Positions 1 through 48,853 of a stretch of 48,853 nucleotides of DNA are shown piece by piece (the stretch's first letter is position 1; every line of letters starts with the position of its first letter). This stretch comes from Gammaproteobacteria bacterium (GTDB taxonomy: Bacteria > Pseudomonadota > Gammaproteobacteria > SZUA-229), in NCBI GenBank assembly GCA_029287435.1, contig JARFRD010000118.1:1-48853 (forward strand), given 5' to 3'. Made by a program: the position numbers and the translations under genes. Under the pieces are notes generated by a model that ran no database searches, was not told the origin of the DNA, and saw nothing but the letters and a program-made list of their open reading frames with translations.

Positions 1-200
1 CCGACGGCGCCAGTGCCACACAAACTCGCCCGCAACCAATTTGACCCCCCCCACCGCGCCCCGACTGGCTAAACCAAGCATCTCTGCTGTCACCGATAGC
101 GACGCGGAAACCTACCTTATTGGCCAGGTAGTGCATCGCCGTGACGATCCTGCGCTGCCCCGAAGGGCGCCACATGACACACAAAAACAACTCGGCGCCC

Positions 201-217
201 CCGCGCCTCTGCGGTAA
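201..217. repeat. Single arm of a dispersed inverted-repeat family (CCGCGCCTCTGCGGTAA)
   Basis: Reverse complement TTACCGCAGAGGCGCGG matches 15/17 to the arm at 31185-31201; lies just downstream of yggT. Confidence 0.5.
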
Positions 218-249
218 ATCCATTTTTTATGCGTTCAGAAGGTGCGGGA

Positions 250-801
250 CTATATCAGTGAGAACAAGTAATTCACCAGTCTCTCGGTAAACATCAGTGC
301 GATCAAGGCAAACAACGGTGACAGGTCGAGACCGCCGATTGGCTTGATCAGGCTACGGAAAGGCCGCAATACCGGGTAGGTAATGCTGTGCAGGATGCCC
401 GATACCGGGTTATAGGGATCAGGATTCACCCAGCTTAAAATGGCTTGCACGATAATCGCGAAGATAAAGATATTCAGCGCCAGGCTGATGAAATCGCGTA
501 TGCCGGTCAACAGCAGTGCCAGTATTGATGGTGAATAGCCCTGCAACATAACCACGACCCAGACCTTGAACGCGATAAAAACGATCACAACAATAATGGT
601 CGCGAGATCGATGCCGCCAACCCCGGGGATAATGCGGCGAACCGGATTCAGTACAGGGGATGTGGCCTTTACGATGAACTGTGAAATCGGGTTATAAAAA
701 TCTGCGCGTACCTGCTGCAGAATGAAGCGCAACATCAACACGACGATATAGAGGTCGAGCAGGGTTTCGATCAGGAAAATAATCGGGTTTTCTTGTCTCA
801 T
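250..801 (-). CDS. yggT: YggT family integral membrane protein
   Basis: 183 aa, two YGGT repeats (ADFYNPISQF...GGIDLA; SWVNPDPYNP...GGLDLSP), downstream of proC. Confidence 0.93.
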   Translation of the reverse strand: MRQENPIIFLIETLLDLYIVVLMLRFILQQVRADFYNPISQFIVKATSPVLNPVRRIIPGVGGIDLATIIVVIVFIAFKVWVVVMLQGYSPSILALLLTGIRDFISLALNIFIFAIIVQAILSWVNPDPYNPVSGILHSITYPVLRPFRSLIKPIGGLDLSPLFALIALMFTERLVNYLFSLI

Positions 802-834
802 ATTTCTTGGTTATCTTTCGGGTGTTTGCCGGGA

Positions 835-1662
835 TTACTCGTTGTCCTGGCCAAGTTCTTCAGCCAGTTCAGCAGAGCGATTATAGGCAGCGCGCAGTGC
901 TTCCGAAACGATTTCGTTAAAGCCGTTTGCCTCGAAGCTGGCTAACGCGGCTGCGGTGGTACCGCCTTTCGATGTTACACGAGCGCGCAGTTCGGCAGGA
1001 CTGACATCGCTTTCATGTGCCATGCGCGCCGCACCCAGCGCCGTCTGCAGGCTGAGTTGTTTTGCGGTATCACTGTCCAGTCCAAGCTCGATCCCTGCTG
1101 TCTGCATGGCTTCCATCAACAGGAAAAAATAAGCAGGGCCGCTACCGGATAGTGCAGTGACAGCATCGAGCAGCGTCTCGTCATCAACCCAGGTGGTGAT
1201 GCCGGCTGCCTGCAGTATGTCTTCAGCCTGTTTTGACTGTTCTTCAGTGACGGCAGTGTTGGCGTACAACGCTGTGGCGCCGTATTGTAGCAGCGCCGGC
1301 GTGTTTGGCATGCAGCGTACAATCGCTGCGTTACCGCCCAGCCAGCGCTCGATACTGTTGCTGCGAATTCCTGCTGCGATCGATACATACAAGGGTCCGG
1401 CGGCATCTTCAGCATTTGCCAGCTCACGGCACACCACCTGCAAAACCTGGGGTTTGACTGCAAGCACAACGACATCATATGTGAGCACATCCAGGTTGTT
1501 TGCGCTGGTGTTGATCCCAAACTGTTGTGACAGGTTCTGGCGCTGATCATCCGATGGCTCGGCAACCAGGATGCTTTCAGGCGGGGTGCCTGCAGCAAGC
1601 ATGCCGCCAATCAGGCTGGACGCCATGTTGCCGCCGCCAATGAATGCAATGGATGGGTTCAT
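835..1662 (-). CDS. proC: Pyrroline-5-carboxylate reductase
   Basis: IAFIGGGNMA Rossmann motif, LAVKPQ, RCMPNTP, SGSGPAY, VTSKGGTT. Confidence 0.97.
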   Translation of the reverse strand: MNPSIAFIGGGNMASSLIGGMLAAGTPPESILVAEPSDDQRQNLSQQFGINTSANNLDVLTYDVVVLAVKPQVLQVVCRELANAEDAAGPLYVSIAAGIRSNSIERWLGGNAAIVRCMPNTPALLQYGATALYANTAVTEEQSKQAEDILQAAGITTWVDDETLLDAVTALSGSGPAYFFLLMEAMQTAGIELGLDSDTAKQLSLQTALGAARMAHESDVSPAELRARVTSKGGTTAAALASFEANGFNEIVSEALRAAYNRSAELAEELGQDNE

Positions 1663-1807
1663 GATGCTGGTAAGTATCGAATTCGCATTTCGGCGAAGTC
1701 TATCATAGCTGCCGACAGAGCTGAGTAGAGTGCTTGTTACGTCGCAATGACAGTTGGCTACAGCAGAGGATTTTTTTCCACAAACAGATGAAGGCCGTCA
1801 AATTATT

Positions 1808-1830
1808 GACTATAACTTGGACTATAACTT
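1808..1830 (+). promoter_or_regulatory. Tandem direct repeat GACTATAACTT x2 in the proC/pilT divergent promoter
   Basis: Exact 11-bp copies at 1808-1818 and 1820-1830; related GACTATACTT at 2991-3000 before pilU. Confidence 0.45.
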
Positions 1831-1890
1831 CAAAATAATCTGTCCTGGCTTAACGCCGGGCAAAAAAAATTCCGACTATCAGGGGGAATA

Positions 1891-2925
1891 ATGGATATTG
1901 CGCAGCTGCTTGCCTTCAGCGTCAAGAATGGCGCGTCTGACTTGCACTTATCGGCCGGCTTGCCACCGATGATTCGTGTGGATGGTGATGTACGTCGTAT
2001 CAATGTTGATCCGATGGATCATGAAGTCGTTCATGGCATGGTGTACGACATCATGAACGACAAACAGCGCAAGGCATACGAAGAATACTTCGAGACAGAT
2101 TTCTCATTCGAAATCCCGGGCCTGGCACGTTTTCGTGTTAACGCGTTTAACCATAACCGTGGTTCCGGTGCCGTATTTCGTACCATTCCCTCAAAAATTC
2201 TGACCCTCGAAGAACTCAAGGCACCGAAAATATTTGAAGATATTTCCAATACGCCGCGTGGCATCGTGCTGGTAACCGGACCGACCGGTTCGGGTAAATC
2301 GACCACGCTTGCGGGCATGGTCAACTACGTCAATGAAAACCACTATGGCCACGTGTTGACGATTGAGGATCCGATCGAATTTGTGCACGAAAGTAAGAAA
2401 TGCCTGATCAACCAGCGTGAGGTGCACCGCGATACCCTGGGATTCAGTGAAGCACTGCGATCAGCGCTGCGTGAAGACCCTGACGTTATCCTCGTGGGTG
2501 AGATGCGTGACCTTGAAACCATCCGACTGGCACTGTCAGCTGCAGAAACCGGTCACCTGGTATTCGGTACCCTGCATACCAGCTCGGCTGCAAAAACCAT
2601 CGACCGTGTGGTCGACGTGTTCCCGGCAGCAGAAAAAGAAATGGTGCGTTCGATGATGTCCGAGTCCCTGCGTGCGGTAATTTCGCAAACCCTGCTGAAG
2701 AAGATCGGTGGTGGGCGTGTGGCGGCGCACGAGATTATGATCGGTACACCCGCGATTCGTAACCTGATTCGTGAAAACAAGATTGCGCAGATGTACTCTG
2801 CCATCCAGACAGGCCAGTCTATCGGTATGCAGACACTCGACCAGAATCTGCAGGAACTGCTGGCCAAGGGCCTGGTAAGCAAGGATGAAGCGATGAAGAA
2901 GGCGGCCAATAAGGAAGCTTTCTAG
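1891..2925 (+). CDS. pilT: Type IV pilus retraction ATPase PilT
   Basis: 344 aa, Walker A GPTGSGKS, TIEDPIE, LREDPDVILVGEMRD, GTLHT, PilT-specific AIRNLIRE; RBS GGGGA. Confidence 0.98.
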   Translation: MDIAQLLAFSVKNGASDLHLSAGLPPMIRVDGDVRRINVDPMDHEVVHGMVYDIMNDKQRKAYEEYFETDFSFEIPGLARFRVNAFNHNRGSGAVFRTIPSKILTLEELKAPKIFEDISNTPRGIVLVTGPTGSGKSTTLAGMVNYVNENHYGHVLTIEDPIEFVHESKKCLINQREVHRDTLGFSEALRSALREDPDVILVGEMRDLETIRLALSAAETGHLVFGTLHTSSAAKTIDRVVDVFPAAEKEMVRSMMSESLRAVISQTLLKKIGGGRVAAHEIMIGTPAIRNLIRENKIAQMYSAIQTGQSIGMQTLDQNLQELLAKGLVSKDEAMKKAANKEAF

Positions 2926-3036
2926 GCTGAAAAGCCGGTAAGAATTGGAAAATTAAAGCATTCCTAAACCATAGCAAAGCCATGGCTTGGGACTATACTT
3001 ATAAAGTTACATAAAAATAATAAGAGGTGATCTTAG

Positions 3037-4206
3037 ATGGATCGCGATAAGGCCATACGGTACATGCATGATCTGCTGCGCATGATGGTGCAGAAAGACG
3101 GCTCTGACCTTTTTATTACTGCCGGCGCCGTACCGTCGATGAAAGTGGACGGCAAAATGTCACCGCTTTCAAACCAGGCGCTGAGTCCTCAGCATACACA
3201 GGTGCTGGTGCGTTCAATTATGAACGACAAGCAGCAGGCTGAATTTGAGGCCTCGCAGGAGTGTAACTTTGCTATCAGCCTGCCCGGTGTTTCCCGATTC
3301 CGTGTGAATGCATTTACCCAGCGCGGCTCTGTCGGCGTTGTGCTTCGTGTTATTCGCTCAGATATCCCTGAATTTGCTGATCTGGATCTGCCGCCGATTT
3401 TGCAGGATGTATCCATGACAGCGCGTGGCCTGGTCATCTTCGTAGGTGCAACCGGCTCCGGTAAATCAACATCGCTGGCAGCGATGGTTGGTTACCGTAA
3501 TGAAAACAGCAAGGGCCATATTATTACCATCGAAGACCCGATCGAATTTATTCATAATCACAAGAACTGTATTGTTACCCAACGCGAGGTAGGGGTTGAC
3601 ACTGACTCATACGAGATCGCGCTGAAGAATACCTTGCGTCAGGCACCTGATGTCATCCTGATTGGTGAGATTCGTGACCGTGAAACCATGGAGTACGCGA
3701 TTGCGTTTGCTGAAACCGGTCACCTGTGCCTGTCCACACTGCACGCTAACAGTACTAACCAGGCGCTGGACCGTATTATCAACTTTTTCCCTGAAGAGCG
3801 TCGTGCGCAGTTGTTGATGGATTTGTCATTGAACCTCAAGGGCATTATCTCGCAGCGTCTTATTCCCAAGGCAGATGGTGAGGGTCGCGTAGCGGCCGTT
3901 GAAGTAATGTTGAACACGCCTTTGATGTCAGACCTGATCTTCAAGGGTAATGTACACGAGATTAAGGAACTGATTGGCAAGTCTAACGAGCTTGGGATGC
4001 AGACCTTTGACCAGGCCCTGTTTGGTTTGTACGAATCCGGGCGTATCACCTATGAAGATGCGTTGCGTAACGCTGATTCACTCAACGACCTGCGTCTTCG
4101 CATCAAGCTTGAAAGTAAGGACTCGAAGAAAGAGGACCTTATGGACGGGCTGGATAAACTTACAATGGAAGACCATGGAGATTCCAATACCAGCATCATG
4201 CGCTAA
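3037..4206 (+). CDS. pilU: Type IV pilus retraction ATPase PilU
   Basis: GSDLFITAG, GATGSGKSTSLAAM, LRQAPDVILIGEIRD, NQALDRIINFFP; follows pilT. Confidence 0.96.
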   Translation: MDRDKAIRYMHDLLRMMVQKDGSDLFITAGAVPSMKVDGKMSPLSNQALSPQHTQVLVRSIMNDKQQAEFEASQECNFAISLPGVSRFRVNAFTQRGSVGVVLRVIRSDIPEFADLDLPPILQDVSMTARGLVIFVGATGSGKSTSLAAMVGYRNENSKGHIITIEDPIEFIHNHKNCIVTQREVGVDTDSYEIALKNTLRQAPDVILIGEIRDRETMEYAIAFAETGHLCLSTLHANSTNQALDRIINFFPEERRAQLLMDLSLNLKGIISQRLIPKADGEGRVAAVEVMLNTPLMSDLIFKGNVHEIKELIGKSNELGMQTFDQALFGLYESGRITYEDALRNADSLNDLRLRIKLESKDSKKEDLMDGLDKLTMEDHGDSNTSIMR

Positions 4207-4239
4207 GCAATGCTGAATATTGGACGGGCGGATTAAGCC

Positions 4240-5382
4240 ATGAACTTACAGCCATATCTGAAACTGATGTCGGAGCAGCATGCGTCCGATTTGTATTTTA
4301 CGACGGGCGCTCCGGTGAGCGTGCGTATTGAAGGCAAGATGCGGCCTGTTGGCAAAAGCATGTTGTCACCCGGTATGACGCGCAAGCTTGCTTATGACCT
4401 GCTGTCGCCGGCGCAGATCAAGGACTTCGAGAGGAATCTCGAATTCAACATGGGCATGTCCTATACCGATCTTGGTCGTTTCCGTGTAAACATGTATATG
4501 CAGCGCGGCGAAGTATCAATGGTGATTCGATACATCAAGGCAGATATTCCTTCGGTAGAAGAACTGGCGTTACCTGATGTCTACAAGGACATCATGAAGA
4601 AAAAGAAAGGCCTTGTTATGGTTGTTGGTGCTACCGGCACCGGTAAATCGACATCACTGGCCTCGATGCTGGATTATCGCAACGAGCTCGATACCGGTCA
4701 TATCCTGACCATCGAAGATCCGATTGAATTCATGTTTCACCACAAGAAGTGCATCATCGGTCAGCGCGAAGTAGGGCTGGATACACTGTCTTTTGATAAT
4801 GCATTGTGTGAGGCCATGCGCGAAGCACCGGATGTAATCATGATTGGCGAAGCGCGTGATCGTATGACCATCGAATCGGCGTTGCGTTATGCAGACACCG
4901 GTCATCTATGTCTGACAACATTGCATGCAACCAATGCTAACCAGACACTTGATCGCATACTTAACTTCTTCCCGAGTGATGCACATAACCAGATTCTGAT
5001 GGACCTGTCACTCAATCTGAATGCGGTTCTTGCGCAGCGCCTTGTAACATCAGCTGATGGCACACATCGCGTGGTTGCCTGTGAGGCGATGATTAACACG
5101 CCCTATATAAGCCAGCTAATTCGCGATGGCAATTTCCATGGCATCAAGGAGATCATGGAAAAAGGCTCTGATGTCGGCATGCAAACCTTTGACCAGTCAC
5201 TGTATATCCTTTACAAAGAAGGCAAAATTGATCTTAAAACAGCACTCGCCAATGCTGATTCAAGCAGTGATCTTGAATGGCGAATTAACTTTGGTGGTGG
5301 TGTTAAGAATCTTGAAGGCAAGGAAAAAGAGTCGGAAGCACTTCAGTTTCCCAGCGCCTCGACCGATCTGAACAAGTCCTGA
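4240..5382 (+). CDS. Second PilU-like (PilT/PilU family) ATPase
   Basis: GATGTGKSTSLASM, TIEDPIE, MREAPDVIMIGEARD, NQTLDRILNFFP; paralogous to the adjacent PilU. Confidence 0.9.
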   Translation: MNLQPYLKLMSEQHASDLYFTTGAPVSVRIEGKMRPVGKSMLSPGMTRKLAYDLLSPAQIKDFERNLEFNMGMSYTDLGRFRVNMYMQRGEVSMVIRYIKADIPSVEELALPDVYKDIMKKKKGLVMVVGATGTGKSTSLASMLDYRNELDTGHILTIEDPIEFMFHHKKCIIGQREVGLDTLSFDNALCEAMREAPDVIMIGEARDRMTIESALRYADTGHLCLTTLHATNANQTLDRILNFFPSDAHNQILMDLSLNLNAVLAQRLVTSADGTHRVVACEAMINTPYISQLIRDGNFHGIKEIMEKGSDVGMQTFDQSLYILYKEGKIDLKTALANADSSSDLEWRINFGGGVKNLEGKEKESEALQFPSASTDLNKS

Positions 5383-5460
5383 CAGGCTTATCCAGTCTGC
5401 TCTCGTGCTTTCTCGCAGTAGAAAGCTGTTGTTGTCGTAAGTATCAGTTATGATCATGTC

Positions 5461-6195
5461 ATGAAGCTGATACCTCATCATCAATTATTGCTGATACTGG
5501 GTTCCTTGTATTTAATATGGTGGCTGTTTCTGGCCATCAATCCACATGACAGGGCAGACTGGGCACTGGAAAATGTACTCGTGCTGCTTTTTGTTGTCTT
5601 GCTCGTTTCTACCTACAGACGTTTTCCACTATCACGAATTTCCTATACATTAATTTTTATATTCATGTGCCTGCACTCGGTCGGCGCATATTACACGTAT
5701 GCGCTTGTGCCATACGATGTGTGGTTTCAAATGTACCTGGGTTTCAGTCTTGATGAGCTAATGGGGTTCGAGCGTAATCATTTTGATCGGCTTGTGCATT
5801 TTTGCTATGGCCTGTTGCTGGCTTATCCTATTCGAGAATTCTTTATACGAGTGGTTGATGTAAAGGGTTTCTGGGCCTACTTCCTGCCGCTTGATCTAAC
5901 CATGTCAACATCAATGATGTTCGAACTGTTTGAGTGGGGTGCAGCTGAGCTGTTTGGTGGTGACCTCGGTGTTGCCTACCTGGGCACGCAAGGTGATGTA
6001 TGGGATGCACACAGGGATATGGCGCTCGCCAGTCTGGGTGCACTTGTTGCGATGTCTCTCACAGCATTGCTTAATTCCAGAATACAGAGGGACTTTGCCA
6101 GGGAATGGAACGAAAGCTTGCGTATAAAAGGTAAAGAGCCGCTAGGAGAGGAAGCTATTCTGAAAATGGTTAAAGGGCGAGATCGTGATAGCTAG
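5461..6195 (+). CDS. DUF2238/YjdF-family inner membrane protein
   Basis: DRADWALEN, GAYYTYALVP, RNHFDRLVHF, YLGTQGDVWDAHRDM motifs; several hydrophobic segments. Confidence 0.85.
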   Translation: MKLIPHHQLLLILGSLYLIWWLFLAINPHDRADWALENVLVLLFVVLLVSTYRRFPLSRISYTLIFIFMCLHSVGAYYTYALVPYDVWFQMYLGFSLDELMGFERNHFDRLVHFCYGLLLAYPIREFFIRVVDVKGFWAYFLPLDLTMSTSMMFELFEWGAAELFGGDLGVAYLGTQGDVWDAHRDMALASLGALVAMSLTALLNSRIQRDFAREWNESLRIKGKEPLGEEAILKMVKGRDRDS

Positions 6196-6221
6196 TCTAT
6201 TGTTTGTATTGAGCTTATGCC

Positions 6222-6253
6222 TGACGTTCGCTAACGGCCTATAGCGAATATTC
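6222..6253 (+). repeat. Cassette-boundary palindromic site R1
   Basis: TGAC-GTTCGCTA-ACGGCCTA-TAGCGAAT-ATTC; TTCGCTA/TAGCGAA arms around an 8-nt core, shortly after the DUF2238 stop. Confidence 0.7.
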
Positions 6254-6338
6254 GATAGATTGTTGATAATACAATTTTAAGCTGTTTCACTAGATACTGA
6301 GGCTGACTGAGTTATGCTGCAAGAAGTCAACGAGATTA

Positions 6339-7382
6339 ATGACGTCGCACTCTAGTTCACTTGCTAATTTGGGCTGGCAAGCTTTTTTTCAGCAGCAGCT
6401 CTCGCTGGATGAGTGGGATGGCGCTATTCCTGCAAGAGTTGTTGAGCAGTCTAAGTCTGAAATAACCGTAGCCACAGAGTCTGGTGTTTTCAATATTCCT
6501 TTATTAGCGACAATGCCTGAAATGGTTGTAGGTGACTGGCTATTGTTAGATAACCAGCAACGGATAATACGCCAGCTTGAACGTAAAACCTGTTTTTCCA
6601 GAAAAGCTGCAGGCAGTAAATTAAAGAGGCAGCTGATATCTGCCAATGTTGATACGGCTTTCATTGTCTCTTCAATGAATGATGACTTTAATCTGAACAG
6701 GATTGAGCGTTTTCTTTCTCTGGTGAATGAGTCAGGCGCAGAACCGGTCGTATTGTTAAGTAAAAGCGATCAATCAGAAACACCTCAAAGCTTTGTTGAA
6801 AAGGTTCAGGCTCTGGATCCGTTCCTGGTGGTTGAATCCATTAACTGTCTGGATGAAACAAGTGTCAGTAAACTATCTCCCTGGTTAAAACAAGGAACTA
6901 CTATAGCTGTGTTGGGCTCTTCGGGTGTGGGAAAAACTACGCTGATTAATACACTGCTCGGGGAACAAAGGCTTGGCACAGGAGATATAAGAGAAGATGA
7001 TGACAAGGGACGACATACTACAACGCGGCGTTCGCTAATTTCTTTAGGAGAGCGAGGGATTATTTTGGATAATCCCGGGATGCGGGAAATTCAAATAGCT
7101 GATTGCAAGGAAGGTATCGCAACTACATTTGCCGATATTGAAGCGTATGCAGAACAATGTAAGTTTAGTGACTGTAAGCATCAGACCGAACCTGGCTGCG
7201 CGGTTCAACAGGCCATTGTCTCCGGGGAGTTAGGCCAGAGACGTTTAGATAACTATCTCAAGTTACTGCGAGAGGAAGAATTTAATTCAGCCACTCTTGC
7301 TGAGCGCCGGGCCAGTGATAAAGCCCTGGGCAAGTACTACAAGCAAACACTATCAGAAGCTCACAAACTAAAAGGTAGATAA
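6339..7382 (+). CDS. rsgA: RsgA-family circularly permuted GTPase (long, accessory-type copy)
   Basis: G4 SKSD before G1 GSSGVGKT, GRHTTTRR, G3 DNPG, Zn finger CKFSDCKHQTEPGC. Confidence 0.9.
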   Translation: MTSHSSSLANLGWQAFFQQQLSLDEWDGAIPARVVEQSKSEITVATESGVFNIPLLATMPEMVVGDWLLLDNQQRIIRQLERKTCFSRKAAGSKLKRQLISANVDTAFIVSSMNDDFNLNRIERFLSLVNESGAEPVVLLSKSDQSETPQSFVEKVQALDPFLVVESINCLDETSVSKLSPWLKQGTTIAVLGSSGVGKTTLINTLLGEQRLGTGDIREDDDKGRHTTTRRSLISLGERGIILDNPGMREIQIADCKEGIATTFADIEAYAEQCKFSDCKHQTEPGCAVQQAIVSGELGQRRLDNYLKLLREEEFNSATLAERRASDKALGKYYKQTLSEAHKLKGR

Positions 7383-7385
7383 CAT

Positions 7386-7417
7386 GAAGGTCTGCTTTGG
7401 GTCTTAACCCGAGTGAG
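7386..7417 (+). repeat. Cassette-boundary palindromic site R2 (degenerate right arm)
   Basis: GAAG-GTCTGCTT-TGGGTCTT-AACCCGAG-TGAG, 3 nt after the rsgA stop. Confidence 0.55.
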
Positions 7418-7427
7418 AGAGAATATC

Positions 7428-8243
7428 ATGCAGAAAACCATTCTGGTTACAGGTTCAACCGACGGCATCGGATTGGAAACGGCAAAAATACTGGTGTCGA
7501 TGGGGCATCATGTTCTGTTACATGGGCGTAATCCGGCAAAGCTTGAGCAAGTGGAAAATGCACTTTCAGCGTTAGCGAATAACGGGCGCGTTGAAAGCTA
7601 CATGGCAGACCTGTCGCGCATGGCTGATGTAGAGACACTGGCGCAGGCGATAACTGAACGGCACAACCAGCTTGATGTACTGATCAATAATGCGGGAGTC
7701 TTTAAAACGCCCGATGCCATCACGCAAGACGGGCTGGATGTACGGTTCGCGGTCAATACACTTGCGCCCTGTCTGCTGACTAAACGACTTTTACCGCTGT
7801 TTGGGTCTTCTGCACGTATAATCAACCTTTCTTCCGCTGCCCAGTCTCCGGTAAATACGGAAGCGCTGATGGGCCGGGTCAGATTGTCTGACGACCTGGA
7901 GGCATACGCGCAGAGCAAACTGGCGATTACCATGTGGTCTCGTCATATGGCGCTTATGCTCAAAGAGAACGCTCCGGCCTTCATTGCAGTCAATCCTGGG
8001 TCGCTGCTCGGCACAAAAATGGTCAAAGAGGGCTTTGGTATGGTTGGCAAAGATATCGGCATCGGTGCAGATATACTCATCCGCGCTTCACTGTCTGATG
8101 AATTCGAAACGGCATCCGGGCAATATTTCGACAACGATTCGGGCAGTTTTGTGTCACCTCACCGTGATGCGCTTGATCCACAAAAAACTGAAGAAGTTGT
8201 CCGAGCTATCGAGACCGTCCTGGATGACATAACAAGTGTATAG
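7428..8243 (+). CDS. Short-chain dehydrogenase/reductase (SDR)
   Basis: TGSTDGIG, NNAG, catalytic YAQSK; ATG 7428 preferred over GTG 7413, which lies inside site R2. Confidence 0.9.
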   Translation: MQKTILVTGSTDGIGLETAKILVSMGHHVLLHGRNPAKLEQVENALSALANNGRVESYMADLSRMADVETLAQAITERHNQLDVLINNAGVFKTPDAITQDGLDVRFAVNTLAPCLLTKRLLPLFGSSARIINLSSAAQSPVNTEALMGRVRLSDDLEAYAQSKLAITMWSRHMALMLKENAPAFIAVNPGSLLGTKMVKEGFGMVGKDIGIGADILIRASLSDEFETASGQYFDNDSGSFVSPHRDALDPQKTEEVVRAIETVLDDITSV

Positions 8244-8245
8244 CT

Positions 8246-8277
8246 GAGTGTCTGTTATCGGCCAATAGCGGACGTCC
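8246..8277 (+). repeat. Cassette-boundary palindromic site R3
   Basis: GAGT-GTCTGTTA-TCGGCCAA-TAGCGGAC-GTCC, 2 nt after the SDR stop. Confidence 0.75.
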
Positions 8278-8340
8278 AACGTTTGAGTTAAGTGACCTTG
8301 TTATGTGATGATTCAAAACGTCCTAACGTGAGGGATACGA

Positions 8341-8547
8341 TCAGAGAGGCACAACCTTGTTTGCACACGGTCCCTTTTCACTTTGTCCTATTTCGTATTC
8401 TACTTTCTGGCCATCACTGAGCGTCGCATAACTGCCACCACTCTGGATTTCAGTATGATGAACGAACAGATCTTTTCCCCCATCGTCTGGAGTGATGAAA
8501 CCGAAACCTTTGTCTGGATTGAACCACTTTACTGTACCTGTACTCAT
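8341..8547 (-). CDS. Cold-shock domain protein (CspA family)
   Basis: 68 aa, GTVKWFN, RNP1 KGFGFI, RNP2 LFVHH; RBS GAGGA. Confidence 0.96.
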
Positions 8548-8690
8548 GTCGTATTTTTCCTCGTTATACTAATATTAATTAAACTACTGTGCTCTGACTT
8601 TATTACAGAATTATTTATCAACATGCATCATAACTGAAATGCGCTAATCATTCTTCGATACATAACATTAGAACTGTGGGGTATTCATAC

Positions 8691-8722
8691 GACTGACCGC
8701 TATCGGCCAGAAGCGGCCGTTC
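8691..8722 (+). repeat. Cassette-boundary palindromic site R4
   Basis: GACT-GACCGCTA-TCGGCCAG-AAGCGGCC-GTTC; core matches R3 at 7/8. Confidence 0.75.
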
Positions 8723-8724
8723 AG

Positions 8725-8795
8725 AAACCGTGGTCTGTCCCCGGTTATTCGTCCCCGGTTATTCCGTGGTCTGTCCCCGGTTATTCCGGTTATTC
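8725..8795. repeat. Nested tandem repeats of CCGTGGTCTGTCCCCGGTTATTC
   Basis: Four head-to-tail copies of 23, 14, 22 and 9 nt, all ending in CGGTTATTC. Confidence 0.9.
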
Positions 8796-8809
8796 GCGGG
8801 AAAATAACT

Positions 8810-8841
8810 GGATGATCACTATAAATCGGAAGCCACTGTAT
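8810..8841 (+). repeat. Possible degenerate boundary site R5
   Basis: GGAT-GATCACTA-TAAATCGG-AAGCCACT-GTAT; same spacing as R1-R4 but weak identity. Confidence 0.3.
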
Positions 8842-9034
8842 AGCAATAGAATGATTGCATTTCGATACTTCGGCGCAACCAGGCCGACGCATGAATTTGC
8901 TGGACAAAGCAGGTGTATCTACCAGATTTCTTGAGAATATGTCTGGCATCATGTAATTGGAGGATTTGTTATTGCAATAGAATCTTATACGCAATAAGCC
9001 TTCACGCTTATAGATATTTAAACAAAAATCCCTG

Positions 9035-9148
9035 TTATTTTCCTCTGTTATCCTGCGTTTCCTGATGAGAACGAGTTAAATAAATTACGATAAAAGATAA
9101 ACCAACTGCAACTGTCATAACCGAATATGTCAATGTATCTAAAATCAT
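9035..9148 (-). CDS. Putative 37-aa single-pass membrane small protein
   Basis: MILDTLTYSVMTVAVGLSFIVIYLTRSHQETQDNRGK; TAAGGT RBS 8 nt upstream; below the ORF-track cutoff. Confidence 0.55.
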   Translation of the reverse strand: MILDTLTYSVMTVAVGLSFIVIYLTRSHQETQDNRGK

Positions 9149-9240
9149 TTGTACATACCTTAATTTGATTTAAATAAAACTTAAAATGCTTTTTAATATT
9201 AACTACCTGTATGTAAAACGTATCAAAACACCCTCAATTG

Positions 9241-9259
9241 CAAAATGATAATTATCAAT
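9241..9259. promoter_or_regulatory. Fur-box-like site
   Basis: CAAAATGATAATTATCAAT, 13/19 to GATAATGATAATCATTATC; contains palindrome TGATAATTATCA. Confidence 0.4.
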
Positions 9260-9282
9260 TACGCAAGCTGACTTGATATTTC

Positions 9283-9296
9283 TTGATATCAGTCAA
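9283..9296. promoter_or_regulatory. FNR/ANR-box-like site
   Basis: TTGAT-ATCA-GTCAA, one mismatch to TTGAT-N4-ATCAA. Confidence 0.5.
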
Positions 9297-9356
9297 TATA
9301 CTGATGAGCACGCTCTAATAATCAAGCTGGATCTATCAGAGATTATAAGGTTGTTT

Positions 9357-9388
9357 GATTACCCGCTTTTGATCCAAAGCGGATATTC
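9357..9388 (-). repeat. Cassette-boundary palindromic site R6 (inverted orientation)
   Basis: Minus strand GAAT-ATCCGCTT-TGGATCAA-AAGCGGGT-AATC; CCGCTTT/AAAGCGG arms; 24 nt past the pyrC' stop. Confidence 0.65.
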
Positions 9389-9412
9389 GGGATAGGCGAT
9401 TGGATGGGTGCG

Positions 9413-10696
9413 TTATTGGTCCGATGAAAAGACAAGTTCGCCATTGATGATCGTGTAGCGATTCTTGCCCTGGAAATTCCAGCCTTCGAATGGCGTATTC
9501 TTGCCGTGACTTAGCATGCTTTCAGTATCGAGCTGCCAGTCTGCGTCAGGATCATAAATGCAGATATCGGCAATTTCACCTTCTCTCAGTGTGCCTGCAC
9601 TGATACCGAGAATGGCCGCAGGCTTACTGGTGATCAAACTGAGTGCTGTATATGTCGGTACCACCTGTTCGCGCACAAGGCGCAGGCTTAGCGGCAGTAG
9701 CGTTTCAAGACTCGATATGCCTGGCTCGGTACTGGCGAAAGGCGCCTGTTTGGCATCAATTTCATGCGGCTGATGATCGGAGCAAATCGCATCAATCACC
9801 CCGTCCTGAACACCTCTACGCAAGGCTTCCATATCACGTTGACTACGCAAAGGTGGCAGGACATGGTATATGCTGTTGAAGCTGCTGATATCCATCTCGT
9901 TAAGGAACAGTTGGTGAGCACTGACATCAGCTGTAACCGGTAAACCCTGATCCTTGGCATCTGCAATAAGACGGACTGCATGTGCGGAAGACAGGCGACC
10001 AAAATGTGCTTTGACTCCGGTTTCGGCAATCAACATCAGGGAGCGAGAAATGGCTACAGTTTCGGCGGATACCGGTATACCCTGCAGACCAAGGCGACTT
10101 GCCACGCGACCGTCATGCGCACATCCGCCGGCACTCAGCCAGTGATCATCCGGTTCGATGAAGACAGCCATGTCATAGTTGGCTGCATAGGCATAGGCAC
10201 GTTTCAATACCTGGGTACTCTCGACAGGTCTGCGTGTGTTACTGACACCAACACAGCCTGCTGTTTGTAACGCGGCCATTTCACTGAGCAGCTGACCCTT
10301 GAGGCCCGTGGTCAGGGCGCCGAGTGTCAATACCTTTGTGTGTGCCGCCATCAGTGTTTTGTGGTGAATCAATTCAACCACGGCAGGTTCATCGATCACC
10401 GGATCAGTATCAGGCGGGCAACACAGTGTAGTGATGCCAGCACTGGCTGCGGCAATCGTTTCACTTTGAATGTTGGCTTTAAATTCGAGGCCGGGTTCAC
10501 GCAGGCGGGCACACAGGTCGACGATACCGGCACTGATGATCAGCCCGGTTGCATCGATGGTTTTGTCGGGCTCGAAGCCAGGCAGGGCATCACCCAGTGC
10601 GATGATCTTGCCGTCTTCGATACAGACACTACTCGTTTTAACGGTTTCACTGACCGGGTCGAGGATTAAACCATTGGAAATCAGCAGGCGGCTCAT
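9413..10696 (-). CDS. pyrC: Dihydroorotase-like protein (PyrC'-type, probably the inactive ATCase-associated subunit)
   Basis: 427-aa long-type DHOase fold, but [10 protein letters not shown] replaces the metal-binding DxHxHxREPG; overlaps the pyrB stop. Confidence 0.88.
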
Positions 10697-11742
10697 TGTT
10701 CTTCTCCGCTGATTTCGGCCTCGGGCTCACGCCCAAGCACCATGGACATTATGGCCATGCGTACGGCGATACCGTATGTGACCTGGTTCAGGATGACTGA
10801 ACGTGGCCCGTCAGCGACACTGGATTCGATTTCTACGCCGCGATTAATTGGGCCCGGGTGCATGACGATGGCATCGTCTTTCGCAGCCTTGAGCTTATCT
10901 TCGGTGAGGCCGTACTCACTGTAGTATTCGTGTTCGCTGGGTAGTAATGCACCCTGCATGCGTTCCTTCTGCAGCCGCAGCATGATGATCACGTCAGCGT
11001 CTTTTACACCTTTTGCGAGATCGTGATAAACCTTGACCCCCATATCTTCTATGTCGTTCGGGACCAGGGTTCTGGGTGCGATAACGCGCACATCACCTGT
11101 GTTCAGCGTGTTGAGCGCATGTATCTGCGAGCGAGCGACGCGAGAATGCAGCAGGTCACCAACAATAGCGACTCGCAGGTTGCCGAAGTCACCCTTGAAG
11201 CGACGAATGGTAAACATATCCAGCATGGCCTGTGTCGGATGTGCATGCCAACCATCACCGGCATTGATTACGCTGATGTGTGGTGCGACATGGCTGGCAA
11301 TAAAGTGTGCAGCACCGGAATCGCTGTGACGCACGATGAACATGTCACATAGCATCGCCTGCAGATTTTGCAGTGTGTCCAGTAACGATTCTCCCTTGGT
11401 CGTTGCCGAGGTGCTGATATTGATGTTTAGAATATCGGCGGACAGACGCTTGGCAGCCAGCTCAAAGGTGGTGCGTGTTCGTGTACTGGCTTCGAAAAAC
11501 AGGTTAACGATTGTTTTACCGCGAAGGATAGGGACTTTCTTCACACGCTGTTCATTGACGTTGGCAAAACTTTCTGCCGTATCAAGAATGCTGGTCAGAA
11601 TTTCGCTACCCAGTCCTTCGACGGTCAGGAAATGTTTTAGCCGCCCATTTCTGTCAAGCTGGATGTTCCAGTTATCATTGCCGATGAGGCTGTCGGTTGG
11701 TTTGCTGGGCTTGTTAACCACGCGATTTCCCCTTGCCGGCAA
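10693..11742 (-). CDS. pyrB: Aspartate carbamoyltransferase catalytic subunit
   Basis: [37 protein letters not shown]; exact start uncertain. Confidence 0.96.
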
Positions 11743-11841
11743 TGGTGAGCCTGGTGGTATAAAAAATTGAGTGGAAACCCGGTGCGGGTAAGGTCTGAAT
11801 ATTATTGCAAGTAGCTATGCCTGTTAGATTCAGCCAGTCAG

Positions 11842-12339
11842 TCATGTAACAACAAACTCCAGTGGTTCAGGTCCGGTCAGTTTAATGTGCTGGTCCGGTT
11901 TTAGATCCAGTTTCTGTCCTATTGCATCAGCCTGTATTGGCAACTCATGGCCGCCCCGATCGACAAGGCAGGCCAGAATGATACTGGCAGGTCGGCCGTA
12001 GTCAAAAATCTCGTTCATTGCAGCACGAATAGTGCGCCCGGTTTGTAGTACATCATCGACCAGCACGATGTGCCTGTCTTCAACCTGTGGTGGCAGGCTG
12101 GAAGGTTTGACTTTTGGGTTCATGCCGATGCGGGAAAAATCGTCACGATAAAAACTGATGTCCAGTGTTGAAAGCGTTTGTGTCAGGCCAAGTTTGGCAT
12201 GGAGGATATTGGCAACCCAGACGCCGCCCGTGTGAATACCAACCATCAACGGATCATCTATTGAGCGCTCTTCGAGGAGTCGCTGCAAGTCATCTGCCAG
12301 TTTACCCAGAAGCTGTTCTGGCTTGGCAATGTCACTCAT
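11842..12339 (-). CDS. pyrR: Pyrimidine regulatory protein / uracil phosphoribosyltransferase PyrR
   Basis: LDISFYRDDF, PRPP loop VLVDDVLQTGRT, DRGGHELPIQAD. Confidence 0.95.
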   Translation of the reverse strand: MSDIAKPEQLLGKLADDLQRLLEERSIDDPLMVGIHTGGVWVANILHAKLGLTQTLSTLDISFYRDDFSRIGMNPKVKPSSLPPQVEDRHIVLVDDVLQTGRTIRAAMNEIFDYGRPASIILACLVDRGGHELPIQADAIGQKLDLKPDQHIKLTGPEPLEFVVT

Positions 12340-12358
12340 AGATGTCGAGCCTTTGTCG

Positions 12359-12784
12359 CTAGTCAGTGTGCGTGTTTAGCCATGATTGAACTATGATGGC
12401 TGCGGCCATTTTATCAATCTCGTGCTTGTTGTGCTTGGAAATTTTCATGTCCTGCTTCAGCTGTTCTTCGGCAGCGTAGGATGAAAGGTTTTCATCGACC
12501 AGGAAGACGGGCAGGCTGAAACGCTGCTCAAGTTCGCGGCTGAATTTTTTTACAGCCTGTGTTATCTCGGTTTCACTACCATCGAGCATGGTGGGTAGAC
12601 CCACGATCAGGGCGTCAGGTTTCCATTGCTTGATGTGTTGCTCGATACTTTCCCAGTCGGGGTTGTTATCCACAGACTGAAGTGTGGTCAGTGGTGAAGC
12701 AGTATTGGTAATGGTTTGCCCGGTGGCCACACCGATACGCTTGAGGCCGAAATCGAAGCCGAGTACAGACCTTATTTCGCTCAT
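12359..12784 (-). CDS. yqgF: YqgF/RuvX RNase H-fold nuclease
   Basis: LGFDFGLKRIGVATG, VGLP, VDENLSS, IDKMAAAII. Confidence 0.95.
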   Translation of the reverse strand: MSEIRSVLGFDFGLKRIGVATGQTITNTASPLTTLQSVDNNPDWESIEQHIKQWKPDALIVGLPTMLDGSETEITQAVKKFSRELEQRFSLPVFLVDENLSSYAAEEQLKQDMKISKHNKHEIDKMAAAIIVQSWLNTHTD

Positions 12785-13338
12785 GCGTGACCGGGGTCGT
12801 TGCTCATTAAACTCAGGTTGACACCCAGCAGGTCTGCAGCAGCCTGCCAGCGGTCCTCTACCGGTGTTTCGAATATGATCTGTTCTTCAGCGGGGCAGCT
12901 GAGCCAGGCGTTGGCTGCAAGTTCATTTTCCAGTTGTCCGGGTCCCCAGCCGGCATAACCGAGCGCAACGATAGTGTCGTTTGGGCCGCTGCCTTCGGCG
13001 ATGGCCTGCAGGATATCTTTGGATGTTGTCAGTGCAATCGACTCGTTAACCACCAGGCTTGAGTCCCAGCGGCCGACCGGTCGATGCAGGATGAATCCGC
13101 GGTTTTCCTGGACGGGCCCGCCGATATACACGCTTTCTTTGGCTACCGATTCTGAACAGGGTATTTTCATCTGCGCCATGACATCTTTCATCTTGATGTC
13201 AGATTTGCGGTTGATGATGATGCCAAACGTACCATTGGCGTCATGCTCACAGATATAGGTTACCGCTTGTGAAAAGTTTTCATCCATCAGGCTCGGCATG
13301 GCGATGATGAAATGATTGGTGAGGTTGTTGTCACTCAT
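12781..13338 (-). CDS. yqgE: YqgE/AlgH family protein
   Basis: IAMPSLMDENF, CEHDANG, GGPV, LGYAGWGPGQLENE. Confidence 0.95.
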   Translation of the reverse strand: MSDNNLTNHFIIAMPSLMDENFSQAVTYICEHDANGTFGIIINRKSDIKMKDVMAQMKIPCSESVAKESVYIGGPVQENRGFILHRPVGRWDSSLVVNESIALTTSKDILQAIAEGSGPNDTIVALGYAGWGPGQLENELAANAWLSCPAEEQIIFETPVEDRWQAAADLLGVNLSLMSNDPGHA

Positions 13339-13340
13339 AC

Positions 13341-14228
13341 TCAGTTTGTTCGCAGACTGTTGTTGCTCTGGAATTCCCAGCTGCGAGTGATGTGTATGAT
13401 ATCAGCCTCTTTACGGAGTTTTGGTGGAAATGGCGGATAAGGTGCTGCGAGTTGAACGATGCGTTTGGCGGCATCGTCGAGTACCTGGTGTCCCGATGAT
13501 TTGCGTAAATCGGTTTTTATCAGGTTACCTTCGGCGTTAATCACTACGTCCAGTATCAATGTGCCACTAAGCTTGTCGCGACGGGCCTGGTCGGGATAGT
13601 TGAGGTTGCCGATACGCTCGACGCGATTGATCCACTGGCGCATGTAGCTTGCAGGCACGAATTCACGCGTGCTGGAAGTCAGGTACATGGCGCGTGACTT
13701 CTGGGAAGAATGTTCAATGCGTGTACTCAGTTCCTGTGCAAGGCGTGCAGTCTTGTTGTTCTGTTGCTGGTTCTGCTGTTGCCGGGTGATGTCTTCCGGG
13801 CTCTGCCGATTGATATCAGTTTTTATCGCATAGTCGGAATCATCCTGCGACAACAGGGCCATTTTTTCATCGCGTTGCTGGCTGGCCTGTTCCTGCTGCG
13901 AAGTCGCCATGGCCATACCGGGATTCTTCGACAGGCTGGGGGCGGTAAACAGGTCGCGTGGTCGACTGGGCTGTTCGTTGTCACCACCACCTTTCTGGGT
14001 GACCTGTGCGAGGTACTTGGCATCTTCTTCTTCCGAAGGATTCTGCGTCTGTACCAGGATCACGTCCAGGGCGGGTGCTGATTCGAAATCGGATGAAGGC
14101 ATGATGCTGAAGGTGACGCCAAGAATGACGATGCCGTGAAAAACCGCTGCCAGGAACAGGGTGAGCCCCAGGCGATCATTATCGGTGATTTGAGGTGCGC
14201 CTCTGGGCGCGCTGACTACTGCATTCAT
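13341..14228 (-). CDS. tonB: TonB-family energy transducer (TonB3-like)
   Basis: N-terminal TM with His (AAVFHG); C-terminal TonB domain (GNLNYP, SSGHQVLDDAA, ITRSWEF); in gshB-tonB-algH synteny. Confidence 0.85.
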   Translation of the reverse strand: MNAVVSAPRGAPQITDNDRLGLTLFLAAVFHGIVILGVTFSIMPSSDFESAPALDVILVQTQNPSEEEDAKYLAQVTQKGGGDNEQPSRPRDLFTAPSLSKNPGMAMATSQQEQASQQRDEKMALLSQDDSDYAIKTDINRQSPEDITRQQQNQQQNNKTARLAQELSTRIEHSSQKSRAMYLTSSTREFVPASYMRQWINRVERIGNLNYPDQARRDKLSGTLILDVVINAEGNLIKTDLRKSSGHQVLDDAAKRIVQLAAPYPPFPPKLRKEADIIHITRSWEFQSNNSLRTN

Positions 14229-14282
14229 TATTATTATATTGATCGCATTCTGATCACAGAATAAATACGAGTATAGACATTA

Positions 14283-15350
14283 TTATAGTGGTTGGCTGAG
14301 CAGAATGGGTGAACTCTCGTGATTTGTGAGATTAATGCGCTTTTGCATTGCCGGGTTCATATGGATCCGACCCTCGGTATCCACCAGCATGACATACTTG
14401 ATGCCCATGGAGCGGGCTGTTGCGTACCAGCGCTCAGGACCGGCGACAAACAGTGCTGTTGCTGCAGCATCGGCCTCACCGGCATCCTGGTGTATCACGG
14501 TGACGGAGGCTGTACCCGTGGCCGGGTAACCTGTTGTCGGGTCCAGTATGTGGTGATAGCGCCTGCCTTCATGCATGTAATAACGCTCGTAGTCGCCGGA
14601 GCTGAAGACACTTTCGTTATCTTGTGCTTCCAGCCAGGCGATGACACCTTGTTGCCGGGGATGGCGTATACCAATGCGCCAGGCCCGGTCACCGCGCTGA
14701 CCAAGCACGCGCAGGTCACCGCCGGCATTAATCACAGCATGCTTGATGCCCTGGCTCTGCAGGTCATCAAGCGCAAGATCGATGGCATAACCTTTGGCGA
14801 AAGCACCGAAGTTGAGTTCTACCGCAGGATTCTGACTGGTGAGTACACCGTTCTCGATCGCCAGGTCATCCATGGACGGTGCGAGTCCGGTTAGCCTGTC
14901 GATAGCATCTGCTGCTGGCGGTTGAATATCCGGTTCATCGTGCCGGTGCATTTGCCAGAGCCGTATCAGTTTGCCAATCGCGGGGTTGAACAGGCCCTGA
15001 CTGCGTTCATAGAGCTGCTTTGATGCAGTTATCAGGGGGGTAATTGAGTCCGGTGGCGGAAATGATTTACCCTCTGCGATTGAGGCATTGGTCTTGCGCA
15101 GGTCGCTGTCTTGCCATGGAGTCCACTGCGCATGGTAACGATGGAAGTCACTTTCAAGCTTGTCAAAAGCCTGGTTCGCGGTGTCTTCGTCGATATCATA
15201 CAGGGTGATTTCAATCAGGGTGCCGAATACAAACACGGTGTGTTTGTGTTCCGATGGCCCTTGTGTACACGCAGAAACACCCATGATCAGCCCTGAAACC
15301 AGGCCGAGGAAAAGCAGGCGCGATGGATTGATGAATCTAATGGTGGGCAT
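14283..15350 (-). CDS. apbE: FAD:protein FMN transferase lipoprotein
   Basis: Lipobox VSAC, NFGAFAKGYAID, NAGGDL, SSGDYERY, HHILDPTTGYP, ADAAATALFV; ATG 15350 preferred over TTG 15380. Confidence 0.92.
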   Translation of the reverse strand: MPTIRFINPSRLLFLGLVSGLIMGVSACTQGPSEHKHTVFVFGTLIEITLYDIDEDTANQAFDKLESDFHRYHAQWTPWQDSDLRKTNASIAEGKSFPPPDSITPLITASKQLYERSQGLFNPAIGKLIRLWQMHRHDEPDIQPPAADAIDRLTGLAPSMDDLAIENGVLTSQNPAVELNFGAFAKGYAIDLALDDLQSQGIKHAVINAGGDLRVLGQRGDRAWRIGIRHPRQQGVIAWLEAQDNESVFSSGDYERYYMHEGRRYHHILDPTTGYPATGTASVTVIHQDAGEADAAATALFVAGPERWYATARSMGIKYVMLVDTEGRIHMNPAMQKRINLTNHESSPILLSQPL

Positions 15351-15372
15351 GCTCAGGGTTAAAAATCCGGGG

Positions 15373-16319
15373 TCAGTCAAGTCGTTGTTCGATGCAGTCC
15401 ATCAGTTGCCCGGCAATGTCGAGATCATATTGCTTGTCGAGTTCGCGGATGCAGGTCGGGCTGGTGATGTTGATTTCCGTGAGGTAATCACCGATCACAT
15501 CCAGTCCGGCAAACAGAATACCTTTTTCCTTGAGTCGCGGTGCAACCTGCTCACATATCCACCAGTCCCTGTCGCTTAGTGGAACCCCGATGCCTTCAGC
15601 GCCGGCGACAAGGTTGCCACGGAACTCACCTTCAGCCGGTACGCGTGCCAGTGCGTAAGGCACGGCTTCGCCATCAATCAGCAGCACGCGCTTGTCGCCG
15701 GCACGGATCTCTGGAATATAGCGTTGCGCCATAATGGTCTTGTCACCGGAAAGCGTCATCAATTCAAGGATCACCGACAGATTCTGGTTATCCGGTTGCA
15801 CGCGGAAGATTGAGTGCCCCCCCATGCTGTCCAGGGGTTTGAGAACGACATCCCGGTGTTCGCTAACAAACTGTCGGATCCGGTCGGGATCGCGACTGAC
15901 CAGCACTGGTGTGCAGCACTGCGGAAATTCGGTGATGAACAGTTTTTCATTGGCATCCCTGAGACTGGCGGTGCTGTTGACTACCAGCGTGCCGGCGCGC
16001 TCGGCTTGCTCGAGCAACCAGGTCGTGGTGATGTATTCGATATCGTAGGGTGGGTCCTTGCGCATCAGAACCGCGTCGAGTTCGGACAGGGCAATATCCT
16101 GTTCAGATTTAATCGAGAACCAGCCGCCTGTGTCGTCTTTTACCTCGACAATACGTGTTGCCGCGCGTGATTCCATGCCGTCAGAGTAGAGGTCGTCTGC
16201 TGTATATAATGAATAGCCCAGCCGCGGCGCTGCGCGGCCAGCATCATCGCAAAGCTGCTGTCTTTGATAATTTTGATGTGCTCGATCGAGTCCATCACGA
16301 TGCCGATTGATCGGTTCAT
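15373..16319 (-). pseudogene. gshB: Glutathione synthetase with a 1-nt frameshift (real lesion or assembly error)
   Basis: N-terminus MNRSIGIVMDSIEHIKIIKDSSFAMMLAAQRRGW from ATG 16319 is in a different frame from the RKDPP/ANEK/FRGNL/EINITSPT body; span is 947 nt, one short of a 315-aa gene. Confidence 0.9.
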
Positions 16320-16471
16320 ATCCGGGCCTGTGTCAGGTTTCTGAGTCGCTCAACTGTAAAGGAATCTGCTGGATCACACAATTCAACGATATATGCGCAA
16401 GTATTAATTGCTAATGTAAATTTCATGGTCTACATTCAGATTATAACAATGTCTTTCCGGGCTAATAATTA

Positions 16472-16882
16472 ATGAATGGTACAGCAATGGCAGAAGAAAT
16501 TGCTGAGTTAAGTGACCTCAAGGTGATGGTCATTGACGACAGTAAAACAATTCGTCGTACAGCAGAGAATCTTCTTAAAAAAGAAGGATGTGAAGTGGTT
16601 ACCGCGGTTGACGGCTTTGAGGCTCTGTCAAAAATCGCGGAAACCAAACCGAACATCATATTCGTAGACATCATGATGCCGCGTCTTGATGGCTACCAGA
16701 CTTGTGCGCTGATAAAAAATAACAAGGCATTCAGGGAGACGCCGGTCATTATGCTGTCGAGCAAGGACAGTATTTTTGACCGTGCTCGTGGCCGAATAGT
16801 GGGTTCGACCCAGTATTTGACCAAGCCTTTCACCAAGGAAGATCTGATAGGTGCAATTAAAGAGCACGCTTCCGCAAAATAA
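16472..16882 (+). CDS. pilG: Twitching motility response regulator PilG
   Basis: VMVIDDSKTIRRTAE, VDIMMPRLDGYQTCALIK, LSSKD, LTKPF; alternative start at 16487. Confidence 0.96.
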   Translation: MNGTAMAEEIAELSDLKVMVIDDSKTIRRTAENLLKKEGCEVVTAVDGFEALSKIAETKPNIIFVDIMMPRLDGYQTCALIKNNKAFRETPVIMLSSKDSIFDRARGRIVGSTQYLTKPFTKEDLIGAIKEHASAK

Positions 16883-16938
16883 AATTGGCAAATGAAATAA
16901 CAGCCGAAGATTATAATGATAACAATGGTGATTTAGTA

Positions 16939-17304
16939 ATGGCGAAGATACTTGTAGTAGACGACTCACCAACCGAAGTACATGTGCTGCAGACAATTCT
17001 GGAAAAGAATGGTCATGAAGTGGTTGTAGCTGATTCAGGTGAGTCCGGAATAGAAAAAGCAAAAGAGGCATTGCCTGACCTGGTGCTGATGGACGTCGTT
17101 ATGCCTGGTATGAATGGCTTTCAGGCAACACGCCAGTTGACCAAGCAACCAGAGACCGCGAACATCCCGGTTATTATCGTCACAACAAAAGACCAGGAAA
17201 CAGATAAGGTCTGGGCAAAGCGACAAGGTGCCAAGGATTATATCGTCAAGCCGGTTCAGGAGAAGGGGTTGATTGAACACGTGAACATGGTGCTGTCGAG
17301 TTAA
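16939..17304 (+). CDS. pilH: Twitching motility response regulator PilH
   Basis: MAKILVVDDSPTE, MDVVMPGMNGFQATR, TTKDQETDKVW; ATG 16939 preferred over TTG 16885. Confidence 0.96.
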   Translation: MAKILVVDDSPTEVHVLQTILEKNGHEVVVADSGESGIEKAKEALPDLVLMDVVMPGMNGFQATRQLTKQPETANIPVIIVTTKDQETDKVWAKRQGAKDYIVKPVQEKGLIEHVNMVLSS

Positions 17305-17326
17305 CTTGTTATTGCAAATTTAAATT

Positions 17327-17875
17327 GTGTTACAAAAAGTGAATACGTCTGACCCTTTTGATTTGTTGCTGGATATAGAGCAGCGCTGCATGACGAATGC
17401 TGCCGGGCTGCCTACACTGGATCAGACGCAGGAAGAATGGGTGGGGGTCGGTTTCAGGATTGGCCAGGACAAGCTGATAGCGCCAATGTCGGAGATCCAG
17501 GAAATCCTGGATTTGCCTGAATTCACTTTTGTGCCTGGTGTTAAGTCATGGATGGTAGGTGTCGCGAACGTGCGCGGCAGTTTACTGCCATTGATGGATC
17601 TGAAAGGTTATATCCTCGGTGAGGATATTAAAAACAGAAAGAAGGGACGCGTAATTGTTATTAATTACAAAGGTTTTAATACAGGCCTTATTGTCGAAGA
17701 AGTCTATGGACTGAAGCACTTTCAGTTTAAGGATAAGTCAGACGAAATTCCGGGTGTACATGAAAATGTATCCCGCTATGTCGATATGGCTTTTAATGAT
17801 GAAGGTGATAAATGGCCGGTTTTCAGTTTTGAAAACATGACGTCTGATGAACGATTGATTCATGCGTCACTATAA
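17327..17875 (+). CDS. pilI: CheW-like adaptor PilI
   Basis: WVGVGFRIG, VPGVKSWMVGVANVRGSLLP; position in the pilGHIJ cluster. Confidence 0.93.
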   Translation: MLQKVNTSDPFDLLLDIEQRCMTNAAGLPTLDQTQEEWVGVGFRIGQDKLIAPMSEIQEILDLPEFTFVPGVKSWMVGVANVRGSLLPLMDLKGYILGEDIKNRKKGRVIVINYKGFNTGLIVEEVYGLKHFQFKDKSDEIPGVHENVSRYVDMAFNDEGDKWPVFSFENMTSDERLIHASL

Positions 17876-17929
17876 AAAAAATAATATTCAGGCCGGGCGA
17901 AAGGCTGTTAGTTATTCGGAGTTAAATTT

Positions 17930-19993
17930 ATGAGCGCTGATAAGAAAAAATCATCGGTATTACGGGTGGTCAGCAGGCCGCTGCTATTACTGGCTGTGCT
18001 GTTGTTCATATCCATCTTCGTGATGCTTGGTAGCTTGCTTTATGTAGGTAACAAGCGAGCAGACCAGCAGAGGCATGTGGAACTTGCTTCAGAGCAGTTG
18101 CTTTTGTCACAGCAGATGGCAACCAATGCACTCGGCGCTTCTTCCGGTCAGGAAGCAGACTTTGCTTCCCTGCTTGATGGGCGTATGCGTTTTGAGGAAA
18201 TTCTGGGTATTTACCGTTCGGGTGATGCCTTCACAAAAACGCCGCCATTACATAAGCAGTTACACGAGCCCCTGGAAAACGTTGAATCTATCTGGCGTAA
18301 CTTTAATAATGATATTTCGATCATTCTTAAAGGCAGGAAACCGATTGCCGAAGTGCAGGAACTGTACAACGTAATCGACTCCTTCATTCCACAGTTGTTG
18401 ACGTTTTCTGATGAAGTTGTAGGTGTATTGATGAAAAAAGGTGCATCACAACGCCAGATTTACCTCGCTAGTCGCCAGATGATGTTGTCACAACGTATTA
18501 AAAACAACCTGAACCAGGTCCTGGTCGGTGGTGAGCAGGCTGCGGCTGCGGCTGACCGCTTCGGTCGAGATGCTGCGCTGTTCGGCCGTGTACTCGAAGG
18601 CTTGCTCAAGGGTTCGAAGACACTCAAGATCGAAAAAGTAACCGATAAGGAAGCGGTCGCCAAGCTGCGTGAAGTGGCAATGTTGATCAGTGCAGTAAGC
18701 GACAACATCGCGGGTATTCTTGAACTCTCGCCTGAACTGTTCGAGGTTAAAGATGCTGCGAGCCAGGTAACCGGTGAATCTGCAAGATTGCTTGAAGGGC
18801 TCGAGATACTGCAGGGACAAATTACTGCACAGACCAAACAGCTCGATATGATCCAGCTTATTGGTGTGGCATTTGGCGCCCTCGCGGTAGTACTGATTAT
18901 TCTTAGCGGTATCCTGATGTTGCGTGATGCGAAAGCACGTGAGGAAGAGGCGTTGGAAAATAACCGTCGAAACCAGCGCGCGATTTTGCGCTTGCTTGAC
19001 GAGATGGCAAACCTTGCGGATGGTGACCTTACTGTTCACACAACCGTGACCGAAGAAATTACCGGTGCGATTGCTGACTCGGTGAACTTCGCGATCGACG
19101 CATTGCGCACACTGGTAACCACCATTAACTCAACCTCAACCGAGGTAACATCATCTACCTCTAATGCTCAGAACACAGCGACATCGCTAGCTGAAGCGAG
19201 TAATCACCAGGCACGAGAAATTGCATCGGCAAGTGCTGCGATTACGGATATGGCCGAATCGATGGAGAGTGTGACCAAGGAAGCAGCCAAGTCGGCAGAG
19301 GTAGCGCTGCAGTCGATGGAGATTGCGCAGAAAGGTGCGGGCGTTGTACGTGAAACCATTTCCAGTATGGATGGTATTCGCGAAACGATTCAGGAAACAT
19401 CCAAGCGTATTAAGCGACTCGGTGAGTCTTCCCAGGAAATTGGTGATATCGTGGGACTGATTACTGAAATTGCGGACCAGACGAACATTCTGGCTTTGAA
19501 TGCTGCGATCCAGGCGTCAACCGCCGGTGACGCAGGTCGAGGCTTTGCGGTGGTAGCGGACGAAGTGCAACGACTTGCAGAACGTGCCGGTAACGCAACC
19601 AAGCAGATTGAGACGCTGGTGAATACGATTCAGGCGGATACCAACGAAGCGATCACTTCCATGGAAGTCAGTACCTCTGGTGTGGTCGGTGGAGCCAAGC
19701 TGGCGGAAAAAGCGGGTGAGGCGCTGCATGAAATTGAATCGGTATCAACAAATCTCGCGAACCTGATTCAGGGTATTTCGGAATCAGCGAAAGAGCAGTC
19801 TGCAGTTGCGAATAGTGTATCTAATACGATGAATATTATTCAGGAAATTACTCTGCAGACATCTGAAGGTACGGAACAGACATCCAAGTCACTGACTGCG
19901 TTGAACGAACTGTCTAATGAGCTGCAGAGATCTGTATCCGGCTTTAAGCTGCCTTCCGAAGGTGGTGCAGAAACCGTCGTTCTTGATAGTTAA
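17930..19993 (+). CDS. pilJ: Methyl-accepting chemotaxis protein PilJ
   Basis: Two TMs, NQRAILRLLDEM, signalling domain IADQTNILALNAAIQA...GRGFAVVADEVQRLAE. Confidence 0.95.
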   Translation: MSADKKKSSVLRVVSRPLLLLAVLLFISIFVMLGSLLYVGNKRADQQRHVELASEQLLLSQQMATNALGASSGQEADFASLLDGRMRFEEILGIYRSGDAFTKTPPLHKQLHEPLENVESIWRNFNNDISIILKGRKPIAEVQELYNVIDSFIPQLLTFSDEVVGVLMKKGASQRQIYLASRQMMLSQRIKNNLNQVLVGGEQAAAAADRFGRDAALFGRVLEGLLKGSKTLKIEKVTDKEAVAKLREVAMLISAVSDNIAGILELSPELFEVKDAASQVTGESARLLEGLEILQGQITAQTKQLDMIQLIGVAFGALAVVLIILSGILMLRDAKAREEEALENNRRNQRAILRLLDEMANLADGDLTVHTTVTEEITGAIADSVNFAIDALRTLVTTINSTSTEVTSSTSNAQNTATSLAEASNHQAREIASASAAITDMAESMESVTKEAAKSAEVALQSMEIAQKGAGVVRETISSMDGIRETIQETSKRIKRLGESSQEIGDIVGLITEIADQTNILALNAAIQASTAGDAGRGFAVVADEVQRLAERAGNATKQIETLVNTIQADTNEAITSMEVSTSGVVGGAKLAEKAGEALHEIESVSTNLANLIQGISESAKEQSAVANSVSNTMNIIQEITLQTSEGTEQTSKSLTALNELSNELQRSVSGFKLPSEGGAETVVLDS

Positions 19994-20041
19994 GATTAAA
20001 AGTCTAAAGGCTTGCCGGTCGATAGTGCAGGTAATCTATAA

Positions 20042-23000
20042 ATGAAGCCACATGGTACAGTTGAATATAATTCCCTGAGCTGGGTTAAACAGCAGCTAGA
20101 TGCTGTTTTAACTGAAGCGCAGACATCCCTTTCAGAGTATATCGAAAAGAAAGATGACTCTGACTTGCATGATTGCATTAATGGTTTACACCTTGCTTAT
20201 GGCACATTGCAGATGGTTGAAGTATTCGGTGCAGCAATGCTTGCCGAAGAGATGGAGCAAACTGCAAAAGCCATTCTCGATGATCAAATAGACAATATCG
20301 ATGATGTCTTCGATGTGTTGATGCGTGCCATGCTGCAGCTGCCTGATTACCTTGAGGGTTTGCAATCAGGCAACAAAGATACACCGATGGCGCTGCTGCC
20401 GTTGATGAATGATTTGCGTGCTGTACGTAAAGCAAGCCTGTTGTCTGAAAACGTTCTGTTCTTTCCTGATATCGAAGCAGTCAATGTCGAAGAACAGGAA
20501 ATCGAAGCACCTGTACTGGAGTCAGGCAAGCTCTATGGAGAAGCCAAGCGACTTCGCATGCATTACCAGCTGGGTCTGCTGGATGTGCTCAAGAATAACA
20601 AACTCAAACCAGGCTGCCAGCGCATGCTTGCAGTAATAACGGCATTGGAGAAGGTAACTCCGGGCCAGTCTGTAAGGCGCTTCTGGTCAGTTATTGCTGC
20701 ACTGCTTGAAGGCATGTACGAAGGTGGCATAGATTCAGGTGTCAGTGTGAAATTGATACTGGGTGGCGTTGATCGCCAGCTAAAACTGCTGATTGATATT
20801 GGTGAAGATGATTTTGCAGCGCAGTACTCGCAGGAACTGTTAAAGAATATTCTTTACTACATTGGCCACAGCACAACATCCGGTCCTCGTGTTTCCAGAA
20901 TCAAGGAAATTTATAACCTTGATGAACTGCTTACAGCAGATGATGATACAAGTGCCCATATTGGCGGGTTGAATGCCGAGCTGTTTGCGTCAGTATCGCA
21001 GGGTATTAAAGAAGACCTGAACCAGGTCAAGGATGCTCTGGAAATATACGTACATGGCAGTGACAAGAGCACTGAACGCCTGTCGCCGCTGGTAGAACAG
21101 TTAAACCGAATTGGTGATACATACGGCATGCTCGGTCTTGGTGATTCAAGACAGAAAGTGCTTGAGCAGAAAGAAACGCTTGAGGATATTATTTCCTCAG
21201 GCGGAGAAGCTGATAATGAAGCAGTTTTCGCCATTGCCGGCGAGTTGCTCTCTGCCGAAGCAGACCTGGATAACTATATTGCGCATAAATCCGGGATGGC
21301 GGATATCATTGATGAAGACGAGGGTAGTCCCGTTCATGCATCTGCCTATCGTGAAGTTCTGTCTACTGTTATCAAGCAGGGCCTGGAGAACTTTACTGAC
21401 GCGAAAGAAGCCATTCTTTCGTTTACCAGCGGAATTGGTAATCACGAGCAACTGACCACGGTTGTTGAGCTGCTGGAGGAAGTGCGTGGTGTGACACTGA
21501 TGCTGCAAATTCCGCAGGTTGAAAACATGCTGACCCGGTTGACGCAGTACGTGCAGCTTGCATTAATCGAGAACAAGCACCAGCCTGATGCAGATGAGCA
21601 GGACACGGTTGCCGATGTTGTAACCGCGATTGAATACTTCTTTGAATCCATGGCTGAAGGCAGGCCCGGTGTAGAGCAGGGGTTGCGTACCGGCGAAGAG
21701 GCTGTAGACAAGCTTGAGAAGGTTTACAGTTCCTATGAATCCACTATTGCTGTAACTGAAGAATCCGCAGCGACTACTGAAGACGAGATTTCGCTGGAGC
21801 CGGAACAGGTAGAGCTTTCGGGTGAAGACGAAAAAAAGTCTGAAACTAAGATTGTAGACGTCAGTGACGAGACTGTCGCTGAAGAAATACAGGAGCCTGA
21901 GCCAGAACCAGAGCCAGAGCCAGTAGCCGAGGCAGCGCCGGCACCAACGACTGTCGAAACAGTCGCCCATGAAGAATTTGAAATCCTCGGCGATGATGTC
22001 GATGATGAAATCCTTGATATTTTCATCGAAGAAGCTGTCGAAGTCCTCGGTGACTTGAACAGTAATTTACCCGCATGGAAAGCGAATACCGGTGATGATG
22101 AAGCGCTTGCTGTAGTTCGCAGAAGCTTTCATACATTAAAGGGCAGTGGTCGTCTCGTTGGTGCGCAGCTGATCGGTGAATTCTCATGGAAGTTCGAGAA
22201 TATGCTGAATCGCGTCATTGATGGAAAAATTCAAACGGATAGCAGGTTTTTTGAGACGCTGGAAGAAGCGCTGGCAGTTCTGCCGCAACTCATTGAACAA
22301 TTGCGTGGCAATCGTGAACCGGTACCTAACGTTTATCACATGATGGCTGTCGCTGATGCCCTTGCCGAAGGTGAAGAACCACCGGCGATGGCTGCCGCAG
22401 CCGAATCCCATACCGAGGCCCCCGCAGCTGAAACAGCTGAACCCGCAGAAGGGCTGCACATTGAAGAGCAGGCTGAAGAAGCCGTTATCGATATCAGCGA
22501 ACAGACTGCTGAGAATGAACCTTATACCATTGATTTGAACGAGCAGCCTGAAGAACAGGCTGAAAATGAGATCGCCATCGAGTCAATTGAGCCCGAAGCT
22601 GCAGCAGATGAATTCAGTATCGAGTCTCTCGAAGACGCTGAATCCATGCCTGAGCTCCAGGCCGAAGGCGATGAGGTTATGTTGTCAGTTGAGGAGGGTG
22701 CCGATGAAGTCATGCTCTCAACTGAAGATGTCCCTGAAGAATCCGCAGCGACTGCTGAAGACGAAATTTCACTGGAGCCGGAACAGGTAGAGCTCCAGGT
22801 AGAGGCGCTGACAGAAGAAGCATTACAGGTTGAAGAGACTGCCATAGAAGAAGCGGGAGCTGGAGAAGCCGAAACAGGTGAAGCTGTAACTGAAGAGGAA
22901 ATTGGGCTGGCCGAGATTGATGTAACGGAAGATGAGGTTGCATTAAGCGATCAACCTGTTACTGATGAGGTGTCACTAGATCTGGGTGGTGAATTCGATA

Positions 23001-26000
23001 TTCAGATCGATGAGTCTCCTGTGGATGAAGACACTATCCTTGCGGCTGGCATGGACCCGGTGCTGTTCAAGATTTATTACGATGAAAGTATTGGTCATCT
23101 CAATCTGGTACAGGGTTTACTGGATGAAAGCAGCCAGGGTTCAAAACCCTTAACAGCCAGTAATGACCTGGTGCGAGCATTCCATACCCTGTATGGCAGC
23201 GCGCGTACTGCAGAGATTGATGCTATTGCCGAGATTTGCGGTGTAGCAGAGAAGTATGTCAAAGCACGCCAGGAAGCAAATGATATTTCGATTAATGATC
23301 ATGTTGCAGCACTTATTTCTGAAGTCGTAGAAAAAGTACGTGCCATGTTAAATGGCATCAAGTCAGGCCAGATGCCAGGATCTGACAAATCGCTGACTGA
23401 CAGGTTGAATAAAGCTTTGCAGTCTGAGCTTCAGAATCAGCTGCAGATGTCTTCACGGTCTGGTCATGAAGCATCGGCGACAGCAGATGAAATCGACATC
23501 GAGGAAATGGCGCCTGCGCCATCTGCTACAGCAGCAACAGAAATTTCTTACGGCGAAATCGACGATGATCTGATTGATATTTTCATCGAAGAGGCTGATG
23601 AGCTCATCGAAAGCTGCGAAGAACTGCTGCAAACGATTACTTCAAGTCCAAACGATGAGGACAGTATCCACCAGTTGCAAAGGTATATGCATACCCTGAA
23701 AGGTGGTGCTCGCATGGCAGAGCTGACACCGATCGGCGATTTAACACACTTGCTTGAATCACTGGTTATCAAAGTTGCTGAAAAACAGGTTGATACCAAC
23801 AAATTCCTGTTTAATTGCCTGAATGATTCCATTGACCGCCTTGCGGTTATGCTCAAGAACGTCAAGGACCGTGCTGCGATTGAATCTGCCGGCGATCTGA
23901 CAGCTAACATCGAATCTCTCATTGCCGGTGTCGTACCCGAGCAACGAGCTGTTGAAAGATATGATCTGGATCTTGATGATCTCAGTGGTGCTGAAGAAGA
24001 ACAAGAGACAGAAACGGAAGATATTATCGGGCTTGCGCCTGAAGCCGGGCTTGAACCTGAAGTAGAAGCTGAGGCAGAGGCAGAAGAAATAACAGCGGCC
24101 GCGCAACCGGAAATGCCGGCTGAAGAAGCCGAGCCAGCTGTAGAGCCAGAAGAACAGAATTACGGCCGTCGTGCTACCGATACGGAAGAAAAACCGCACT
24201 GGGGCGAGCGTGCGACTGATGTTAATTTCAAAGAGTCGCAGGAGCAGGTACGCGTCCGTGCCGACTTGCTGAATACACTGGTGAACTCAGCGGGTGAGGT
24301 GAACATTTACCACGCACGTATGGGTAAGCAGATGAGCGACATCGGCTTCAACCTGGCCGAGCTTGAATCGACCGTGGTACGTCTGCAGCAACAGCTGCGT
24401 AACCTCGAAATTGAAACGGAAATTCAGATTCGTTCATCTTTCGAACGAGAATCCGAGCAGTACGATGAGGATTTTGATCCGCTGGAAATGGACAAGTACT
24501 CGACGATTCAGCAGCTGTCACGAAGCCTGACTGAGACGGCGAGTGACGTCGAAAGTATTCGAGAAATTCTGAGTGAAATCGTACGAGATTCAGAAACACT
24601 GCTGCTGCAGGAATCGCGTGTAAGTATTGAATTGCAGGAAGGCCTGATGCGTACACGCATGGTGCGCTTCGGTGGGCTCGGTACTCGCCTGCGCAGAATC
24701 GTACGCCAGACATCTCGCGAACTGGGTAAAGAGGTCGAGCTTGATATTCTTGGTGAAACCAATGAGCTTGATCGAACTATCCTCGATCGCATCGTGGCCC
24801 CGCTTGAGCATATGCTGAGAAACGCGGTTGCACATGGTATTGAAACACCTGAACAGCGCCAGATTATTGGCAAAAAAGAAACCGGTTTAATCACGATTAC
24901 AGTCGACCGCCAGGGTGCAGATGTGCTGCTCAAGGTCCGTGATGATGGTGCCGGCATTAATGCAGATAATGTGCGTGCGAAAGCCATTCAGCAGGGCTTG
25001 ATCGAAGAAGACAGTGAAATCAGCGATCGTGACGTTCTGCAGTTTATTCTGAATTCGGGCTTCAGTACGGCTGACAAGGTAACCCAGGTTGCCGGTCGAG
25101 GTGTAGGCATGGATGTGGTCGATGCCGAACTCAAGCAGCTCGGTGGAACGCTCGAAATTGATACAACTCTGGGCAGAGGAACAGAATTTACTATACGCCT
25201 GCCGCTGACCCTGGCAATTAACCAGGCTCTGCTGGTTAATGCAGGTGAAGATATTTATGCTATCCCGCTGGCCAGTATCGAAGGTGTGGTACGCGTCACT
25301 GGTGCAGAACTGCAGCGATTCTATGACAGTGAACAGCGCATGTATGAGTTCAATAATGTTGAATATGAACTCAAACACCTGGGTGATATGTTAACCGGGC
25401 AGAAGGGGGATTATAGCCAGCAGTATGGCCTGTATCCGGTATTACTTGCACAGGTAGGTGATAAGCACTATGCCCTGCATGTGGATGAACTGGTTGGTCG
25501 TCGTGAGATAGTGGTGAAGCCGGTGGGTATGCAGATAAGTACTGTACGTGGTATTGCTGGTGCAACCATTCTGGCTGACGGTCGCGTTGTCCTGATTATC
25601 GAAATGTCAGCCCTGGTTGTAGGTGATAGTCTGTTCAAGGAAGTTGAAGCACCTGTTATCGGTGAAGTTGAGGAGGCCCCGGCACAAGCTGAAGAAAGAA
25701 CAGTTATGGTTGTTGATGACTCCATTACTATTCGCAAGGTAACAGCACGTATGCTTGAACGTAATGGTATTAACGTGCTGCTTGCCAAAGATGGTATCGA
25801 TGCTACCAACCAGCTGATTGAGAACAAGCCGGACCTGATGCTGCTGGATATCGAAATGCCGAGAATGGATGGTTTTGAGCTGGCAACATATATCAGGAAT
25901 GATGATCGCTTGAAAGATCTGCCGATTATTATGATCACCTCGAGAACAGGTGAAAAGCATAAAGAAAAGGCATTGGAAATTGGTGTGAATCAGTACCTGG

Positions 26001-26059
26001 GTAAACCATACCAGGAGGAAGAGCTGATGAAGAATATCAATGAGATTCTGGAAGCATAA
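20042..26059 (+). CDS. chpA: CheA-like hybrid kinase ChpA/PilL
   Basis: 2005 aa; Hpt motifs FHTLKGSGR, FHTLYGSAR, MHTLKGGAR; HATPase (HMLRNAVAHGIE, DDGAG, GRGVGMDVV); CheW and C-terminal receiver domains. Confidence 0.95.
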   Translation: MKPHGTVEYNSLSWVKQQLDAVLTEAQTSLSEYIEKKDDSDLHDCINGLHLAYGTLQMVEVFGAAMLAEEMEQTAKAILDDQIDNIDDVFDVLMRAMLQLPDYLEGLQSGNKDTPMALLPLMNDLRAVRKASLLSENVLFFPDIEAVNVEEQEIEAPVLESGKLYGEAKRLRMHYQLGLLDVLKNNKLKPGCQRMLAVITALEKVTPGQSVRRFWSVIAALLEGMYEGGIDSGVSVKLILGGVDRQLKLLIDIGEDDFAAQYSQELLKNILYYIGHSTTSGPRVSRIKEIYNLDELLTADDDTSAHIGGLNAELFASVSQGIKEDLNQVKDALEIYVHGSDKSTERLSPLVEQLNRIGDTYGMLGLGDSRQKVLEQKETLEDIISSGGEADNEAVFAIAGELLSAEADLDNYIAHKSGMADIIDEDEGSPVHASAYREVLSTVIKQGLENFTDAKEAILSFTSGIGNHEQLTTVVELLEEVRGVTLMLQIPQVENMLTRLTQYVQLALIENKHQPDADEQDTVADVVTAIEYFFESMAEGRPGVEQGLRTGEEAVDKLEKVYSSYESTIAVTEESAATTEDEISLEPEQVELSGEDEKKSETKIVDVSDETVAEEIQEPEPEPEPEPVAEAAPAPTTVETVAHEEFEILGDDVDDEILDIFIEEAVEVLGDLNSNLPAWKANTGDDEALAVVRRSFHTLKGSGRLVGAQLIGEFSWKFENMLNRVIDGKIQTDSRFFETLEEALAVLPQLIEQLRGNREPVPNVYHMMAVADALAEGEEPPAMAAAAESHTEAPAAETAEPAEGLHIEEQAEEAVIDISEQTAENEPYTIDLNEQPEEQAENEIAIESIEPEAAADEFSIESLEDAESMPELQAEGDEVMLSVEEGADEVMLSTEDVPEESAATAEDEISLEPEQVELQVEALTEEALQVEETAIEEAGAGEAETGEAVTEEEIGLAEIDVTEDEVALSDQPVTDEVSLDLGGEFDIQIDESPVDEDTILAAGMDPVLFKIYYDESIGHLNLVQGLLDESSQGSKPLTASNDLVRAFHTLYGSARTAEIDAIAEICGVAEKYVKARQEANDISINDHVAALISEVVEKVRAMLNGIKSGQMPGSDKSLTDRLNKALQSELQNQLQMSSRSGHEASATADEIDIEEMAPAPSATAATEISYGEIDDDLIDIFIEEADELIESCEELLQTITSSPNDEDSIHQLQRYMHTLKGGARMAELTPIGDLTHLLESLVIKVAEKQVDTNKFLFNCLNDSIDRLAVMLKNVKDRAAIESAGDLTANIESLIAGVVPEQRAVERYDLDLDDLSGAEEEQETETEDIIGLAPEAGLEPEVEAEAEAEEITAAAQPEMPAEEAEPAVEPEEQNYGRRATDTEEKPHWGERATDVNFKESQEQVRVRADLLNTLVNSAGEVNIYHARMGKQMSDIGFNLAELESTVVRLQQQLRNLEIETEIQIRSSFERESEQYDEDFDPLEMDKYSTIQQLSRSLTETASDVESIREILSEIVRDSETLLLQESRVSIELQEGLMRTRMVRFGGLGTRLRRIVRQTSRELGKEVELDILGETNELDRTILDRIVAPLEHMLRNAVAHGIETPEQRQIIGKKETGLITITVDRQGADVLLKVRDDGAGINADNVRAKAIQQGLIEEDSEISDRDVLQFILNSGFSTADKVTQVAGRGVGMDVVDAELKQLGGTLEIDTTLGRGTEFTIRLPLTLAINQALLVNAGEDIYAIPLASIEGVVRVTGAELQRFYDSEQRMYEFNNVEYELKHLGDMLTGQKGDYSQQYGLYPVLLAQVGDKHYALHVDELVGRREIVVKPVGMQISTVRGIAGATILADGRVVLIIEMSALVVGDSLFKEVEAPVIGEVEEAPAQAEERTVMVVDDSITIRKVTARMLERNGINVLLAKDGIDATNQLIENKPDLMLLDIEMPRMDGFELATYIRNDDRLKDLPIIMITSRTGEKHKEKALEIGVNQYLGKPYQEEELMKNINEILEA
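21756..21816 (+). repeat. 61-bp intragenic duplication in chpA, copy 1
   Basis: 58/61 identical to 22734-22794. Confidence 0.9.
22734..22794 (+). repeat. 61-bp intragenic duplication in chpA, copy 2
   Basis: Encodes EESAATAEDEISLEPEQVEL versus EESAATTEDEISLEPEQVEL in copy 1. Confidence 0.9.
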
Positions 26060-26064
26060 TTACC

Positions 26065-26535
26065 ATGGCCAAAAATAAACGCTTGCTAAAAAGCATTATT
26101 CTTACTCTTCGCAACGAACTGGTTGTTGTGCCTAATGCTGCAGTGGCAGAAATCATCTCGGTGCAGAATGTAAAAGGAGTTGAAGATGCACCGGGCTGGA
26201 TGCTGGGCAAGACAACCTGGCGCGGTGTAGAACTGCCGGTTGTGTCATTTGAAGCTGCTGGTGGTGACGATGCGCAGGCGGTGAATATTAATACACAGAT
26301 TGCGGTACTGTATTCAGCAAATACAGATGAAGATAAACAGTATTCATATATCGGACTGGCGATGCATGGTGTACCACACGTCAGCCAGTTTTCACGTGAT
26401 CAGATCAAAACTGATCCTGATGTGAGTGATGATCATCCAATGGTGGCGCAGCGTGTACGTATCAACGGCGCAGCTGCAAGCATTCTGGATATCGTCGCTG
26501 TCGATGATATGTTGCAGCAGGTGGCCATAGCCTGA
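26065..26535 (+). CDS. chpC: CheW-like protein ChpC
   Basis: LVVPNAAVAEII, PGWMLGKTTWRGVELPVVSFE; follows chpA. Confidence 0.88.
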   Translation: MAKNKRLLKSIILTLRNELVVVPNAAVAEIISVQNVKGVEDAPGWMLGKTTWRGVELPVVSFEAAGGDDAQAVNINTQIAVLYSANTDEDKQYSYIGLAMHGVPHVSQFSRDQIKTDPDVSDDHPMVAQRVRINGAAASILDIVAVDDMLQQVAIA

Positions 26536-26562
26536 AGCCCCGGTATTGCAAACCCGGTCAAG

Positions 26563-27291
26563 TTAGCCCAGATCTCCCCACAGTGTTTGTACTGCCGCGA
26601 TGCAGGCAGGGGCAGCAGTCTCTGTTCTGAGTACACGCTCACCCAGTTTTATTCCTGTATACCCTGCATCACACGCGCGCCTGATCTCTTCATCCGATAA
26701 ACCGCCTTCGGGTCCGGACAAAAAAGCCAGCGAATTTATTTCACCCTTGAGTTCACCAAGTCTTGTTGTTGCAGTGGGGTCCAGTACCAGCTTCAATTCA
26801 GAGTCGGTGGTCGTTACAGCGGTATCGAAGTCCGTGATGCTGTGAATAATGGGCACCGTTGTACGACCGCTTTGTTCGCATGCACTGATGGCTATTTGAG
26901 CCCAGCGTCCGGATTTCTTGATGAAGCTGGATTTATTAATGTGCGCGGAGCGTTCGCTGGTAACAGGCAAAATGGTTTTAACACCCAGCTCGGTAGCTTT
27001 CTGTATCGTGGTGTCCATTCTGTCACTGCGCGAGATACACTGGAGCAGGGTGATATTCAGTTGTGATTCGCGGTCGATGTCACAGAAAGCGGTGACTTCA
27101 ACTTCAGCTGCCTTGTTGTTTTCGTTGATCAGTGTTGCCTGGTATTCACCACCTTGTCCGTTAAACAGTACCAGGGGTGTACCTGGTTTACTGCGCAGTA
27201 CGCGTATAAGATGACTGGAAGCCGCAGGGCTCAGTTTAATGTTTGCGCCTTCGCTTAAGTCGCCGTGATGATAAATGCGAGTGACGCGCAA
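26563..27291 (-). CDS. rsmE: 16S rRNA m3U1498 methyltransferase
   Basis: HLIRVLR, QKATELGV, ACEQSGR, GPEGG, LGERVLRTETA. Confidence 0.96.
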   Translation of the reverse strand: MRVTRIYHHGDLSEGANIKLSPAASSHLIRVLRSKPGTPLVLFNGQGGEYQATLINENNKAAEVEVTAFCDIDRESQLNITLLQCISRSDRMDTTIQKATELGVKTILPVTSERSAHINKSSFIKKSGRWAQIAISACEQSGRTTVPIIHSITDFDTAVTTTDSELKLVLDPTATTRLGELKGEINSLAFLSGPEGGLSDEEIRRACDAGYTGIKLGERVLRTETAAPACIAAVQTLWGDLG

Positions 27292-27304
27292 AATCGTAAC
27301 CTGA

Positions 27305-28147
27305 TTAGATTCTTTGCCAGATATCCAGTGTCGCGACTGACTGGTTAAGCGTGTAGAAATGGAGCCCGGGTGCGCCCTGATCCAGCAAGCGCGTGCATAT
27401 ATCTGTTACCACATCTGTACCAAATGCTTTCAGGCTATCCATGTCATCGCCATAGGCTTCCAGTTGTTTACGAATCCAGCGTGGTATTTCAGCGCCGCAG
27501 GTATCCGAGAATCGAACCAGGCCAGTGTAATTTGTAATTGGCATGATGCCAGGTACCACTGGTATATCCAGACCAGCCTGTCCACACTTGTCGATGAACC
27601 TGAAATAAGCGTCAGTGTTGTAAAAATACTGGGTAATTGCAGAATTCGCACCCGCTTCAGCTTTACGTTTGAAGTTTTCAAAGTCGGTTGCGGGTGACTG
27701 TGATTCCGGGTGGTATTCGGGATAGGCAGCAACTTCTAAATGAAAATGATCACCGGTTTCCTTGCGGATAAATTCGACCAGTTCATTCGCATGCTTGAAG
27801 TCATTGTTACCAGTGCCTTCTTCAGGAATGTCACCACGCAGCGTTACCAGGCGTTTAACACCCATTTGAATATAGGTATCGAGCAGTTGTTTTATCTGCT
27901 CACTGGTAGAACCGATGCATGAGATATGGGGTGCAATTGCAGCGCCATCTTTACTGAGCTGATCAACTGTTTCGAGTGTGCGGTCGCGCGTGGACCCACC
28001 TGCACCAAACGTAACTGAATAGAATTCAGGCTGCATTTGATCATCCAGTTTCTTACGTACAGCGATGAGTTTTTCCATGCCTTCGTCAGTACGCGGCGGA
28101 AAAAACTCACAGCTGAATATCTTGTTCGATCCTTTCGGTGAACTCAT
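27305..28147 (-). CDS. metF: 5,10-methylenetetrahydrofolate reductase
   Basis: SCEFFPP, SVTFGAGGS, LRGD, AAYPEYHP, ITQYFY, GLHFYTLN. Confidence 0.96.
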   Translation of the reverse strand: MSSPKGSNKIFSCEFFPPRTDEGMEKLIAVRKKLDDQMQPEFYSVTFGAGGSTRDRTLETVDQLSKDGAAIAPHISCIGSTSEQIKQLLDTYIQMGVKRLVTLRGDIPEEGTGNNDFKHANELVEFIRKETGDHFHLEVAAYPEYHPESQSPATDFENFKRKAEAGANSAITQYFYNTDAYFRFIDKCGQAGLDIPVVPGIMPITNYTGLVRFSDTCGAEIPRWIRKQLEAYGDDMDSLKAFGTDVVTDICTRLLDQGAPGLHFYTLNQSVATLDIWQRI

Positions 28148-28168
28148 TATTTAATCTTCTGATTTATG

Positions 28169-28208
28169 TCCCGGGTACAACCACAGTTACATGTGATTGT
28201 ACCCGGGA
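28169..28208. other. Strong intergenic hairpin between ahcY and metF
   Basis: TCCCGGGTACAACCACA-gttaca-TGTGATTGTACCCGGGA; 17-bp stem with one mismatch, no U-tract. Confidence 0.7.
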
Positions 28209-28214
28209 AGGCTG

Positions 28215-29636
28215 TTAGTAGCGGTAGTGATCAGGTTTGTATGGACCTTCAACGGGTACATTGATGTAGTCAGCCTGCTCCTGGGACAGGGGAGTCAGGT
28301 TTACCCCGATTTTCTGCAGGTGCAGTCGAGCGACTTTTTCATCAAGTATCTTTGGAAGTACGTATACCTTGTTATCGTACTCGTCAGACTTGTTGAAGAA
28401 TTCAATCTGAGCCATTACCTGGTTGGTGAATGATGCGGACATCACGAAGCTGGGATGACCTGTAGCGCATCCGAGGTTAACCAGGCGACCCTTGGCAAGA
28501 ACGATGATACGTTTACCATCAGGGAAGATAACATGGTCAACCTGTGGCTTGATTTCTTCCCACTCGTATTTCTCAAGTGAGGCGATATCAATCTCAGAAT
28601 CAAAGTGACCGATGTTGCAGACAATGGCTTCGTCTTTCATCGCAGCCATATGGTCATGATTGATGACATTGACATTACCGGTGGTGGTGACAAAGATGTC
28701 GCCTTCAGCAGAAGCTTCATCCATGTTAACTACGCGGTAGCCTTCCATTGCTGCCTGCAGTGCACAGATAGGGTCAATTTCAGTCACCCAGACGGTGGCG
28801 CCCATGCCACGGAATGCCTGTGCACAGCCTTTGCCCACGTCACCATAGCCCAGAACAACACAGATTTTGCCGGCAATCATGACATCGGTTGCACGCTTGA
28901 TACCATCGAGCAGGGATTCACGGCAACCATACAGGTTGTCGAACTTGGACTTTGTCACCGAGTCATTAACATTCATCGCCGGGAACAGCAGCTCACCAGC
29001 TTCTTCCATCTGGTACAGGCGGTGTACACCCGTGGTGGTTTCTTCGGTAACGCCCTTAACGCTTTCGGCAATATCTGTCCACTTGCTTGAGCCATCAGTG
29101 ATGGTGCGTTTCAGTACATCAATGATCGCTTTCCATTCTTCATTGTCGTCTGCCTTGGCATCGGGCACAGCACCGGCTTTTTCGTATTCAGCGCCTTTGT
29201 GAACCAGCAGGGTAGCGTCACCGCCATCATCAAGAATCATGTTAGGTGTACCACCGTCAGGCCATGTTAAAGCCTGCACGGTGCACCACCAGTACTCTTC
29301 AATGGTTTCGCCTTTCCACGCAAATACCGGGATACCATCAGCAGCGATAGCAGCCGCTGCCTGGTCCTGTGTAGAAAAGATGTTGCAAGATGCCCAGCGA
29401 ACTTCTGCACCCAGTGCGACCAGGGTTTCAATCAGCACGGCTGTCTGAATGGTCATGTGCAGGCTGCCGGTAATACGCGCGCCCTTGAGTGGTTGTGATG
29501 CGCCGAGTTCTTCACGCAGAGCCATCAGGCCCGGCATTTCAGTTTCGGCAATGGATATCTCCTTGCGGCCCCAGTCGGCCAGAGATAAATCTGCGACTTT
29601 GTAGTCGGTGAAATTTTGATCAATAACAGCATTCAT
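28215..29636 (-). CDS. ahcY: S-adenosylhomocysteine hydrolase
   Basis: [53 protein letters not shown]. Confidence 0.98.
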
Positions 29637-29664
29637 AACTCATCTCCTAACGATAATTAAGAAA

Positions 29665-29737
29665 TGAGCGCCGTTGTTCAACTCTGAGCCTGACAGGCCT
29701 GAATGTGTGAATTCAGCCTGCTGCAGCGCCCCTCAGA
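29665..29737 (-). ncRNA. SAH riboswitch
   Basis: Minus strand UCUGAG-GGGCGCUGCAG-(P2 hairpin)-CAGGCUCAGA...CAACGGCGCUCA: P1 UCUGAG/CUCAGA, pseudoknot GGGCGCUG/CGGCGCUC; directly upstream of ahcY, with TATAAT at 29754-29759. Confidence 0.92.
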
Positions 29738-29779
29738 AAATAAGTAGGGCCATATTATAGCCCAGAATCAGGTTTCAGA

Positions 29780-30943
29780 TCACAGCCCGGCTGAGTCTCT
29801 CAGTGCATCAGCCTTGTCGGTTTTTTCCCAGGTGAAATCCGGTTCTTCACGCCCGAAATGCCCGTACGCCGCAGTATTGCGGTAAATTGGACGTAACAGA
29901 TCCAGCATCTGAACCAAACCTTTGGGTTTTAGATCAAAATGTTCACGAATTAGTTCAACAATTCGGTCATCGCCGATTTTTCCGGTACCAAATGTCTGCA
30001 CCGAGATCGAAGTGGGTTCAGCCACGCCAATCGCATATGAAACCTGGATTTCGCATTTTTCAGCAAGACCCGCGGCGACGATATTTTTTGCCACGTAGCG
30101 GCCAGCGTAGGCTGCTGAGCGGTCGACCTTGGAAGGGTCTTTACCCGAGAAGGCGCCACCACCGTGGCGTGCCATACCACCGTAGGTATCGACGATAATC
30201 TTGCGGCCGGTCAGGCCACAGTCACCAACAGGTCCGCCGATAACAAACTTGCCGGTGGGGTTGATGTGTACGTGGTCCTGCGGGCAATTCTTCAGCCATT
30301 CTTCAGGCAGTACAGGCTTGATGATTTCGTCCATCACGGCTTCGCGCAGAGCACTATATTCGATGTCCGGATCGTGTTGGGTAGAAAGCACAACAGCATC
30401 GATACCTACCGGCTTACCATCGTCGTACTGGAACGTAACCTGGCTTTTGGCATCAGGGCGTAACCAGGGCAGGGTGCCGTTTTTACGGATTTCGGCCTGT
30501 CTTTTAACCAGGCGATGCGCATAGGTGATTGGCGCTGGCATCAGTACTTCAGTTTCGTTGCTGGCATAGCCGAACATCAGGCCCTGGTCACCGGCGCCCT
30601 GTTCATGCTCATCAGACTCATCGACACCCATGGCGATATCAGCAGACTGCTTGTCGATGGAGGTAATAACAGCACAGGATTCCCAGTCGAATCCCATGTC
30701 AGAGTGGTTATAACCGATCTCTTTCACAGTCTGGCGAACCACATCCTGCATATCAACCCAGGCTTCCGTGGTGATTTCACCGGAAATAATAACCATGCCG
30801 GTATTAACCATGGTTTCACAGGCGACGCGTGCCTTGTTGTCCTGCTTGAAGATGGCGTCCAGGATGGCATCAGATATCTGGTCAGCGACCTTGTCCGGAT
30901 GACCTTCTGAAACTGATTCTGATGTAAACAGATGTCCGCTCAT
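29780..30943 (-). CDS. metK: S-adenosylmethionine synthetase
   Basis: [55 protein letters not shown]. Confidence 0.99.
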
Positions 30944-31002
30944 AATGTATTACCTGTCGTTTTGGTCCGATTAATTGTTTCGGGATTAATTTTTCTCGGG
31001 TA

Positions 31003-31040
31003 ATAAAAAACCCGTCCAAGTGCAGCTTGAGACGGGTTTT
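31003..31040 (-). terminator. Intrinsic terminator in the metK leader (riboswitch expression platform)
   Basis: Minus strand CCCGUC(U)CAAG-CUGCA-CUUGGACGGG-UUUUUUAU. Confidence 0.85.
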
Positions 31041-31059
31041 CGATATTCTGATATCAAAA

Positions 31060-31113
31060 CTCGCTTTAGCTGCATTTATAAAGCGCCCGCAATCTGAGTC
31101 AAATTGGCGCGTG
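31060..31113 (-). ncRNA. SAM-II riboswitch aptamer
   Basis: Minus strand GCGCC-AAUUUGACUCAGAUUGC-GGGCGC-UUUAUAAAUGCAGCUAAAGCGAG fits the SAM-II H-type pseudoknot (P1 GCGCC/GGCGC, AUUU loop, UUGC/GCAG, GCUAAA); upstream of metK. Confidence 0.88.
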
Positions 31114-31122
31114 AATGGCAGA

Positions 31123-31150
31123 ATTATGCCTTATTTATTCAATCTGTCAA
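31123..31150 (-). promoter_or_regulatory. Sigma70-type promoter for the metK leader
   Basis: TTGACA (31150-31145), 16-nt spacer, CATAAT (31128-31123); predicted start just 5' of the aptamer. Confidence 0.65.
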
Positions 31151-31184
31151 CATAAGTGAATATATATCAGTGGGCGGATTTTTC

Positions 31185-31358
31185 TTACCGCAGAGGCACA
31201 GGAGTTAGTTTATTGGTGATTTCTTACGATACGATTTACGCAGGGTAGGCAATGCCCACCCTGCGCTTCTATTGTGAACATATTGCAGATAGTTAATTAA
31301 GCCTGATGTTGGCATATAACTTTTGTTTAACTCTGTGGGCTCTGTGCCTCTGTGGCAA
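31185..31358. repeat. MITE/REP-like element: 17-bp terminal inverted repeats with an internal REP-like palindrome
   Basis: TTACCGCAGAGGCACAG (31185-31201) versus CTGTGCCTCTGTGGCAA (31342-31358), 15/17; inner CGCAGGGTAGGC-AAT-GCCCACCCTGCG (31239-31265). Confidence 0.65.
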
Positions 31359-31366
31359 ATAAATAT

Positions 31367-33100
31367 TTATCGTTTGAGTAGTTCTTTGTATTCCTGCATC
31401 TCGGTATCAGATAAGCCGCTTTCCCTGAGTTTTGCATCGAGCACTTCGTAGCGTTCATCTTTATATTTGTTTAGCAATTGCTGCACCGCATCTTTATAAA
31501 CAGCTTCCTGTGCCTGTTTGTCATCTGTTCCCTGCACATCTCTTTGTAACAGTTTTTGCAGTATTTCGAACTCATTCGTTCCACGCCAGCGTTCCAGTAA
31601 TGCAGATGATGACAACCCGGGGTTATTCAGTATGGTCTCATGCAACTGGTGTAAAAGCGCAAAGCCCTGCAATGAAGTATCACGAAAGGTGTCCGGTATC
31701 GCACAAACTGATGCGAGTTCGGGGTGATGCAGCAGTAAAGCAATCGCATCCCTGGTGGCATTCTGTTTTATCTTGCGAGTGCTCCTTGGCGGTGCTGGCT
31801 GAACACTTATTGATGCTGTTTCCTGTTGTTTACTTTCACCGCTGAGTTTCTCAACCGAAATACCCACCAGCTCAGACAGGCGCTGGTACATAAGGTCCTT
31901 GAAAATACTCTCGGGTATCTTGCCAAGTAATGGTTTTGCCTTGTTCTCGAGTTTGGCCTTGCCTTCCATGGTTTCGATGTTGATTTCCTGTGTGAGTGCC
32001 TTGAACAAAAACTCCGATAACGGCGTGGCCTGATCAAGTCGTTGTTCGAACGCAGTCTTGCCTTCTTTTCTCACCAGTGAATCGGGATCTTCACCTTCAG
32101 GCAGGAAAAGGAAACTGGCTTCAAGGCCATCCCTGATAATGGGCAGTGTATTTTCCAGTGCGCGCCACGCAGCTTTGCGACCGGCATTGTCGCCGTCATA
32201 ACAGAACACGATCTGGTGAACTGAGCGGAACAGTTTCTGAATCTGGTCTTTGGTTGTTGCCGTGCCCAGGGAAGCGACGGCATATTCGATTCCGTTTTGC
32301 GCCAGGGCCACGACATCCATGTAGCCTTCAACAACTATAATGCGCGTGAGTTTTCGAACTGCCTGCCGTGCTTCGTAAAAGCCATAAAGCTCATAGCCTT
32401 TATGAAAGATTTCGGTTTCCGGTGAATTAAGATACTTGGGTTCGCCATCATCAATGATGCGGCCACCAAAAGCGATGGTGTGTCCCCGACGATCAAGAAT
32501 GGGGAACATGATGCGGTCACGAAAGCGGTCGTATTGCTTGTCCGCAGACTTGCGTATGACCATGCCCGATTTTTCCAGGGCATTGATATTATCAATGTTA
32601 TCAATTAGATAGCTCCATTCGTTTGGGGCGTAGCCGAGCTTGTAACGCTTGGCGATTTCACCGCTGAGGCCACGTTGCTTTAAATACTGGATGGCCCTGT
32701 CCGACTGCCGCAGTTGCGACTGGTACAGGTGTGAGGCAGATTCGAGAACATCGTACAGTTCCTGTTTTTCATCCCGGGTATCCCTGGTCCAGGGTGAGTC
32801 TTCCCTCGGAACTTCGAGGTGGTATTCAGCAGCAAGGGTTTCTATGGCGTCGACAAAATCCAGATGCTCATACTCCATCAGAAAACCGATTGCGGTGCCG
32901 TGGGCACCACAACCAAAGCAGTGATAGAACTGCTTGGCTTCACTGACGGTGAATGAGGGTGTTTTTTCGTTATGGAAAGGACAACAGGCCTGGTATTCAC
33001 GACCTTTTTTTTTCAACGGTACACGGGCATTGATAACCTCCACGATATCTGCGCGTGAGATTAAATCGTCGATAAAAGACTGTGGAATGCGGCCTGCCAT
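31367..33100 (-). CDS. dnaG: DNA primase
   Basis: Zn ribbon CPFHNEKTPSF...CFGC, DRFRDRIMFPI, PKYLNSPET, TOPRIM VEGYMDV and YDGDNAG. Confidence 0.98.
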   Translation of the reverse strand: MAGRIPQSFIDDLISRADIVEVINARVPLKKKGREYQACCPFHNEKTPSFTVSEAKQFYHCFGCGAHGTAIGFLMEYEHLDFVDAIETLAAEYHLEVPREDSPWTRDTRDEKQELYDVLESASHLYQSQLRQSDRAIQYLKQRGLSGEIAKRYKLGYAPNEWSYLIDNIDNINALEKSGMVIRKSADKQYDRFRDRIMFPILDRRGHTIAFGGRIIDDGEPKYLNSPETEIFHKGYELYGFYEARQAVRKLTRIIVVEGYMDVVALAQNGIEYAVASLGTATTKDQIQKLFRSVHQIVFCYDGDNAGRKAAWRALENTLPIIRDGLEASFLFLPEGEDPDSLVRKEGKTAFEQRLDQATPLSEFLFKALTQEINIETMEGKAKLENKAKPLLGKIPESIFKDLMYQRLSELVGISVEKLSGESKQQETASISVQPAPPRSTRKIKQNATRDAIALLLHHPELASVCAIPDTFRDTSLQGFALLHQLHETILNNPGLSSSALLERWRGTNEFEILQKLLQRDVQGTDDKQAQEAVYKDAVQQLLNKYKDERYEVLDAKLRESGLSDTEMQEYKELLKR

Positions 33101-33116
33101 TCGATACGGATGTCAG

Positions 33117-34286
33117 CTAGGGAATAAGGTTCGCGAATGACAACTGGCGAGGGTTGAATATCCGTTCGTATTCGATAATAGCGTATCGGTCGGTCATGCC
33201 AGCTATATAGTCAGCGATACATCTTGCCATGCCTTCATCACCGGACTGATAATCCAGCGCCTGGTACTGCTCCAGTGCTTCGACAGGCAGGATTTTTATG
33301 TCATTCATAAAGGCTTCGAACAGCGCGGTGAGAATACCGTGAGCCTTGCGCGTCATGCGATGAACGCGGTAATGCTGGTACAGATTCTTGCGCAGGAACT
33401 GTTTCAGTTCGAGTTTCTGCGCTGACATGTCCTCACTGAACGCCATCAATGGTCGCGCCTGTTTTCTGACATCGTCGATTGTTTGCAAATCAGCTGCTTC
33501 AATATTGCTACGACTGGTGTCGATTAAATCAACGACCATTACGTTGATCATGCGGCGAATAATCTCGTGTACCAGCTGTTTGTCATTGAGGTTTTTATAT
33601 TGCTTGACAACCTTATCGTGTTGATCGCGGAACAATTTTATTTTCAGTAAGTCATCGAATGCGATAAGGCCGTAGCGAAGTCCGTCATCGACATCATGGT
33701 TACTGTAGGCCGTTTCATCTGAAAGATCGACGAGCTGAGCCTCAAGGCTTGGTTGGGTATGATTGATAAAACGGCTGGCTACTTCACCCAGCGTTCTGGC
33801 ATTGTTTGTTGAACAGTGTTTAAGGATGCCTTCGCGTGTTTCGAACATCAGGTTTAGACCGAGGAACTCGGCGTATTTCTGTTCCAGCGTGTCAACCACG
33901 CGTAATGACTGCAGGTTGTGTTCAAAACCGCCATAGTCTTGCATGCACTCATTCAGTGCAGTCTGTCCCGCATGTCCAAACGGTGTATGGCCAAGATCAT
34001 GTGATAGTGCAATGGATTCGGCCAGGTCTTCGTGCAGATGTAATTCGCGGGCGATACTGCGCGCGATCTGGGCGACTTCGAGTGAGTGGGTCAGGCGTGT
34101 GCGGAACAGATCGCCTTCGTGGTTCACGAATACCTGGGTCTTGTATTCAAGTCGACGGAATGCTGCAGAATGAATGATACGATCCCTGTCACGCTGGTAT
34201 TCATTGCGGTAAATCGGCGAGCCTTCGGGGTGCCTGCGGCCTGTGCTGTTTTCCTGGATGCTGGCATATGGGGCAAGGTTGTCCAT
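33117..34286 (-). CDS. dgt: dGTP triphosphohydrolase-like HD protein
   Basis: RDRDRIIHSAAFRRLEYKTQV, RTRLTHSLEV, HDLGHTPFGHAG, DYIAGMTDRYA. Confidence 0.95.
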   Translation of the reverse strand: MDNLAPYASIQENSTGRRHPEGSPIYRNEYQRDRDRIIHSAAFRRLEYKTQVFVNHEGDLFRTRLTHSLEVAQIARSIARELHLHEDLAESIALSHDLGHTPFGHAGQTALNECMQDYGGFEHNLQSLRVVDTLEQKYAEFLGLNLMFETREGILKHCSTNNARTLGEVASRFINHTQPSLEAQLVDLSDETAYSNHDVDDGLRYGLIAFDDLLKIKLFRDQHDKVVKQYKNLNDKQLVHEIIRRMINVMVVDLIDTSRSNIEAADLQTIDDVRKQARPLMAFSEDMSAQKLELKQFLRKNLYQHYRVHRMTRKAHGILTALFEAFMNDIKILPVEALEQYQALDYQSGDEGMARCIADYIAGMTDRYAIIEYERIFNPRQLSFANLIP

Positions 34287-34295
34287 GATGATTAC

Positions 34296-35378
34296 TCAGT
34301 TTGCGTAACTGCTTTGAATCGCAGTTATGAGTTGTTCCGGGGTGTAATCATCGGTGATAACAGCATGCCCTACAGCCTTTAGTAGAACCAGGCGGAGAAC
34401 GCCGTCCATGACTTTCTTATCGACCGACATCAGGTCGATGAACTGCTCAATACTCAGATCATTCGGAGCGTGAATCGGCAGATTGGCCTGTGCAATCAGG
34501 CTTGTGGTGCGTTTAACTGCTTCTGTATTGATCCATCCAAGTTGCTGCGACATAATTGCTGCCATGCACATGCCGGTTGCGACGGCCTCACCATGTAGCC
34601 ATTGTCCGTAGCCAAGACCGGCTTCTATAGCGTGGCCAAATGTATGACCCAGGTTAAGCAGGGCGCGTTGACCACTTTCTTTTTCGTCGGCTGCGACCAC
34701 TTCTGCCTTGTTACGGCAGGAAACTTCGATGGCGTGTTCCAGTGCCTGAGTATCGCGTTGCAACAACTTGTCCATATTTTGTTCCAGCCACTCAAAGAAA
34801 GGCAGATCCCTGATAAGACCATATTTGATGACTTCTGCGATTCCGGCACTGAGCTCCCTGTCAGGTAAGGTATTCAGGGTAGCTGTGTCAGCAATAACAG
34901 CTTTTGGCTGATAAAAAGCGCCAATCATGTTTTTGCCAAGAGGGTGATTAACTGCTGTTTTACCACCTACCGATGAATCAACCTGTGACAGCAATGTGGT
35001 CGGGATTTGCACCAGGTGCACACCGCGCTGATAACTCGCAGCAGCGAAACCGGCCATGTCACCTATCACACCGCCGCCGAGTGCAATTATTGTTGTGTTT
35101 CGATCCAGTTTCCTGCCGAGCAGAACGTCATAGATGGTGTTCAGCGTTTCAAGATTCTTGAATTCTTCGCCATCAGGCAAGATGCAGGTTTCAGTGTGCT
35201 TGTCTTCAAGCATGGCGAGTATTTGTTCAAGGTACAGCGGAGCGACTGTCTCGTTGCTGACGATCAGAACATTGCTGCCAGGCACGTGCTGCTGCAGAAG
35301 TTTTTTGTCACCCAGCAGGTTGTCACCGATATATATCGGGTAGCTGCGCTCGCCGAGGTCTACGTTAAGAGTAATCAT
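34296..35378 (-). CDS. aroB: 3-dehydroquinate synthase
   Basis: [47 protein letters not shown]. Confidence 0.98.
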
Positions 35379-35416
35379 GTGTGTCAGGATCAGTTACTAA
35401 CGAAATTTTTTACGTA

Positions 35417-35944
35417 CTAGCCAGTTGAGGTGTCGAGATGTCCCATAATAGCCTTAATTACACCACGTATCGAGGTGTGGCCGGTATCGATGACAAAATC
35501 GGCTGTTTGTCGGTATAGAGGATCACGCTCTTCCATCAGGCGTTTCAAGATGACTTCGGGAGGCTCTTCACCATGGAGCAGGGGGCGATTTTTGTCCTTG
35601 CGGGTTCGTTCCAGCAGATTGTCGAGACTGCTAAACAGATAAAAAGTAGTACCGCGTTCAATCAGGTGCTGGCGGTTTTCCTTGCGTAATACGGCGCCGC
35701 CGCCCGTAGCAAGAACAATATTATCCTTGCCAGTAAGTTCATCGATGACAGCCTGTTCACGTTTTCGAAATCCTTCTTCACCTTCAAGATCAAAAATGAG
35801 GGGGATATCTGCGCCGGTCTGTTCTTCGATTACGCGGTCGCTGTCATAGAAGGATTTTTTCAATTCTTTTGACAGCTGGCGACCAATAGTGGTTTTGCCA
35901 GCACCCATGGGGCCGATCAGAAAAATGTTACCAGACGTGCTCAT
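35417..35944 (-). CDS. aroK: Shikimate kinase
   Basis: GPMGAGKTT, EGEEGFR, ATGGGAV, RPLL, ERDPLY. Confidence 0.97.
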   Translation of the reverse strand: MSTSGNIFLIGPMGAGKTTIGRQLSKELKKSFYDSDRVIEEQTGADIPLIFDLEGEEGFRKREQAVIDELTGKDNIVLATGGGAVLRKENRQHLIERGTTFYLFSSLDNLLERTRKDKNRPLLHGEEPPEVILKRLMEERDPLYRQTADFVIDTGHTSIRGVIKAIMGHLDTSTG

Positions 35945-36021
35945 ATGCTGTGAATTCTACACTGCACCCGGACACTGTAACAGGGATGCGATAACAGGCA
36001 GGGCTTATCAGGTCCGGGCAA

Positions 36022-36048
36022 ATAAAAAGGGCCGCATTTCTGCGGCCC
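36022..36048 (-). terminator. Intrinsic terminator after pilQ
   Basis: Minus strand GGGCCGCA-GAAA-UGCGGCCC-UUUUUAU. Confidence 0.85.
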
Positions 36049-36074
36049 CCCGGGATGTTGTGACGCCTGTCGTA

Positions 36075-38237
36075 TTACAGTGACAAGGTGTCTTTCAGAA
36101 TCTTAGGTGTTACGAATATCAACAGCTCGGCTTTTTCATCACTCTTCAGTGTGTGCTTGAAGAGGTATCCGATTAGTGGAATGTCACCCAGGAAGGGCAC
36201 CTTGTCGACTTCGTCACGAGTGATCTGCTCGTAGATACCGCCCAGTACAATGGTGTCACCATTGTTCACCAGTACCTGGGTATCAACCTCACGTGTATCG
36301 ATACTCGGGATACCAGCGAAAACTTCGCCTACGGTGTCCTGGTTAACAGCCAGATCCATGATGATACGGTCATCCGGTGTGATCTGTGGTGTTACCACGA
36401 TACTGAGTACGGCCTTCTTGAACTCAACCTGGGTAGCACCACTTGAGGTAGCAGACAGGTAAGGAATCTCTACACCCTGTTCGATGAAAGCTTCATGCCT
36501 GTCAGCGGTGACCACGCGTGGGCTGGAGATGTTTTCAACTTCATTTTCAGCCTGCGCTGCTGACAGTTCCAGATCGATCAGTGAGCTACCACTCAAGATA
36601 GAGAAAGCAAGGCTACCTGCTTGTACGCCTGTGTTTGGCAGATTCACGTTGAAGCGGTCAGTTGTACCAAAGGGGATACCGGAAAGACCGTTACCGCCAT
36701 TATTGATCACATCATCGATCATGCTGTCTGTCGCAGCAATGCTACCTGACGTGTTGCCAGCACCGGCTACACCGTCAATTGATGTTGTCTTGGTGAAACC
36801 AAAGCGGCTGCCCAGTTCACGTGTAAACTGGTCTCCTGCGATAACGATTCGTGATGAGATCATTACCTGGCGTACCGGGATATCCAGTTCCTTCAGAATC
36901 TTCCTGATTTCAGAGATTACTTCTTCGGTATCTTTAACAATCAGTGTATTGGTGCGCTCATCGATGATGATGCTGCCGCGTGGTGACAGCAGGCTACCGC
37001 TTGCGCCGCCTTCTTCGTCACCGCCGCCTGCTTCAAACAGTGGCTGTAGTTCAGTTACCTTGGCAAAGTTAACCGTGAAAAAGGCTGAACGGATTGGTGC
37101 CAGTTCGGTAATTGCCTGGGCAGCTTCGAGGTCAATTTTTTCCTGAGCCGCTATTTCTTCACTCGGTGCTATCAGCATAACGTTGCCTGATTCACGCTTT
37201 GACAGACCCTTGGACTTGAGGATGATATCCAGAGCCTGATCCCATGGAACATTCTGTAGTCGCAACGTCAGGTTGCCATCAACCGAGTCACTAACCACAA
37301 CGTTGAGGCTGGTGAAGTCTGCGATCAGCTGTAATACAGCACGTACAGGAATATCCTGGAAATTAAGTGACAGACGGTCGCCGGTGTAGCCGAACTTGTC
37401 TTTAACTTTCTCATCAAGCTCTTTCTTGCTAATAGGCTTGAGTTCGATAGTGAAGATGTTGTTAGCCTGGTACGAGACATGCTCGAAATCACGACTGACT
37501 GGTTCGATTTCAATGCGGACATTGCCATCCTGAACATAACTGCTAACTGTTTTGACAGGTGTTGCAAAGTCCAGAACGTCGAGTGTCTGGCGCAGTTCAT
37601 CCGGCAGGCTGGAGCCGAGGAACTTGACCACAACCTTGCCAAACTCTTCATTGATATCCATCGGGATATTACTTTCAGTCAGAGTAACAACGATGCGACC
37701 TTCACCATTCTCACCACGGCGGAAGTCTATATTGTCTACACCCTTGGCGCGGTCAGAGAATCGCGCACCACCGGCTGCAGCTGCTGTGCTCGAAGTGTCA
37801 GCGAAGCCGCTTCCTGTGCCTTCGCTATCAAGTGTGATCAGTACATTGCTGCCCTCCATGTTGACTGAGTAGGGCACAACCTCGGTCATATTCAGGATGA
37901 CGCGAGTTTTGTCTTTTGCTGTAATCGCGGTAATCGATTGCGCAACACCAATGCCGATGGGCTGGGAACGTTTTGGCAGTTTGCTGCTGGTGTTTGCGAA
38001 ATCAAAAGCAATACGAGCAGGGTTATCGATCGTAAAGCTTAATGGCTGCGCCGACGGTTCAGACATGCCAAGTACAATCTGCAGGCGATTACCCGGCAGC
38101 GTCGAGTATGTTACTGACTCGAGTGTATTAGCGGCATAACTGATGCTTGCAGATGTCAATGCTGTAAATAGCAATAACAACTTTAGCAGGCTTGCGCTTA
38201 TTATTTTTCTTGTAAACCCTGCAACTAACGTTTTCAT
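36075..38237 (-). CDS. pilQ: Type IV pilus secretin PilQ
   Basis: Signal peptide, AMIN domains, LSLNFQDI, VPWDQALD, KVPFLGDIPLIGYLF, LLIFVTPKI. Confidence 0.97.
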   Translation of the reverse strand: MKTLVAGFTRKIISASLLKLLLLFTALTSASISYAANTLESVTYSTLPGNRLQIVLGMSEPSAQPLSFTIDNPARIAFDFANTSSKLPKRSQPIGIGVAQSITAITAKDKTRVILNMTEVVPYSVNMEGSNVLITLDSEGTGSGFADTSSTAAAAGGARFSDRAKGVDNIDFRRGENGEGRIVVTLTESNIPMDINEEFGKVVVKFLGSSLPDELRQTLDVLDFATPVKTVSSYVQDGNVRIEIEPVSRDFEHVSYQANNIFTIELKPISKKELDEKVKDKFGYTGDRLSLNFQDIPVRAVLQLIADFTSLNVVVSDSVDGNLTLRLQNVPWDQALDIILKSKGLSKRESGNVMLIAPSEEIAAQEKIDLEAAQAITELAPIRSAFFTVNFAKVTELQPLFEAGGGDEEGGASGSLLSPRGSIIIDERTNTLIVKDTEEVISEIRKILKELDIPVRQVMISSRIVIAGDQFTRELGSRFGFTKTTSIDGVAGAGNTSGSIAATDSMIDDVINNGGNGLSGIPFGTTDRFNVNLPNTGVQAGSLAFSILSGSSLIDLELSAAQAENEVENISSPRVVTADRHEAFIEQGVEIPYLSATSSGATQVEFKKAVLSIVVTPQITPDDRIIMDLAVNQDTVGEVFAGIPSIDTREVDTQVLVNNGDTIVLGGIYEQITRDEVDKVPFLGDIPLIGYLFKHTLKSDEKAELLIFVTPKILKDTLSL

Positions 38238-38251
38238 ATCATGCTCCGCCT

Positions 38252-38788
38252 TTACTGTTCTCCAATTGCAATGGAGGCGTCACGTTCAATGTAACCGCCT
38301 ACACCATCGGGAATAATTTCTACTAAAAATATTTCGCTTTCTGAGATGCTTGTTACATGACCTTCATTCTGGCCCATGTAGTTTCCAATCCTTACGCGGT
38401 GAACCACTTGCTTGGGATCCTCGATCAATCCCCACAAGTTATCTCCCTGTTCCAGTACGCCCACCATGCGCAGCGTATCCAGAGGAAATGCTTCCAGCGG
38501 CTGTCTAGGTCTTGTAGTGTCGGGTGAGAGAAGGTTCTTGTCGCTTTCTTCTTCATCTTCTTCCCGGGTAGCAACGAAGGGGTCGCGTAACTCAGCTGCG
38601 CTGTATGCAAAGCTTTCATAAGGCTTGAATTGAGGTAATGGCTGAACACTGCCAACAGTGGCAGATTTTGCCTGCTCAATATAAGCATACAGGTCGTCTG
38701 TGCTCTCAGCACAGCCTGATATTGCGATAGCTGTGATTGATGTCAAAAAGAGTGCTTTATAGCTTATTATATTCTTTTTCATCATCAT
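38252..38788 (-). CDS. pilP: Type IV pilus lipoprotein PilP
   Basis: Lipobox ISGC, LRDPF, LEAFPLDTLRMVG, GNYMGQNEG. Confidence 0.95.
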   Translation of the reverse strand: MMMKKNIISYKALFLTSITAIAISGCAESTDDLYAYIEQAKSATVGSVQPLPQFKPYESFAYSAAELRDPFVATREEDEEESDKNLLSPDTTRPRQPLEAFPLDTLRMVGVLEQGDNLWGLIEDPKQVVHRVRIGNYMGQNEGHVTSISESEIFLVEIIPDGVGGYIERDASIAIGEQ

Positions 38789-39402
38789 TCTACCTCTTCC
38801 AGCTCTGATTCATCCAGATACTGATAGGTAACAGCAGTCAGTTCCATGGTGAGCTTTACACCTTCATCTTTTTCCGGCTGAATTTCGATATCACGCAGCG
38901 TTACGATACGTGGCAGGGCGGCAACGCCACTGACGAACTGTGCGAACTCATGGTAGCGCCCGATAACTTTCAGTTCAATCGGGTATTCGGCATAAAAGTC
39001 TTTTGGTTCAAGACCTTTCGGTTTGAAACGCTGGATTTCGAGGCCACTGGAGATGCCAGTCTGCGAAATATCGGTCAGCAGCGTTTCGATTTCGGTTTTG
39101 TTAGGCAACTGCCTGAGCAAAGCGCCGAATGACTGTTTCATTTCATCCAGCTGCTGTTTGTAAGCATCCAGGTTAGCGGCCTTGGCCTGTTTTTCGTCGA
39201 AAACTTTTTTCAGTTCAGTTTCCTGGCGCTCAACCTTGTCCAGTTGTTTTAGTTGTGATGTCGTATCAATGAAGTAGCCTGCAGCTGCTACCAGTACACA
39301 GATCAGGATGACCAGAATTATCCTGACAACAAGCGGGGCAGAGCCAACATCCTTAAGGTCATTGATATCTATTTCATTCAGATTGATTTCAGAGAGTGCC
39401 AT
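38785..39402 (-). CDS. pilO: Type IV pilus alignment protein PilO
   Basis: KAANLDAYKQQL, LLRQLPNKTEI, FYAEYPI, LPRIVTL. Confidence 0.96.
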   Translation of the reverse strand: MALSEINLNEIDINDLKDVGSAPLVVRIILVILICVLVAAAGYFIDTTSQLKQLDKVERQETELKKVFDEKQAKAANLDAYKQQLDEMKQSFGALLRQLPNKTEIETLLTDISQTGISSGLEIQRFKPKGLEPKDFYAEYPIELKVIGRYHEFAQFVSGVAALPRIVTLRDIEIQPEKDEGVKLTMELTAVTYQYLDESELEEVE

Positions 39403-39965
39403 TAGCCTTCCTCTCCTTCTTCAGTTTTGGGTGAAGACTGTGATGTCGTGAGAACAAAGTCACTGCTGCGTATAGTTTCTTTCTTGCTTTCTATAACAGT
39501 CAGTTTAGGTGTAGCCATCCAGTCAGATGAATCGATATTGCGCATATACGCAGACACACGACCGTTGGATTCAGCGACACCGTTAATCGTGATTTTATTA
39601 CTTACCTGCTTGATACCCGTCAGATAAATACCTTCAGGTACGGTACGTACGATTTCATCAAACAGGCGTACGATCTGCGGTCGTTTCTGCTGTAGTGACT
39701 GGATGATGTCCATACGTGAGAGCAGCTTGGCTTTGGTTTCTTCAAGGCCTTCAATTTCCTTGAGTGCAATATCGAGCTGTGTGATTTCGTTCTCAAGAAT
39801 TGTGTTGCGCTTTTTCTGGTGACTGATCTGACCAGCAATAGTGACGTGAACAAGTCCGATAACTGCCAGCGTCAGGATCACGGAGAATGCCGTCATAGAT
39901 GCAAATTGCCGCGTTTTCTCTTTTCGCAGCTCTTCGCGCCAGGGTAACAGGTTAATATTGGCCAT
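39402..39965 (-). CDS. pilN: Type IV pilus alignment protein PilN
   Basis: N-terminal INLLPWRE, TM, GVAESNGRVSAYMRN. Confidence 0.96.
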   Translation of the reverse strand: MANINLLPWREELRKEKTRQFASMTAFSVILTLAVIGLVHVTIAGQISHQKKRNTILENEITQLDIALKEIEGLEETKAKLLSRMDIIQSLQQKRPQIVRLFDEIVRTVPEGIYLTGIKQVSNKITINGVAESNGRVSAYMRNIDSSDWMATPKLTVIESKKETIRSSDFVLTTSQSSPKTEEGEEG

Positions 39966-41026
39966 TAGTCAAAACTCCTCAACGCTAGACCACAGGCAAT
40001 CATTAACGATGGTGCATCCTTACTTAATGACTGTGGATTTACCTTCGATGAAAGCGACATATTGGCGAAAGGATTCGCAATAACTGTTTTTGTCCCAAGA
40101 TGAGACTCAATCAGTTCATCAATGCCTGGTATGGATGCACAGCCGCCGGCGAGTGCAATCAGGTCAACGGAATTATGCTGTCCGGCAGTGTAGAAGAACT
40201 GCAGGAAGCGACTAACCTGCTGTGCGATAGTTTCCTTAAAAGGCTCCAGCACTTCAGGGATATAGTTATCAGGGAGGCCGCCGCTCTTTTTCAGGCGCCC
40301 GGCTTCTTCATACGCGAGACCGTAGCGACGCATGATCTCTTCAGTCAGCTGCTTGCCGCCGAAGTTTTGCTCACGTGTATATATAAGGTTACCGTTCTGA
40401 ATAACATTCAGGCAGGTCATGGTTGCGCCGATATCAATTACAGCGATGATCTTGTCCTTGCCGCCATCTTCCAGATGCGCAGTCAGCAGCGGAGCAACAT
40501 TTTCTACGGTGTAGGCTTCAACATCGACAACCTTTGCCTTGAGGCCACCGATTTCCAGTGCATCGGAACGCGTTTCGATGTTTTCACTGCGTGAGGCAGC
40601 AAGCAGAACGTCGACAGCTTCCGGATTGTTCTCGGTAGGGCCGATAACTTCGAAATCCAGGTTAATTTCTTCGAGCGGATACGGGATATATTGATCGGCT
40701 TCCAGCTGGATCTGTTGTTCCAGCTCTTTTTCGCTCTGGTTGGCCGGCATGTTGATGATTTTCGTAATCACCGCCGATCCGGCAACCGCCACAGCGGCCA
40801 GCTTGGCTTTAGTGCCCGAACGCTTTACGGCTTTCTGGATGGTCTCGCCAATGGCTTCCACATCCTGGAAATTTTTCTCAACCACAGCATTATCCGGCAG
40901 TGGTTCCACGGCCAGGCTTTGAACTCTGTAGTTATCCCCGTCTTTTGCCAGTTCAAGCAGTTTTACCGATGTAGAACTGATATCTAGCCCCAGAATAACG
41001 GGTTTCTTGCGACTCAGCAGAGACAC
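39965..41026 (-). CDS. pilM: Type IV pilus assembly actin-like protein PilM
   Basis: LGLDISSTSVKLLEL, EADQYIPYP, IDIGATMT, FGGKQLTE, ACGLALRSFD. Confidence 0.97.
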   Translation of the reverse strand: MSLLSRKKPVILGLDISSTSVKLLELAKDGDNYRVQSLAVEPLPDNAVVEKNFQDVEAIGETIQKAVKRSGTKAKLAAVAVAGSAVITKIINMPANQSEKELEQQIQLEADQYIPYPLEEINLDFEVIGPTENNPEAVDVLLAASRSENIETRSDALEIGGLKAKVVDVEAYTVENVAPLLTAHLEDGGKDKIIAVIDIGATMTCLNVIQNGNLIYTREQNFGGKQLTEEIMRRYGLAYEEAGRLKKSGGLPDNYIPEVLEPFKETIAQQVSRFLQFFYTAGQHNSVDLIALAGGCASIPGIDELIESHLGTKTVIANPFANMSLSSKVNPQSLSKDAPSLMIACGLALRSFD

Positions 41027-41210
41027 GTCATCATCCCCTAATCCATTTATTTTAAGGTTGTTATTATTTTGTTGTAATTATTTGCATTAAATAATAGACG
41101 CAAGTATTGAAAAATACTAGTGAGCGCCAGTTAAATAATGTCGCCATTGTGGGCGTAAATGTCTATAATTTCCAACCCACAATACTTGCAAGCCCTCTGG
41201 ATAGATAGTT

Positions 41211-43724
41211 GTGAACATTTTCATCAGATTGCTCAAAACCGGTGTCTTTTTTGCACTGATTCTCTTCACAGTTTCAGCTATCACATTAGCCGGGCTTTAT
41301 GTGTACCTGAGTCCGCAGTTACCGTCCATTGAAGGACTTAGTGATGTACGGTTACAGGTCCCACTCCGAATATATAGCAGTGATGGATCATTATTGGGTG
41401 AATTTGGAGAAAAAAGACGTAATCCGAAAACACTCGAAGAAATACCTGAGCGTGTAACGCAGGCCTTTCTTTCTGCGGAAGATGATCGTTTCTTCGATCA
41501 TCCCGGTGTTGATTACCAGGGTATTTTACGCGCACTGGTAAATCTTATCTCAACCGGTGAACGTGGCCAGGGTGGCAGTACCATTACCATGCAGCTGGCG
41601 AGAAACTTCTACCTTAGCAGTGAAAAGACCTATATTCGCAAGCTCAGTGAAATCTTTCTCGCACTTAAAATCGAGCGAGAATTGAGCAAGGAAAAAATTC
41701 TTGAGCTTTACCTGAATAAAATCTATCTCGGCAACCGCTCATATGGTGTTGCTGCAGCTGCACAGGTTTACTACGGTACTACGCTTGATGAACTGACCTT
41801 GCCACAAATTGCCATGATAGCCGGCTTGCCAAAAGCGCCTTCGCGTTACAACCCGATTGTCAATCCCGAACGAGCGGTTACCCGGCGCAACTACGTATTG
41901 TCGCGCATGCGCCAACTGGATTTCATTACTGAAGAAGAGTATGAAATTGCGAAAGAGACACCAGTCTCGGCTGTGCTTCATCGTGGCAATGTGCAGGTGA
42001 GTGCACATTATATAAATGAGATGGTGCGCAAGCAGATCGTCGAACAATTTGGCGACGAGGCTTACACGCGCGGACTTAGTGTTTATACGACGGTAAAAGA
42101 CCGTCTGCAGCAAGCGGCCAATGAAAGCATCTGGAATGGCCTCGTGGCCTATGATCGCAGGCATGGCTACCGTGGAGTGATACGTCATGTCCAGGTGTAT
42201 GATGATGAGCCAACGACAGAACTGTACCAGCAGCTGAAAGATGATCGTAATTACAGCAAGTTCAAACCTGCGATCGTACTATCCATCGACACGGCACAGG
42301 TAGCCGTGCCAAAACCGGTAGCGGCGGATGCAGAAAAAACTGACAGTGAAGCTGCCGTCGAAATGACGACTACCACGGTGCAGCAAGTGCGATTTGCACT
42401 TAAGGATGGCAGCGAGCACACGATGGGTTTCGAAGGCCTGAAATGGGCGAAACCTTATATCAGTGTAAACAGGATTGGTGACGCACCCGAGACTGTTGAG
42501 GATGTGGTCAAACCGGGTGATGTGATCTGGGTTGTAGAGAAAAAACCGGGTGAATGGGAACTGGGCCAGGTGCCGGAAGCACAGGCCGCTATTGTAGCCA
42601 TATCGCCTAATGATGGTGCTATCGAAGCCTTGACCGGTGGTTTTGACTTCCAGTACAGCAAGTTCAACCGTGCTGTGCAGGCAAAGCGACAGGCAGGCTC
42701 GGGCTTTAAACCGTATGTCTATTCAGCGGCACTGGCCAAATCCATGACTCCGGCCACGTTGATTAACGATGCGCCGGTCGTATTCGAGGATGATGCCCTT
42801 GAAGCCAGCTGGCGACCTGAAAATTACAGTGGCAGGTTCTTTGGGCCAACGCGCTTGCGTATGGCCCTGTACAAGTCGCGTAACCTGGTTTCCATTCGTA
42901 TTCTGAACAGCATCGGTATTCGCCATGCCACGCGTTATGCGAGCAAGTTCGGCTTCAATGAAAAAGAATTGCGTCGCGACCTGTCACTGGCGCTTGGTAG
43001 CGCCGAGGTTAGCCCATTGCAGCAGGCGCGTGGTTATGCTGTGTTTGCCAATGGCGGCTACCTGATAGAGCCTTATGTGATTGATCGTATCGAGGATGCT
43101 GACGGTACAGTGCTTTATGAAGCAGACCCGGTTGTGGCTTGCGTACGTTGTGTGCTCAACGACAGGCGCTGGAGCAAGCCATCAGTCTCGGGTGAAGAAA
43201 ATCCGCTGGCCAGGCTGCCAAAACAGGCTGAACAGACACTGGAACCGCGACTGGTCTACCAGATGGATTCGATCCTCAAGGATGTGATATTGCGCGGTAC
43301 GGGTGTGCGTGCAAAAGCCCTTGGCCGCAGTGATATCGCCGGGAAAACCGGTACCACCAATGACCAGCGTGATGCCTGGTTCAATGGTTACAATCCTGAC
43401 CTGGTCGCCATTACCTGGATTGGTTTTGATCAGTTGAAACCGCTCGGCAGTAAGGAAACCGGGTCCAGCGCAGCCTTACCGATCTGGATCGATTTTATGC
43501 GCACGGCATTGGCCGGCAAGCCCGAGAAGCAGATGCCACGTCCCAGGGGGCTGGTTACAGTGAAGATCAACGCACAAACCGGTGAGCTTGCTACAGACAA
43601 GGATGCGGAGACGGTATTCGAAATTTTCAGAAGCGAGAACGCGCCGGGCGTCAAAGAAACTGTAACCGAAACACCGATTACACCCGGCGACAATAGCACG
43701 CCTATCCCGGAACAGTTATTCTAG
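41211..43724 (+). CDS. mrcA: Penicillin-binding protein 1A
   Basis: TG motifs AEDDRF, GGSTITMQL, RKLSE; TP motifs SGFK, SRN, KTG; divergent from pilM. Confidence 0.97.
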   Translation: MNIFIRLLKTGVFFALILFTVSAITLAGLYVYLSPQLPSIEGLSDVRLQVPLRIYSSDGSLLGEFGEKRRNPKTLEEIPERVTQAFLSAEDDRFFDHPGVDYQGILRALVNLISTGERGQGGSTITMQLARNFYLSSEKTYIRKLSEIFLALKIERELSKEKILELYLNKIYLGNRSYGVAAAAQVYYGTTLDELTLPQIAMIAGLPKAPSRYNPIVNPERAVTRRNYVLSRMRQLDFITEEEYEIAKETPVSAVLHRGNVQVSAHYINEMVRKQIVEQFGDEAYTRGLSVYTTVKDRLQQAANESIWNGLVAYDRRHGYRGVIRHVQVYDDEPTTELYQQLKDDRNYSKFKPAIVLSIDTAQVAVPKPVAADAEKTDSEAAVEMTTTTVQQVRFALKDGSEHTMGFEGLKWAKPYISVNRIGDAPETVEDVVKPGDVIWVVEKKPGEWELGQVPEAQAAIVAISPNDGAIEALTGGFDFQYSKFNRAVQAKRQAGSGFKPYVYSAALAKSMTPATLINDAPVVFEDDALEASWRPENYSGRFFGPTRLRMALYKSRNLVSIRILNSIGIRHATRYASKFGFNEKELRRDLSLALGSAEVSPLQQARGYAVFANGGYLIEPYVIDRIEDADGTVLYEADPVVACVRCVLNDRRWSKPSVSGEENPLARLPKQAEQTLEPRLVYQMDSILKDVILRGTGVRAKALGRSDIAGKTGTTNDQRDAWFNGYNPDLVAITWIGFDQLKPLGSKETGSSAALPIWIDFMRTALAGKPEKQMPRPRGLVTVKINAQTGELATDKDAETVFEIFRSENAPGVKETVTETPITPGDNSTPIPEQLF

Positions 43725-43751
43725 CTTTGATCTGTTTTACAGCGCGCAGGG

Positions 43752-46025
43752 CTAATCGTGTGTCCAGCGCCGTCCCAGGTAAAAATAGATCGACGAGTCA
43801 TTCGCATCATTGATGCCATAAGCCAGGTACACCGGACCAAGGAAGGTATCTGCGCCAATAAATGCACTGCCAGCGAAAATGCTGTTGCTTAAACTGGCAT
43901 CATCCCTGTTATCCCAGGCATTGCCGGCCTCCAGTGTTACCCCGGCATACATTGGCAACAGGCTGATATTGCCCAGGCGGCGATAAATTGCACCCCCGAT
44001 AAAACTGAAATGCTGACCACTGAGCTCACGATCGATGGTGCCGGAGACTTCAAAAAAGCCACCGCGCCTGTACAGGGCATTAAACGGTGCATTTTCGTCC
44101 ACGGTGGTTTCGAGAATGGTTCGGCCGTGGATTGTGTTTTTGCCCCACGTGCCAGAGACGCCAAGCTCGAACATTACCTGGTCATAATCAAGGTCTGCAC
44201 CGATGTCTTCCCTGTTGCCTCGCCATTGCAGTTTGCCGTAAACGCCACGCGTTGGAAAATCGACATTGTTCTGTGTATCGGTCAACAGTCTTACGGATAA
44301 ACCACCTTCGTCGAAGTCGCTATCTACATTTGGGCTCTGGCCAACAATGGTTTTCGTTCTACCGACACTTCTGAACAGGCTGAGGCGTAATTCACTGTGG
44401 CGTTCAAAAATACGTCCAACTGACAGATCGATAATATTCCTGTGGAAACGCAATACGTTATCAACGTTGTTATTATTGGAGACAACCGGGAATAAGGTTG
44501 TCAGAAATCCTGCGTCAGCAGATACAAAAAAGTTAAGGTGTTTGTCGATGGGTTGATAAATACCCGCAGTCAATCGTGGTTCACTCCCTGCCGCAGCGGT
44601 GGCGCGGAATTCACCGCCGAGCCTGTTTATCGCAGGATTGGTGTAGACGAAATCAAAGTTGGCGTTGGCGCCAATGTCGAATTCAGTACGTAAGGTAAAT
44701 CCGATCTGCAGGTAATTTGGTGCCCATTCACGCTTGCGCACGTAGATGACGAGGGTCGTCTTGTCTTCATGCATAACAAGATCGTAGACAACCGTACTGG
44801 AGAGGTCCAGTCCGTAAATAGCCAGCAGGTCACGCTCCAGTTGTTCGACATCAAGAGGCTTGCCCAGCTGCTGATTGATCATGCGTGAAATAATTTCGTT
44901 ATCGAGCCTCGTCTGGTTCTTGACTTCAACGGCATCAATCACTGGAGTGTGTCGTATAACGTCACGCAGGCTGGAGCGATAGTATTGATATTCGCCGGCA
45001 TTCAGCGAGAGGTTTTCTAACTCATCAAGATGACGATTGGCAGAATCAGTTCCTTCCTGAACTAATGCAGCATATTCATTAAAACTTGCTGAAGAAAGAT
45101 CCTCACGACCGGGCACAATCAGAACATCATAGTTATGCAGGGTTTTGATCTGTAGATCTGCAACACGCCGGGTCAGGATAGTGGTCAGCTGGCCGGTAAC
45201 AGCGAAGCTCGAGCTAAGGTTGTCCTTGGTAGCCAGGGGTGCGCTGACATCAACCACGATAACAATGTCTGCGCCCATGTCGCGCGCAACATCAATAGGT
45301 ACGTTATTACCTATGCCGCCGTCGACCAGCAATTTGCCATTATGTTTGACGGGTGGCAGTGCGCCTGGGATCGACATGCTGGCACGCATGGCCTTGGCCA
45401 GGTTGCCTTCACCAAGAATAACGGCATCACCGGTTTCGATATCTGTAGCGATGGCTCTGTACGGTATACGCAACTGGTCAAAATCGGTGATGTGAAAGCC
45501 GGGGTGAGCGAGACGGTCGAGAGCCACTTCTATATGCTGGCCTTCGATCAGGCCTGGAGACAGTTGCAGACCTTTCTCGCTAACGCCAATACGATGCTGA
45601 CTGGTAAACAGATAGTCATCCTGCTTGCGCCTGAAGGAACGGAACTCGCGTTTGGCGTAGTCGTTGAATACCAGGTCCCACTCGATATTTTTAACGCCAT
45701 CTTCAATCTCATCCGGCGTTAATCCAAGTGCGTACAAACCGCCGACGATGGAACCCATGCTGGTGCCGACCACGTAGTCGATGGGTATATTCAGTTCTTC
45801 GAGTTTTTTCAGTACACCGATATGGGCAAAACCACGAGCGCCGCCACCGCTTAACACGAGACCGACTTTTGGTCGGTTTTCTTCTACCCGGGCCTGAGCT
45901 GCATAGGTTATATCTGTGACAGACATACCAATCACACAGGCAAGCGAAACAAGGAGCAGTACGGGTATTGCTGGGAGAATTGACTGATTGTGAAAACGCT
46001 TGCCTGAACGCATGCGAATAGTCAC
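43752..46025 (-). CDS. Patatin-POTRA-Omp85 barrel fusion (PlpD-like, type Vd autotransporter)
   Basis: LSGGGARG, GTSMG, DGG patatin motifs; POTRA-like segment; barrel end DTFLGPVYLAYG...YFYLG; start uncertain. Confidence 0.85.
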   Translation of the reverse strand: MTIRMRSGKRFHNQSILPAIPVLLLVSLACVIGMSVTDITYAAQARVEENRPKVGLVLSGGGARGFAHIGVLKKLEELNIPIDYVVGTSMGSIVGGLYALGLTPDEIEDGVKNIEWDLVFNDYAKREFRSFRRKQDDYLFTSQHRIGVSEKGLQLSPGLIEGQHIEVALDRLAHPGFHITDFDQLRIPYRAIATDIETGDAVILGEGNLAKAMRASMSIPGALPPVKHNGKLLVDGGIGNNVPIDVARDMGADIVIVVDVSAPLATKDNLSSSFAVTGQLTTILTRRVADLQIKTLHNYDVLIVPGREDLSSASFNEYAALVQEGTDSANRHLDELENLSLNAGEYQYYRSSLRDVIRHTPVIDAVEVKNQTRLDNEIISRMINQQLGKPLDVEQLERDLLAIYGLDLSSTVVYDLVMHEDKTTLVIYVRKREWAPNYLQIGFTLRTEFDIGANANFDFVYTNPAINRLGGEFRATAAAGSEPRLTAGIYQPIDKHLNFFVSADAGFLTTLFPVVSNNNNVDNVLRFHRNIIDLSVGRIFERHSELRLSLFRSVGRTKTIVGQSPNVDSDFDEGGLSVRLLTDTQNNVDFPTRGVYGKLQWRGNREDIGADLDYDQVMFELGVSGTWGKNTIHGRTILETTVDENAPFNALYRRGGFFEVSGTIDRELSGQHFSFIGGAIYRRLGNISLLPMYAGVTLEAGNAWDNRDDASLSNSIFAGSAFIGADTFLGPVYLAYGINDANDSSIYFYLGRRWTHD

Positions 46026-46077
46026 CCGTTTTTACAGGTGATTATATCTTAAAGCAGGAAAAGGCAACGGAAGGCTT

Positions 46078-47145
46078 TTATTGATGATATTGAGCGCTGA
46101 GGGTATGCACAGCCTCAACCAGGGCGGCAACATTATCCGGGTCAATATTTGGTGTGATGCCGTGGCCGAGGTTGAATACGTGGCCGTTGCCATTGCCAAA
46201 ATCGGCAAGAATGCGTGCAACTTCCTTCTCAATCGTTGCTGGATTGGTCGCCATGATCGCAGGATCCATGTTGCCCTGTAGCGCAACCTTGTCGCCAACA
46301 AGTTCACGCGCGCGAGAAAGGCTCATGGTCCAGTCGAGGCCGAGCGCATCGCAGCCGGTAGCTGCGAGTTCCGCTAACCACAGACCACCGCCCTTGGTAA
46401 ACAGAATGGCCGGGATTTGTTTGCCGTCATATTCGCGATGAAGCTGGTCAACGATGCGTTGCATGTAAGCCAGCGAGAAAGCCTTGAAATGTGGATCAGA
46501 CAGAGCGCCACCCCAGCTGTCGAATACCATCACGGCCTGGGCGCCGGCTTCAATCTGGGCATTCAGGTAGACTGCTACCGAGTCGGCAAGCTTGCTTAAT
46601 AACAGGTGAGCTGAGTCAGGCTCGGCAAACAGCATGGATTTGATTTTGGAGAAGGCCTTGCTACTGCCGCCCTCGACCATGTAGGTTGCCAGTGTCCACG
46701 GGCTACCGGAAAAGCCGATCAATGGGACCTTGCCATCGAGTTCACTACGAATCAGGCGCACAGCATCAATGACGTAACGTAATTCCTGTTCGGGATCGGG
46801 GATGCCGATCTTTTCGATATCGGCAGCAGTGCTGACCGGTGATTTGAATTTGGGGCCTTCGCCTTCTTCAAAGTACAGCCCGAGGCCCATGGCATCGGGT
46901 ATGGTCAGGATATCCGAGAACAGGATGGCGGCATCCAGTTCGAAGCGGCGTAAAGGTTGCAGGGTTACTTCGCAGGCCAGTTCCGGTGTGCTGCACAGAG
47001 TCATGAAATCACCGGCCTGGGCGCGTACCTCACGGTATTCCGGCAGATAGCGACCTGCCTGGCGCATGATCCAGATCGGGGTTTTATCAACGGGCTGGCG
47101 CAGAAGGGCGCGAATGAATCGGTCGTTTTTGAGTTCAGCTGCCAT
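46078..47145 (-). CDS. hemE: Uroporphyrinogen decarboxylase
   Basis: [43 protein letters not shown]. Confidence 0.98.
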
Positions 47146-47163
47146 GCCGGTGGATGTTTTTAA

Positions 47164-47613
47164 CTAGCCCAGCAGGGTCTTGATTTTACCACTGACTGCG
47201 CCCATGTCGGCACGTCCGGTAATCTGGGGTTTGACGATACCCATCACCTTGCCCATATCTTTCATCGACTCGGCACCTGTCTGGCTGATCGCCTGGTTGA
47301 TGATGGTTTCGATTTCTTCTTCACTCAGCGGCTGCGGCAGGAAATCCGCAATCACATCGATTTCAGCTTTTTCCTTGCTGGCGAGATCGTCACGACCACC
47401 CTGTTCGTACTGGCTGATCGATTCACGGCGCTGCTTGACCATTTTGTCGAGAATGCCGAGTACGCGATCATCATCGAGTTCGATGCGTTCATCGACCTCG
47501 ACCTGTTTCATCGCAGACAGCATCAGGCGTACGACAGCCAGGCGCTCTTTATCACCGCTTTTCATGGCGGTTTTCATGGCGTCCTGGATCTGTTCTTTCA
47601 GGGCGCTACTCAT
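47164..47613 (-). CDS. yqeY: GatB/YqeY domain protein
   Basis: LKEQIQDAMKTAMK, KQRRESISQY, MKDMGKVMG; follows rpsU. Confidence 0.94.
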   Translation of the reverse strand: MSSALKEQIQDAMKTAMKSGDKERLAVVRLMLSAMKQVEVDERIELDDDRVLGILDKMVKQRRESISQYEQGGRDDLASKEKAEIDVIADFLPQPLSEEEIETIINQAISQTGAESMKDMGKVMGIVKPQITGRADMGAVSGKIKTLLG

Positions 47614-47628
47614 GGATGAGAGCGGGTA

Positions 47629-47859
47629 TTAGCGACGGCGCTGGTGGGGGGAGCGAGCCATGCGACCGCGTTCTTTAGACAGCTTTTTCAGGTGTCTTTT
47701 AACGGCAGCAGCAGCTTTGCGCTTGCGTTCTGCAGTGGGCTTTTCATAAGCTTCACGGCGACGAACTTCAGTCAGTACACCTGCTTTTTCACAGGAGCGC
47801 TTGAAACGGCGCAGAGCAACGTCAAATGGTTCGTTTTCTTTAACTCGAATTGCTGGCAT
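47629..47859 (-). CDS. rpsU: 30S ribosomal protein S21
   Basis: [27 protein letters not shown]...YEKPT. Confidence 0.98.
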
Positions 47860-47992
47860 AAAACCTTTCCTAAAAATCCCTGTTCGTCAGGGGGGTATAA
47901 GTTATTCGCAAATATCGCGGTAAGCCGGGTATTATATATCACTTTGTCGCTATCGTACAAAACGAAATATTACGTAAATTACTCAAATCCCA

Positions 47993-48737
47993 ATGATTGT
48001 TCTCGGAATCGAAAGCTCCTGCGATGAAACCGGTCTCGCTGTCTATGACAGTGAGCGTGGTTTGCGTGCGCATGTGCTGCACAGTCAGGTCGAGTTACAT
48101 GCTGAATATGGTGGTGTGGTGCCGGAACTGGCTTCACGTGACCATATACGTTACCTGTTACCCCTGGCCGAGGACGTATTCGCACAGGCCGGAATTGACA
48201 AATCGCAGCTCGATGCAGTTGCATACACCGCAGGGCCGGGCCTGATAGGCGCATTAATGTCCGGCGCAGCAGTAGCGCGCAGCCTGGCCTGGGCACTGGA
48301 TATACCCGCGGTAGAGGTGCATCACATGGAAGGCCACCTGTTGGCACCGTTGCTGGAAGACAAAGCGCCCGAGTTTCCGTTCGTGGCGCTGCTGGTGTCG
48401 GGCGGGCATACACTGCTGGCACACGTGCGCGCTATCGGTGATTACGAAATTATTGGTCAGAGCCTGGATGATGCAGCGGGCGAAGCGTTCGACAAGACGG
48501 CAAAAATGCTGGGTATGGGTTACCCGGGAGGACCCGTGCTGGCGCAGGCTGCCCAGTCAGGCAGGCCTGGTGCATTTACCTTTCCCAGACCGATGACCGA
48601 CCGGCCAGGGCTGGATTTCAGTTTCAGCGGGCTCAAGACCTTTGCGCTGAATACCTGGCAACAGCAGCGCAAGCATGTTGAAGACTGCGCGGGGAATATT
48701 GAGCAGTTGCGCAATGATATCGCGCTCGCATTCGAGC
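47993..48737 (+). CDS. tsaD: tRNA t6A37 threonylcarbamoyltransferase TsaD (3'-truncated by adapter)
   Basis: [53 protein letters not shown]; genomic sequence ends at 48737. Confidence 0.96.

Positions 48738-48853
<116 letters not shown>

Follow-up and report, generated by a model that had tools for sequence, protein, structure and literature searches.

The attC sites of integrons conserve their structure while their sequence varies. The pdif modules of Acinetobacter plasmids are bounded by XerC/XerD sites, and consist of single genes that lie between short inverted-arm sites of alternating orientation and are shuffled among plasmids without a recombinase of their own. In Neisseria, arrays of dRS3 repeats flank variable genes. 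REP/BIME repeats, to our knowledge, are not known as recombinase sites. Here we describe a family of palindromic DNA sites that resembles each of these systems in part, and that came to light between pilU and pyrC′ in a gammaproteobacterial contig of 48,853 nucleotides (nt), the whole of which is referred to hereafter as the window. A sequence-only reading had proposed that this interval is an array of unrelated single genes separated by six copies of one motif, each with inverted arms around a fixed 8-base pair (bp) core.

A 40-nt weight matrix, built from the source-genome copies and iterated once, was used to scan the source genome (G000) and one equally large genome simulated by a first-order Markov model. 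With thresholds of at least 24, 18 and 14 bits, the scan returned 34, 37 and 48 sites, respectively, in the source genome, against 0, 0 and 4 in the simulated one; within the window, a strict pattern matches twice (shuffle mean 0.21; 2 of 100 shuffles reach 2). The 34 sites are extragenic and clustered: 32 lie outside open reading frames (ORFs) of at least 120 amino acids, which make up 88% of the genome; for 26, the nearest other site is at most 3 kb away; and together they fall on 15 of 218 contigs. The repeat is 32–36 bases long and follows the consensus GAAyGTCYGCTw-(8)-wAGCGGACrTTC. Across 356 sites the consensus is GAATGTCCGCTT-TCGGCCAA-AAGCGGACATTC, with inverted arms of 11–13 bp around the centre as in lox and FRT sites; at about 12 bp per arm and 8 bp for the centre, the sites do fit the simple tyrosine-recombinase geometry that had been suggested. 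The idea of a fixed core has to be abandoned. The centres, 8–10 bp long, form two classes in each genome, A (TCGGCCAr) and B (ACGACCCA or TGGGTCGw), of which class A is nearly palindromic around GGCC.

The arms are the same across hosts of 35–67% GC, with the string CGTC/GACG at their ends in the GC-richer hosts; in the 356 sites the y and r columns of the consensus carry 0.43 and 0.57 bit, respectively, and the flanks less than 0.4 bit. Arm positions do not covary: over the 356 sites, mutual information never exceeds 0.06 bit and the arms pair just as often as the columns predict, and in the 34 source-genome sites the arms pair at 68.5%, compared with 68.1% in shuffles. This absence of covariation suggests that the site is read as DNA by a protein and not through its fold, and a dedicated protein would then recognize the arms.

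Re-reading of the window confirmed the letters reported for R1, R2, R3, R4 and R6, and four of the six proposed copies (R1, R3, R4 and R6; 25.4–43.8 bits) are genuine members of this widespread, sequence-conserved family. R4 (8691–8722, plus strand; centre TCGGCCAG) is the top-scoring site of the window at 43.8 bits, followed by R3 (8246–8277, plus strand; 41.7 bits), a strong class A site with the centre TCGGCCAA. R6 (9357–9388, minus strand; 31.1 bits) is B-like, with the minus-strand centre TGGATCAA, and bounds the island on the right, lying 25 nt past the pyrC′ stop codon. R1 (6222–6253; 25.4 bits) is a weak class A site with the centre ACGGCCTA and an ambiguous orientation. The remaining two score below 14 bits. 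R2 (7386–7417, plus strand), interpreted by comparison with B-type copies of genome G038, is a half-site that retains the left arm and a B-type centre, GTCTGCTTTGGGTC, and has lost its right arm, and R5 (8810) has no likeness to the motif in the matrix scan. R2 and R3 each lie 3 nt past a stop codon, that of the GTPase gene and that of the dehydrogenase gene, respectively, as had been noticed, and the core part of the window is indeed free of copies: the 48.9-kb window holds no further match of at least 14 bits. R4 adjoins a tandem repeat of CCGTGGTCTGTCCCCGGTTATTC and its variants (8728–8786, plus strand; repeat family D1), 45 nt of which (8740 to 8786) are missing from one contig of the public run X4.

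The intervals R1–R2, R2–R3 and R3–R4 each enclose one gene, in agreement with the earlier description. The island begins with a gene for a DUF2238 membrane protein (5461–6195, plus strand; Pfam PF09997, E = 4e-52), followed by genes for an RsgA-like GTPase (6339–7382, plus strand; PF03193, E = 9e-46) and a short-chain dehydrogenase (SDR; 7413–8243, plus strand; PF00106, E = 4e-31), which more probably starts at the ATG at 7429. The fourth gene encodes a cold-shock protein (csp; 8341–8547, minus strand; PF00313, E = 2e-26), with a conserved leader that extends to about 8651–8681 and weakly matches the cspA thermoregulator (23.5 bits, under the gathering score of 78). The fifth module is a conserved stretch (8826–9287, minus strand) that recurs at another locus of the congener G006 (G006:C94; 83% and 74% nucleotide identity); it contains a small membrane-type ORF of 37 amino acids (9035–9148, minus strand), and the G006 copy encodes a 38-amino-acid homologue.

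The pilU–pyrC′ gap measures 4,030 bp here, compared with 355–586 bp in seven genomes of the same genus, in which it holds only a small YccV/HspQ-like gene. The DUF2238 gene was not found at this locus in any of the seven congeners, and homologues of the SDR gene, csp and the 8826–9287 stretch occupy separate loci in congeners. SDR homologues at other loci of G006, G020 and G005 share 68–73% nucleotide identity, and positions 8327–8681 share 78–87% with congener csp loci. The island genes are thus not fixed in relatives, and about five modules make up the interval, a mosaic of 4 kb inserted at or replacing an ancestral hspQ-like gene. On its left side, no site lies between the pilU stop codon at 5382 and the DUF2238 gene (5383–5460), and 5383–6217 has no matrix match of at least 14 bits. 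Contigs from four public runs of four studies carry parts of the island, one of them spanning pilU to the start of the GTPase gene; a search of these contigs, which lose rare variants and are therefore weak evidence, yielded no excision joint at a site.

Beyond the window, 16 genomes among 401 of the class have the site, and it is also carried by Pantoea plasmids and by metagenome contigs of 35–67% GC. Its distribution among relatives is patchy, and copy numbers range from 34 to about 57 per genome. In these occurrences, too, it parts runs of unrelated small genes; the family marks joints between unrelated single genes on chromosomes and plasmids alike. In G174 (two contigs, 100% complete), three loci (L172, L174 and L175) hold runs of small ORFs in the same orientation, each parted by a doublet of sites, and 44 array ORFs from G174, G157 and the window gave no mutual BLASTP match at 1e-3. 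Arrays adjoin core genes, following rplY–pth–ychF and dnaG–rpoD. The doublets obey a grammar: 51 of 76 share a single configuration, B then A, inverted, and the linkers take discrete lengths of 34, 45–47, 56–59, 69–73, 83–84, 102–104 and 161–164 nt. Their outer arms are conserved and their inner arms degenerate, and the whole can fold as one long hairpin. Among 143 gene-sized intervals, 58 are bounded by direct A sites and 55 by an inverted A and B pair.

Five comparisons between relatives show homology that stops within a site. Between G157 locus L178 and the metagenome contig L246, the flanks are 89–93% identical, one carries three modules and the other a single one, and homology ends inside both bounding sites. 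In L195 versus L240 and in the source-genome contigs C152 versus C196, the site centre coincides with the start of 99.6% and 92% identity, respectively. In Pantoea plasmids, the GNAT, SDR and tccZ-annotated genes are each found alone in other plasmids next to different neighbours, and the match ends in a site or within 7 nt of one on the right in 39 of 39 cases and on the left in 26 of 39. The expectation that gains and losses would end at sites is therefore borne out at these other loci. The breakpoints are resolved to 10–20 nt in a site of about 36 bp, a resolution that also accommodates homologous recombination within the repeat.

The sequence-only reading held that single cassettes are shuffled by a recombinase encoded elsewhere. 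The joints of unrelated single genes and the breakpoints inside sites uphold the first part; for the second, no cognate recombinase accompanied the sites in the genomes and loci searched. The recombinases of G174 are limited to XerC, XerD and three phage-type integrases, and include neither IntI nor Y1/RAYT nor a resolvase; among 80 metagenome loci a single one has a tyrosine-recombinase-like frame, with a weak match. The sites have no Cre- or Flp-like gene next to them, and the family does not track integron integrases, RAYT transposases, serine recombinases or dif/Xer. The family shares with loxP, FRT and rox arms of 12–13 bp around an 8-bp centre, and its two centre classes would act like heterospecific lox variants; it differs in the lack of such a neighbouring gene and in the near-palindromic class A centre.

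Among the alternatives, the sites could be unusual attC sites, with the clusters forming CALINs served by an IntI on another contig. Like integron cassettes, the family delimits compact, co-oriented arrays of unrelated small genes, as in the three G174 loci, each gene followed by a composite imperfect palindrome whose outer arms are the better conserved and which may form a long hairpin; the source genome does encode an IntI (TIGR02249, 440 bits versus a cut-off of 265) at a contig end (C171:9333–10277). This reading is nonetheless improbable. The family keeps sequence without covariation, the reverse of attC, its single sites are 32–36 bp long, and its arrays are small and numerous, dispersed behind core genes instead of forming one platform. 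The AAC/GTT triplets are not kept, as the outer arm reads GAAyGTC...GACrTTC, and AAT/ATT in G174. IntI was not found in G174, G038 (97% complete), G007 or G022, despite the many sites in the first two; of the 16 motif-bearing genomes 8 have it, compared with 148 of 401 overall. Loci surrounding IntI relatives, 49 in number and 563 kb in total, contain no match to the motif, nor does the IntI-adjacent DNA of G157, where other palindromes resemble ordinary attC by eye. The earlier view that these are not attC sites thus stands. It is less probable still that they are dif-like sites of the host XerC/XerD, as proposed for Acinetobacter pdif modules, even though no other recombinases were common to all the motif-bearing genomes tested and the modules, like pdif modules, are single genes bounded by short inverted-arm sites of inverse orientation and shuffled among plasmids. 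G174, G157, G038 and G001 each have one canonical dif (0–2 mismatches to the E. coli-type sequence), so their Xer proteins should have the usual specificity; the motif shares nothing with the dif arms, and it occurs on chromosomes as well as plasmids in many bacterial families. A role as terminators, or as sites bound by a transcription factor or by a nucleoid protein, unlinked to gene movement, would explain a conserved sequence without covariation, which suits a dimeric DNA-binding protein, and the many stress and metal genes flanked in the source genome (CDF, CopZ-like, GDT1, Ni-SOD, Usp, Csp and rhodanese). We consider this unlikely, given that the sites follow stop codons as often as they precede starts, in both orientations, that genomes other than the source have genes of all sorts next to the sites, and that homology breaks inside the sites; by inspection, the 8–10-nt loop and the lack of a T-run are unlike intrinsic terminators.

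The main rival is that the sites are REP/BIME-type repeats with no gene-capture role of their own, at which modules end as hot spots of RecA-dependent or illegitimate recombination; they would then be small non-autonomous elements that spread now or once did, or have a function as RNA or DNA, in termination, in mRNA stability or in the binding of gyrase or IHF. The family matches the REP/BIME repeats of enterobacteria and pseudomonads, which come with RAYT transposases (REPINs), as extragenic, clustered, imperfect palindromes of 30–40 bp in two subtypes, patchy among relatives, and its two alternating types and few discrete linkers keep homologous recombination at dispersed repeats a live rival. 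Di Nocera et al. 2013 (PMC3733652) describe REP super-families without a dedicated transposase, including the Neisseria dRS3 repeats, a property shared by the present family and by the CGTC-REP, dRS3 and NIME repeats; there, CGTC-REPs have an unpaired CGTC tag, an 8–9-bp stem starting with AT, a 4–5-nt loop and a CCA tail. In the present family, CGTC forms part of the paired arm, the centre spans 8–10 nt and a tail is lacking. No unpaired CGTC tag is present, nor a GTAG tag in the 356-site consensus, and PF01797 (RAYT/Y1) found no match in seven genomes, one of them complete (G000, G038, G007, G174, G157, G162 and G349), whereas the controls matched. Target-site duplications are absent from 349 sites, where direct flank repeats of 2–9 nt, as expected of MITEs, are not in excess at any outer boundary. 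Copies number in the tens, not hundreds, the uniform arms are unusual for species-specific REPs, and tight arrays of unrelated orphan genes with their own doublets are left unexplained. We regard this rival as less likely than not.

The best explanation, to which we give about an even chance, is that gene modules are exchanged by site-specific recombination in the site centre, through an enzyme encoded elsewhere. Recombination at the sites would be conservative and site-specific, with crossover in the centre or at its edge, and the putative enzyme would act in trans. Against this explanation stand the failure to find an enzyme in the genomes and loci searched, the coarse resolution of the breakpoints, the island left edge without a site, the decayed R2, the contigs without a joint at a site and the REP/BIME-like alternation of two types. 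More tentatively, the family might join integrons and Xer/dif modules as a third kind of gene-cassette system in bacteria, with lox-like sites, two mutually incompatible centre classes and a trans-acting enzyme common to very different Proteobacteria, including Pantoea. A gene flanked by two sites, one per class, might then be exchanged between replicons by double recombination, a natural recombinase-mediated cassette exchange. The family is carried by the culturable Pantoea agglomerans, which opens the question of the enzyme to direct genetics.

Under the REP-like rival, too, the family would be of interest, as one without RAYT and with arms conserved across hosts of 35–67% GC, and would help to explain the positions of accessory genes and assembly breaks. 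If these are true recombination sites, they would point to a widespread route by which single genes are exchanged without the need for an integrase gene close by. This route would operate on chromosomes as well as on large plasmids, in bacteria from marine sediment, from soil and from plants, and current mobile-element finders would miss it.

Scoring with a 40-nt weight matrix, derived in one iteration from the genome-wide motif copies of the source genome (G000; 2.62 Mb in 218 contigs, 77% complete, the window being the whole of contig C82, 48,853 bp), recovered R1 (6222–6253, 25.4 bits), R3 (8246–8277, 41.7 bits), R4 (8691–8722, 43.8 bits) and R6 (9357–9388, minus strand, 31.1 bits) in the pilU–pyrC′ island. 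The site sequences quoted in the sequence-only reading are present in the window as given, and the core part is free of copies as it had stated, with no further match on the window. By the same measure, R2 (7386–7417) and the weak R5 (8810) score below 14 bits and were dropped: R2 retains its left arm and a B-type centre alone, and R5 bears no likeness to the motif. The source genome holds 48, 37 and 34 non-redundant sites at ≥14, ≥18 and ≥24 bits, against 4, 0 and 0 in an equally large genome simulated with a first-order Markov model, so the motif is commoner than in randomized sequence. The 34 strong sites are confined to 15 of the 218 contigs, and 26 of them lie no more than 3 kb from a further site. 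ORFs of at least 120 aa make up 88% of the genome, yet 32 of the sites fall outside them; the other two overlap a reading frame that runs opposite a DsrC-like gene and is probably spurious. An SAH riboswitch aptamer (29659–29740, minus strand; 62.2 bits, gathering score 37) is the sole Rfam match on the window. No family reached its gathering score within the island region, where a permissive scan gave a weak cspA-leader match alone.

Allowing three mismatches, the motif occurs in 9 of 41 relatives (strand-hits: 13 in G000, 6 in G007, 4 in G022 and 57 in G038, which belongs to another family within the same class; most congeners have 0). Allowing two, it occurs in 16 of 401 genomes of the class, and a reversed-pattern control gave one match. 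G174, a 100% complete genome in two contigs, carries 48 distinct motif places. An exact 24-mer is present in at least 120 metagenome stretches, and 80 metagenome loci among the matches listed contain 225 sites of ≥18 bits in 304 kb, at GC contents of 35% to 67%. On a 564-kb Pantoea agglomerans plasmid, 42 places, often 40 nt apart, fit GTCYGCT-N10-AGCRGAC with two centre types, TCTGGCACAA and ATGAGCGAAA. Matches in E. coli are limited to 5 of 5,426 genomes, each a single marginal one of 29 nt, and a phage collection queried with a 52-nt site yielded none. One site (29.9 bits) lies in an unannotated gap of the Klebsiella pneumoniae plasmid OW967382.1 (L299, 2496–2535), and ~334 Klebsiella plasmid records contain a 30-nt match at 87–90% identity. 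A literature search by motif 16-mers (full text) or by concept found no description of the site family; supplements may list repeat consensus sequences.

The island is flanked by pilT and pilU (T2SSE ATPases) on one side and pyrC′/pyrB on the other, and comprises five units: a DUF2238 protein, an RsgA-like GTPase, an SDR, Csp and a stretch with a 37-aa ORF. The pilU–pyrC′ gap measures 4,030 bp in the source genome, compared with 355–586 bp in seven same-genus genomes (G001, G003, G004, G005, G006, G009 and G010; G002 and G008 were left out because the two genes are on separate contigs). The sole gene in the gaps of these congeners encodes a 107-aa YccV/HspQ-like protein, so the island genes are not fixed at this locus; a search of the whole source assembly found no hspQ-like gene. 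The motif is missing from the congeners' gaps, even when the threshold is lowered to ≥5 bits. Homologues of the SDR gene, of csp with its leader and of the 8826–9287 stretch occupy separate loci in congeners, which, together with the replaced gap, indicates that the island is a mosaic. A search for an ancestral locus of the SDR gene gave no demonstration that it had moved: its neighbours in G006 map to contig C131 of the source genome in a different gene order. A hydrophobic small ORF of 37/38 aa is kept between the window (9035–9148, minus strand) and G006 (L165, 1980–2096, minus strand), at different loci. The island ends on the right at R6, which lies 25 nt away from the stop codon of pyrC′, and has no site at its left edge. 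Read contigs from four public runs of four studies contain parts of the island arrangement, one of them spanning 4731–6611, and show no joint at a site in the parts covered. Their sole variant is a 45-nt skip, in one contig of run X4, within the tandem repeat of 14–23-nt units adjoining R4 (8728–8786), so its copy number differs between populations. The pilU–pyrC′ gaps of G005, G006, G004 and G011 (L104, L107, L108 and L110) contain different hairpin repeats, short and rich in GC (such as ...GCGGCTAAAGCCGC...), which look by eye like classical GTAG-type REPs; G001 has 10 Y1-transposase matches.

In G174, small co-oriented ORFs (93–190 aa) form runs with one doublet, a pair of closely spaced sites, between each; the first palindrome touches or overlaps the stop codon of the ORF before it, and the ORF that follows starts ~20 nt past the second. 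The arrays follow core operons, most of their ORFs lack a Pfam family, and BLASTP at 1e-3 among 44 array ORFs (G174, the motif genome G157 and four window genes) found no hit in common. Homology breakpoints fall inside sites in five comparisons: source-genome contigs C152 and C196; the G157 locus L178 and contig L246, in which three modules correspond to one between flanks 89–93% identical; loci L195 and L240; and the GNAT and SDR modules of Pantoea, each found alone in other plasmids with different neighbours. All 39 right ends of the Pantoea matches listed, and 26 of their 39 left ends, are inside a site or no more than 7 nt from one; the 13 left ends elsewhere comprise the start of the query and the ends of 12 matches of lower identity, which break off at the SDR gene or within it. 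Partner sites that are not identical show the switch either between the centre and one of the arms or at the far edge of the centre. In line with the earlier proposal, the sites mark the limits of single-gene modules in variable regions. A 790-nt module common to L195 and L240 has one end (L195, ~2490–2539; L240, ~4437–4490) that is apparently a tRNA-gene end rather than a site.

The consensus of 356 sites is GAATGTCCGCTT-TCGGCCAA-AAGCGGACATTC. Mirror arm positions show no covariation among them (mutual information ≤0.06 bit), and the arms pair as often as the multiplied column frequencies predict, which is also true of the 34 sites of the source genome. This lack of covariation speaks against selection for an RNA or single-strand fold, and favours a double-stranded DNA site, each half of which would be read by a protein. 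No target-site duplication was found at 349 sites. The centres fall into class A (TCGGCCAr) and class B (ACGACCCA or TGGGTCGw). One configuration, B then A, inverted, is shared by 51 of 76 doublets. Most of the 143 gene-sized intervals are either A...A direct (58) or A...B inverted (55), and the linkers come in a small number of length classes.

A two-class inverted-doublet layout with few linker lengths is also that of enterobacterial BIMEs, and the sites may be REP-like repeats whose modules are exchanged by mere homologous recombination, a possibility that we regard as real but doubtful. A RAYT-type REP is disfavoured, since the Y1 transposase was not found in seven motif genomes, and CGTC-REPs, as defined by Di Nocera et al. 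(PMC3733652), differ in dimensions. An integron origin fares worse. IntI is absent from the site-rich G174 and G038, occurs in 8 of 16 motif genomes versus 148 of 401 overall (four of the genomes tallied, G063, G165, G319 and G331, are flagged unpublished), and 49 loci around IntI relatives lack any motif copy. The G157 integron is likewise free of the motif, being flanked by other palindromes that look attC-like by eye; a home-made canonical-attC finder, which missed even these, returned empty output throughout. The sequence-only reading was therefore right to separate these sites from attC. The source genome does encode a 465-aa IntI that carries an additional SAM-like repeat at its N terminus (C171, L019, 9330–10727, minus strand), at a contig end; the first ORF beyond it (10916–11077, plus strand) matches no Pfam family and is truncated by that end, and no end overlaps join C171 to a motif-bearing contig. 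This IntI has full-length relatives in MAGs of Thiotrichaceae, Arenicellales and other Gammaproteobacteria.

Other recombinase systems were also considered. G174, G157, G038 and G001 each have one canonical dif, to which the motif is unrelated, and three patterns found no dif in the 77% complete source genome; pox is described as rox-like in the Panto/pox recombinase paper (PMC4957104), which offered no further clue. Serine-recombinase sites are disfavoured by the absence of a resolvase from G000, G174 and G157. The recurrent genes among 615 site-adjoining ORFs encode TPR, ABC binding, RidA, MBL, patatin, kinase, cadherin-like, beta-lactamase-fold and S9 peptidase proteins. Neither these genes nor the metagenome loci include a recombinase recurring beside the sites, contrary to the expected co-occurrence with a particular enzyme. 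In G174, each of the two Xer-type recombinase genes has a site or a pair of sites no more than ~3.5 kb away (C1, 422919–427292; C2, 248477–251557), a proximity spotted post hoc and absent in the source genome. The attC, regulatory and Xer readings are improbable, even taken jointly.

Collectively, the first account of how the sites behave was largely correct: the motif is real, bounds single-gene modules and is distinct from integron sites, with R2, R5 and the left edge of the island as the exceptions. We see roughly even chances that the modules undergo site-specific exchange by a putative enzyme encoded elsewhere.
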